Of a stretch of DNA of 40,885 nt, positions 1-40,885 are shown piece after piece. The DNA is from Thermoplasmatota archaeon. GTDB taxonomy: Archaea > Thermoplasmatota > Penumbrarchaeia > Penumbrarchaeales > Penumbrarchaeaceae. The stretch is taken from NCBI GenBank assembly GCA_965234725.1, contig CBDDUX010000028.1, positions 1-40,885 on the forward strand, written 5' to 3'. A program made the translations under genes and the position numbers. A model generated the notes under the pieces. The model searched no databases. It had not been told where the DNA came from and saw nothing but the letters and a program-made list of their open reading frames with translations. Every line of letters begins with the position of its first letter. Position 1 is the stretch's first letter.

Positions 1-70
1 TATTTAAAACTTGCTCTCTTAACCCTTTCAATCTTCCTAAAGGGGTACAAAAAAACCAATGCATCCCCAC

Positions 71-134
71 AACAGCGTGAGAAAATCTTACACCCAAAAA
101 TATATGTCCCCCGACAAACCCTACTCACGCTGTT
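71..134. repeat. Perfect 11-bp inverted repeat (AACAGCGTGAG 71-81 / CTCACGCTGTT 124-134, 42-nt loop)
   Basis: Read directly from the sequence. A minus-strand CTTTATAG TATA-like box lies at about 158-165, roughly 25 nt upstream. Confidence 0.7.
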
Positions 135-188
135 TCTCTTTTAAAAAGACATCATAACTATAAAGGCCCCAAGATAAAAAGAAAATAT

Positions 189-333
189 TATCGGCAATTT
201 ACAGGTCAATGGATCAACATTGACATATGCCATTGTGAGTTCCTTGAATATGAATGATATTGAGATCATATCAGCAATTTCAAGGTCAAAACAGATCATC
301 AATTTAATTCATTGCTTTGCGTGTGTATGAATG
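189..333. repeat. Degenerate direct repeat with about 80-bp period
   Basis: TATCGGCAATTTACAGGTCAA (189-209) vs TATCAGCAATTTCAAGGTCAA (269-289), 18/21 identical. TATGAATGA also recurs at 249 and 325. Confidence 0.55.
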
Positions 334-429
334 AGGATTACAACCCACTTTCATGATTTTTCATAGAAAAAACATCAGTATATGGGCGATCAAATGTATC
401 AGAAATAAATTATATGAAAGTGAAAAAGA

Positions 430-789
430 TCATTTTGCGACATGGACAATGGGTTCGTTCTTCTTGATATTAACCACATCATCTATCTGATTAATGGAGA
501 TAAGAATGAGTCTGCTTGTATCTGTTGTATATTTATGAGAACTTCCTTTAGGGATCAATATCATCTCCCCCTCCTTAATAGTCTTTGATTCCTTGTTTAT
601 TGTTACCTCTCCAGTTCCTTTCACAATATAATAGATCCTATCCTTTTGAGGATGGTTCAGATCAGTTGTCTGTGAATTTGAATCTATAAGAAGGATCGTT
701 GCCATTGTCTGATCCGTGATTATCGGGACCTCACGAAAAACAGATCCTTGCTTAAAATCTTTGTATTTCAGGACATCGATAATTTCCAT
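430..789 (-). CDS. Cupin domain protein (Cupin_2-like)
   Basis: 119 aa with HPQKDRIYYIVKGTGEVTIN...IKEGEMILIPKGSSHKY, matching both cupin motifs. Confidence 0.8.
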   Translation of the reverse strand: MEIIDVLKYKDFKQGSVFREVPIITDQTMATILLIDSNSQTTDLNHPQKDRIYYIVKGTGEVTINKESKTIKEGEMILIPKGSSHKYTTDTSRLILISINQIDDVVNIKKNEPIVHVAK

Positions 790-995
790 TTGCTTTCACC
801 ATTCCTTTTAACATTGATTCAACTTGATATATAAATCATGATTTCAAAGTTTGATGAAGGAGTAGTAAACATTTGACAAATATTGCGCACAATTCTAGGA
901 ACTCATATTCCTTTTCCTTTATCTGGATTTTCTTAAATTATATAAAATATTGAAGGTCAATACATATTTATATTAAATTCAATTTTTCTATTTCC

Positions 996-1790
996 ATGTG
1001 GGTCCTGACTCTCCTTCTGGTCTATACAAGCGGAGCACTTGGAGGTTGGTTCATAGAACTCCTATACAGGTCCTACAAGATGAAACACCTTGTTAACCCT
1101 GGGTTCCTAAACGGTCCTTATCTGCCGATGTACGGGTTCGGAACCGTTTTCCTCTATCTGATCTCAACGATCGAGGTTGATCTTCTTCTTAAAATTGGTC
1201 TGTTCGCTTTGGGGACAACTGTCCTGGAATTGATCACCGGGATCATTTTTACAGAATTCTTCAATATCAGATTGTGGGACTATTCCAAGGAGCCACTTAA
1301 TTTCAAGGGCCAGATCTGTTTGAGATTCTCGATTTACTGGACCCTACTATCCATTCTGTTCTATTTCATAGCCTATCCGTTCATAGAGGACCTTGCCAGA
1401 TTATATCAGGATCATATATGGACATCTCTATTCGTTGGTCTTTTCTACGGCGTATTTCTCACTGATGTTTACAACCAGTTCTCACTAGCTTTCAGAATAA
1501 GAAAAGCTGTAAGGACCTTCAACAAGGAATATCTGATCAGGTTCAGGATGGATATGAAGACGCTGAGAAGAGAGATGAGATCACATCTCAAGGAGAACAA
1601 ACTTGCAAATTCCATCGAGAGATATTTCATCCCCTTCAATAGGATCTCACATGGGGACCTTATTGATCGGTTCAATGATCAGGTTAGGTCATATATGGAT
1701 AATTTGAACAATGATATCAAGAAGAAAGGATCGGAATTCAAGGAAAAGATGAGAGAGGACCTAATGAAAATTGAAGACAAGGTCCGATGA
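996..1790 (+). CDS. Membrane protein, putative ABC transporter permease (ABC_trans_CmpB-like)
   Basis: Several TM helices. GFLNGPYLPMYGFG and RLWDYSKEPLNFKGQICLRFSIYW are characteristic of this family. Charged helical C-terminus. Confidence 0.75.
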   Translation: MWVLTLLLVYTSGALGGWFIELLYRSYKMKHLVNPGFLNGPYLPMYGFGTVFLYLISTIEVDLLLKIGLFALGTTVLELITGIIFTEFFNIRLWDYSKEPLNFKGQICLRFSIYWTLLSILFYFIAYPFIEDLARLYQDHIWTSLFVGLFYGVFLTDVYNQFSLAFRIRKAVRTFNKEYLIRFRMDMKTLRREMRSHLKENKLANSIERYFIPFNRISHGDLIDRFNDQVRSYMDNLNNDIKKKGSEFKEKMREDLMKIEDKVR

Positions 1791-2020
1791 TCAAATAGTT
1801 ATAATTTCATTCAGATGGATCTGAGGGAAAACCTTGCTCGTTTTTTAATTAATTCAACAAGGCTCAACCCAGTTTATCTACAATGTTCTATTGTATAAAA
1901 TTAATGCCAAGTGATCAAAGTAAGATTCATATCTATATTATTATAAAAGCAATAAAATATATCTATCAGGAATATTTTTTACCAAAACATTATTATTAAA
2001 GAATATATTTTTATAAAAAT

Positions 2021-5000
2021 ATGATGGTAATAGGGAAAAGAATATTCTGTCGAGAAATGGAGGTTATTATTGCGGTAATTATAACCCTTGGTATGATATC
2101 AACGCTCCTTCCTATCGGATATGCCAAAGAAATTAGAGAAAGCAATTCTAGAGGTGTAGACGGTTGGACAGATATTGCAGAAGAAAAAGGGTCTTTCTTT
2201 CTTGACACCTCTCATGATATGATCATTTCTTACGATGAAGGAGAGGATACGGTCATATTCGGAGAGTCCTACGATCCCTATTATGATCTTGAGGGACCAA
2301 TAAGAAAGGCCGTTGATAGAGCGCCACAATGGTTGAACGATACTCTTGTATGGTCATTCCTGAATATCTACAGCCAATACAGGATGAAGTTTGCTGAGAT
2401 ACTTCTCAACGAATCTATAGACAGCAGGTACATGGATGAGATCGCTTTCACTCTCGCATACATGCCATCCACATTCCTGAACTATTACAGGATAGAGGGA
2501 AAGTTCCTTTGGGAGAATGCAGATATCATGTACACCGTATCTGACGATGTTAGATATGCCGAGATCTCCGATTACAACCTCTCGGATGGTCAACATTCAA
2601 CTATAACTTACAAAGTTCCATCCGGGAATGTGACCATGCCTGAGAAGATCTACTACTATTACGTGGTCATGCCAAAGATCGGTTCCGATAACTTGGAATA
2701 CATGGACCCGGAAACCGGTGAGTTCGCCTTCTCATATGACGGAGGAGAATTTTGGAGGACCTGGCTCTATAATAACAACCACACAGGTTTCCCTCTTTTA
2801 AAGGATTATCTGGCCAGCGAGGATTATCTCTGGAATGGTACCATGAACCAGATAGAGAAAAATGGTGCCGTTGGTGCCCTTACTAAATGGGAAATGGAAT
2901 CAATGATGTTCGGTATGCCTGTGGTCAGGCAAATCAATCCCATCTTCATATATAGGAACCACATGGGTATGTGCGGGGAGAATGCGTACATCCTTGCTAG
3001 TGTCGCAAAAATAGCCCTGATTCCAACGGTGATCACTGTGACATGGGAAGGAAATCATGAATGGAATGATTTCTGGGAGCGGGGTTGGCATCAATGGGAA
3101 GGATATTCAGGTCAGATAGATAATCCAAGTTGTGAAGGTGCACCCGGAACAATAACTGCATTCACATCAGTCAATCCAGATTTCTCACATTTCAGTTTAA
3201 CCGGTTGTTATACAACCACATCAAACCTGACTGTAAAGGTTTCCGATCAGGATGGTATTCCTGTAGATGGGGTTCTAGTAAAATTGCATTCATATCCAGC
3301 GATCAATGTTGATGGATCATTGGGTCTCATCTCTAACTTGACTGACGTCAATGGAGAGACGACCTTTGAGATAGGTACAGGTTTCAGCTACTTCGTAAAT
3401 TACAGGGCACCGATTGGAGGGCCACCCGATCAAAACGCTCAAGCGGTCTTTGCCTGCACGACGACAGTACCAGGTGCCGATTATATTTTCAATCTTACCC
3501 TCCCCGGAAAGATGCCTCTGAAAGTGAATTACTCAGATACCAAAGAGATGACATACGGTCTGAGATTCAATATCTCGGCTGAAGAAATCGACCATCTAAC
3601 CAACTTCTATGAGGATGATATGGATTTCAATGTGAGAATATGGAAGGGATATGAGGATATTACCAGATTGTCGGTACATTTCCTGGATGATAATAACCTT
3701 CAACTCTATAGACAGGGAAAGAAGTTTTTCACAAGTGGTGTAGTGAATTTGACTGAAGACAAGGAAGGATCAATAATTCTTGAGGATAAAAAATGGAACA
3801 TCCTGATAGCGGGAAAGAGCGCACCTTTGACTCGGACTTATGCGTCCTTGAACATTAATGTGAGCAGATCGCTAGTTACACCCGAGTCACTGATCATATC
3901 TCCAATAAATGGTTCCCTTTTCAAAGTGGAAGAGTGGGTTACATTTGAAGGGGATATCGATTTCCTAATGGGGAGTAACCAAGGTTATTCATTTAGATGG
4001 TTCGATAGATTATCGTCCTCTATCCTGTCAGAAAAGAGGTCCTTCAGTATGCAATTCGATGTGGGTACCCATGTAATCGATTTCGAGATCTGGAAGGATG
4101 GAATTATGATATCAACCTCAGTGGTTGAGTTCAAGGTATATCAGCCTAATAGACCACCTATAGCTGTAATAGCAAGTCCTTCAAACAACGACGTTTTCAC
4201 ATATGGTACCAAAGTGGAGTTTTCCGCCGAAGGTAGTTACGATCCGGATGAAGATGGTATCTCATACCGATGGAGTGAATTAGGGATCAATATAACCATT
4301 TCGAATCAGAAGGAGTTCTCTTCAAAGTTCGATGTAGGAGTTCACTTTATCGAGTTATTGGTCACAGATGATGAGGGGGATTCAACAAAAGAACAGGTGA
4401 AATTCAGGATATTGGAACCCACCTTTCCGCCAGTACCAACTATCAGATCTCCAATTTCCAATTGGAAAACCTATGAGGATGAATGGATAGAACTTAATGC
4501 CAGCGGAACCTACGATCTGGATGGGGACGTTCTGAAATACACGTGGATAAGTTCCATAGATGATGTGATCTCAAAATCTAAGATTGATAGCGTACATCTG
4601 TCAGTCGGAAACCATATTATCGAACTGCAGGTGAGCGACGGAATGTACACTGAATCCAAGTTCGTCAATGTTACTGTCATGGAGAGGGAGGTTGAGATCC
4701 AAGATTCTGAACCCGTATCTTTGATAATTTCTCCTTATGTAATGGTTGAATATTTTGTATCGGACCTGATCGAGTTCAATGCAAGTGCCAGTTATGATCC
4801 CGATGGAAATACAAATCTGACCTTTGAGTGGAGATTGAATGGCGAACCTATATCTAGCGAAAAAGTGTTTTTTAAGTATCTTACGGAAGGAAGTCATCAG
4901 ATCCAGCTCTCCGTTTTCTCCGGAGATCTGGTTTCAAATTCCTCTCAGATAATTACTGTAATTGACAGGATCCCAATCATGAAAATCCGTGTAAATGAAA

Positions 5001-5422
5001 CAATATGGATTGATAGTGAGATCATTAAAATAACATCATTCGAGAACATCACATTCGATGCTTCAGGATGTAGGGACCCTGATGGGAGTGAACTCTCCTA
5101 CGATTGGTCAATAAATGGCACAAGTATCTCAAATAACATAGAATTCGTCCATTCGTTCGAACCGGGAATGTTTCTGGTCCATCTGACCATCCGTGATGGT
5201 GGAGGGAAGGTCAATTCATTTTCTTTGTACATCAACTCCTCTAAGATAATCGAATCTAAAATGGATGAACCGGTGGTTAATGATGAAGGATCCAATGGAA
5301 AAGGGACCCTACATCAATTGTTTGTGATAATACCTATCGTCATTCTACTAATTATCATGGGTTTGTTAATCTTCCTGGTTATTTGGTACCGAAAAAACAG
5401 AGAAGAAAACATCACCAACTGA
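2021..5422 (+). CDS. Membrane-anchored surface protein: transglutaminase-like domain, carboxypeptidase-regulatory-like domain and PKD repeats
   Basis: Signal-like N-terminus (true start may be ATG 2057). GMCGE...NHEWNDFW...GWHQW fits a transglutaminase-like Cys/His core. Repeated SYDPD/ASGTYDLDGD PKD signatures. C-terminal TM helix followed by RKNR. Confidence 0.75.
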   Translation: MMVIGKRIFCREMEVIIAVIITLGMISTLLPIGYAKEIRESNSRGVDGWTDIAEEKGSFFLDTSHDMIISYDEGEDTVIFGESYDPYYDLEGPIRKAVDRAPQWLNDTLVWSFLNIYSQYRMKFAEILLNESIDSRYMDEIAFTLAYMPSTFLNYYRIEGKFLWENADIMYTVSDDVRYAEISDYNLSDGQHSTITYKVPSGNVTMPEKIYYYYVVMPKIGSDNLEYMDPETGEFAFSYDGGEFWRTWLYNNNHTGFPLLKDYLASEDYLWNGTMNQIEKNGAVGALTKWEMESMMFGMPVVRQINPIFIYRNHMGMCGENAYILASVAKIALIPTVITVTWEGNHEWNDFWERGWHQWEGYSGQIDNPSCEGAPGTITAFTSVNPDFSHFSLTGCYTTTSNLTVKVSDQDGIPVDGVLVKLHSYPAINVDGSLGLISNLTDVNGETTFEIGTGFSYFVNYRAPIGGPPDQNAQAVFACTTTVPGADYIFNLTLPGKMPLKVNYSDTKEMTYGLRFNISAEEIDHLTNFYEDDMDFNVRIWKGYEDITRLSVHFLDDNNLQLYRQGKKFFTSGVVNLTEDKEGSIILEDKKWNILIAGKSAPLTRTYASLNINVSRSLVTPESLIISPINGSLFKVEEWVTFEGDIDFLMGSNQGYSFRWFDRLSSSILSEKRSFSMQFDVGTHVIDFEIWKDGIMISTSVVEFKVYQPNRPPIAVIASPSNNDVFTYGTKVEFSAEGSYDPDEDGISYRWSELGINITISNQKEFSSKFDVGVHFIELLVTDDEGDSTKEQVKFRILEPTFPPVPTIRSPISNWKTYEDEWIELNASGTYDLDGDVLKYTWISSIDDVISKSKIDSVHLSVGNHIIELQVSDGMYTESKFVNVTVMEREVEIQDSEPVSLIISPYVMVEYFVSDLIEFNASASYDPDGNTNLTFEWRLNGEPISSEKVFFKYLTEGSHQIQLSVFSGDLVSNSSQIITVIDRIPIMKIRVNETIWIDSEIIKITSFENITFDASGCRDPDGSELSYDWSINGTSISNNIEFVHSFEPGMFLVHLTIRDGGGKVNSFSLYINSSKIIESKMDEPVVNDEGSNGKGTLHQLFVIIPIVILLIIMGLLIFLVIWYRKNREENITN

Positions 5423-5457
5423 TAATTCTCAATTTAATTTCAAGATATTTATAAGAT

Positions 5458-5482
5458 AGTGGCCCGGTCGGGACCTTTGAAC
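5458..5482 (-). repeat. tRNA-Ala 3'-end fragment, copy A
   Basis: AGTGGcCCGGTCGGGA(cc)TTTGAAC vs tRNA locus 14338-14360 AGTGGACCGGTCGGGATTTGAAC: 1 mismatch plus a 2-nt insertion. Confidence 0.85.
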
Positions 5483-5680
5483 TGTATTGATATCTACGAA
5501 CATTAAAGTTCAAAGGGCCAAACAAAAAACGGTTCCGATTATATTATTATCATTTTTTGTTGTGTACAAGCAATTTGTAGCAATGGTTTTCGTAGAAATT
5601 TGGAATTGACGATAGAAAACCATTGCGGAATAGGTCCACTCTCCGATTCTAATTATAAAACAATTAAAGGAGAGTGGACC
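5474..5680. repeat. Three consecutive perfect inverted repeats with 23-24 nt loops
   Basis: CCTTTGAACT 5474-5483 / AGTTCAAAGG 5507-5516; GCAATGGTTTTC 5580-5591 / GAAAACCATTGC 5615-5626; GGTCCACTCTCC 5633-5644 / GGAGAGTGGACC 5669-5680. Confidence 0.85.
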
Positions 5681-5711
5681 GATCGGGATCCACCTCCATA
5701 ATGGTTTAGAA
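5672..5711 (-). repeat. tRNA-Ala 3'-end fragment, copy B, with GTTTAGAA arm
   Basis: GAGTGGACCGaTCGGGAT (17/18 to the tRNA locus). GTTTAGAA at 5704 has the same offset as in copies D and F. Confidence 0.85.
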
Positions 5712-5893
5712 ATCATATTATTATGTTTGAATTACTGCCACTTGGTGTTCTTGTTGCTCAATTTACTGTATCATTTTTAGGGTACAGTCCAAAATTCTTA
5801 GAGAATCCATCTGACCATCCGGAAATATGTACCGTACTTACAATAAAACTTTAATAAAGTATACAGATTTAAAATCGCCAGATAAAGGAAATA

Positions 5894-8800
5894 ATGGCGA
5901 TCCCAATGACCTTCAAACTACCGTCTTCAGCATTATCACTAATCATAACAATTCTCATCGGATCGCTGATCCTCACACCATCGATTCAGATCAGTGGTTT
6001 GGGGGAGATCAGCGAGAAAGAAGGATATCAATTTGCTTCATTCAGTTCAAATCTACCGGTGACCTACGATCTGCGAAATGTCAGCGGGGAGAATTACGTC
6101 ACATCGGTCAAGAATCAAAGCGGAGGGACATGCTGGACACACGGGGCGATGGCCTCGATGGAGGGGAACCTGTTGATGACCGGGGAGTGGACCTCAGTCA
6201 ATGAGACAGGTGAACCGAACCTGGCCGAGTACCACCTGGATTGGTGGAACGGATTCAACAAGCACAACAATGATGATATCACCCCATCCACCGGTGAGGG
6301 GTTGGATGTACATTACGGTGGGGATTATCTGGTCACATCCGCTTCCATGTCCCGTGGGGAAGGAGCCGTTAGGGATATCGACGGCCAGTCATTTTCCATA
6401 CCACCGAATCGAACCGACCCGTCCTATCACAAATATTACGCCAGGGACATCGAATGGTATGTATTGAACGAAAATCTGAGCAATATCGATTTGATCAAAT
6501 CGAAGATCATTGAAAACGGCGTCATGGGAACCTGCATGACGTATTCCTCCGCCTTCATGGACTATTCGAGATATACCCATTATCAGCCTCCAGCTGTGGC
6601 AATGGAACCGAACCATGCCGTCTCTATCGTAGGATGGAACGACTCCAAGGTCACGCAGGCCCCGCTTCTCGGAGCATGGTTGGTAAAGAACAGCTGGGGT
6701 CCCTCCTGGGGTTTGAACGGATACTTCTGGATATCATATTACGACAAGTACACCGCAAAACATCCGGAGATGGGAGCGATCTCTTTCATCGATGTGGAGT
6801 ATCTATCCTACAATCATACTTATTATCATGACTACCACGGTTGGAGGGATACCCTTCAGAATACTAGCGAGGCGTTCAATTCATTTATTCCCGGTGAGGA
6901 AGAACAGCTTCAGGCGGTGAACTTCTACACCGCATCCGATAATGTCGATTTCGAGGTTGTCATCTACGATACTTTCCGGGACGGGAAGCTGTCCGAACCG
7001 CTATCGAAGGTAAATGGAAGTATCAACCATACCGGCCTGCACACCGTGGACCTTATCGAACCGGTAAACCTGGAATCAGGAGATGATTTCCATATTTACC
7101 TAAGTTTGTCGGAAGGAGGACATCCATACGATCGAACATCGGAGATACCGGTCCTCCTCGATGGACCCTTTCAGGGAACGATCGTCAGATCGACATCCTC
7201 TCCGAATCAAAGTTGGTATCGGAACGGATCGAAATGGGACGACCTCTTCTACCTTAACAGCACCGCCAATTTCTGTATAAAGGGACTAGTCGGTCATCTG
7301 AGCATCATGAATCCGGTAAACAGATCCCACGTTAACGGTGAGATCGCGATCGAGGGAGATGCCTCATGGGCCATAGACAGGATCGAGATCCGACTGGACG
7401 GAGAGATTCTTGACATAATCCGGGATGTACCAGAGGATTGGTCGATTCCCCTCAACACGACCCTTATCCCCGAAGGGGATCACAGAGTTGATGTGTCGGG
7501 ATATAACGGGACCGTGATCAGGCACAGATCGGTAGAATTCACTGTGGATCGGACACCTCCGGTGTCGACGATCCTGGTAATGGGTCCCGAGGGAGAGAGA
7601 GGTTGGTTAACGGGGGAGGCGGAGGTCAATCTCACTGCAGTGGACGATCTTGCGGTTGATCATGTCGAATATCGGATCAACGGTGGGGATTGGCAGGCCT
7701 ATTCTGGAAATATCTCCCTAGACATCGACGGCGTATACATCCTGAAATACAGATCATCGGATATTCTGGGAAATATCGAAGAGGGGAATGAGGCAATCAT
7801 AAAGATCGATGCAGGGTATCCTTCAACGGAATACACAATATACGGTGAGATGGGTGAGAGAGATTGGTACACTTCACCGATTTCTCTGAATCTGACCGCG
7901 GAGGACGAAACAAGCGGTGTCGATATGACCTATTACAACCTTAACGGCGGTGATTGGTCAGTTTACACAAAGAAGATAATGATAGATGACGGCGGCAGCT
8001 ATTCATTTGGATTCTATTCGATCGATACGGCAGGCAATACTGGGGAGATCATGGTCATCAACTTCAGCATGGATAATGATATTCCCTTGGTGGAAACCAC
8101 CATCTCCGGTGAGAAAGGGGAAAACGGCTGGTTCCTGTCGAATGTCAGTGTTACCATGTCAGGATTCGACGGAACGAGTGGCGTGTCCAATATCTCCTAT
8201 GGAGTGAACGGTGGCACATGGAAATACTACTCAGAGATGTTCGGGATCGATACCGAAGGCGAGAACCGGATCGATTACAACGTAGAGGACCAAGCGGGAA
8301 ATATTGCTGAGTTAACATCCGAAACGGTATTGATCGATACCGGCGCACCGAGTTCGAACTTGAAAATACAAGGTGATCTCGGGAATAACGACTGGTTCAT
8401 TACCGGAACCGTCGTCGATATTCGGGGTGAGGATGAGATCAGCGGTTTCTACAAGATCGAGATCCGCCTCGACGGGGGAGAATGGAAGGATTTTAAACCC
8501 AATATGGTCATCGATGAGAACGGGCATCACTTCATCGAATACCGGTCAATTGACATAGCTGGCAACACGGAGGAGAGCCGAAATGTTTCTTTCAGGATTG
8601 ACATTGTTCCTCCGGCGATATCCGAACTTGTAGGAGCGGAGATAGTCAATGATACCGGGAATTCCCTCTACATCTCTTGGACAGCTGCTGATCAGGAAAG
8701 CGGAGTATTGAACCATTCCATCTCCATCGACGGAAGTCGTTTCATCGAACTCGGAACAAACACTAGCTGGGAATTACAGGATCCCGAAGCGGGTCAGCAC

Positions 8801-9151
8801 ATGATCATGATCAGAACGTATGATTCAGCCGGCAACACGGCAGTGGAATACATTATCGTTACCACAAACCCGTTCAATCCTCTCGATCCAAGCAGAGGAA
8901 ACGAGACCATACTCGATGATGATGATACGTCAGTTGATCCCCCCGTGAACGAAACGACCAATGGCGGGACCGGGGCAGGATGGATCATAGCCATAATACT
9001 TCTCCCGGTTGTGATCCTGGTCGTGGCGGTTTTGATCTCTCTTTTTCTCATTTCACGCCTGAAAAACGATGATGATCCTCGTGGAATCGATGAAGATGCC
9101 GGAGATCCCGATCGGAACCGGGGTCCCGTTCCACCTAAAAGCGATGGTTGA
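5894..9151 (+). CDS. Membrane-anchored papain-family (C1A) cysteine peptidase with lectin-like domain and Ig-like (OmpL47-type) repeats
   Basis: Signal peptide. Catalytic motifs [20 protein letters not shown] and VKNSWG are intact. Repeated GxxGWF...D..SGV...YRSIDxAGNxE modules. C-terminal TM helix. Confidence 0.9.
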
Positions 9152-9269
9152 CAATGCGGTAATCGTTGATGAGATGACATTATCAATTACCAAACAGACA
9201 AGCGGATGATGGGATATCCAAGAGTACTCACAAATTATAATATATACTTTTATTATCTATTTTTACAAT

Positions 9270-9401
9270 AGTGGACTGGTCGAGTTCTAAACCGGTATTG
9301 ATTTGGATATCAATAATGATATATTATCAATATATATACTAAAATTATAAAGATAATATAGAATGGACCGGTCGGGTTCTATATTGATTCTGGTTTAGAA
9401 C
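9270..9401 (-). repeat. Paired tRNA-Ala 3'-end fragments, copies C and D (92-bp spacing)
   Basis: C 9270-9293 AGTGGACtGGTCGaGtTcTaAACC (19/24). D 9364-9376 TGGACCGGTCGGG (13/13) with GTTTAGAAC at 9393. Ungapped colinearity with 14246-14355 (about 69/110 by hand). Confidence 0.85.
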
Positions 9402-9429
9402 GAATATCAAGAACAAATAATTGGAGGGT

Positions 9430-12400
9430 TCATTTGGACTTAATAACTACTTCAAAAGAGATCTGAAAAATGTTCAAACCTTCTTCACTCGCAATCCAGA
9501 GTTGATCGTCGAATAATTCGATATCCCTGACTGAATTGCTCAACAATCCATGAGTTTTATTTATGAACATCCATTCTTCTGTTGTTTTATTGTATATTTT
9601 GACCCCATATTTCGTTCCCAGGTAAATCCTATCATCCTCCATCTCAATATCAGCAATCCAATCTTCCTGAGTTAAAATGGTGCCGATATTTAGGGAGATG
9701 GAACGGAATGCTACATTATCATTGTTAAGTTGCCAAAGAACGATATCATCCTTGTTCACTGACATAATTTCTGGCCTGAGATTATAAAATGACCCATATA
9801 CCGAATGATAGTTATCCTTATCCGTCTTCTCTATCCATGACATTGTCCAGTCATCCCAGAAATATAATTGTTCTTCTGAGGTATTGAATATGTATATGCC
9901 GCTTAAGGTCATTAAGTAGATATTATCTCCCTCTTTCTCGATGGATTGAACATAATCATCTATCAGATACCCGTTCTTTGACCCAAATGCAGTCCATGTT
10001 CCCGTCATTTTATTATAACAGCTTATTCCACCAAATGGACGAATTCCCATTGTATATTGCCAATTTCCTGATGTTGCTACCCAAACGAAATCGTCATCGG
10101 CAATTATGTCATCAACCCAGTAATATCCATGTTCGGCTTCTCCAAGTCCAGTTTCCAATGTGAAATTACTCCAGGTGCCCTCTATTTGATCATAAAGTGA
10201 TATTCCACCATAAGTGCCGACCCATACGATCTCATCGTCTACCTCGATACAATTGATCCAATTTGAAAGAAGTCCATTACTTTCATTGAAGTACAACATT
10301 TCATCAGTATCCGGATCGTATCTATACAGTCCGTTATCATCAGAATCCCAATCAAAGCAACTGATCCATGAATATTCATCCGTAACCTCGATCTCCCGGA
10401 TATTTTCAAGATTAAAATGACCGATCTCTTCAAATTTGATGATTTCCACTTCTTTCTGGTTAATTGGGATTTCATCCACCGAATTGTGGTTCCCGGTTTC
10501 TTTCAATAAAATTGCTATTATCGGAAGTGTAAAGAGGAGTAATACCGAAATCACCATTGTCTTTGTTTTAATCTCCCCTTTTCTTCTTAATAATAGAAAA
10601 AACAACAAAATAAGTCCCATATATAAAATTACGAAAACAATGTAAATCTTCCCATCATTTTCCTTATGCAGTGTCCAGTTCCCGGAATCATTCGGAAATT
10701 GGTCCAATTCCAATCCTAAGGTCGAATTCTTCCTTGATTGGCCAACATTCCATTGATCGGGATATCCATCATTATCAGAATCAATGCTCGCAGAAATATC
10801 CAAGGGGAAGTCATCGGTATTATCACCTGTGCCATCATTATCGGTATCATTCCATTCGGAGGGGTTCTCTGGGAATGCATCCCGATTATCTCCCCATCCA
10901 TCTCTATCCGTATCATTCCAATCAAATGGATCCTCCGGAAATACATCTCGGTTGTCTCCCCATCCATCATGGTCCGTATCTTTCCATTCAGCAGGATTTT
11001 TTATAAAAACATCCTGGTTATCTCCCCATCCATCATTGTCCGTGTCATTCCATTCTGTTGGATCATTAGGGAACAGGTCCCTATTGTCATCCCATCCGTC
11101 CCTGTCGGGATCATTCCATTCCCTGGGTTCCGGAAATCCATATCCGGATATCAGATATGTCTGGCCTGCTTCCAATCCGCCTTCATCATTATAACCAGCC
11201 CCGATGAGGATATCATCGAAACCATCACCATTCACATCACCGGCTCCTGAAATGTCATACCCAGAATGATCAGAAGCTGCCTCCCCGATAAATGACACAT
11301 CAGCACAAGCTAACCTCATATCCATAATCCAACCGCTGACCCTACCCAAGATGATGTATGTTTGGCCTGCTCGGTACCCGCCCTCATCATTAAACCGAGC
11401 TCCAATAATCAAGTCATCGTATCCGTCACTATTTAGATCGCCGGCCCCGGAAACCGGATACCCTGACCAATCACCGCTATGTTCGCCCAGGAACGAAGCA
11501 TCCGATAAGGAAAGATCCATACCCAATCTCCAGCCGTTCGCTCGACCAAGTATCAGATAGGTCTGACCTGCGGATCCCTTTTCCTCATCATTTAAACGTG
11601 CTCCAATTAAAATATCGTCGTAACCATCTCCATTCACATCACCAGCAATCGAAACGGAGGAACCAGAATAATCTCTGTTTGCTTCACCAATGAAGGATGC
11701 ATCTGGAGACAAATCCATATCCTTGTTCCAACCGTTGCCTCGGCCAAGAATAAGTAAAGTCCTGCCCACATTGTATCTTCTGTCATCATTGTACCCATCA
11801 GATCCAAGGAGAATATCGTCATATCCATCACCGTTCACATCTCCCCCTCCCGATACGGATTCTCCGGATGGCAAAGGGATCGATCCATTCAATGAGGACA
11901 AGTCCATGTTCTTGCTCCAACCGGTGGATCGGCCCTGAACAAGATAAGATTCGTACCTTTCAGATCCGATGAGTATGTCGTCGTATCCATCCCCGTTCAC
12001 ATCACCGGCTCCGGAGATCGCATTGTCAGAACAATCTGTGAACGATGCATTTGCAAGTGACATGTTCATGTCCGCTCTCCATCCAGTGGAACGACCGAAG
12101 AAAAGATATCCATGTATCCAGTCTGGCCATTCTTCATCATGTGCTTCTGCCGCAATGAGTATATCATCATATCCGTCACCGTTGATATCACCTACTCCGG
12201 ATACGGATTTCCCCAACAGATCACCCTCGGTCTCCCCGAGGAATGATGCGTCTGATAGGGATAGATCCGTATCTCTTTTCCATCCAGTTGTCCTACCAAG
12301 TATCAGATATGCCTGACCCGCATTTTCCCCTCCCTCATCGTTCACACTTGCCCCTATGAGTATATCATCGAGGCCATCACCGTTCACGTCCCCCGCTCTG

Positions 12401-12615
12401 GAAAGGGATCTTCCGGAAAGATCGTGTTCGGCTTCGCCTATGAATGTTGCTAGTGAAACTTGAGATAATTTCGTCTCTACGTGATAATTCTGATCATTTG
12501 TTGATGGGATGCTGCCTTCAGCTAAAATTAAGATATGATCTGCTTGGAGTATTAATGCTAATGTGATAACAAGAAGAAATGGGGTTGATATTATCCAATC
12601 TCCCTTTCCCTTCAT
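9430..12615 (-). CDS. Surface protein: FG-GAP (integrin-alpha) beta-propeller, TSP3-like Ca-binding repeats, two TM helices and a second (Reg_prop-like) beta-propeller
   Basis: Seven GD(V/I/L)NxDGxDDxxIx blades, 22-aa WNDTDxDGWGDNxDxFP repeats, two internal hydrophobic helices, and GLLSNWINCIE / GLLSNSVRDIE motifs. Confidence 0.85.
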   Translation of the reverse strand: MKGKGDWIISTPFLLVITLALILQADHILILAEGSIPSTNDQNYHVETKLSQVSLATFIGEAEHDLSGRSLSRAGDVNGDGLDDILIGASVNDEGGENAGQAYLILGRTTGWKRDTDLSLSDASFLGETEGDLLGKSVSGVGDINGDGYDDILIAAEAHDEEWPDWIHGYLFFGRSTGWRADMNMSLANASFTDCSDNAISGAGDVNGDGYDDILIGSERYESYLVQGRSTGWSKNMDLSSLNGSIPLPSGESVSGGGDVNGDGYDDILLGSDGYNDDRRYNVGRTLLILGRGNGWNKDMDLSPDASFIGEANRDYSGSSVSIAGDVNGDGYDDILIGARLNDEEKGSAGQTYLILGRANGWRLGMDLSLSDASFLGEHSGDWSGYPVSGAGDLNSDGYDDLIIGARFNDEGGYRAGQTYIILGRVSGWIMDMRLACADVSFIGEAASDHSGYDISGAGDVNGDGFDDILIGAGYNDEGGLEAGQTYLISGYGFPEPREWNDPDRDGWDDNRDLFPNDPTEWNDTDNDGWGDNQDVFIKNPAEWKDTDHDGWGDNRDVFPEDPFDWNDTDRDGWGDNRDAFPENPSEWNDTDNDGTGDNTDDFPLDISASIDSDNDGYPDQWNVGQSRKNSTLGLELDQFPNDSGNWTLHKENDGKIYIVFVILYMGLILLFFLLLRRKGEIKTKTMVISVLLLFTLPIIAILLKETGNHNSVDEIPINQKEVEIIKFEEIGHFNLENIREIEVTDEYSWISCFDWDSDDNGLYRYDPDTDEMLYFNESNGLLSNWINCIEVDDEIVWVGTYGGISLYDQIEGTWSNFTLETGLGEAEHGYYWVDDIIADDDFVWVATSGNWQYTMGIRPFGGISCYNKMTGTWTAFGSKNGYLIDDYVQSIEKEGDNIYLMTLSGIYIFNTSEEQLYFWDDWTMSWIEKTDKDNYHSVYGSFYNLRPEIMSVNKDDIVLWQLNNDNVAFRSISLNIGTILTQEDWIADIEMEDDRIYLGTKYGVKIYNKTTEEWMFINKTHGLLSNSVRDIELFDDQLWIASEEGLNIFQISFEVVIKSK
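10790..11120 (-). repeat. Intragenic 66-bp tandem repeat (about 5 units) encoding TSP3-like Asp-rich repeats
   Basis: GTATCATTCCATTC-like units recur near 10843, 10909, 10975, 11041 and 11107. Confidence 0.85.
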
Positions 12616-12757
12616 GAGAACTCATAGAGCATAATATATAAGTTGATTATTGAACAAAGATGACTTCCACAAGTCTTTTCATTCCTTCTTCGGAGAGTTG
12701 CGAATATACTATCTTAATGGAGATTTTTTCACATCAACCAGGCAAAGGTGAAAAACA

Positions 12758-12889
12758 AGTAGATCGACCGAGATTTGAACCTATTTGGAAGTAGAACGAA
12801 ATAATCACATATAACCCAGATATATGCCATAATAATCAAAATATTGAATGGTGGACCGGTCGGGATTTGATCCAATATTAGTTTAGAAC
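12758..12889 (-). repeat. Paired tRNA-Ala 3'-end fragments, copies E and F (92-bp spacing)
   Basis: E 12758-12781 (19/24) with TAGAAC at 12792. F 12851-12870 is a 20/20 match to 14339-14358, with GTTTAGAAC at 12881. 12758-12873 aligns ungapped to 14246-14361 (about 88/116 by hand). Confidence 0.92.
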
Positions 12890-13041
12890 TAATTCTTTCA
12901 TGACCACTCTTTGCGAATAATACAATGACGGTTTTTTCAAGGTGACTATATTTCAGTTGGTGAAATTGAGATAAAATAAGTTGGCGATTACAGATTACAA
13001 TATCACTAATGAAACCCCATGAAGAACACTTTTTCATTTCA

Positions 13042-13947
13042 CTACTTGGCACCATATGCATAGATTACGTCAAGGGTGACCCTCCGGATATTTTTTCCCT
13101 CGAAGTATCTTCTGATATCCTTTCTGAAGGTTTCCATGTATCCTTCCGGGAGGAAGGACGCATAGAACTCCCCTGTTGAGGATGTTATGAACTCGTACAT
13201 CTCTCGGCTGGTGTCATATTCATCATACCAGGTGGACCGTTCGATCTTGATATCCTTGAGTCCGTTCTTTCCGAGATATTCTCTCACTTTTTCAGGTCCT
13301 CTCGGCCAGTAGAAGAATCTGTGGCCCAGGGCGTATCTCTTCGGAACAACCGCCAGAACAGCGTCCGGGAGTTCCGCATAATGGCGAGGTCCGTGGACCG
13401 AGAGTGCGATTGTACCTTCCGGTTTCACAACCCTCTTCATCTCGATTAACATCTTCTCGGGATCGGGAACCATTCCGAGGACCATGCTAGATACAACCAT
13501 ATCGAAGATGTTGTCTTCAAAGGGAAGATCCTCCGCATCCGCGACCTTGATCTCCAGTTTATCAATATAGCGATCGGAGGTCTCGATCTTCTTTTTCAGC
13601 GCTTTGAGCATGTATTCGGATATGTCTGTTGCACATACCTTTCGGGCTCCCTTATCAAGGAGTTTTAGGGCGGAAATTCCGGTACCGCTTCCGATGTCGA
13701 GAACGTATTTTCCCTTGACATCGATACCTTGGAACAGTTCCTCTGCAACCTTCTCGTAATGCTTCTGACCGTATTCATCGTAATCCTTCATGACAGATGT
13801 CAAATCTCCATCGTAGGATTTCATGATCCTCTCTTTCATATCCTTCGTATCCCGAAGATTTCCAGCAATCCATGCGATGATGTTGTTCACGTTCATCAGC
13901 AATTTCTTGAAGAATGACACTTCCCCGGTCCAGAGTATATCAGGCAT
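13042..13947 (-). CDS. Class I SAM-dependent methyltransferase (Methyltransf_11/UbiE-like)
   Basis: VLDIGSGTG motif I, ADAEDLPFEDNIFDMV, and EMKRVVKPEG. Confidence 0.9.
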   Translation of the reverse strand: MPDILWTGEVSFFKKLLMNVNNIIAWIAGNLRDTKDMKERIMKSYDGDLTSVMKDYDEYGQKHYEKVAEELFQGIDVKGKYVLDIGSGTGISALKLLDKGARKVCATDISEYMLKALKKKIETSDRYIDKLEIKVADAEDLPFEDNIFDMVVSSMVLGMVPDPEKMLIEMKRVVKPEGTIALSVHGPRHYAELPDAVLAVVPKRYALGHRFFYWPRGPEKVREYLGKNGLKDIKIERSTWYDEYDTSREMYEFITSSTGEFYASFLPEGYMETFRKDIRRYFEGKNIRRVTLDVIYAYGAK

Positions 13948-14245
13948 ACTTCCATACCATCCTTCTTCAGGACAATATTAGATATCGTAATATCAAATAT
14001 ACAAATCTTATCAATTATCCTCTTCATATATTTTTATAAATATCCTTGGCACTCACTTGGAATTGGTTTGGTATAAATTCTCCGCTCGAAATTTTTTATT
14101 AAATTTGTAAGGATTTAAGGTTTGGGAGAGAATAAAACGTTTCGACAGTATCAGATTTCAATTTCAATAGGCTTTTCTATGACAATGTTTTTAGAGATAA
14201 ATTCAACAGTTAATGATATTTGATATTCTCTTATCTTGGCAATAT

Positions 14246-14285
14246 AGTGGACCGGTCGAGACTTGAACCTATTTCATAGTAGAAC
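14246..14285 (-). repeat. tRNA-Ala 3'-end fragment, copy G, 92 bp downstream of the tRNA gene
   Basis: AGTGGACCGGTCGaGAcTTGAACC (22/24) with TAGAAC at 14280. Confidence 0.92.
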
Positions 14286-14326
14286 GAAATATTGTAATAT
14301 TATCCAGAATAATGATAGAATAATCT

Positions 14327-14332
14327 AAAAAA
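14327..14332 (-). terminator. Oligo-T archaeal terminator candidate for tRNA-Ala
   Basis: T6 run on the minus strand 7 nt after the discriminator base. Confidence 0.45.
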
Positions 14333-14339
14333 GGATGAG

Positions 14340-14413
14340 TGGACCGGTCGGGATTTGAACCCGAGGCCTCTCGCATGCCAAGCGAGCGATCTACCGAGCT
14401 GATCTACCGGCCC
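14340..14413 (-). tRNA. tRNA-Ala (GGC), CCA not encoded
   Basis: Reverse complement folds as GGGCCGG-TA-GATC-AGCTCGGTA-GATC-G-CTCGC-TT-GGC-AT-GCGAG-AGGCC-TCGGG-TTCAAAT-CCCGA-CCGGTCC-A, with the G3:U70 alanine identity pair. Confidence 0.97.
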
Positions 14414-14445
14414 ATAGAACTATTCGACCCCATTATCAAGATTTA

Positions 14446-14453
14446 TTATAAAA
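14446..14453 (-). promoter_or_regulatory. TATA box for tRNA-Ala
   Basis: TTTTATAA on the minus strand about 33-40 nt upstream of the mature 5' end. Confidence 0.6.
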
Positions 14454-14464
14454 ACCTTTGTGGA

Positions 14465-15688
14465 TCAATGAAAAACCGCCCTTTTTCCTTTTCTTCCATC
14501 ATTGTACTTTTTTAGACCTTTATTATATCGGCCAGTTGCAAGGAAATAACCAAGGATAACCAATGAAACGAACATGAACAGCTGAAGAAAACCAAATAAA
14601 AGGGCAACCAGGTATAACCACACATTACCAGTACTCACGAGGAAATTCCACATTCCGTGGTTGATAATGGAGAAAATAAAACCCGCTATTATCAACACGA
14701 AAAGGACCGCTCCAGTCAATAATCTATAAGATGTTAGATCCTTGGTCCTTTTTGCAATCTGCGGAGAGAGATAACGTCTGGTCCAGCCTATCAGGAAACC
14801 GATCATTGCAGGACCGAGCATATGTCCCATGATATTGAAAAATGACCTGAAACCGATCAGAAAGATGAATCCAACTCCTCCAGATGAGAAAACGGTCTGA
14901 CCTCCATAGATCATGTTCTCCAAAAGAGAGAATCCTGCACCGAAAGCAGATCCGTAAATGACTCCATCGGTCTCATCTTTTATCTGGGAAAAGATCAAGA
15001 AGAATCCCAATGACTTGAAGAACTCCTCAACGATAGGGGCGGAAAAGACTGCGGTACTCAGACCAAGGTCTTCCATCCACAAGGAGTTGGCTGTGTTCAT
15101 GAAAAGAGATGGAAAGGTAGAGATCATTCCCCATACGATCCCAAGGATAAGCATCCCTCTTGGTTCAGGTTCGTAGGGATCGAACGCATAGGTAAATGAG
15201 ATCCAGGCCATTGCAGGAAGTGTGATCGTAATGATGATCAATGGGATGGAGACAGGAGCAAGAAAACAGCACATATAGGGAAAGATGTTCAAGATACCGG
15301 TGATCACAAGGACTATTACAAAGAATACAACCATGATCGCAAGAAATGCCAGCCTGGAGAGAATGAAGTTCGATCTATAACCCTTGGAGTAATCCTTGAA
15401 TGCAACCTCATTGTGTCTGAAGAATTTCGATAATCCTTTTCCGTCCTCCGGTATCCTGGGAAATACTATCCTGTTAAGAAATATTCCGGAGAATATCACA
15501 ACCGGTATCAGGATGATCGTGAAGACCACCCCGAAGAATACTAGAACTTCCACAAAAAGAGTGGTGAAGATGTATACAATGCCCATAATGAAGGTTATTA
15601 TAAAAACAAAACCAAGGATTACAAGGAGACTTCCGAAATCCTTCAATATCCCTTTGAAGATATTCATGACGGCAAACTTCTCCTTCAT
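14465..15688 (-). CDS. PrsW-family intramembrane metalloprotease
   Basis: APIVEEFFK, DGVIYGSAFGAGFSLLEN, GH and HGMWN motifs, plus DPYEPEP and many TM helices. Confidence 0.9.
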   Translation of the reverse strand: MKEKFAVMNIFKGILKDFGSLLVILGFVFIITFIMGIVYIFTTLFVEVLVFFGVVFTIILIPVVIFSGIFLNRIVFPRIPEDGKGLSKFFRHNEVAFKDYSKGYRSNFILSRLAFLAIMVVFFVIVLVITGILNIFPYMCCFLAPVSIPLIIITITLPAMAWISFTYAFDPYEPEPRGMLILGIVWGMISTFPSLFMNTANSLWMEDLGLSTAVFSAPIVEEFFKSLGFFLIFSQIKDETDGVIYGSAFGAGFSLLENMIYGGQTVFSSGGVGFIFLIGFRSFFNIMGHMLGPAMIGFLIGWTRRYLSPQIAKRTKDLTSYRLLTGAVLFVLIIAGFIFSIINHGMWNFLVSTGNVWLYLVALLFGFLQLFMFVSLVILGYFLATGRYNKGLKKYNDGRKGKRAVFH

Positions 15689-15690
15689 TA

Positions 15691-16224
15691 TTACCTACCT
15701 TCCAATCGTCCAACTATAAGATCAACTTCGTCTTCCGGGGTCAATTTTGAAGAATCAATAACAATATCATAATGAACGTGATCCTCAGGGTCCACACCAT
15801 AAAAATCCTCGTATCTTTTTCGCTCTGATAACTCCCTTTTCCCCATATTCTCAATAACCTCTCCAAGAACTCCGCCATCCCTTTCCATTAGTCTTCTCGC
15901 TCTTAGCTCTTTGTCTGCATATATGAATACTTTCAATGATACGATGTTCTCCATTTTACAAAGAGGGCCGATCATCCTTCCCTCAAGGATCATATTCTCA
16001 CCACTCCTGGCAAGTTCGAGCATCCTTTCATCAAGGGTCCTGTCGATCTCAGGATCGTTCTCACATATTCTTCCAAATTCCAGGAGGGAAAGATCTCTCT
16101 CTCGTGCCAAGTTGCGAAATATCTCTCCTGCATATACATATTTAAAACCGGTCCGTTCACTCAAAATTCTGCAAACCGTGCTCGTACCCGAGCCTGGTGG
16201 ACCACCAACGGTAATCAATACCAT
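15691..16224 (-). CDS. cmk: Cytidylate kinase (archaeal type)
   Basis: ITVGGPPGSGTST, AGEIFRNLA, EIDRTLD, ILEGR, RELSERKRY..FYGVD. Start placed at ATG 16224 (alternative 16239). Confidence 0.9.
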   Translation of the reverse strand: MVLITVGGPPGSGTSTVCRILSERTGFKYVYAGEIFRNLARERDLSLLEFGRICENDPEIDRTLDERMLELARSGENMILEGRMIGPLCKMENIVSLKVFIYADKELRARRLMERDGGVLGEVIENMGKRELSERKRYEDFYGVDPEDHVHYDIVIDSSKLTPEDEVDLIVGRLEGR

Positions 16225-16355
16225 CTTAGCGGATAACATCTGGGATGATAAAAGATATTCGGCTCTTGGTTTTTTAGTTGTAATAATTACAGGAAAACTG
16301 TTAAAATAGCATCACTCGATATAGTATATGAAAACGCAGATTATTAAAAATAGAT

Positions 16356-18464
16356 ATGTCCGTTCCAGGGCGATCCAGGGGTAAGAAGATGGCGGTAACC
16401 ACCTCCTACAAGGGTGAAATAATGAGGAATATGAAGGAGCTCGATCAGGTCACCTCAGTTCTAACCAGGTTGAAGGGGGACCTCAAGAAAAAAGAAGAAC
16501 TTCTTCACAAAATGGAAAACGCTCTTAAAGTCAGTGAGGAACGGCTAGAGAAGAAGGTATCGCAAATAGATGAAAAGGATAGAAGACTGGGAGAGGTCGA
16601 AGAAAAACTCCTTAAAAGGCAGGAAGAACTCGAGATCCAGGAGAAAGAAGTACAGACCAATGCCATTCTCGAGTTCCTGACATTCCAGGCAAGAGAGATG
16701 GAGATCCAGGAAAGATTGAAGAGCTGTCCTGATCCCAAAGCATCTGAAGTACTTAAAAATCAAATTGAATCTCTCAGATCGGCACTTGACAAGAAGAACC
16801 AAGAGGTTATCGATCTCAAAGATTCCATAGCAGATGGATATAAAGGGGAGGAGGGTGAGGAATTCATCTCAAAGAAGATAGAAGAGATCAATTCCCTGAA
16901 AAGAGAACTTGAAGAAACAAGGAAGAAACTCGATGAAAGAGAAATGGACCTTATGAGGAAGGAGGAAGAGCTCTCCAAGAACCTTAGATCATCTGGAGAG
17001 GGTATTACCCAGGAAGATAGAAAGGTCCTTGAGGCTATGTCAGAGAGAGAAAAAGAATTAGGAAAACTGGAAGATGCTATCAGGAGCAAGCAAAAAGAGA
17101 TCAACCGCTTCATGGAAGGACTGCAGATCAAGGATGATCGGATCAAGGAACTGGAAGGCGAGATCCATATCAAGGAAGAGATGCTGAGATTGAAGGAAGA
17201 GGAATCAACAAAACTTGGCGGTGCAGCCCCTAAAGACATTACCCAGATTAGAGAATCATTAGAAAAGGAATATCAGACCAAAATGGATATGATGGACGGC
17301 AACTACAAGACGAAAATCGATTCCATGAGGTCGACGGTGGACCAGCTCAAGGTCCGTAACGAAGAGCTGGAAATGATGGGGGATCAGCTCTCTGCGGAAA
17401 AATTGAGGGTCACCCTTCTTGAGAGAGAGCTTAGAGAAAGAATGAACGAGATCGCATTTTCAGAAGAGAGACTTGCAAGACGTCAGGAGCTCATGCTCAA
17501 AGAGAGGAAACAGCTTGACGAGCAGTTGAAAAAGATCAAGGATTCATCGGACGGTTCAATGGTAACCGTATTAAGTGAAGAACTTTCCAACAGGCAGAAA
17601 CAGTTGAGAGATATTGAAAAGACGCTCAAGGAGAAGGAAGAGTATCTTAGGAAGAGAGAACAAGAACTTGAGCGTATGCGTTCAAATATTATAGATGAAG
17701 AGATGAAGATAGAGATCATGGAAGACACCGATGAGCTCTCCAGGGTCAGAACCGGTGTAAGGAGGTTTGATGACCTTACCTACGGTGGATTCCCACATAA
17801 TTCCAATTTCATATTGTTCGGTCCTGCTTACTCAGGAAGGAGGACCTTTACCAATCTGTTCATAGCAGAAGGTTTGAAGAAAGGAATACCGGCGATCTAT
17901 GTCGTAACCCAGAACACCCCGACCGAGGTCAAGGATTCACTCAGGATGGTCATTCCAAAGGTCGATGCCTACGAACAGAAAGGTCTGATCAAGTTCATTG
18001 ATCTTTATTCAAAGTCCATGGGGATCACAGAGGAGTTCCCCAATACGATCTATATAGAAAAACCAACAGACCTTGATGCCATCCAGAATGCAATTGGCGA
18101 GATCCAGGAAGGGTTCAAGGGTAAATACAAGTACCACAAGATAGTCTTCTTCTCTGTTTCCACCCTACTTACATATATTGAACCTCTATCCATTTTCCGC
18201 TTCTTCCAGGTCCTTAATGCCAAGAATAAGAGGAACAATGCCGTTTCGGTGTATGTGGTCGATACTGGCATGCACAAACAATCCGACATTCAAACCCTGA
18301 AACACACCATGAATGGGTTCATTGAGTTCAAACTTGACGACCTCAAATATTTCTTAAGAATGGAAGGTGGAGGGGATGTAATGTCCAGGGCCTGGATCGA
18401 GTATACATTTACAGATAAATCCCTTGATCTCAGAGGATCGTTCTCACTTGACCATATCAGATGA
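16356..18464 (+). CDS. KaiC/RAD55-family RecA-fold protein with about 450-aa N-terminal coiled coil
   Basis: E/K-rich heptad region followed by RVRTGVRRFDDLTYGGFP...LFGPAYSGRR...FIAEGL, with a degenerate Walker A. Confidence 0.85.
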   Translation: MSVPGRSRGKKMAVTTSYKGEIMRNMKELDQVTSVLTRLKGDLKKKEELLHKMENALKVSEERLEKKVSQIDEKDRRLGEVEEKLLKRQEELEIQEKEVQTNAILEFLTFQAREMEIQERLKSCPDPKASEVLKNQIESLRSALDKKNQEVIDLKDSIADGYKGEEGEEFISKKIEEINSLKRELEETRKKLDEREMDLMRKEEELSKNLRSSGEGITQEDRKVLEAMSEREKELGKLEDAIRSKQKEINRFMEGLQIKDDRIKELEGEIHIKEEMLRLKEEESTKLGGAAPKDITQIRESLEKEYQTKMDMMDGNYKTKIDSMRSTVDQLKVRNEELEMMGDQLSAEKLRVTLLERELRERMNEIAFSEERLARRQELMLKERKQLDEQLKKIKDSSDGSMVTVLSEELSNRQKQLRDIEKTLKEKEEYLRKREQELERMRSNIIDEEMKIEIMEDTDELSRVRTGVRRFDDLTYGGFPHNSNFILFGPAYSGRRTFTNLFIAEGLKKGIPAIYVVTQNTPTEVKDSLRMVIPKVDAYEQKGLIKFIDLYSKSMGITEEFPNTIYIEKPTDLDAIQNAIGEIQEGFKGKYKYHKIVFFSVSTLLTYIEPLSIFRFFQVLNAKNKRNNAVSVYVVDTGMHKQSDIQTLKHTMNGFIEFKLDDLKYFLRMEGGGDVMSRAWIEYTFTDKSLDLRGSFSLDHIR

Positions 18465-19344
18465 TCCCTCTTTCGATCAGGTCCCTAATTATCTCTTCAT
18501 GATCGAATGCCAATGATGGCAATCCTTCTATAGAATGCCACCCGACCTCGGATGCATCATCTCCGTAATTCAATGATCTTGGATCCTTCGAGTTCAACCG
18601 ATAGACTATCGATACAGTGTGTCCCCTTGGATCACGGTCGGGTCTGGAAGCAACAGATGCCAGGTCAATGATCTCACAATCCAATCCAGTCTCCTCAAGG
18701 ACCTCCCTTAGCACCGCTTCCTCTACTCTCTCACCTGATTCCACGAATCCACCTGGAAGGGCCCACATCCCCATGAATGGTTCTTTTCCTCTCCTTATCA
18801 ATACTATCTCTTTGGTTCCGTCCCTATCCCGGATTATGATACCATCCACAGTTAGATCTGGATTCTTCTGGGACCCATTCTCATTTCCCATTGTCTGTCT
18901 GGATGATGCCAGCTGATCTATATGGTCCACCGTTTTCCGATAATTCTCAAGAGCAACATTGGTATGAGATTCAACTATACCCCATGCGGTCCTTAAAGAA
19001 GAAAATCTGAACCTGTATCCTTTTTTTATCTTCTTGTAGCTACCTTCTTCCTCAGGTTCCTCTGCAGGTATCTCTATCTCATCAAGTATATCCAATCCCT
19101 TCAACTTATTGAGATATCTGTATAATGTGGATTTGTTCGTTTCTAGAACGGTGAGAAGATCGTCAATGGTCCATGGCCTATCAGGATATTTTAAAAAGCA
19201 ATCCCTGACCAATTTAAAACCTGCATCTTCACCTGCATTATCTGGAAGGTAGCCTATCTGCTTGAGGAACACCATAAGTACCTGGTCGAGGTCCCGATCA
19301 CCTGTCAAGGGATTGTTCCTCACTATCCTCAGTTCGAATCCCAT
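18457..19344 (-). CDS. N-terminal winged-HTH domain fused to a Nudix hydrolase (ADP-ribose pyrophosphatase-like)
   Basis: WTIDDLL..LETNKSTLYRYLNKLKGLDIL HTH, Nudix box GGFVESGERVEEAVLREVLEETGL, RDPRGH and LAFDH. ATG 19344 follows an AGAGGGA SD-like site. Confidence 0.85.
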   Translation of the reverse strand: MGFELRIVRNNPLTGDRDLDQVLMVFLKQIGYLPDNAGEDAGFKLVRDCFLKYPDRPWTIDDLLTVLETNKSTLYRYLNKLKGLDILDEIEIPAEEPEEEGSYKKIKKGYRFRFSSLRTAWGIVESHTNVALENYRKTVDHIDQLASSRQTMGNENGSQKNPDLTVDGIIIRDRDGTKEIVLIRRGKEPFMGMWALPGGFVESGERVEEAVLREVLEETGLDCEIIDLASVASRPDRDPRGHTVSIVYRLNSKDPRSLNYGDDASEVGWHSIEGLPSLAFDHEEIIRDLIERGII

Positions 19345-19409
19345 TTGTTTCCCTCTGTTTTTAAACAAGTGAGGGGGAAGATGATATATTAACGATGTGA
19401 TACACCTTC

Positions 19410-19787
19410 ATGCCCGTGAAAAGGTCCCTTGATAAAGACGAGGAAAAGGAGGAGGAATTGGTAGGGGAAGAAAATGGAGACCTTGAAGATGTTCTTGATG
19501 GCGAACTCAAGAACAGGCGGTACGGTGTGAGGATAGATGATGAGGTTGTTATTACCGTTATCGCCGGCAACGATATAATGTCTATCAAAGGAAGACTTCT
19601 TTCGATGAAAGAAGAGATCGAACTTGTAGGCGATGACGGATGTTATATCCAGATAATGGCTGATTGGGTAGTTGCCATCAAGGTCCTCAAACACAATCGA
19701 CCCCTTCCCGAAAAAGATAAGGAACTGGTAAGGAAACCCATCAGGACAAAACCAAAGAAAGCCTCGGTGGACCATGCCTATAATTGA
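19410..19787 (+). CDS. Hypothetical protein, possibly Sm/SH3-like beta-barrel with acidic N-terminal tail
   Basis: Non-overlapping ORF between confident genes, with a beta-rich core VVITVIAG...IKGRLL...IQI...VVAIKV. Confidence 0.6.
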   Translation: MPVKRSLDKDEEKEEELVGEENGDLEDVLDGELKNRRYGVRIDDEVVITVIAGNDIMSIKGRLLSMKEEIELVGDDGCYIQIMADWVVAIKVLKHNRPLPEKDKELVRKPIRTKPKKASVDHAYN

Positions 19788-19863
19788 AGGATAATTCACT
19801 CAATGATAAATCCTTACTACGTCATTATCGTAAGTTTTATATCTGGATCATTGATTAATCCCC

Positions 19864-20616
19864 ATGGTCCAATACGGTGAGGAGCCAGAAGAAGAACTAA
19901 AGGATACTATGTGGCTCGCAAGGGAGAGGTTGGCTGAAAAACTTTCTTCCGAGATCATCCTTTCAAAGAACCCAAGCCAAACTTTCCGGGCATGGAGGGA
20001 TCAATTCGGAGTTTCCCAGCATGATCTGGCCGTAGAGATAGGTGTGTCACCATCCCAACTCTCGGATTACGAGAAGGGAAGGAGAAAGAATCCCTCATTG
20101 AATCTGATGAAACGTATTATAAACGGCCTCATAGGCCTTGATGAGAAGAGAGGTGCACCTACCATCAAGAAATATTCAATGGACCTTCAAGATGAGGCCA
20201 TCCTGGATATGGCCGATTTCACTGTAGGTATCAATCCTTCGGTCTTCATAGATGTTGTTGACGGAACACTCCAATCGGAATCAGACCTTGAGAACGAAGA
20301 TTACATAAGAAGGCCGATCATGGGTTTCTCCATTATCGATTCCATTCTCGGAATTCTACGATTCTCATCCCTTGATTACATGAGGATCTACGGGAGGTCC
20401 ACAGAAAGGGCTTTGTTCTTCACTAAGGTGGCTTACGGAAGGTCACCTATGATAGCGGTAAGGGCCCATCCGATCAAACCGGCAATGGTCGTATATATCA
20501 AACCCCAAAAGGTGGACCCCCTTGCAATAAAGCTTGCTAGACTTGAAAGGATCCCACTTGTCACTACCAAACTGGATATCGAGGAACTAAGCAAGAGGCT
20601 CAGAAAACTGATCTGA
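19864..20616 (+). CDS. XRE-family HTH transcriptional regulator (COG1709-like)
   Basis: WRDQFGVSQHDLA...SPSQLSDYEKGRRKNP and STERALFFTKVAYGRSPMIAVR. This family typically precedes archaeal HMG-CoA synthase. Confidence 0.85.
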   Translation: MVQYGEEPEEELKDTMWLARERLAEKLSSEIILSKNPSQTFRAWRDQFGVSQHDLAVEIGVSPSQLSDYEKGRRKNPSLNLMKRIINGLIGLDEKRGAPTIKKYSMDLQDEAILDMADFTVGINPSVFIDVVDGTLQSESDLENEDYIRRPIMGFSIIDSILGILRFSSLDYMRIYGRSTERALFFTKVAYGRSPMIAVRAHPIKPAMVVYIKPQKVDPLAIKLARLERIPLVTTKLDIEELSKRLRKLI

Positions 20617-20628
20617 GGAGATGGGACA

Positions 20629-21693
20629 ATGAATACGGGTATAGTCAGTTATGGAACGTATATTCCAAGATACAGGGTAAGACCAGCAGAGATAGGGAGG
20701 GTCTGGGGACAGGATGGTGAGGCGACCGGAAAGTCCCTCAATATAATCTCCAAATCCGTCCCTGCACCGGATGAGGATACTGTGACCATATCGGTAATGG
20801 CAGCCAGAAGAGCAATGGCCAGAACCGATGTTCATCCCTCCAATATCGGTGCGATATTGGTTGGGTCCGAATCCCATCCTTATGCAGTGAAACCTACTGC
20901 TACCATTGTTTCGGAAGCAATTGGTGCTGCACCTTATCTGACTGCAGCTGACCTTGAATTCGCTTGTAAAGCGGGAACCGTAGGTCTCCAAGCAGTCTTG
21001 GGAATGATAGGTACTTCGAACAAACAGATCCCAATGGATTATGCCATGGCGATAGGTGCGGATACTTCACAAGGTGCACCGGGAAACATCTTGGAATACT
21101 CAGCTTCAGCAGGTGGTGTTGCATTCCTTGTGGGCAAGGAGAGGGTAATAGCCTCCGTAGATCTTACGATGTCTTATACTACTGATACACCGGATTTCTG
21201 GAGAAGGGAGGGGATGAAATATCCCTCACATGCGGAGAGATTCACAGGGAAACCAGCCTATTTTAAACATGTCCAAAAGTGTTCGGAAATGATAATGAAA
21301 GAGATGGGCACCGAAGCAAAGGACTATGATTATGCCACATTCCATCAACCTAACGGGAAATTCCCTGTCACCATTGCCAGGAAACTGGGTTTTACAATGG
21401 ACCAGATCAAGCCAGGTCTATGGACACCATACATCGGAAATACCTATTCTGCCTCGATGATGATGGGGCTTGCAGGCATTCTAGATGTTGCAAAACCCGA
21501 TGAAAAGATCCTTGCAGTATCCTATGGTTCAGGTGCCGGATCTGATGGTTTCAATATCACCACCACAGACCATATCTCCAATTTTTCTCAAAAGAATTCA
21601 CCCACCGTTGAGAAGGAGGCTATGCGCGGGATCGAGATAGATTATGCCCTTTACATGAAGTTCAGGGAGAAGATCAAGATGGAGGGAGAATGA
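20629..21693 (+). CDS. Hydroxymethylglutaryl-CoA synthase (archaeal)
   Basis: GSESHPYAVKP, DLEFACKAGT (catalytic Cys), FHQPNGKFP, IGNTYS and SYGSGAGSD. Confidence 0.95.
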   Translation: MNTGIVSYGTYIPRYRVRPAEIGRVWGQDGEATGKSLNIISKSVPAPDEDTVTISVMAARRAMARTDVHPSNIGAILVGSESHPYAVKPTATIVSEAIGAAPYLTAADLEFACKAGTVGLQAVLGMIGTSNKQIPMDYAMAIGADTSQGAPGNILEYSASAGGVAFLVGKERVIASVDLTMSYTTDTPDFWRREGMKYPSHAERFTGKPAYFKHVQKCSEMIMKEMGTEAKDYDYATFHQPNGKFPVTIARKLGFTMDQIKPGLWTPYIGNTYSASMMMGLAGILDVAKPDEKILAVSYGSGAGSDGFNITTTDHISNFSQKNSPTVEKEAMRGIEIDYALYMKFREKIKMEGE

Positions 21694-22871
21694 TGGGAAT
21701 GATCAAAAGAGAGGTGGCGATAATTGGCATCGGTCAGACCAAGTTTGGAGAACATTGGGACCTTTCCTTCAGAGATCTTGGGATACAGGCCGGGATTAAG
21801 GCCATAGTCGATTCAGGAATAGAATCCAAGGTCATTGATTCGATGTATATTGGAAATATGTCTGCAGGTCTGTTCATGGACCAGGAACACATAGCCTCCA
21901 TGATCGTGGAAGAGGTAGGCCTTACCGAAGGACATATTCCTGCTACAAGAGTGGAAGCCGCTGATGCCTCAGGTGCACTTGCTCTCAGACAGGCGATCTT
22001 CGAGATAGCTAGCGGTCACAGCAATGTGGTTATTGTGGGTGGCGCGGAGAAGGTAACTGATGTAACCTCAGATGTGGCCTCAAGTTTTATAATGGCCGGA
22101 GCAGACAGAGCTTGGGAAGGATTGTTCGGAGCATCCCTCCCTTCCTTATTTGCCATAATGGCCAGGAAGCACATGAATGATTTCGGTACAACAAGAGAAC
22201 AGCTGGCCCAGGTTGCAGTGAAGAACCATTACAATGGAGCAAGGAACCCGGCTGCACAATTCCAGAGGGAGATCAATATCGATACTGTTCTCAATGCTGG
22301 ACCGATCGCCGATCCATTGGGTGTATTCGACTGCTTCCCTGTTTCTGACGGTGCAGCTGCCCTCGTTCTTTGCGATATGGAAACTGCCAAAGAGTATTGC
22401 AGCGACCCTATCAAGGTTTCCGGAACCGGACAGGGTTCCGATACCCTCTCCATTTCCAACAGAAAAGACATTACCACGATCCAGTCCACCGTTGTGGCAG
22501 CTAAAAAAGCCTATGGGATGGCAGGGATTGGTCCAGGTGATATCCACCTGGCAGAAGTTCATGATTCCTATACGATCTCCGAGATCCTTGCGATAGAGGA
22601 CCTGGGTTTCTTCGAAAAAGGGCTTGGTGGAAAAGCGACCGAGGACGGAGAGACCTCACTTAAAGGAGCCATTCCAATAAACACATCAGGGGGTTTAAAG
22701 GCCCGCGGTCATCCATTCGGAGCCACAGGGATCGCCCAGGTGAACGAACTTGTCATTCAACTCAGGGGGAAGGCTGATCAAAGACAGGTCAAGAATGCAA
22801 CCAGAGGTCTTGCCCACAACATGGGTGGAACCGGTGGAACGGCATTGGTCCATATTCTGGAGGTGATCTGA
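21690..22871 (+). CDS. Acetoacetyl-CoA thiolase-family protein (SCP2-type), catalytic cysteines substituted
   Basis: AVKNHYNG, VSDGAAA, INTSGGLKARGHPFGATG and HNMGG, but EAADASG and EVHDSY at the Cys positions. Confidence 0.9.
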   Translation: MMGMIKREVAIIGIGQTKFGEHWDLSFRDLGIQAGIKAIVDSGIESKVIDSMYIGNMSAGLFMDQEHIASMIVEEVGLTEGHIPATRVEAADASGALALRQAIFEIASGHSNVVIVGGAEKVTDVTSDVASSFIMAGADRAWEGLFGASLPSLFAIMARKHMNDFGTTREQLAQVAVKNHYNGARNPAAQFQREINIDTVLNAGPIADPLGVFDCFPVSDGAAALVLCDMETAKEYCSDPIKVSGTGQGSDTLSISNRKDITTIQSTVVAAKKAYGMAGIGPGDIHLAEVHDSYTISEILAIEDLGFFEKGLGGKATEDGETSLKGAIPINTSGGLKARGHPFGATGIAQVNELVIQLRGKADQRQVKNATRGLAHNMGGTGGTALVHILEVI

Positions 22872-23272
22872 TGTCAGTTGCAAGGTTCTGGAGAAAACAG
22901 GATCAAAGGTACAATTTGGCCGGAAGTGAGTGTACCGTATGCGGAAGGAAGTTCTTTCCGGAAAAGACCATGTGTCCTATCTGCCACAGAAAATCGCTGG
23001 GGAATATGAAAGCATACTCTTTCAAAGGTAGAGGGAAAGTGGAATCTTTTTCCAAGGTACATGTGGGTATGCCCCAGTTCATGTCACAGGTCCCCTATGT
23101 CCTTGCATATATAGGTCTGGAGGAAGGAGATCACATCCTCGGTCAGATAGTAGACTGCAGTCTTGATGACGTGAAAATTGGTTCCAATGTGGAGATGGTA
23201 TTCAGAAAACTCGGAGAAGAAGGGAAATCCGGTACCATTTACTATGGATACAAATTCATATTAGTGGAATAG
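22871..23272 (+). CDS. DUF35 Zn-ribbon/OB-fold protein (thiolase-HMG-CoA synthase scaffold)
   Basis: CTVCG...CPIC, GKVESFS, PYVLAYI, VEMVFRK and YGYKF, coupled to the thiolase gene. Confidence 0.93.
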   Translation: MSVARFWRKQDQRYNLAGSECTVCGRKFFPEKTMCPICHRKSLGNMKAYSFKGRGKVESFSKVHVGMPQFMSQVPYVLAYIGLEEGDHILGQIVDCSLDDVKIGSNVEMVFRKLGEEGKSGTIYYGYKFILVE

Positions 23273-23308
23273 ATTTCATATCAGATGTTCGTAGCTCTAT
23301 TATAAGAC

Positions 23309-25027
23309 ATGTTGCTTACACTAATTCTAAAGGGTGGGTCAATGAACGATACAGACATCCCAATATACGATCAGGTTGATCCGATGGATTTCCCAGATGA
23401 GAAATGGCATGGGGTCCCTCCGGCAGGAGAAAAGAAAACTCCTTCCAGATGGAGATATCTGGCAGAGATCACCGTTGTCCTCTTGATAGAGTTCGGCCTA
23501 TGGGCTATTTACAGGGCCCTTACAGCAGATTTCTATGGCAATTTCGGCACTTACTGGTTCTATGTCGGCCATATTATTGCCGCACCTACAATTCATCTGG
23601 GGCCAATACTGCTTTATTGGGTCTTTATTAGAAAAGAGAAACTGTTTGTATCTTCAGATCGAGAGAATGGACGATTCATGTCCTTCTCCTTCGGACCTTT
23701 CAAGATGACAAGAAAGCTCCTCCTGACTGCTGTAATGGTCGGTCTATTAGGGGGAGTTGTATGGAGATTCTCCGAGATGCTGGTCTTTGATATAACAGGA
23801 ATCGCCCTTGGTGGTTCGAAGGCAGGGACCTTCTGGATATATGATATCTTCACAGGGTCTGATTTCTTCCTCTTCCTTCTCATGACATTCGTCATGTTCT
23901 TCATTGTCGGACCTGTGGAGGAGTTCGAGTTCCGATCATTCGTTCATGACCAGTCCCAAAGGGTACTTCCAAAATGGGGAGCTTTGATATATTCATCCGT
24001 ATTCTTTGGTTTCTCCCATATACCCATTGCCCTGACAGTTTACAAAATGGCACCTGTCGAATTCATATTCGCAGAGATCAGCTGGATGACAGCTGGTGCG
24101 GTTTTCGGTGCCCTTTACATGTGGTCCAGGAACATTTTCGCATGTATAGTCATGCACGGTATCGGTAACTGGCAGCTTTCCGTCTATTTCTGGCAGTCGG
24201 ATGTTGCCGGGACAGGACTTTCCACCACAGAAGGATATATTGCCTCCCTTCTGACCTCCATTTTTGCCAATGCCTTCCTCATTGGGATATTCTTCCTGAT
24301 ACACAAGTTCTACTGGGAACCACAGAGGAGAGGAGAGGCAGCTTTTGGTGGAAAATTGGTAGGTCTTCAAACCGCATTCTTCAAACATGACTCCGGATCG
24401 AAATCCCTCGGTATTACAACAGGATCTCTCTTTGCAGTCGGTATCCTGCTCCTCACAGCGATCGTTGGAGGGACCGTCGCACTTGGTGAAAAGGTCAATG
24501 CACCTGTGGAAAGCTCGAAGTCCAATGATCAGGTTTTCGATATGACCGATTACACTCAGATAGTTGAGACAAGGTCGGAACCCAATGAGATGCTACCTGA
24601 AGGTCAGACCATGGCATACAACATCACTTCAACCATGGACAAAGTCCTGACCGGGATCAAACTGACACTTACCTGGGAGGATGAAACACAGAAACCAGGC
24701 AGGCCTACTATCAGGAGGTATACGAATCAACCTGATACCTTTAATATATCGGTTGAAGGTCCAAATGTTACGAAGAGAGCAGAAGATTTCAACCAGCAGA
24801 ACCTGCCGGGAACTATCCAGATGGAAATTATTATCCCGGAATCTACCATTCTGGAATTATCTGGCAGTTTCACCATTGATGTCTTGGTCACCATGGTGGA
24901 CGCCGGTATATGGACAGGTCTTAGTGTCTTAGGTTTTACTGATCCCGGAAACGGCTATGAACTGGTAATGGAATTGAACTATCTTGAATCAGCATCCACA
25001 GCTCAGGATACCTCGTCCGAAGGATGA
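23309..25027 (+). CDS. CPBP (CAAX/Abi) intramembrane glutamic endopeptidase with C-terminal soluble domain
   Basis: GPVEEFEFRS, FGFSH and HGIGN motifs. Start may be ATG 23342. Confidence 0.85.
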   Translation: MLLTLILKGGSMNDTDIPIYDQVDPMDFPDEKWHGVPPAGEKKTPSRWRYLAEITVVLLIEFGLWAIYRALTADFYGNFGTYWFYVGHIIAAPTIHLGPILLYWVFIRKEKLFVSSDRENGRFMSFSFGPFKMTRKLLLTAVMVGLLGGVVWRFSEMLVFDITGIALGGSKAGTFWIYDIFTGSDFFLFLLMTFVMFFIVGPVEEFEFRSFVHDQSQRVLPKWGALIYSSVFFGFSHIPIALTVYKMAPVEFIFAEISWMTAGAVFGALYMWSRNIFACIVMHGIGNWQLSVYFWQSDVAGTGLSTTEGYIASLLTSIFANAFLIGIFFLIHKFYWEPQRRGEAAFGGKLVGLQTAFFKHDSGSKSLGITTGSLFAVGILLLTAIVGGTVALGEKVNAPVESSKSNDQVFDMTDYTQIVETRSEPNEMLPEGQTMAYNITSTMDKVLTGIKLTLTWEDETQKPGRPTIRRYTNQPDTFNISVEGPNVTKRAEDFNQQNLPGTIQMEIIIPESTILELSGSFTIDVLVTMVDAGIWTGLSVLGFTDPGNGYELVMELNYLESASTAQDTSSEG

Positions 25028-25060
25028 TTACTCATCCACTGATATTCACGTTCCAATGGA

Positions 25061-27067
25061 GTGTCGTATATGACCAGTCAGGATGAAACCATCAAAAAAG
25101 AGCATGGACTTCCCCCCTATCCAAAAATGATGAGAGACATTGACAGAGCTCCCAGCAGGGGTTATTCTCTCACAAAGAAAGAGACCGGACTTGCCCTCAG
25201 GAATGCGTTAAGGTATATCCCGGAAGGATTTCACAAGGAGATGTCCAAGGAATTCCTCAAAGAGCTCAAGACCAGAGGAAGGATATACGGTTACAGGTTC
25301 AGACCGGAAGGGGAGATCAAGGCACGATCTATCCATGAATACAAAGGAAATACTCTGGAAGGAAAAGCGGTCCAATTGATGATCGACAACAACCTTGCAT
25401 ATGACATCGCCCTTTTTCCTTACGAATTGGTCACATATGGTTCAACAGGGCAGGTCTGCCAGAACTGGATGCAGTTCAATCTTATCAAGGAATATCTTAT
25501 GGAGATGGAAGAGGACCAGACCCTGGTAGTGATGTCAGGACATCCTCTTGGTCTTTTTCCATCTAGACCGGCCGCGCCCAGGGTCATCATGACGAACGGT
25601 CTTCTAATCGGAGAATATGACAATCAGAAGGATTTTGACAGGGCTGCAGCTCTCGGGGTTACCAATTACGGACAGATGACAGCCGGTGGCTGGATGTATA
25701 TCGGACCCCAGGGGATTGTTCACGGGACCTTCATTACCATCCTTAACGCAGGGAGAAGATACCTTGGTCTTTCTCCCAAAGAGGACCTTGCAGGAAAATT
25801 GTTCATCACATCCGGTCTGGGTGGCATGTCAGGTGCTCAACCCAAAGCTGTGGAGATCGCAGGTGGGATCGGCATTATCGCCGAGGTCAACGATAAGCAG
25901 ACATTTAAGAGACATGAACAGGGCTGGGTAAGTAAGGTCTCTGACGATCTGGATGAGATATTCCGATGGGTTGATGAACAAAGGAAGAAAAAAGAGCCTT
26001 TATCCATCGGATATAGGGGGAATATCGTTGACCTCTGGCATTATGTCCTTGACAATGGGATCAAAGTGGAACTGGGTTCCGATCAAACATCATGTCATGC
26101 ACCCTACAATGGCGGTTACACTCCCCAGGGACTCAGTTACGAGGAAGCCATGGAGATGATGGAGAAGGATCCGGACCGGTTCAGGAAGAATGTGGACAGG
26201 TCCCTTATCAAACAGTATGAGCTCATCACTGCTCTTACAAAGAAGGGTATGCATTTCTGGGACTACGGAAACTCGTTCATGAAAGCCGTTTATGATGCAG
26301 GAGCAAAGGACATTGCCGTCAACCCGGACACCCCTGCAGATGGATTTGTATTCCCATCATATATCGAAGACCTAATGGGCCCCCTGGTATTCGATTATGG
26401 ATACGGACCTTTCCGTTGGGTCTGTCTTTCAGGTGACCCAAATGATCTTAAGAGGACAGATGAAGCGGCAAGGGATTGTATAGATCCAGAGAGGTCCCCC
26501 CAGGATTTCGACAATCATAGATGGATATCAGAGGCTGGAAATAACGATCTGGTTGTTGGATCCCAGGCGAGGATCCTATACCAGGATGCACATGGAAGGG
26601 TCAAGATGGCACTCAAGTTCAATGATATGGTTCGAAAAGGTGAAGTTGGGCCAATAATGATGGGAAGGGACCATCACGATCCTGGCGGAACCGATTCTCC
26701 TTATAGGGAGACCTCCAATATCAAGGATGGTTCCAATGTCACATCTGATATGGCAACCCATTGTTTTGCAGGGAACATTGCCAGAGGTATGACAATGGTT
26801 GTCCTTTCCAATGGAGGAGGGGTGGGTATTGGAAAGGTCAGGAATTCCGGATACGGGCTTGTGCTTGACGGGTCCTCAAGAGTCGATGATGTTATCAGGT
26901 CCTCACTTGAATGGGATGTTATGGTAGGGGTATCAAGAAGGTCCTGGGCAAGGAATGAGAACTCCATGAAGGTTGTCAGTGAATGGAACGAGAAAAATCG
27001 TAACAGAGGTAAGATCACGGAGCCTTCCCTTGTTAATGATGACCTTATTGACGATATCCTTGGATAA
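25061..27067 (+). CDS. hutU: Urocanate hydratase (long form)
   Basis: LMIDNNL, ELVTYG, YGQMTAGGWMYIGPQGIVHGT, GLGGMSGAQ, SDQTSCH, GPFRW and GRDHHD. Confidence 0.97.
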   Translation: MSYMTSQDETIKKEHGLPPYPKMMRDIDRAPSRGYSLTKKETGLALRNALRYIPEGFHKEMSKEFLKELKTRGRIYGYRFRPEGEIKARSIHEYKGNTLEGKAVQLMIDNNLAYDIALFPYELVTYGSTGQVCQNWMQFNLIKEYLMEMEEDQTLVVMSGHPLGLFPSRPAAPRVIMTNGLLIGEYDNQKDFDRAAALGVTNYGQMTAGGWMYIGPQGIVHGTFITILNAGRRYLGLSPKEDLAGKLFITSGLGGMSGAQPKAVEIAGGIGIIAEVNDKQTFKRHEQGWVSKVSDDLDEIFRWVDEQRKKKEPLSIGYRGNIVDLWHYVLDNGIKVELGSDQTSCHAPYNGGYTPQGLSYEEAMEMMEKDPDRFRKNVDRSLIKQYELITALTKKGMHFWDYGNSFMKAVYDAGAKDIAVNPDTPADGFVFPSYIEDLMGPLVFDYGYGPFRWVCLSGDPNDLKRTDEAARDCIDPERSPQDFDNHRWISEAGNNDLVVGSQARILYQDAHGRVKMALKFNDMVRKGEVGPIMMGRDHHDPGGTDSPYRETSNIKDGSNVTSDMATHCFAGNIARGMTMVVLSNGGGVGIGKVRNSGYGLVLDGSSRVDDVIRSSLEWDVMVGVSRRSWARNENSMKVVSEWNEKNRNRGKITEPSLVNDDLIDDILG

Positions 27068-27071
27068 GAGA

Positions 27072-28508
27072 CTATGATTCCCTCATCAGGGTATAATATG
27101 ACCAGATATCACCGCTTTTCCCAAGGTTTGATAGAACAATCCTTTTCCGCTCCAGAGTTTTGGTATATTCCCTGAAAAGTTCGTTGAAAACGAACTTGTA
27201 TTGGTCTAAGAGGGGATCATTGATAAGCCTGGCCAGGAACTGCTTTCTTGATGTGAGGAAGATATCCAGATTCTTACTTGATTCCTCTGATCTTCCAGGT
27301 ATGGAAGCCTGTAGCATAGACAGATGATAGTAGGTCTTCAGATGATCAGGACCTTTTGTCAGAGCGGATCTGTATTCCTTTATTGCATCGATGAACCTTC
27401 CTCTGGATGCAAGCAGTCTGGCCTTTTCAGAATGTGCGGTAACGTATTCATCAGGCTCTTTAACTATGGAGGACCAACCATCCTTTCCATGGACCTTGAA
27501 TATAAGATTCCCATTTTCAGGAATGTCTCCCAGACCATGGAATGGATTGGAAGAGATGGCTATATCCAGGGAATGTAACAGGTAATTTGTATCTCCTGAC
27601 GTCTCATACTCAGAGGCCAATTTGTTGTTATACTGTCCGTTCCTGAACGAATAGAGAAGATCTGCATCCATCTTTCTTTTCAGGATCCCATGGGAGATCG
27701 CGATCATTAATAGGATCAGCGTTACCATCCAACATATCTCGGAGGCGGTTCCTGTCCCGACATTGATCTGAACGGCTGCTGAAATTGCAGCCATTAATAG
27801 GACGAAAAATATTGAAGGAAATACCAGAGATGATCTGATCTGCATACTTACATTCCTGCTAACCCGGTATATTGCGACGGGAAATAGAAGTGCACCTAAA
27901 AAAGTAATGAAAGAAGAAGGTACGAAACTTATCCCCATTAATTCTCCAATACCGCGCAACGAGAGGAGGAAACCGGAAAAGAACAATGCAAAGGATATCA
28001 ACAACAGGATCAGGTCCGATGGATCCACTTTTCTAAGGGATCCTTTGGTAATGGTTATCAAGCCCACTCCAAGAACAAGTGAGAAAAATAGAAACAGGAT
28101 CGATACTGAAGATGGCCCGAAGATGATGATGGCCATTGGTCCGGATATCGTCAGGACAGGTGCTATGGTCCTTAGAAGAGATAAATAAAGGTCCTTTGAA
28201 AGGAACGATCTCCATATGAATGGAATGAACAATGTGTTGAACAATCCTGATATGGAAAGAAGAAGCATGCTCCAGGTTCTCAAAGAAAGATCAACACCTG
28301 AAACATGAAAGGGTCCTTCAACCTCCATTTGAGATATCAGGAAGCAGATCATAACTGAAAGGAAGGTCATTATAAAGGGGAGATCACCTGATATAATGTA
28401 AGACAATCCGCCGCTTTTTCCACATTCACTGCAGAGTAGTTCCTCAGTATTTACGGGGACCTTACATCTCAAACAGGTCTCAGCCCCCATTTTGGATGTA
28501 TCGATCAA
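27072..28508 (-). CDS. Multi-pass membrane protein with N-terminal Zn ribbon and C-terminal TPR
   Basis: CLRC...CSEC, about 8 TM helices, and AHSEKARLLASRGRFIDAIKEYRSAL..PDHLKTYYHLS TPR-like segment. TTG start overlaps the upstream TGA. Confidence 0.75.
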   Translation of the reverse strand: MIDTSKMGAETCLRCKVPVNTEELLCSECGKSGGLSYIISGDLPFIMTFLSVMICFLISQMEVEGPFHVSGVDLSLRTWSMLLLSISGLFNTLFIPFIWRSFLSKDLYLSLLRTIAPVLTISGPMAIIIFGPSSVSILFLFFSLVLGVGLITITKGSLRKVDPSDLILLLISFALFFSGFLLSLRGIGELMGISFVPSSFITFLGALLFPVAIYRVSRNVSMQIRSSLVFPSIFFVLLMAAISAAVQINVGTGTASEICWMVTLILLMIAISHGILKRKMDADLLYSFRNGQYNNKLASEYETSGDTNYLLHSLDIAISSNPFHGLGDIPENGNLIFKVHGKDGWSSIVKEPDEYVTAHSEKARLLASRGRFIDAIKEYRSALTKGPDHLKTYYHLSMLQASIPGRSEESSKNLDIFLTSRKQFLARLINDPLLDQYKFVFNELFREYTKTLERKRIVLSNLGKSGDIWSYYTLMRES

Positions 28509-29905
28509 TGGACCACCCCTGAACTGTTACCCCATGACATTCTGACACCCCTTTGTGTCAGGAACCTTATGAATAGATACGCTGTCAGAATACCGTTGAT
28601 AAGATCGTAGATCACCTTGAGTGGAAGGAATGGTAGCATCTTCTTTCCCTCTTCATACTGGATAAGAACAATAACCCTTGCACAGAGGTACACTATGAAT
28701 ACAAGGGCTGAACGAATGGAAATGAACTCAATGAACCTGTAATAGTCACTTCCGGAGGCAAGAAGACCGACTGTGAAGAGAATGGAAAATAGCAACAATA
28801 TGGATGATAAAGTGGTGGTGATCCATGTGAAATAAGTATACAGGCCCCAGGGATTCCTCTTAAGATGCCATTTATTCTCCCTCCAAGCCTGGAATTGCCC
28901 GTAGATCCATCTCTTCCTCTGTTTGTACCACCGTTTCCATGTTACTGGGGCCGTAGTATATGAGATCGCTCTTGTGGTCGATCTTGTTGAGAACCTGGTA
29001 GGGATTACAGACATCGTAAGGTCACAATCCTCCACGATGGTCCTTTCAAGGGGAGGCATTGCCCTTGCAAGATCGGATCTCATTCCGAAAATTGGACCGG
29101 GTGCGATCAGGACGCTTCCATCCTCGCTTTGATTTATTCGTATCAAATGTTGAGTGATTATATATTCCAACTGTTGAAGCTTCGTCAGGATCCCTGTATG
29201 GGTGTTCTTTATGAAGACATAACCTCCGACAATCCCCGCATCAGGATGAACTCTGAAGGTATCCACCACTGAGGATACGGCATTGGCCTGTATTCCACTA
29301 TCTCCATCCGTCATCAATATGATCTCACCGGTGCTCTTAGTTATCCCATATCTTAAAGCCGATGCTTTTCCACCGTTCTGTTTGTGGTATACCTTGATCT
29401 CCCTTCCTTTCTCATTTGTTTTGAAGATACTCCCTATTGACCAGGTCCTGTCCCTGGACCCATCATCGACAACTATTATCTCGATCTCTCCCCTGTAATC
29501 CTGACGGAATGAAGATGTTATTGTGGAAGATACATGGAGCGCTTCATTGTAGCAGGGAATGATGATAGAGACTTTGGGATGATCATTGTCCCGGAAGAGA
29601 TCGGAATGATCACCATTACCATTTGAATTTTTTAATTCCTTGACCCTTCTTCTTTGGTCTACCACGGTCAGTGAGGAACTGATCGTCAGGAAGATCATTG
29701 GGAGAAGGATTGACACAATGAAAAAGAAATAGTAAGCATTGATGAAATTGTACACGATGATCATTGAATCATCATCAGGAGCGGAGCTCCCCCTTGACTT
29801 GATCGTGAGATCTGATAAAACAACTCCCCAGTTAGCCGGGATGATAAGAACGGGGGCCAGGCAGATCATTGCTATGACCAGAGAGATCCATCTTACCCTT
29901 TTCAA
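28505..29905 (-). CDS. Processive GT2 glycosyltransferase (PgaC/IcaA/hyaluronan/chitin synthase-like)
   Basis: VSIIIPCYNE, VDDGSRD, NGGKASAL, TDGDS, QQLEY, VED and QRKRW (D,D,D,QxxRW), with flanking TM helices. Confidence 0.92.
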   Translation of the reverse strand: MKRVRWISLVIAMICLAPVLIIPANWGVVLSDLTIKSRGSSAPDDDSMIIVYNFINAYYFFFIVSILLPMIFLTISSSLTVVDQRRRVKELKNSNGNGDHSDLFRDNDHPKVSIIIPCYNEALHVSSTITSSFRQDYRGEIEIIVVDDGSRDRTWSIGSIFKTNEKGREIKVYHKQNGGKASALRYGITKSTGEIILMTDGDSGIQANAVSSVVDTFRVHPDAGIVGGYVFIKNTHTGILTKLQQLEYIITQHLIRINQSEDGSVLIAPGPIFGMRSDLARAMPPLERTIVEDCDLTMSVIPTRFSTRSTTRAISYTTAPVTWKRWYKQRKRWIYGQFQAWRENKWHLKRNPWGLYTYFTWITTTLSSILLLFSILFTVGLLASGSDYYRFIEFISIRSALVFIVYLCARVIVLIQYEEGKKMLPFLPLKVIYDLINGILTAYLFIRFLTQRGVRMSWGNSSGVVH

Positions 29906-32900
29906 AGGTCTCCCTCCAGATCAAATTCATCCGAACCCTCCCAACCTGGATAGGATTGGAACTCATCAATATCCTCGAGGTCTTCTTCCAATATCTCGAA
30001 TTGATCCTCCTGATCCTCCACTTCAAAATAGTCCATATCATCCAAAACATCATTATCGATCAATATGAATTCATCATCATCGAATGCACTGATTGTCAAT
30101 TCCGGATATAATGGAATGAGATCATTACCACCATGGATCATATTCCTTTCTAATATAACCGGTGATCTCATTGGTAATGATGTCACAATACCTGGACCTC
30201 TCGATATTGATGGATCACTTCCATGGTTCCTCCAATTAGGAGGCCCCCCCAACTCCTCATTTTCCTCTAAATATTCCTGGTCCATACCAGGTAATACCTC
30301 AATTTTCATCTTCTTGAATAGCAGGGAGTAATAGATCAGAATGGACACGATGAAAAGTCCAGTGAAAATAAGCAGGAAGATCTGAATGATATCGGCTCGA
30401 GCAGTGACAAGAGGATCCTTCCCCTTTTCTTCCTGCGGAGAATACACAATAACAGTGGAGTTGATAACAGGAAGAAAAACGTCCTTCATGGAGGTTTTTA
30501 CAATCCAATTCCTGATAGAGCTTTCACCGAACTCTTCAACTATCAGTATTCTTTCCTCTACATCCTTCAGTCCGGTATCGTCCCATACTGTCAATAATAT
30601 GTTGTATACTCCTTTCTCAAGCGTCAGCTTCAGGTCCTTATCCGTGGATACCACATTATCATCCAATCTCCACTGATAGACTGTTATCAAACCGTCAATA
30701 TCCCTTGATCCCTCTGAACTTATTGTAATTATCTCACCTGCAAGGTCGGTGCTGACATCACCGATAACTGCTTCAGGGTCCTTCATCTCAAGGTCAATCG
30801 GATCGGATAGTTCTCCTATGTTCCCTGCCCTGTCTATTGAACGGATCCTGAAACTGGGATCGGTCCCGATCCTCCTGCTATATTTGAATGAATTCGAACC
30901 CGTTTCCATCAGAACATGCCAATTTTCCACATCGGTCCTTATCAATATCTGATAATGATCGAGCCCGTCCTTGACATTATCCTCGACCTCATCCCAATCG
31001 ATAGTATACGTGAGGTTGATGGGATCCAGTAAAACGGTTCTTATTCTCTTTGGCTCGGGTGGAGCGGATAGATCAACAATAATTGGATCAGAGGTCTTCG
31101 ATATGAACGAATTCCCACTTTTTGAGATCGACCTCAGTTTCAAATAATAAGTATAACCGTCTATTATTCTCTTTTTCAAAGTATAACTTTCTTCTCCAAC
31201 CATCTCAGGGTCCATTGTCACGAAAACGGACCCATCTGGAGATCTGTAACTAACTTCGACCTCATACCCGAGGAGGCCTGATACTGGAATATTTTCCAAG
31301 GACCAGTTCCATTCGATCAAATATTCGTTGGTATAGTCCTTCTTTGTAAATGGACCGGTGACAACAGGACCAATAGTATCAATGCCGAATTCAATGGTGG
31401 TCGAAGAACCTGTGAACCCAAGCTCATCAATGGCAAAGACTGTGATTCTATGTAACCCATCTTCAAGTCCCAACAAGGACACGATCGGTTCTTCAATTAC
31501 GATGGGATCTGTTGAATCCAGTGATACCTGGTAGGAGATGATCCTGGTCAATGATCCTGGTCGAGACCAGGATATTTCAACATCATTCGATGTTATCCAG
31601 GTCCCGTTCTCCATATATATCTCAGGACCTTCGATCAATGGTATATGGGAGTAGTATTCAAGACCTTGAACGGTCTGATTTCCAATACCGGTGAAACGGA
31701 TGTAATAGGAGAATTCATTGATGTATCCAGCCAGTTTTATGAAAAGAGAGTTCATACCTTTCTCCAGATGGACATTTGTGATATTCTGGTCTGGTGACAC
31801 CGTCCTGCTCATGGATGATGAAATGCTCATTACCCCGTTTACCCAGACCTTCAGTCCATCCGAGGAACCCACCCTGAGCTCTATCTCTTTTTCATCATCC
31901 GATCTGATGTAAATGTGAGCATAGACAACATTATAGGTCAGTTTTCCAAAGATCAGCCTAAAATCGATAAGGTCCCGATCGACATTATGAAGGTTCCATT
32001 TTCTGCCTTCCATGACATCTCCTGGACTTGGAAGAATGTTTCCCTCGTTTTCTATGAACTTCCTTTCAAGGAGGTCCTGATCTCCACCAGAGGTGAAAGG
32101 TCCTAGATATGCGAAATCTCTAATACAGTAAGGCATCCAGTGAAGACTGATCAGATCGATGGTAATGTTAGACCTTTTCTCGAATACAGGAACTATGAAA
32201 AGATATCTTATCACTCCATCCCAGCGTGGATCTTGATCAAGATGTATGGATTGCACGTTCCATTCACCATTCCCTTCCACCACCTTCTCTATCATCCTGT
32301 TCTCATCCATCTTTGCAGCGATCTGGCCCCAATAGATTTTTAAAGTGCAGTTTGAACCTTCCTCAATCAGTAGACTGATCTCAATGACATTGATATCGGT
32401 CGAGGATATGTTTAACCTTGGAGAGAGGAATTTTGCCTCTGTTGAACCTGAGACGGACCATACTCCTCCGTCAGGATAGTAATGGCCTGAATCCAGAAGG
32501 TTCCATCCTTCCCTGTCATGGTCCATATCGAAGTTCCAGATCGTCCTTTTGACCGGGACCTTTTGTTCCTTTATCGGGCAGACTGCTTTGATGGAGAAGG
32601 GTCCGTCCTTCAAGGCCTGTCCATAGGAGGGATAATCTCTCAGGAATTTGTATGCAAACCCGCAGATCCCCCATGCCCCCATGGATAATGCGGTATTCAC
32701 CTGATCAAGCATCAACTGGATACCTGCGGTCTCGTTGGGGACAGAACCATGTGCAGTGTTCCCTGGAACAAATAAATATGTCCCTGCGACGACAGGACAG
32801 GATATTCCATCCAGATCCGTCTGAAGATTTGAAGAGTAGGAAGGGATAGACGTCGTATAAAGCATGGGAGTAACGTAATCTATGGTGCCAACACCTGACC

Positions 32901-33699
32901 AGACCTCCGGTTCCTGGAATACTCCATTTAACCTGCCCCAGGATGATGAGTAAATATCTGCCCCCACCCATAGCCAGGGTTTTTTCTCCATGATGGATCC
33001 ATAAATCAGATCCACGGTTTCGGTTATCTTTTGTATCCTGAAAACATTGAAATCCGACATCCCAGATGAATTGAACTTCTCCATAGTGTAACTATCATAG
33101 GAGTAGGCAGAGTTCGGATATCTGATGGTGTCCAATTTCAATCCGTCTATTGGATACTTTGTAACCATCTCCATTGTTACGTTCCTGACATAGGACCTTG
33201 CCTCTGGATAGGCCGGATTGATCCATGATCTGGTTTTATACCCACTACTGGATACACATCCCCATTCCGGATGTTCACTATAGAAAAATGGATCCACCAT
33301 TGTGTGCCACCAAGGATGGACCTGTATGCCATATTTATGGGCCTCCTTGATCAACTCCATTAAAGGATCGAAATCCCATCTTACATCCGGATGTTTTGGA
33401 AACATCTTCGAGTCATAGAATACTCCTCTGTAATCGCCATTTATCAAAGGGGACAGACAATTGAAATTGTACTTCCTTGCCAATTCCACCACGGATTGTA
33501 CCTCAGATATATTCACAATTTGATATCCCTCGACCCACATTGAGCGGTATTCATATGTTTCATCATCCGGAACAAGCTGACCTCTGGTCGGATCATTGTT
33601 CTGTTCCTGAACCAGTTCATTACCTGTGACAGATATTGATCCATGTGATGATGAAAGGATAATTAGAACGGATAATAAGAAGAAAATGAAAGACCTCAA
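29902..33699 (-). CDS. Membrane-anchored GHL10-family glycoside hydrolase with FN3/PKD domains
   Basis: RSMWV, FDPLMELIKEAHKYGIQVHPW, WINPAYPEAR, YPIDGLKLDTIRYP and DYVTPMLY, then Ig/FN3/PKD modules, a TM helix and an acidic tail. Confidence 0.85.
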   Translation of the reverse strand: MRSFIFFLLSVLIILSSSHGSISVTGNELVQEQNNDPTRGQLVPDDETYEYRSMWVEGYQIVNISEVQSVVELARKYNFNCLSPLINGDYRGVFYDSKMFPKHPDVRWDFDPLMELIKEAHKYGIQVHPWWHTMVDPFFYSEHPEWGCVSSSGYKTRSWINPAYPEARSYVRNVTMEMVTKYPIDGLKLDTIRYPNSAYSYDSYTMEKFNSSGMSDFNVFRIQKITETVDLIYGSIMEKKPWLWVGADIYSSSWGRLNGVFQEPEVWSGVGTIDYVTPMLYTTSIPSYSSNLQTDLDGISCPVVAGTYLFVPGNTAHGSVPNETAGIQLMLDQVNTALSMGAWGICGFAYKFLRDYPSYGQALKDGPFSIKAVCPIKEQKVPVKRTIWNFDMDHDREGWNLLDSGHYYPDGGVWSVSGSTEAKFLSPRLNISSTDINVIEISLLIEEGSNCTLKIYWGQIAAKMDENRMIEKVVEGNGEWNVQSIHLDQDPRWDGVIRYLFIVPVFEKRSNITIDLISLHWMPYCIRDFAYLGPFTSGGDQDLLERKFIENEGNILPSPGDVMEGRKWNLHNVDRDLIDFRLIFGKLTYNVVYAHIYIRSDDEKEIELRVGSSDGLKVWVNGVMSISSSMSRTVSPDQNITNVHLEKGMNSLFIKLAGYINEFSYYIRFTGIGNQTVQGLEYYSHIPLIEGPEIYMENGTWITSNDVEISWSRPGSLTRIISYQVSLDSTDPIVIEEPIVSLLGLEDGLHRITVFAIDELGFTGSSTTIEFGIDTIGPVVTGPFTKKDYTNEYLIEWNWSLENIPVSGLLGYEVEVSYRSPDGSVFVTMDPEMVGEESYTLKKRIIDGYTYYLKLRSISKSGNSFISKTSDPIIVDLSAPPEPKRIRTVLLDPINLTYTIDWDEVEDNVKDGLDHYQILIRTDVENWHVLMETGSNSFKYSRRIGTDPSFRIRSIDRAGNIGELSDPIDLEMKDPEAVIGDVSTDLAGEIITISSEGSRDIDGLITVYQWRLDDNVVSTDKDLKLTLEKGVYNILLTVWDDTGLKDVEERILIVEEFGESSIRNWIVKTSMKDVFLPVINSTVIVYSPQEEKGKDPLVTARADIIQIFLLIFTGLFIVSILIYYSLLFKKMKIEVLPGMDQEYLEENEELGGPPNWRNHGSDPSISRGPGIVTSLPMRSPVILERNMIHGGNDLIPLYPELTISAFDDDEFILIDNDVLDDMDYFEVEDQEDQFEILEEDLEDIDEFQSYPGWEGSDEFDLEGDL

Positions 33700-36395
33700 A
33701 CCCCATCCTCCTCTTCTTCTCTTCTTTTAAAGATCGATATTGTAGTCTGAACGACCTCGATAAACACGAGAATGATCATGAGCAATAGCAGGATCACAAC
33801 CACGACGATACCTGTTACTATCGGAAGGTCGTTTCCTTCTTCTTTACCAGTTTCGTTGGTTTCGTTTTCATAAACCGTCTGATAGGTCTGGATGAAATTC
33901 TGAGTGAAATTAACCGTGGGAACAACCAACACGGTCAGATCCCTTCTTTCCCTGTTTCCATAAATATCATCCACTGTCAAGGTCAGGATATACTCTCCCG
34001 AAAGGGAGTAGTTATGATAGACCGATCCACCAAATGCGGAAAATCCATCACCGAATGACCAGTTCATGTATCCTATCCCTGACTGGTCCAGGATCTCTGT
34101 TATAAGGAATCGATAGGTCACATTTACAACAAGCAGTAGATCAGGGTTTGATCGATCCTGGAAGATCAAAGGGGTTTCGATCTTCGAAAGATAGGTTTCA
34201 GTCCAGTTCGCCGGAGCTGGATCGATCATCATTTCCAGGGTTGGGGATTCCAGATCCCGAACAGGGATCTTGATGGTGGTGGAGTTCCAGTTCCCCTCAC
34301 CATCCATGATGTCAATTGTGAAATGATATACTCCCGCTGCCGGTGGTTCAAATGCAAGTTCGGTCATTCCGAACTCCAATTTACCGGAAGGAAGCTTCCA
34401 AGTGATGTTTTCTATACCCACGTTGTCACTGGACCTGGAAATGTTGATGGTCATTACCCCACCAAGGAGGATATCGGCCGGATAATCGGCAATTATCTCA
34501 GGTGGTGTTCTGTCCCTGACCTTAACATTAATGATGTCAGAATTGGACCTACCGGAAGGATCTGTTCCAACCAATATAACCTGAAATTCCCCAGGTTCCG
34601 GATAGTTAAAAACGGCAGTGGGACCTATTGCAATTGATCCGTCATGGAAGGTCCACAATAGATCCAAGTAACCGGAATCGTCAAAAGAACCTCTCCCGTC
34701 AAAAAGGACATCTGAATCTTCCCAAACGGCGATATCTCCCCCTCCGACGATAATTGGATCCTCCATGTCGGGAATTGATATCTCTGTCTCCATACTATCC
34801 GTGAAACCTCTATTGTTGATCACCGTGAGGATTATCCTGTATTCGCCTGGTTTTCCATAAGCATGATTGATAATCGGGCCGGAATGGAAATAATAGGATC
34901 CATCACCCATATCCCATGTATAGCTCACAATATTCTCCAAGTCCCAGCTGATCGTAGCATTGAAAAAGAGATCGGATCCCACTTCAGGGATCCCTTCAAC
35001 CTCGAAATCTGCAAAGGGTCCAATGAGAACGTTCTTTTCCATGATAACCTTCATACCCTTATCGTCTATGACGGTAAGGACCGGATCATATGATCCTCCT
35101 TTTTCATAGACATGAACAGGTTCCAATTCCTCCGATGAGGAACCATCTCCAAGGTCCCAGTTCATGGAGCTTATTATACCGTCAACATCGTACGCTCTTA
35201 TGGGTCCGAGATCTATAGGGGAACCTTTCATACCTTTTCTGTTCTGACCCACATTGATATACGGTGGCAGGTTGGAGATCCCTTCTTTCTGTACCCTTTT
35301 CAGATATTTCATGACCTGAGGGTCCTCATTTCCCAACCTCCAGAGGCTTATCCTTGAGATGCCGTATTCCTTGACAAGTAGAAGCTCATGGAGAAGGCTT
35401 TCTGCATCGTTATAATCTATTTCATGAAGTATCCCTGATGGGTCTGAATATCGAAGAAAGGGTGTTCTGGAAGTGCCGTTCCATTCCCTTTCGATCCCTG
35501 GATCAGCCAGCAATCCATCAATGTCACGGAAGGACCTGTTATCAGCTATTGAGAGGGCTTTTCCCTTCCGGTCAACTATCCAGTCGTACCCGAAAAGGGG
35601 TATACCCAGCGAGACCTTGTGTGGGGGGATTGCAGATACGGAATAATCCACAACGGTTCTCAACCAATCAAAAGCAGTTATGGGTCCCGCTCTTGGGGCA
35701 GAGGACCAATGAAGATTGTAGGCCATCACCCTAACGGAATCAGCAGTCTCTCCCAATCTTCTATAATCGTATGCACCGGGCCCTTCCCTTTCCTCATCAT
35801 CTGAGACCTTTGGAAATACCGATACATAGACCATCTTGTTTTCCTGGTGGAACCTTTCGGTCAATTCGGAAATGAAATCGGTAAAACCGTCCTTGAGAAG
35901 TGTTGGTATGTTCTCATAATTGATATCCACTCCCTTGAATCCATTACTCAGAACAATGTCGATCAACTCATCGATGTGATGTGACCGCACATCAGTATCG
36001 TTTATGATCGCAGTAATGACTTCAGGATCGTGGTTGTTAGAGATCATTGGAATGATCTTGACCCCATTGGTCCTGCAGTGCTCAATGAAAAGAGGGTTCT
36101 CGGTATCGTTATGAGATGAAACGACCGTTCCATTCTCCAATGCATAATACCAGTAGGGGGATACCTCATCCATTTCTCTTTCCCATTCCTTCAAACTGCA
36201 AAAGGATGAATTGTCCCAGGGAAAGGTCCAACCCGATATCCTCAGGTCATATGATCTCTCAGCAGAAACTAAAGATCTATGTTCAATTACTTGTATGGAA
36301 TTCAATACAGGTTGAAAATTCAATATGAATAGAAATAGGAAAACTGCCCATGTTATGATGGTTGTCGATCTCTTATAGGATAGTGAGGAGTACAT
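33696..36395 (-). CDS. Membrane-anchored GH18 (chitinase-like) hydrolase with PKD repeats
   Basis: GFKGVDINYE, AYDYRRLG..ADSVRVMAYN, KVSLGIPLFGYDW and SLWRLGNED, with WDLGDG/WDMGDG/WSFGDG PKD motifs and a C-terminal TM helix. Confidence 0.9.
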   Translation of the reverse strand: MYSSLSYKRSTTIITWAVFLFLFILNFQPVLNSIQVIEHRSLVSAERSYDLRISGWTFPWDNSSFCSLKEWEREMDEVSPYWYYALENGTVVSSHNDTENPLFIEHCRTNGVKIIPMISNNHDPEVITAIINDTDVRSHHIDELIDIVLSNGFKGVDINYENIPTLLKDGFTDFISELTERFHQENKMVYVSVFPKVSDDEEREGPGAYDYRRLGETADSVRVMAYNLHWSSAPRAGPITAFDWLRTVVDYSVSAIPPHKVSLGIPLFGYDWIVDRKGKALSIADNRSFRDIDGLLADPGIEREWNGTSRTPFLRYSDPSGILHEIDYNDAESLLHELLLVKEYGISRISLWRLGNEDPQVMKYLKRVQKEGISNLPPYINVGQNRKGMKGSPIDLGPIRAYDVDGIISSMNWDLGDGSSSEELEPVHVYEKGGSYDPVLTVIDDKGMKVIMEKNVLIGPFADFEVEGIPEVGSDLFFNATISWDLENIVSYTWDMGDGSYYFHSGPIINHAYGKPGEYRIILTVINNRGFTDSMETEISIPDMEDPIIVGGGDIAVWEDSDVLFDGRGSFDDSGYLDLLWTFHDGSIAIGPTAVFNYPEPGEFQVILVGTDPSGRSNSDIINVKVRDRTPPEIIADYPADILLGGVMTINISRSSDNVGIENITWKLPSGKLEFGMTELAFEPPAAGVYHFTIDIMDGEGNWNSTTIKIPVRDLESPTLEMMIDPAPANWTETYLSKIETPLIFQDRSNPDLLLVVNVTYRFLITEILDQSGIGYMNWSFGDGFSAFGGSVYHNYSLSGEYILTLTVDDIYGNRERRDLTVLVVPTVNFTQNFIQTYQTVYENETNETGKEEGNDLPIVTGIVVVVILLLLMIILVFIEVVQTTISIFKRREEEEDGV

Positions 36396-36467
36396 TCCAA
36401 TATTATTACCCTGTTCAGGAGTATAAAATGTTGCTATGATATTCTATGAGGTGAAGAATAGGACCAT

Positions 36468-37511
36468 TCAAAACTCCACTTTATCATATTTATTGTCCTT
36501 TGTGACCATTCCCTTATCCATATCCTTCTCCATTTCCTTCAGAGCAAGTATCCTCTTGAATGTAGGTGGATGAGTGGCGAAAAGTCCACCCAGGGAATCC
36601 CATGAGGACCCTTTTGCCTCCTCGGCCATTGCCAGTTCCAGTTCATTCTCATCTATCACACCGTCCCCATCCAGATCATATTTCGCCTTATTGCTCATGA
36701 TCCTGTTCATCTCGTGGTGTGCGTTCTGAACATTTCCGATATAGAACTGTCTTGCAGCGTTCTTAGCCTTTACTTCACTTGGTGCCAATGATAGACCGTA
36801 GGTGATCTTTGTAAGAGCAGAAGCAAGTGAATGGGGATCTTCGGTTATCATACCCGAATAAGCGTCTGCGAAGTATTCCCTGATCCTTGATACTCGTTTG
36901 ATAAGAAGAGAGGATAGGAAATAGACAACAGCCGAGATGGCCGCTATAGCGATTATTGCGATCATGGCCTGCCCGGCATTCTTCCCCCGTCCTGAGAATC
37001 TGGCGACAAGGAACAGGTGCATTCCGTAGTATGCGATCAGGGGCATTACCGATAATATTGTCATGTACATGCAGTCCCTGTTCTTGATATGCCCGAGTTC
37101 ATGACCGATGACCGCCTCTATCTCCTTATCATTGAGCTGTTCCAGTAAGCCCTTATGAACGGATAGGGTGGAACCGCTCTGGGAAAGACCAAAAACGAAT
37201 GCATTGGGTGTGGGATCATCAACGATCCCTAACTTGGGCATTGGAACCTCGGCTCTCTCTGCAAGTCGGGAGACCATTTCCTCCAGGAAAGGGATCTCTC
37301 CCTTTTTCAGATACCGTGTCCTGGTGGACCATTTGACAACGGATGAGGATATTAGTATCTGAATTAATATGATAAAAAGAAAAATGAATGCCAAAACAAT
37401 GACAGGTACTCCCAAAATCAATCCTATAGCTGCAATGAATGCTCCGAAAACAAGGAACATCATCCCTATGAAAAAATATGAATTGATCTTCAGGGTGGTA
37501 ATGGATGCCAT
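36468..37511 (-). CDS. htpX: Zinc metalloprotease HtpX (M48)
   Basis: PNAFVFG, AVIGHELGHIKNRD, SRIREYFAD and FATHPP, plus an EF-hand-like insert DLDGDGVIDENE. Confidence 0.92.
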   Translation of the reverse strand: MASITTLKINSYFFIGMMFLVFGAFIAAIGLILGVPVIVLAFIFLFIILIQILISSSVVKWSTRTRYLKKGEIPFLEEMVSRLAERAEVPMPKLGIVDDPTPNAFVFGLSQSGSTLSVHKGLLEQLNDKEIEAVIGHELGHIKNRDCMYMTILSVMPLIAYYGMHLFLVARFSGRGKNAGQAMIAIIAIAAISAVVYFLSSLLIKRVSRIREYFADAYSGMITEDPHSLASALTKITYGLSLAPSEVKAKNAARQFYIGNVQNAHHEMNRIMSNKAKYDLDGDGVIDENELELAMAEEAKGSSWDSLGGLFATHPPTFKRILALKEMEKDMDKGMVTKDNKYDKVEF

Positions 37512-37550
37512 ATCCTCAGAATCGATAAAGGGCTATATAACTCCTGTTCA

Positions 37551-38372
37551 ATGAACCCTAAGATAAATGAGGGATGGAAAATGGGACTCACACAGGGCAT
37601 CAACTGCAAGAACTGCGGAGCACCACTTTCTCTTAAGGCGGGGGAAGTAGTGATCACATGCGAATTCTGCGGAACAGCTGTGAATATAGCATCCGGCAAG
37701 GACTTCTTCCTGAAACATTCGATTATCCCATCAATGAACGATGAGAAGAAGATAAGGGAGATCGTTAAGAGATGGATGGGGGATGGACCGTTGAAACCTT
37801 CCAATCTTTCTTCCAAATCCAATATCGAAGATGCGGCCCTGGTGTTCCTTCCATTCTATATCGTCCATACAAACGTTACATCCTCTTACAAAGGATATTT
37901 TACAAGGACAGGTGAAAAGGAACCAAGGGATGGTAAGCTCCACAGGGAATATTACTGGAAGATACTGGGAAGGAGAGGGTCCAAGTTCCCCACAAAGGAA
38001 TATGAGATCCCGTTGACAGGAAAAGAGGATTTCAATCTCTCGAACATCCCGGGATATGCCAAATACCTCAATGCTGAATTCGACGAGAAGGATGCGGAAG
38101 ATATTGCAAAGGTAGAGATAATGGACCATCAGAAGTTCCTGATCACTGAACAGGTCAACGAACTGTCCGAAATCTCACATGATTTCGAGATCGAGGACAT
38201 CGAATTCGTTCATGCACCTGTCTGGAGAATTGATTACACCTATGGTAAGAAAGACTATCAGATACTGATAGACAGTTCCTCCGGAGATGTTATCAAGGGA
38301 GATATTCCCCCACCTGATCAGTCTGTGGGCGGTTTCTTTTCAGATGTTAGAAAGGCCTTCTTCGGGAAATGA
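37551..38372 (+). CDS. Zinc-ribbon domain protein
   Basis: CKNCGAPL...CEFCG, LVFLPFY, and HAPVWRIDYTY...ILIDSSSGDVI (PepSY-like end). Start may be ATG 37581. Confidence 0.75.
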   Translation: MNPKINEGWKMGLTQGINCKNCGAPLSLKAGEVVITCEFCGTAVNIASGKDFFLKHSIIPSMNDEKKIREIVKRWMGDGPLKPSNLSSKSNIEDAALVFLPFYIVHTNVTSSYKGYFTRTGEKEPRDGKLHREYYWKILGRRGSKFPTKEYEIPLTGKEDFNLSNIPGYAKYLNAEFDEKDAEDIAKVEIMDHQKFLITEQVNELSEISHDFEIEDIEFVHAPVWRIDYTYGKKDYQILIDSSSGDVIKGDIPPPDQSVGGFFSDVRKAFFGK

Positions 38373-38374
38373 AC

Positions 38375-39535
38375 CTATTCAATCTTTTCACCGCAGCTGG
38401 GGCAGAACTTCGATCCCGGTGCCAGCTCTGTCTTGCATTTACCGCATTCTATGACCTGTTTAGCTCCGCATTCAGGGCAGAACCTTGTTCCCTGAGGGAT
38501 GGATTTGCCACATTTTATGCATTCGATCTCCTCAACAAGTTTGTAGCCGCAGTTGTTGCAGAATTTCTGCCCTTCCTGGTTAAGTGATTGGCATTTGGGA
38601 CATTTCGAACCACCTCCCTTTCCCTGATCCGCTTTCCAGGGATTCTGATCCTGTGGCTGCATTCCAGCTTGAACGGCCTGGGTCATACCAGCTCCCATTC
38701 CAAGACCAGCTCCCAGACCTACACCCATACCTGCAAGGTTACCGCCAGAGGGATTATCTGCAGCTTTTACCATGGCTTCTCCGGCCTGGTACTGCATATA
38801 ATTCACTCCAAGGGCCTGGAGTTCCCCCCTCTTGTCTACCGCTTCCTGGATCTTCTCAGGGAGGTTGAAATTCAAACCTGAAAGTTTCATGATCTCTATA
38901 CCGTAACGCTCTGTATCATCCTTGACCCTGGACAGGAGAAATTGCTCGATCTCCTCCAGGTAGGCAGGAATGTCAACGATCGCAAGGTTCTTGTCCCTCT
39001 TGAGCTCACCAAGGATATCGTTCAAGGACATCACGATCTGGTCCCTGAACCAGTCAACGACCTGGGCTGTTGAGTTCATGTTCCCAGTACCCACGAACTG
39101 GGTGACGAATAAAAGCGGATCTGTGACCTTGTAGGAGAATTGACCGAATACCCTTACCCTCACCATCCCGAAATCCGCGTCACGGAAGGTAATGGGTTCC
39201 TTAGTTCCGAACTTACCCCTGAGCTCCCTTCTCTGGACATAGGTAACTTCACCTATTTGTCTGACACCAGTGAGGTTCTGGAGGATATCCGCCAGACCGA
39301 AGGTCGCCATATTCTGCGTTGTTAAAGCGTACCTTCCAGGTCTCTCAAATACCTTGAGAGCTTTTCCATCCCTCATGAATATGGCCCATTCATCCTCTCT
39401 GACAACAATGTTGTCGTTCCAGACGATGTTCTTTGGAAGTTTCCATAAGAGCTCGTCTCCCTTTTTATCCCATGTATAGGTAGAGCCTCCGGCAAGGCTC
39501 TCCTTCTTGGTCTTATGATCACCAAAGATTCCCAT
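38375..39535 (-). CDS. SPFH (Band 7, YdjI-like) protein with C-terminal double zinc ribbon
   Basis: IVVREDEWAIFMRDGK..PGRYALTTQN, KFGTKEPI.FRD, Gly-rich GMGVGLGAG and six CxxC motifs. Start moved to ATG 39535 after AGGAGG because the longer ORF overlaps the upstream gene. Confidence 0.88.
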   Translation of the reverse strand: MGIFGDHKTKKESLAGGSTYTWDKKGDELLWKLPKNIVWNDNIVVREDEWAIFMRDGKALKVFERPGRYALTTQNMATFGLADILQNLTGVRQIGEVTYVQRRELRGKFGTKEPITFRDADFGMVRVRVFGQFSYKVTDPLLFVTQFVGTGNMNSTAQVVDWFRDQIVMSLNDILGELKRDKNLAIVDIPAYLEEIEQFLLSRVKDDTERYGIEIMKLSGLNFNLPEKIQEAVDKRGELQALGVNYMQYQAGEAMVKAADNPSGGNLAGMGVGLGAGLGMGAGMTQAVQAGMQPQDQNPWKADQGKGGGSKCPKCQSLNQEGQKFCNNCGYKLVEEIECIKCGKSIPQGTRFCPECGAKQVIECGKCKTELAPGSKFCPSCGEKIE

Positions 39536-39549
39536 ATCAATCATCCTCC

Positions 39550-40086
39550 TTACTTCACCTGTGCGATATCTGTAACCCTGGATATCCTTGCACTGAACAC
39601 GGTCTCGAATTCCTTTATCATTTCCTTCAATTCTCTTGCTGTCAATGACCTTCTGGGGTCCTTCAGCATGTATTGGTCCTTCATTGCCTTTGATACGATC
39701 TTGAGCTTTTCTATGTGATGGAAAAGTGATAGGTCGTAATCGTACAGGTCCGTCAGCTGCTTCTCTTCGAACCTTACATCTCCTGATATCCATGGAGCAT
39801 AACCTTGCTCTGCATGGCGGACCTTCTCTGTTAATCTGTGGGAATTGTTCACCAGTTCCCCGATTATCGTAACCTGGTCAAGGTCCATGTTCCTGCTCGC
39901 CTCATCACGACCCTCCTTGATGAGTTCTTCAACTGATCCAAGTTCCTTGGCAAGTTCCCTTCTCAACAGGTCGTCTGCCACCCTGAGGTCCTCGCAGTTC
40001 CTGTACTTCTTGTAACCAGGAAGGAATGCCTGGAACCTCTTGAGGAGACCTCTGTCCTCCTTTACTACTTCCCTTATATCGGCCAT
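39550..40086 (-). CDS. Conserved alpha-helical hypothetical protein, co-transcribed with the SPFH gene
   Basis: LPGYKKY...LRVADDLLR...HAEQGYAP...LYDYD. Its stop codon abuts the SD of the SPFH gene. Confidence 0.7.
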   Translation of the reverse strand: MADIREVVKEDRGLLKRFQAFLPGYKKYRNCEDLRVADDLLRRELAKELGSVEELIKEGRDEASRNMDLDQVTIIGELVNNSHRLTEKVRHAEQGYAPWISGDVRFEEKQLTDLYDYDLSLFHHIEKLKIVSKAMKDQYMLKDPRRSLTARELKEMIKEFETVFSARISRVTDIAQVK

Positions 40087-40134
40087 ATTAAAACCTCTGC
40101 TTCTTCAGGGTATTGGAAAAGGATGTATTAAGTC

Positions 40135-40716
40135 CTACTCTCTTAAGAAAACCGCCAGATAATGATTTTCGGATAAACGTTCCGTCTTTTCCATTGTGAA
40201 ACCTATAGGTTGTAACAGGGAAGCTATCTCCTCTGCAGAGAACCTCTCACTGATATCAGGTCCGATCGAGATCTCCTCCTTCAGAAATTCAACGAGAACT
40301 ATCCTACCTCCTGGTTTTACTACCCTGTTTAAATTGTCAAGAACGGGTTGGATCTCCTCGTTAAAGATGAAACCATGCAAAACATTTGAGAAAATTACAA
40401 GGTCTATGGTTGAATCATCCATGGGAAGTGGTTCGGTCAGGTCCTGGACCCTGGCATCTATATTATGGAAGTTTCCATGTTCCTTTCTCATTTTGAGTAT
40501 GTTTATCCCATCGGTGTAAACATCGTAGGAGTGGACCTTTCCCTCATCACCCACCATTCTTGATGCTATCATGGAAAGATAACCTGCTCCGCATCCTGCA
40601 TCCAAAACAATATCTCCCTTCTTGATGCCTGACAAACTGAAGACAAGGAGAGGATCATAGGTCCCTTCTGTGGTGAAACCTCCATGACGATGATGATGAT
40701 ATGTTTCTTTTTCCAT
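40135..40716 (-). CDS. Class I SAM-dependent methyltransferase
   Basis: VLDAGCGAG, IDLVIFSNVLH and RVVKPGGRIVLVEF. Confidence 0.9.
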   Translation of the reverse strand: MEKETYHHHRHGGFTTEGTYDPLLVFSLSGIKKGDIVLDAGCGAGYLSMIASRMVGDEGKVHSYDVYTDGINILKMRKEHGNFHNIDARVQDLTEPLPMDDSTIDLVIFSNVLHGFIFNEEIQPVLDNLNRVVKPGGRIVLVEFLKEEISIGPDISERFSAEEIASLLQPIGFTMEKTERLSENHYLAVFLRE

Positions 40717-40780
40717 GGTCCTAAGAGAGCAGAATATGTAATATAACTGGCCCCTGAAAATATTCTGAAATAAAGGAATA

Positions 40781-40787
40781 TTTATAT
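40781..40787 (+). promoter_or_regulatory. TATA box for tRNA-Val
   Basis: TTTATAT preceded by purine-rich AAAGGAA, about 35-40 nt upstream of the tRNA. Confidence 0.55.
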
Positions 40788-40820
40788 CGTAATGTCACTT
40801 CACGCACTTGCAAAGGTCAG

Positions 40821-40885
40821 GGGCCCGTGGTCTAGCTGGTTATGACGTCGCCTTCACACGGCGAAGATCTCCGGTTCAAATCCGG
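40821..40885 (+). tRNA. tRNA-Val (CAC), truncated by the window end
   Basis: GGGCCCG-TG-GTCTAGCTGGTTATGAC-G-TCGCC-TT-CAC-AC-GGCGA-AGATC-TCCGG-TTCAAAT-CCGG... Confidence 0.95.

Follow-up and report, generated by a model that had tools for sequence, protein, structure and literature searches.

The tRNA-Ala(GGC) gene of this Thermoplasmatota archaeon is followed by a stack of discrete units of two alternating kinds, gene cassettes and cargo-less mini-modules, with direct copies of the last 13-22 nt of the tRNA as unit boundaries. We give an even chance to the reading that this stack is a tRNA-anchored additive island of minimal units, built by site-specific recombination with an enzyme acting in trans. 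The arrangement most resembles integrase-less elements that accrete in tandem at tRNA genes, and it is not an integron.

Layout of the stack and its cargo

The window, that is, the whole stretch of 40,885 nt that was analysed, contains the following features at and around the stack; G004 is the genome of the closest relative.

996-1790, plus strand: conserved left flank gene outside the stack, PF06541 ABC_trans_CmpB-like (Pfam; 86% nucleotide identity to G004)
2021-5422, plus strand: gene for a PKD-domain surface protein, probably the outermost cassette (Pfam PKD_4/PKD)
5460-5674, minus strand: L mini-module, core at 5460-5472 (1 mismatch) followed by hairpins A, B, C and D (sequence)
5675-5711, minus strand: end of the C1 cassette, core at 5675-5687 (1 mismatch), 17-nt spacer, TTTAGAA at 5705-5711
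5894-9151, plus strand: C1 peptidase cargo gene (Pfam)
9272-9363, minus strand: S mini-module, core variant TGGACTGGTCGAG at 9272-9284
9364-9400, minus strand: end of the FG-GAP cassette, core at 9364-9376, 17-nt spacer, TTTAGAA at 9394-9400
9430-12615, minus strand: FG-GAP repeat protein cargo gene (Pfam)
12760-12851, minus strand: S mini-module with a degenerate core, TAGATCGACCGAG (116-nt repeat family D4)
12852-12888, minus strand: end of the methyltransferase cassette, core at 12852-12864, 17-nt spacer, TTTAGAA at 12882-12888
13042-13947, minus strand: class I SAM methyltransferase cargo gene (Pfam Methyltransf_11/25)
14248-14339, minus strand: S mini-module beside the tRNA, core TGGACCGGTCGAG at 14248-14260
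14339/14340-14413, minus strand: intact tRNA-Ala(GGC), the docking site (ARAGORN; Rfam, 65 bits)
14465-15688, minus strand: gene for a PrsW-family protease, conserved flank to the right of the stack (Pfam)

On the plus strand the repeated core, TGGACCGGTCGRG, is the reverse complement of the T-stem 3' strand, the acceptor 3' strand and the discriminator of tRNA-Ala(GGC). It was found with 0-1 mismatch at 5460, 5675, 9272, 9364, 12852, 14248 and 14340. The copy at 12760 is degenerate and falls below this threshold; it lies in register within repeat family D4 (9270, 12758 and 14246; 62-76% identity), and the S unit at 12760-12851 is 75-76% identical to the unit at 14246-14361. All eight copies of the tRNA 3' end that had been listed in the preliminary description were recovered, and its unit spacings of 1488, 3488 and 3689 nt were correct. 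The paired copies do not form a two-part site: the members of a pair are the two ends of a cargo-less mini-module, and core copies come in pairs because mini-modules (92-nt S, 215-nt L) separate the gene cassettes. One Pfam-supported gene does lie between successive pairs, encoding the methyltransferase, the FG-GAP protein and the C1 protease, respectively, with the PKD gene beyond the last pair. On the outer side of the PKD gene there was only a doubtful core relic near 1815, which leaves the boundary of that cassette undefined, and the homology of the left flank to G004 stops at 1791.

The core was not peculiar to tRNA-Ala(GGC): it is common to all three tRNA-Ala genes of the genome, and related modules stand at many other tRNAs. 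A search of the 3.54-Mb genome for TGGACCGGTCGRG with no more than one mismatch returned 32 matches, compared to five for a reversed-pattern control; 18 of the 32 were tRNA-Ala genes or clustered intergenic copies. The same core was also clustered on contigs C38, C12 and C48, and stacks of such units appear to be present at all three tRNA-Ala genes. Since these genes share the core, cassettes and modules would be able to move among three docking sites. At least 12 other tRNA genes are followed by repeats of their own respective 3' ends.

The cargo consists mostly of secreted or anchored giant proteins, in agreement with the earlier suggestion that the array would diversify the cell surface. 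The C1 protein (1085 aa) combines a papain-family peptidase with lectin-like and bacterial Ig domains (Pfam) and has a hydrophobic N terminus and a C-terminal anchor, as determined by hydropathy. Hydrophobic segments were present at the N and C termini of the PKD protein, for which there was no close homolog in the related genomes G001-G004; the FG-GAP protein (1061 aa) matched these genomes at the repeat level only, with 64-78% identity. The methyltransferase (301 aa) has no hydrophobic segment by hydropathy and is only 29% identical to the methyltransferase of the G004 array. Read from the sequence, the four genes are split between the strands, with two on each. A single long intact ORF takes up nearly all of each unit, the GC of the cassettes (0.42-0.49) falls in the range of the genome, and the cassettes have apparent promoter-like AT-rich leaders of their own.

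Away from the tRNA, the gene cassettes end in a small hairpin, in which TTTAGAA stands at a distance of 17 nt from the core. This spacing was exact at seven of 11 gene-side cores from G001, G004 and the genome under study (G000), all of which had been picked by core search alone, and the end is conserved among cassettes of unrelated content. The sequence GGTTTAGAAC occurs nine times in the genome, seven of them within 45 nt of a tRNA-Ala core. Taken alone, the fold of the cassette end is weak (z = -1.1, 5671-5725). In the T-stem part of the core, each unit also retains a variant of its own, either CTCGA or CCCGA. Such a fixed geometry at the end of unrelated cassettes looks like a protein-recognition site.

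Variation between genomes and the recombinase search

Cassette content was compared between G000 and its relatives, all of which are metagenome bins. At the GGC locus of G004 the C1 cassette is fused straight to the tRNA; G000 has an additional 5.0 kb (9294-14337) that consists of S, FG-GAP, S, methyltransferase and S. The alignment stops at 9293, equivalent to a point 22 nt inside the G004 tRNA, and restarts at 14338; the core at 9272-9284 is the homolog of the G004 tRNA 3' end. At the TGC locus, C38:73899-74059 aligns to a G004 module and tRNA 3' end, beyond which G000 has at least 9.3 kb extra, with one gene of 751 aa and another of at least 1796 aa. Content therefore differs at two tRNA-Ala loci (GGC and TGC) with breakpoints inside the core, and the view of the units as discrete cassettes bounded by the tRNA 3'-end core was borne out. 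The difference could reflect loss in the relative through direct-repeat deletion rather than gain in G000.

Amino acid identity between G000 and G004 was alike for the C1, PrsW and CmpB-like genes (0.92-0.93; 93% for both C1 and PrsW). Identity at four-fold sites was 0.914 for C1 (456 sites) compared to 0.601 for PrsW (163 sites) and 0.725 for the CmpB-like gene (91 sites). Judged from these alignments, the shared C1 cassette is much younger at silent sites than its flanks, a signature of lateral transfer. In three runs from other samples (two studies) the C1 cassette alone was present at 90% likeness or higher, and on contigs of runs X2 and X4 the exact match to the window starts at the core at 5675. 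None of the contigs from the source sample skipped a cassette, and depth was even over flanks and cassettes (approximately 1735-2086); because contigs are blind to rare variants, this result is weak evidence against the additive island. The same layout of tRNA or core, giant gene, hairpin arm and core was found in G001, G004, one further Thermoplasmatota MAG record and three metagenome contigs. Overall, the single-gene layout was seen in at least nine cassettes from six sources, and no integrase-sized ORF or recombinase was noted in these recurring layouts.

Profile searches upheld the earlier statement that the window carries no recombinase or transposase, and none was found within or adjoining any array. 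There was no match on this contig to the PF00589 tyrosine recombinases in a six-frame search reading through stops, nor to IS110 DEDD transposases (PF01548) or serine recombinases (PF00239). The Y1 transposase profile (PF01797) had no match in the whole genome, which is 97.65% complete; the only IS110-type gene and both Cas1 matches are on other contigs. PF00589 matches numbered seven in G000, four in G004 and three in G003; G001 (95% complete), in which a cassette and modules are present, yielded just one partial match. No PF00589 match was present among the genes adjoining the two G004 arrays. In G000, at least three of the seven matches are beside a tRNA or tRNA fragment, two at tRNA-Thr and one at a tRNA-Lys-like fragment. 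Since tyrosine recombinases are not conserved across the genus, site-specific recombination by an enzyme in trans, as put forward in the preliminary description, is still something that we infer.

Three features could be taken to indicate that the array is a flexible island maintained by general recombination, in which modules and cores act as portable homology or microhomology, strains swap cassettes by homologous recombination after DNA uptake, direct-repeat deletion removes them and no dedicated recombinase takes part. A conserved recombinase was not found, the 92-215-nt modules are 75-95% identical within and between genomes and could act as homology arms, and in G004 the shared C1 cassette has an outer boundary that does not coincide with a core. 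This explanation is nevertheless considered unlikely. The breakpoints at both loci fall in the 13-22-nt core rather than anywhere in the longer homology, TTTAGAA stands 17 nt from the core in seven of 11 cases on unrelated cassettes, and the T-stem variant of the core is kept per unit.

Decay of ordinary integrase-bearing proviruses or islands, arranged in tandem at the tRNA, would be the least credible origin of the array. The direct tRNA-fragment repeats do fit the Islander principle (PMC4383910), and integrase-bearing elements are present elsewhere in the genome beside tRNA-Thr, tRNA-Cys and the tRNA-Lys-like fragment. However, the six-frame PF00589 search gave no match on the contig, the units are almost filled by single intact ORFs of ordinary GC for this genome, and the same single-gene layout recurs in all of the cassettes and sources counted above.

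Besides the lack of a recombinase tied to the arrays, the even depth of the source-sample contigs, the possible loss of cassettes by deletion and the use of metagenome bins throughout, observations counted against the preferred reading, an island of minimal units built by recombination in trans, were the presence of an S module on the tRNA side of every cassette in the window and the outer end of the C1 cassette in G004, where no recognisable core was found and homology begins at 5778, approximately 100 nt inside the G000 core at 5675.

Structure and distribution of the mini-modules

The L module at 5460-5674 is 87% identical to C38:77500-77665 and folds strongly as DNA (z = -6.9). It belongs to a hairpin-rich family with members downstream of at least six other tRNA species of the genome, the copies being flanked by the 3' end of their own tRNA. 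Twelve L modules, located behind tRNA-Ala, Leu, Glu, Gly (GCC and CCC), Arg and Ser, were compared. They share three hairpins in which 92.6% of pair cells are paired and both sides have changed in 26 of 33 pairs; none of 500 shuffles reached this level, and slid controls gave only 45-58%. Each module carries the end of its own tRNA twice, once in direct and once in inverted orientation. The hairpin-B motif was present in 13 of 24 genomes of the family and in one of 13 other genomes of the class, with only two control matches. L modules of different tRNAs are only approximately 60-70% alike by eye (mean column identity of 71%), and on account of this limited likeness their spread to new tRNAs appears old.

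These hairpin data raise the question of whether the modules themselves are the primary actors, as selfish non-coding elements that fold as single strands and home to tRNA gene ends, be they REP/RAYT-like, IS200/IS605-type-like or guide-bearing; the genes between copies would be bracketed passively or moved as composites. The covarying hairpins, the strength of the L-module fold, the paired direct and inverted tRNA-end copies and the distribution of the hairpin-B motif are all consistent with such elements. We regard this as quite improbable, since the nearly complete genome has no Y1 gene and a single, unlinked IS110-type gene, terminal inverted repeats were not seen in the modules by eye, the spread to different tRNAs appears old, and the arm of the cassettes is of a type distinct from the L hairpins. 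REP/RAYT or IS200/IS605-derived elements were rejected as a match because no Y1 HUH transposase was found. A casposon, which would have a Cas1 casposase inside the element, terminal inverted repeats and a target duplication of 14-15 bp, was also rejected: both Cas1 matches are on other contigs, inverted termini were not seen among the aligned modules, and only repeat length would fit.

A role at the RNA level was judged very improbable. Here the modules, transcribed with or beside the tRNA and the cassette genes, would be tRNA-like or terminator or insulator structures, and the tRNA-end copies would serve RNA processing. In addition to the strong hairpin covariation, the cores flanking an L module are predicted to be able to pair, giving a closing stem and a cloverleaf-like fold, and T-runs follow several module hairpins. 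In contrast, T5 tracts, which would stop archaeal transcription, occur within the module on both strands; the locus was in no RNA run, and the cassette indels at cores and the young silent-site divergence are left without account. At gathering score Rfam reported only tRNA across 77,465 bases, and at E ≤ 1 the interval 5300-14500 gave only tRNA and one chance snoRNA match, with no family for the modules.

RtT RNA (RF00391) was rejected for the same lack of a covariance-model match to the modules. RtT repeats are arranged in tandem downstream of the E. coli tyrT tRNA-Tyr operon, each with a copy of the tRNA 3' end. This resembles the present array; unlike the units described here, RtT units are not, to our knowledge, associated with gene bracketing.

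Relation to known systems and proposed mechanism

Integrons hold arrays of mostly single-gene, unrelated cassettes that have a folded recombination end, enter at one docking site and depend on an enzyme encoded outside the cassette. The array shares with the integron (IntI, attI, attC) its single-gene unrelated units, the one docking site and the lack of an enzyme gene in the cassettes, and it may share the folded end. The preliminary comparison to integrons nevertheless fails in that an adjacent integrase is missing, the cassettes are not co-oriented and they have apparent leaders of their own; moreover, the docking site is a tRNA gene end and cargo-less modules are interleaved. It is possible, although doubtful, that integron-like gene capture proceeds in this Thermoplasmatota lineage without a linked integrase. 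The three tRNA-Ala 3' ends would then be interchangeable docks, the end made up of core, 17 nt and TTTAGAA hairpin would be attC-like, and a helper-encoded or unrecognised recombinase would shuffle single giant adhesin-type genes and cargo-less modules, the modules of other tRNAs being cargo-less members retargeted by each tRNA's end.

Tandem accretion at tRNA genes is the closest precedent. In bacteria, successive integration at one tRNA pushes older elements outward (bioRxiv 10.1101/2020.12.28.424599), and CIMEs have lost their integrase, kept attL and attR and depend on an integrase in trans (PMC5704250). Like the streptococcal ICESt1-type elements, as outlined there, the units described here are flanked by att-like repeats and stacked at a tRNA 3' end. 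The units have direct repeats of the tRNA 3' segment at their flanks and an intact tRNA closes the array at one end; presence or absence in relatives with breakpoints in the repeat (GGC and TGC) was also found. However, CIMEs are described in the same text as decayed multigene elements beside an integrase-bearing partner; here at least nine units consist of one intact gene each and have a conserved hairpin end, neither a partner element nor an integrase lies within or adjoining any array, and the host is an archaeon.

Islander islands and the tycheposon-built islands of Prochlorococcus similarly have a regenerated tRNA and displaced 3' fragments at unit ends, with newer arrivals displacing older ones outward and partial tRNAs scattered within the islands (PMC4383910; bioRxiv 10.1101/2020.12.28.424599). 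The Islander study places att sites in the T-stem region in 1836 of 3919 islands and reports arrays of at least three only four times, with an integrase in each member (PMC4383910). Islander and tycheposon elements encode an integrase of their own and in many cases replication genes, whereas no unit here has an integrase. Acinetobacter dif modules and other Xer-exploiting elements also place small gene modules between short recombination sites, and their movement is tentatively ascribed to a host recombinase acting in trans (PMC7399989, PMC13141974, PMC12907356). Those reports describe XerC/D dif-like sites in alternating orientation on plasmids; the present sites are direct tRNA 3'-end copies on a chromosome.

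Under the preferred reading of an additive island, new units would enter at the tRNA-proximal core and displace older ones outward. Entry would occur by site-specific recombination in the acceptor-strand part of the core, with the T-stem variant retained per unit. The enzyme would be supplied in trans, and its source may be transient elements and not a conserved gene of the host.

The single-gene units behind the tRNA suggest a way of swapping surface genes that is like that of other tRNA-anchored islands, only unusually minimal. Recombination assays could use the conserved end of the cassettes and the covarying hairpin modules as concrete substrates, and the two indel loci supply exact junctions to seek in reads. 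If the reading is true, it would extend tRNA-anchored island building to units without any mobility gene and raise the question of which enzyme acts. It would also be a compact case of an uncultured sediment archaeon turning over its repertoire of giant surface proteins in one-gene units at tRNA genes.

Copies of the tRNA-Ala 3' end and the units they bound

The genome examined (G000) is a metagenome bin of 3.54 Mb in 114 contigs (completeness 97.65%, GC 0.45), the window being its contig C28; all of the sequences compared were metagenome bins. The sequencing run that matched the window best is labelled marine sediment. Read on the plus strand, the 3' end of tRNA-Ala(GGC) is TGGACCGGTCGGG, which comprises the discriminator, the acceptor 3' strand and the T-stem 3' strand. 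The features of the window that relate to this core, together with a second tRNA gene, were as follows.

14339-14413, minus strand: tRNA-Ala(GGC), intact, the docking end of the stack
CCGGTCCA: core segment, lying inside the tRNA-Ala 3'-end core
5460, 5675, 9272, 9364, 12852 and 14248: core copies with 0-1 mismatch
12760: degenerate core copy, in register within a 116-nt repeat family
5460-5674: L unit, 215 nt, the only one in the window
9272, 12760 and 14248 (starts): S units, 92 nt, three copies
40821-40885, plus strand: second tRNA gene (Rfam 44.3 bits), truncated by the window end

The core copies reported in the preliminary description were confirmed by pattern search at every place except 12760, where the copy is in register yet degenerate. 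The pattern had 32 matches in the whole genome, compared with 5 for the reversed control; a possible relic near 1815 was too degenerate to call. The copies do occur in pairs, as had been described, but each pair proved to be the two ends of one small module without cargo and not a two-part site. The single gene said to lie between successive pairs was found in each case, and each such gene is Pfam-supported. Most of the tRNA-Ala copies are without CCA, as is the gene, which argues that they were copied from DNA and not from mature tRNA; a retro-copy origin, by tRNA-primed reverse transcription halting in the T-loop, was therefore rejected. The core contains a palindrome, GACCGGTC, that might permit recombination in either orientation.

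Of 11 gene-cassette ends located by core search alone, seven have the heptamer TTTAGAA exactly 17 nt past the distal core on the gene side; a related heptamer is found in the S units, likewise 17 nt from the core. Exact GGTTTAGAAC sites number nine in the genome, seven of them no more than 45 nt from a tRNA-Ala core. The cassette-end pattern gave no match in IMG/VR viral contigs and so revealed no viral or plasmid attP; it gave three records among GTDB species genomes, of which the bacterial one is probably a chance match, and three contigs in JGI metagenomes. The cassette layout was found again in G001, another genome of the genus, one further MAG record and three metagenome contigs.

Elsewhere in G000, the core occurs as a cluster of seven copies on C38, twice at the end of C12 and once on C48. 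The tRNA-Ala(TGC) gene opens C103 and tRNA-Ala(CGC) ends C102, with an identical 3' end in both, and C103:22-150 has its match in G004, the closest relative, at the tRNA-Ala(TGC) region where the corresponding array ends. Taken together, these positions indicate that stacks are probably present at all three tRNA-Ala genes. Cassette proteins included the following.

1420 aa: seven DOMON domains and a cytochrome b561-like region
1404 and 1458 aa: fn3/DUF7948
at least 1796 aa: F5/8-type-C
751 aa: no family assigned
1376 aa, in relatives: GLUG/PKD
275 aa, in relatives: AbiEi_3-like
294 aa, in relatives: second methyltransferase

By simple hydropathy only, an N-terminal hydrophobic segment was present in nine of ten cassette proteins and a C-terminal one in several; the methyltransferase had no hydrophobic segment.

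Comparison with the closest relative and other samples

The PrsW protein encoded at the right flank is 93% identical in amino acids between G000 and G004. At the GGC locus the flanks of the two genomes share 86-87% nucleotide identity and the C1 peptidase cassette (5778-9293) 94.5%. In G004 the tRNA is directly abutted by the C1 cassette; G000 has an additional 5.0 kb, in the order S, FG-GAP, S, methyltransferase, S, with breakpoints inside the core at 9272 and inside the tRNA 3' end. Cassette content thus differs between relatives, with breakpoints in the core at this locus, as had been proposed as a check on the array. At the TGC locus the DOMON gene and modules are 87.5% identical, the core at C38:74039 is the counterpart of the G004 tRNA 3' end, and at least 9.3 kb is extra in G000. 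The difference in cassettes may be either a gain in G000 or a loss in G004. The FG-GAP and methyltransferase cassettes and the PKD gene had no close homolog among four genomes of the genus.

Silent-site identity between G000 and G004 was highest in the C1 gene (0.914); PrsW gave 0.601 and the gene at the left flank 0.725. The three were similar in amino-acid identity. Judged from these silent sites, the ancestor of the C1 cassette is much more recent than that of the surrounding chromosome. The C1 peptidase gene itself (5894-9151) differs between the two genomes at 7.5% of residues, 4.7% of nucleotides and 8.6% of 4-fold sites. Sequence comparison suggests that this surface protein is under relaxed or diversifying selection. 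Homologs were found in two of five genomes of the genus; those in other genera are about 41% identical and had no tRNA-Ala or core within the fetched flanks.

Three runs from two other studies had a likeness of at least 90% for the C1 cassette only; the usable runs all consisted of contigs, and the parts without cover in X2-X4, runs from other samples, carry no weight. In two contigs from other-sample runs an exact match to the window starts at core 5675. A joint in X3 from 5639 to 14336 (side 26, 19 other letters between) was set aside, as it looks like another organism's L module beside tRNA-Ala. At the third tRNA-Ala gene, an apparent inversion of the tRNA-Ala(CGC) segment relative to the RDD-PGK-tRNA-Thr block was seen between G000 (C102:9880-11424) and G004 (L022:2552-5652).

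Structured modules behind tRNA genes

The L unit of the window is 87% identical to its C38 copy, and its central part also matches directly 3' of tRNA-Leu(GAG), Glu(CTC), Gly(GCC), Arg(GCG) and Ser(GGA). There the modules are flanked by the 3' end of their own tRNA, not by the tRNA-Ala core, and also contain the terminus and trailer of that tRNA in inverted form. The 36 ARAGORN predictions, which include spurious calls with long introns, were surveyed for same-strand downstream copies of a tRNA's own last 16 nt (at most two mismatches). Such copies lie downstream of 11 non-Ala tRNA genes, and tRNA-Gly(GCC) is a twelfth.

Three hairpins are common to 12 aligned L modules, with 92.6% of pair cells paired and both sides changed in 26 of 33 pairs. 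This pairing value was reached by none of 500 shuffles, and slid controls gave 45-58%. Folded as single-stranded DNA, the L module of the window gave z = -6.9; the S junctions folded more weakly (z = -4.1, -2.5 and -0.9). In the first of these folds (z = -4.1), GTTCTAAACC (9284-9293, after core 9272) pairs with its inverted repeat GGTTTAGAAC (9392-9401, after core 9364), enclosing the S unit and core 9364; pairing of this type is absent from the other two S junctions. Within the family, 13 of 24 genomes (G000 counted) had the hairpin-B motif; of 13 further genomes in the class, one had it, and there were two control matches in all. The modules had no Rfam match, at gathering thresholds over 77 kb or at E <= 1 over the array.

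Other tRNAs are trailed by a second type of module, which bears a T-arm-like motif on the opposite strand. It trails tRNA-Gly, Glu, Gln and Leu on C63, C109, C26, C77, C10, C3 and C5 (L033-L039) and consists of a short hairpin, a long hairpin, the antisense T-arm-like motif and an inverted tRNA-end copy; the antisense strand could adopt a tRNA-like cloverleaf fold. At C20:24640-25491 (L031), one L module and about four nearly identical units of 143 nt in tandem lie behind tRNA-Arg(GCG); each starts with the tRNA's own 3' end, and the 143-nt units carry the T-arm-like GGTTCGAATCC on the opposite strand. In G004, six mini-modules follow tRNA-Ala(TGC) (L023:2399-3700); two pairs of these are identical over the first 55 nt past the core, suggesting that they arose by tandem duplication not long ago.

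Candidate enzymes and likeness to known systems

In agreement with the preliminary description, which saw no recombinase in the window, C28 had no match to a tyrosine recombinase, an IS110-type protein or a serine recombinase. No Y1 transposase was found in the whole G000 genome, and an IS200/IS605 reading was rejected on that ground. A casposon reading was also rejected: both Cas1 genes are elsewhere and no inverted termini were seen in the modules. One Cas1 gene (408-aa ORF; C59:27-896) is at a contig start, 1.5 kb from tRNA-Leu(CAG) (C59:2370-2456).

Matches to PF00589 numbered seven in G000, four in G004, three in G003 (another genome of the genus) and one, a partial match, in G001, whose genome is 95% complete. 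Two of the G000 proteins are 310-aa paralogs directly 3' of both tRNA-Thr genes, each with a 173-aa ORF in a paralogous pair.

C102:6775-8221: 310-aa tyrosine recombinase and 173-aa ORF, after tRNA-Thr(CGT)
C44:20239-21685: 310-aa tyrosine recombinase and 173-aa ORF, after tRNA-Thr(GGT)

At the matching tRNA-Thr(CGT) site G004 carries different genes, so these pairs look like integrated elements. One further G000 match adjoins a tRNA-Lys-like fragment, and the G000 serine recombinase, on C62, adjoins tRNA-Cys; an IS110-type protein is encoded on C42. No recombinase was found among the genes flanking either G004 array; this result and the uneven PF00589 counts in the genus give no support, in the genomes compared, to a conserved integrase of the host that serves only the arrays. 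The enzyme may be helper-borne or so far unrecognised, or general recombination may do the work.

By the features that could be tested, the array is not an integron, to which it had been likened. Literature searches on such modules or cassettes in archaea, and on RtT repeats, turned up no paper that describes an architecture of this kind. The closest likeness is to bacterial tandem accretion and CIMEs, the latter integrase-less (PMC5704250), and the region also resembles islands built by successive tRNA integrations (bioRxiv 10.1101/2020.12.28.424599; PMC4383910). Unlike those islands and CIMEs, there is no integrase anywhere near, the units here are single intact genes with a conserved hairpin end, structured modules are interleaved between them, and probably all three tRNA-Ala genes are used. 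Our interpretation is that this is an additive island whose minimal units dock at the tRNA 3' end.

Follow-up and report, generated by a model that had tools for sequence, protein, structure and literature searches.

A conserved 92-bp direct-repeat module among gene cassettes stacked behind a tRNA-Ala gene of a Thermoplasmatota archaeon

The tRNA-Ala locus and the units of the array

The window, i.e., the whole stretch of 40,885 nt that was analysed, comes from an uncultured archaeon of the Thermoplasmatota. It carries a tRNA-Ala(GGC) gene on its minus strand, recognized by ARAGORN and by Rfam (RF00005, tRNA, 65 bits), whose 3' end reads TGGACCGGTCGGGATTTGAACC on the plus strand. Copies of this end, hereafter cores, start at 14340 (the tRNA itself), 14248, 12852, 12760, 9364 and 9272; the 22-mer core with at most 3 mismatches occurs 3 times, versus 0 in 100 shuffles. 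Two additional cores at 5460 and 5675, 215 bp apart, flank a different, hairpin-rich module. Direct repeats of the tRNA 3' end border every unit (Table 1). The inserted DNA is flanked by the 3' part of a tRNA gene that is itself intact, as in tandem attachment-site arrays. The perfect proximal 13-mer at 12852 lies outside any tRNA.

Table 1. Units of the array, listed outward from the tRNA gene
Feature	Position	Strand	Description
tRNA-Ala(GGC), array anchor (putative attB)	14339..14413	-	last 13-22 nt form the repeated core; proximal core F 14340-14361
92-bp module G	14248..14339		distal core 14248-14260 (TGGACCGGTCGAG), T-loop-like box, AT-rich body reaching the tRNA end
Methyltransferase cassette, one gene	12874..14247	-	class I methyltransferase gene 13042-13947, minus; Pfam Methyltransf_11, 2.7e-25
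92-bp module E	12760..12873		degenerate distal core 12760-12772 (TAGATCGACCGAG), body, perfect proximal 13-mer 12852-12864
FG-GAP cassette	9386..12759	-	one FG-GAP/beta-propeller surface-protein gene 9430-12615, minus; Pfam FG-GAP, 1.2e-48
92-bp module C	9272..9385		distal core 9272-9284 (TGGACTGGTCGAG), directly followed by TTCTAAACC, body, perfect proximal 13-mer 9364-9376
Papain-type cassette	5675..9271	+	papain-C1/lectin/Ig-like surface-protein gene 5894-9151; Pfam
215-bp hairpin-rich mini-element	5460..5674		between cores 5460 and 5675; second junction-module type
PKD-domain surface-protein gene, outermost variable unit	2021..5422	+	Pfam

Within the window, modules and cassettes alternate strictly, and gene orientation is mixed, the papain-type and PKD genes lying on the plus strand and the FG-GAP and methyltransferase genes on the minus strand. 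The methyltransferase and FG-GAP cassettes each carry a GTTTAGAAC box 16 nt from a core (12881-12889 for core 12852; 9393-9401 for core 9364). In the papain-type cassette, the far-end core (5675-5687, 1 mismatch) is followed by 16 nt and then by GTTTAGAAA. No DNA match to the methyltransferase cassette was found in 23 family relatives. Homologues of the FG-GAP cassette adjoin Ala cores in two other genomes (G018:C172 and G022:C203). The 215-bp mini-element has a predicted hairpin, and in its copies on contigs C38 and C12 the stems differ yet remain complementary. No recognizable core was found at the outer boundary of the PKD unit; its gene is absent from the closest relative, G004, which has a different 294-aa ORF at that place. 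Among the 23 family relatives, a PrsW-protease gene adjoins the tRNA locus in 14, and the tRNA-Ala(GGC) identity was seen at the 8 related loci examined.

The 92-bp module

A sequence-only reading of this DNA had described the junctions as doublets of cores with an exact spacing, and the three pairs (9272/9364, 12760/12852 and 14248/14340) are indeed all 92 bp apart, core to core. They belong to one repeat family, whose three copies of 116 nt (at 9270, 12758 and 14246) align without gaps with 62-76% identity, far beyond the tRNA-derived part, as had been proposed. The 70 nt between the cores have a GC content of 16-27% and show pairwise identities of 59%, 51% and 69% at offset 0, versus at most 46% at shifted offsets from -8 to +8. 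Chance similarity of AT-rich DNA, which the same reading had named as grounds for giving up its claim, does not account for these values: dinucleotide shuffles gave 33-35% (sd 5.5%) and reached the observed identity in 0, 12 and 0 of 5000 cases for the three pairs. The doublet is therefore a discrete homologous unit and not a pair of unrelated scars, in agreement with the earlier argument that simple attR scars would not be paired in this way.

Nine copies of the module were found, in 5 of the 26 genomes of the order. The expectation of a constant spacing across related genomes held in eight of them (92 bp) and failed in one of 91 bp, a fourth 92-type module that the genome of the window carries on contig C38 (at 76987). 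Alignment of the 7 complete copies requires a single 1-nt gap. Homologues are present in other genera, and both sequence and length are conserved across genera. The sequence-only reading took such constancy as a sign of selection on geometry, which may be the case, although the copies show neither AA/TT helical phasing nor a conserved fold (see below).

The two cores of a module differ in kind. In the window, all three distal cores read CGAG and all three proximal cores CGGG; across genomes, GAG is found in 8 of 9 distal cores, so that the proposed division into two site classes is borne out. Of the 8 copies with a complete proximal 13-mer, 7 match the tRNA perfectly there, and 4 of these 13-mers are not part of a tRNA. 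Distal cores, with 1-6 mismatches, are degenerate but retain GAG followed by a GTTCYAAACC box, and their acceptor parts have a consensus of their own (GACCAGTTGAG in several copies). On the tRNA side, the Ala core is recognizable in 8 of the 9 copies and decayed in the ninth; a tRNA-Ala gene directly precedes 3 copies. The distal neighbour is a gene cassette for 7 of the 9 modules and never another module; for the one on G021:C198, it is the core of another tRNA type. The orientation of the module is fixed relative to the tRNA and not to the neighbouring gene, upstream of which it lies in 3 cases and downstream in 3 others.

AATAATC/TTTAGA boxes recur in the module body, and a T-rich run lies immediately after the core in copies located behind real tRNAs. 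No AA/TT helical phasing was found in the module copies, nor any conserved fold on either strand (alifold -2.8 and -3.1 kcal/mol, single-sequence z-scores from -3.0 to +1.2). The modules match no Rfam family. Neither ARAGORN nor Rfam detects a tRNA in them, tRNA identity ending after 13-22 nt. No terminal inverted repeats were seen in the 92-bp module or in the 215-type and 155-type elements. A miniature inverted-repeat element (MITE) was rejected on this ground and because the Ala core is found at 8 of the 9 copies, 3 of which directly follow tRNA-Ala.

Variation among relatives and in the rest of the genome

In the closest relative, the flanks of the locus are 86-97% identical, and the segment corresponding to 9272-14339 is absent exactly. 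The breakpoints of this 5,066-bp difference lie precisely at distal core C, i.e., the left end of module C, and at the tRNA core, which indicates that the array changes by recombination at these cores. The papain-type cassette of this relative (94.5% identical over 3.5 kb) directly abuts the tRNA, with no module. In the same way, the FG-GAP cassette is present in G018 and absent in G014 beside the same 754-aa gene, so that presence or absence bounded by the repeats is found both in G004 and in the G014/G018 pair. In the contigs of the two runs covered, no excision or circle junction was seen, all joints falling in FG-GAP repeats.

The suggestion that the module travels with each gene fits these comparisons in part only. 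Besides the module-free papain-type cassette of G004, a hairpin-type mini-element occupies, in G022, the FG-GAP cassette junction where the window carries module C, and in still other cassettes a 215-type element or a start of the form N10-GGTTTGGAAC takes the place of the 92-bp module. Nor is the module special to these junctions, as had been thought: it belongs to a class of 113-261-bp elements, bordered by tRNA 3'-end repeats and spread over the genome, that are found at 13 of 37 non-Ala tRNA genes. The repeated block tracks tRNA structure, from the 3' strand of the T-stem to the gene end, and measures 13-22 nt with no fixed length (13-17 nt in many mini-elements).

The shared box and a candidate integrase

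At the far end of gene cassettes, 16 nt separate the core from the GTTTAGAAC box, which is the same as the GTTCYAAACC box of the modules, and internal junctions read box-body-core-N16-box. The motif GTTTRGAAC occurs 53 times in 3.5 Mb; around 7 Ala cores, it is found at most 60 bp away and at constant offsets. With 1 mismatch allowed in the box, the core-N16-GTTTAGAAC class comprises 10 sites across G000, G004, G005, G012 and G022.

No integrase gene was found in the window: all 7 PF00589 matches are on other contigs, and so are the 5 homologues of the integrase described below. In G017, the tRNA-Ala(GGC) gene is followed by N10-GGTTTAGAACC, in which the shared box recurs, by a TATA-like run and by a gene encoding a divergent tyrosine integrase of 427 aa, so that a cognate integrase does lie beside the same attachment site in a relative. 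This integrase has no Pfam match at E<=0.01. With a profile of 6 members of its family, matches were obtained to two structures of archaeal XerA, 4a8e (E 3.5e-9) and 5hxy (E 7.3e-7). In the present genome, tRNA-Ala(CGC) and tRNA-Ala(UGC) bear an identical N10-GGTTTAGAACC, after which the contigs end, and contig C56 carries an intact integrase, 63% identical, that starts 30 nt from the contig end. The assembly does not join C56 to a tRNA-Ala gene. Other homologues are located 65-70 nt behind tRNA-Arg(TCG) on G000:C97 and behind tRNA-Pro in G013. The start of the modules resembles that of the integrase elements (core, 9-12 nt, TTTAGA), with an offset of TTTAGA that differs by about 2 nt between the two.

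Proposed origin of the array

These data are best explained, with a probability of about 0.58 for the explanation as a whole, by serial site-specific integration, at tRNA-Ala, of integrase-less cassettes and of a 92-bp mini-element, mobilized in trans. The 3' end of tRNA-Ala(GGC) would be the attachment site for recombination by a tyrosine integrase, and units devoid of integrase would have been stacked one by one behind the tRNA, each newcomer displacing the older ones outward. Two kinds of units may be distinguished: single-gene cassettes, mostly for surface proteins, whose tRNA-distal end would be core-N16-GTTTAGAAC, and short non-coding mini-elements, of which the 92-bp doublet would be one family. 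The core of the module on the tRNA side, a perfect tRNA 3' end, would correspond to an attL-type site and the far core to an attR-type hybrid. In such a hybrid, the element would have contributed the T-stem part (with the G>A change giving GAG) and the GTTCYAAACC box, and the acceptor part would be that of the displaced tRNA end. The crossover would accordingly fall inside the 13-mer, and the existence of two site classes would be explained. Mobilization in trans is probably due to the divergent tyrosine integrase, whose own elements begin with the same box (GGTTTAGAACC) 10 nt behind a tRNA end. The AATAATC/TTTAGA boxes are putative arm sites of the integrase and the T-rich run a putative tRNA terminator; their presence in the body would explain why the length of the module is kept.

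Several observations sit uneasily with this scheme. Serial insertion leaves unexplained the strict alternation of modules and cassettes and the gene cassette distal to 7 of the 9 modules, and distal core E, with 5 mismatches, would be younger than the perfect core 9364. The window that lacks an integrase, the unassembled link between C56 and tRNA-Ala, the different offset of TTTAGA and the integrase of G017 without Pfam match also weigh against it.

A bolder and so far tentative view is that the array is an actively maintained platform of an archaeal family for the exchange of gene cassettes, comparable to an integron and built on tRNA genes. A divergent tyrosine recombinase encoded elsewhere would act on selected sites (perfect 13-mers and GTTTAGAAC boxes), so that single surface-protein genes would be captured, excised and reshuffled between cells as well as among the three tRNA-Ala loci. 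In that case, the 92-bp module would serve the system as a recombination module of constrained length, functional counterpart of attC, and might also restore a perfect tRNA 3' end and a terminator after each capture.

The sequence-only reading had left the choice between a core with its accessory site and a mini-cassette; the two leading models here correspond to these options. According to the former, which appears rather unlikely, the doublet would not be an element of its own but the tRNA-proximal (P') arm of the distal gene cassette. The unit would read perfect core, 70-bp body, GAG/GTTCYAAACC accessory site, gene and GTTTAGAAC-N16; the distal core would be an internal accessory site that never acts as a tRNA end, and the 92 bp the fixed core-to-arm distance of an attP site. 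The gene cassettes so often found distal to the modules, where another module never is, are in favour of such an arm, and so are the constant spacing, the degenerate distal acceptor parts with their GACCAGTTGAG consensus next to perfect 13-mers, and the order of the junctions, where the core stands between two arms as in attP. However, the papain-type cassette of G004 has no module, the simplest account of this difference being a single 5,066-bp event from distal core to tRNA core. Furthermore, the module of G021:C198 is followed by no gene, and some cassettes start with a 215-type element or N10-GGTTTGGAAC instead.

It is very improbable that the module is a non-mobile regulatory or RNA element of the host, such as a tRNA trailer or terminator, a promoter or a small RNA. 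The T-rich run behind real tRNAs and the conservation across genera would suit such a role, but there is neither an Rfam match nor a consensus fold, the orientation follows the tRNA and not the neighbouring gene, and close relatives differ in having or lacking the module together with its flanking units.

Target-site duplication by a Cas1-type casposase, in an array growing beside a tRNA "leader" as CRISPR arrays do, seems very improbable. Casposon target duplications are 14-15 bp long, a length near that of the block repeated in many mini-elements. Contig C59 has a gene for a 407-aa Cas1, with no Cas2 or Cas4 match beside it, at about 1.1 kb from the tRNA-Leu(CAG) 3' end, and the terminal sequence of this element recurs behind a second tRNA-Leu-like end on C55. 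However, the mini-elements have no similarity to the C59 terminus, and target duplication would not yield the element-specific GAG of the distal class. Casposon-type insertion was rejected since neither terminal inverted repeats nor a duplication of fixed length was found, the block following tRNA structure instead.

Lastly, an origin of the distal cores as remnants of duplicated tRNA-Ala genes, or a mere chance likeness of the bodies, as the tRNA sequence of the cores and the low GC content of the bodies might suggest, is refuted by the early end of tRNA identity, the negative tRNA searches, body identities above the shuffles at offset 0 only, and the homologues in other genera.

Relation to known systems

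The closest parallels concern elements accreted in tandem, and the sources cited below are drawn on in part. The CIMEs of the islands related to ICESt1 and ICESt3 of Streptococcus thermophilus are likewise devoid of integrase, keep attL and attR and form tandem series at the 3' end of a target gene; incoming elements use an att site comprising the gene end, and composites can move jointly (PMC5704250). As compared with the CIMEs described there, the present units are archaeal, consist of single genes or of non-coding pieces of 92-216 bp without conjugation module, and their displaced cores stay perfect while the surroundings diverge. The tycheposons of Prochlorococcus islands are elements with a tyrosine recombinase inserted at tRNA genes, including Ala(GGC), where neighbours are separated only by a partial tRNA copy and newer elements push older ones into the island; partial tRNAs and degenerate remnants are scattered throughout these islands (bioRxiv 10.1101/2020.12.28.424599). 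Unlike the units described here, tycheposons carry their own integrase and replication genes, and the part of that account considered mentions neither a constant 92-bp junction module nor a hairpin mini-element, while small remnants may be listed in its supplements. The ssrA-specific islands of Dehalococcoides have a bacterial host and are larger, no conserved 92-bp doublet being described in the sections consulted (PMC3146451).

In archaea, attB sites are mostly located in tRNA genes and may be reduced to the acceptor end, and related integrases switch tRNA targets (PMC8371274), which fits the Ala, Arg and Pro targets of the integrase family found here. A difference lies in the Ala-specific member of this family, which has no Pfam match, and the portion of the review used here does not deal with integrase-less mini-elements.

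Integrons, including archaeal ones (bioRxiv 10.1101/2022.02.06.479319, as far as its account was used), share with this array cassettes that are mostly single-gene and look promoter-less, a conserved, length-constrained recombination module that separates them and, as proposed here, a recombinase acting on them in trans. They differ by the IntI that is lacking beside this array, by folded imperfect palindromes instead of direct tRNA-derived cores, and by the mixed gene orientation here. An integron proper was rejected: the head of the array is a tRNA and not IntI with attI (no PF00589 match or homologue of the G017 integrase on the contig of the window), the ends are direct repeats with no consensus fold on either strand where attC-like palindromes would be expected, and two genes lie on each strand.

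The array is thus a genomic island of a familiar kind, whose unit is here unusually small and constant in length. Islands arising from repeated integration at tRNA genes are known, with units that are usually kilobase-sized and have their own integrase or are its decayed remains. In the present array, single genes and non-coding stretches of 92-216 bp serve as building blocks, the cores stay perfect amid divergence, and about a third of the tRNA genes of the genome are followed by mini-elements of the same class. Should the integrase family mobilize these units in trans, this archaeal family would have a general and very compact means of exchanging cell-surface genes, and the 92-bp module would offer a minimal substrate, tractable in experiments, on the recognition of a tRNA end by an archaeal integrase. 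In practice, assemblies are broken at tRNA genes by such repeats, fragments of which can pass for tRNA pseudogenes.

The Doublet of tRNA-Ala 3' Ends

The sole tRNA gene of the window, tRNA-Ala(GGC) (Rfam score of 65 bits), ends in a sequence that reads TGGACCGGTCGGGATTTGAACC on the + strand. Copies of this 3' end, called cores, lie between the single genes of an array and form the three junction modules C, E and G. Each module has a proximal core on the tRNA side and a distal core on the far side (see table).

The sequence-only reading had proposed an exact core-to-core spacing of 92 bp and a gapless homologous unit of about 116 bp. The spacing is exact in all three pairs, and the modules form one repeat family of three ungapped 116-nt copies sharing 62-76% identity. 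The 70-nt stretch between the cores (GC 16-27%) is itself conserved: at offset 0 the three pairs are 59%, 51% and 69% identical, against 33-35% (sd 5.5%) for dinucleotide shuffles, with 0, 12 and 0 of 5000 shuffles equalling these values and the signal being lost on a shift of 1-8 nt. The 92-bp doublet is a real feature.

Coordinates of the features of the window and of the genome that carries it (G000; C numbers are contigs)
Feature	Location	Strand	Remarks
PKD-domain protein gene	window 2021-5422	+	
Hairpin-rich, different module (215-bp type)	window 5460-5674		bounded by cores 5460 and 5675, 215 bp apart
Papain-C1/lectin/Ig-like protein gene	window 5894-9151	+	
Module C	window, cores begin at 9272 (distal) and 9364 (proximal)		116-nt copy from 9270
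FG-GAP protein gene	window 9430-12615	-	
DNA repeats within FG-GAP gene	window 10754-12424		201 nt (7 copies), 66 nt (5 copies)
110-aa ORF	window 12729-13061	-	spans module E, overlaps end of methyltransferase gene
Module E	window, cores begin at 12760 (distal) and 12852 (proximal)		116-nt copy from 12758
Methyltransferase gene	window 13042-13947	-	
Module G	window, cores begin at 14248 (distal) and 14340 (proximal, tRNA itself)		116-nt copy from 14246
tRNA-Ala(GGC)	window 14339-14413	-	
Other copies of 215-bp type	C38:73615-73830; C38:77435-77651; C12:8976-9190		
Examples of tRNA-end repeats	C20:24656-25430; C5:2576-3008; C14:51258-51585; C109:20624-21130		
tRNA-Thr integrase blocks	C102:5408-8347; C44:19670-21809		82-85% identical
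Cas1 unit	C59:6-2456		407-aa Cas1 gene and 315-aa ORF
Second copy of Cas1 unit terminal sequence	C55:~240-300		behind a tRNA-Leu-like end
Fragments like other tRNA 3' ends	C102:4590-4730		Lys/Arg-like, Met/Ile-like

The Module in Related Genomes

By BLAST and with a sequence-only covariance model, nine module copies were found among the 26 genomes of the order, in just 5 of them: the genome of the window has four, G019 has two, and G005, G012 and G021 have a single copy each. One G019 copy is identical to a contig of G001 and was counted once. Around tRNA-Ala(GGC), the corresponding loci, L030 (G019:C47) and L031 (G001:C144), are identical over the ~430 nt compared, and their entire arrays mirror each other; the identity of contigs from genomes of two genera suggests a shared or mis-binned contig. 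Three copies lie directly behind a tRNA-Ala gene (GGC or CGC), the others being internal.

The spacing proves nearly invariant across these genomes, with 92 bp in eight of the nine copies and 91 bp in one. The alignment of seven complete copies has one 1-nt gap and a mean column identity of 79%. In non-coding prokaryotic DNA, the ratio of indels to substitutions is roughly 1:10 to 1:20. Judged by such general ratios, one indel in nine copies is fewer than expected at this divergence, so the length of the module looks constrained. Intrinsic bending or helical phasing was set aside, since for periods of 10-10.5 bp the nine bodies show AA/TT power at shuffle level (z from -0.3 to +0.4).

The division of the cores into two classes, first noticed in the window (CGAG in all three distal cores, CGGG in all three proximal ones), extends beyond it. 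GAG is found in eight of nine distal cores, and the proximal 13-mer is perfect in seven of the eight copies that contain all of it, including four outside any tRNA; in the ninth copy, the contig ends after eight perfect bases. The distal cores differ from the tRNA by 1-6 mismatches and share variants of their own, with GACCAGTTGAG in several of them. The cores at cassette ends are perfect in 6 of 10 cases, and the adjoining 16 nt are unrelated between cassettes. Cores kept this well next to DNA that diverges freely suggest sites in use, or refreshed, rather than dead scars.

Cassettes and modules also share a box. The tRNA-distal end of the gene cassettes reads core-N16-GTTTAGAAC, at 9364 and 12852 in the window and, with one change, at 5675. 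The same arrangement is present on C38 and C12 of this genome and in G004, G005, G012 and G022, giving 10 sites in total. Although the 9-mer of the box has only 53 occurrences in the 3.5-Mb genome, it lies at fixed offsets, none above 60 bp, from seven Ala cores. In the module, an inverted box, GTTCYAAACC, immediately follows the distal core and GTTTRGAA comes 8 nt further.

Variation of the Array between Relatives

On the opposite side of the tRNA lies a gene for a PrsW-type protease, and this flank is matched in 14 of 23 family relatives; tRNA-Ala(GGC) is present in all eight of these loci that were inspected. The flanks of the closest relative, G004, are 86-97% identical to those of the window, and its papain-type cassette shares 94.5% identity with that of the window over 3.5 kb. 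This cassette directly abuts the tRNA in G004, whereas in the window the same flank meets the distal core of module C. The 5,066 bp missing from G004 (window 9272-14339) correspond to modules C, E and G with the FG-GAP and methyltransferase genes that lie between them. The three modules are far more diverged from each other than is the orthologous DNA of the two genomes, and were thus not duplicated on the spot.

Other relatives carry some of these units in other company. In both G018 and G022, Ala cores adjoin a homologue of the FG-GAP cassette (72-80% identity). The neighbour of the G018 homologue is a 754-aa gene, which the congener G014 has next to its tRNA-Ala(CGC) array; G014 is without the cassette. 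In G022, a hairpin-type mini-element occupies the junction where the window has module C. No DNA match to the methyltransferase cassette was found in 23 relatives, and at the outer boundary of the array (window 1750-2060, and between two G004 cassettes) the best core has at most 6 of 25 bases.

The reading that we favour, with a probability of about 0.58, is that the module integrates on its own. Alternatively, it could belong to the cassette on its distal side, as the proximal arm of that cassette, which we consider less likely. An arm is favoured by the strict alternation of module and cassette in the window, by the gene neighbours of seven of the nine modules and by the degenerate acceptor parts of the distal cores. 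An independent module is favoured by the clean difference from G004, a single one of 5,066 bp, and by the differing partners in G022 and G021.

Some minor features of these loci were also noted. The 754-aa gene and a ~216-bp mini-element stand in opposite relative order in L054 (G014:C2) and L066 (G018:C172), which suggests that units were reshuffled within the tRNA-Ala(CGC) array. The 1082-aa protein encoded beside the G019 array was rejected as an orthologue of the papain-type protein. The FG-GAP gene contains internal DNA repeats, and among the contigs assembled from the source run the many alternative joints all fall within them. The 110-aa ORF has neither a Pfam match nor a counterpart in the other two modules and is therefore probably not a gene.

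Candidate Integrases and Proposed Mechanism

Behind tRNA-Ala(GGC) of G017 come 10 nt, GGTTTAGAACC, a TATA-like run and then a gene encoding a 427-aa protein. This protein has no Pfam match; it is ~35% identical to a protein of the window's genome that matches PF00589, and a profile built from six homologues hits the archaeal XerA structures 4a8e (E 3.5e-9) and 5hxy (E 7.3e-7). By these similarities, it is a divergent tyrosine recombinase. In the genome of the window, tRNA-Ala(CGC) and tRNA-Ala(UGC) are followed by the same N10-GGTTTAGAACC, where their contigs break off (end of C102, start of C103), and the 2.9-kb contig C56 carries an intact homologue (63% identical) starting 30 nt from the contig end. 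Another homologue, interrupted by one stop codon and preceded by GGTTCGGAACC, lies behind tRNA-Arg(TCG) on C97, and a further one lies behind tRNA-Pro(TGG) in G013, the distance being 65-70 nt in these two cases. The module begins in much the same way as these integrase elements, with 9-12 nt then TTTAGA after the core, at an offset about 2 nt shorter.

BLASTP with the seven PF00589 proteins of this genome gave no match in 18 loci of relatives (166 ORFs, each of 150 aa or more), and the G017 integrase was the only TBLASTN match in relatives' loci. Paralogous blocks on C102 and C44 each contain a tRNA-Thr (CGT or GGT), a 173-aa ORF without Pfam match, a 310-aa XerC/D-like integrase and a 179-aa ORF. 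Only 3 of the 24 genomes of the family have these 310-aa integrases, which were dropped as the driver in favour of the G017/C56 family.

In the proposed mechanism, the integrase would act in trans, with a crossover probably located within the 13-mer, between its T-stem and acceptor parts. Such a position would explain the two site classes without further assumptions: the far site would combine the element-derived GAG and box with the displaced acceptor part of the tRNA, and the tRNA would gain a perfect end. The G>A change of the distal class corresponds to a G-U pair in the T stem. Termination of tRNA transcription is a possible role of the T-run with which the module starts.

Other Readings and Known Systems

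A casposase origin of the repeats is given a low rank. It would fit a Cas1 gene without a Cas2 or Cas4 match beside it that adjoins tRNA-Leu(CAG) on C59, but terminal inverted repeats are missing from the elements and the repeat length tracks tRNA structure. The C59 Cas1 unit, which ends ~200 bp from the 3' end of this tRNA, itself looks like a casposon; its terminal sequence, with a small hairpin, is repeated behind a second tRNA-Leu-like end. A separate Cas4-Cas1/Cas2 locus is present on C106.

A regulatory or RNA element is unlikely, given the lack of a family match, of a fold and of a constant orientation relative to the genes. In the RNAalifold consensus of the seven-copy alignment (-2.8 kcal/mol on the + strand, -3.1 on the - strand), pairing is limited to the two palindromic cores, single-sequence folds have z-scores of -3.0 to +1.2 and Rfam at E<=1 returned only tRNA, plus a sub-threshold sR7 match elsewhere. 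With so weak a consensus fold and no Rfam family, a structured RNA or ssDNA module was rejected. An integron was also rejected (no IntI heading the array, no foldable attC, mixed gene orientation), and a pseudo-tRNA or chance similarity is excluded.

As far as the available portions of the sources go, this behaviour matches that of tandem accretion and cis-mobilizable elements (PMC5704250) and of tycheposon islands, which occupy tRNA genes such as Ala(GGC) (10.1101/2020.12.28.424599), and is consistent with archaeal tRNA-targeting integrases (PMC8371274). Among titles and beginnings of abstracts, with supplements and subscription journals outside this scope, none described integrase-less elements of under 250 bp that have tRNA 3'-end repeats as their borders. 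In the same way, the literature apart from supplements, which may list small remnants, yielded no constant-length 92-bp junction module and no sub-250-bp mini-elements across many tRNA genes. The general kind, tandem integration at tRNA genes, is already known.

Mini-Elements at Other tRNA Genes

For 13 of the 37 non-Ala tRNA genes, copies of the last 16 nt follow close behind the gene at distances of 113-261 bp, with as many as five units in tandem. For example, tRNA-Arg(GCG) is followed by four units spaced 143 bp, of which the first two, the pair compared, are identical. Many contigs of this genome terminate at repeated tRNA ends. A multi-hairpin structure is predicted for the 215-bp type; its stems vary between copies with complementarity kept, and one of its loops retains ATTGACGA. 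Related versions lie behind tRNA-Glu(CTC), tRNA-Leu(GAG) and tRNA-Gly(GCC), with ends that fit the respective tRNA. These repeats behind many tRNA genes make the 92-bp module one family among several kinds of integrase-less mini-elements that target tRNA 3' ends.

On contig C198 of G021, an Ala-type 92-bp module adjoins an array of Met/Ile-type cores, and near the tRNA-Thr integrase block of C102 there are intergenic fragments similar to 3' ends from other tRNAs. Together, they indicate that arrays of different tRNA types can be joined.
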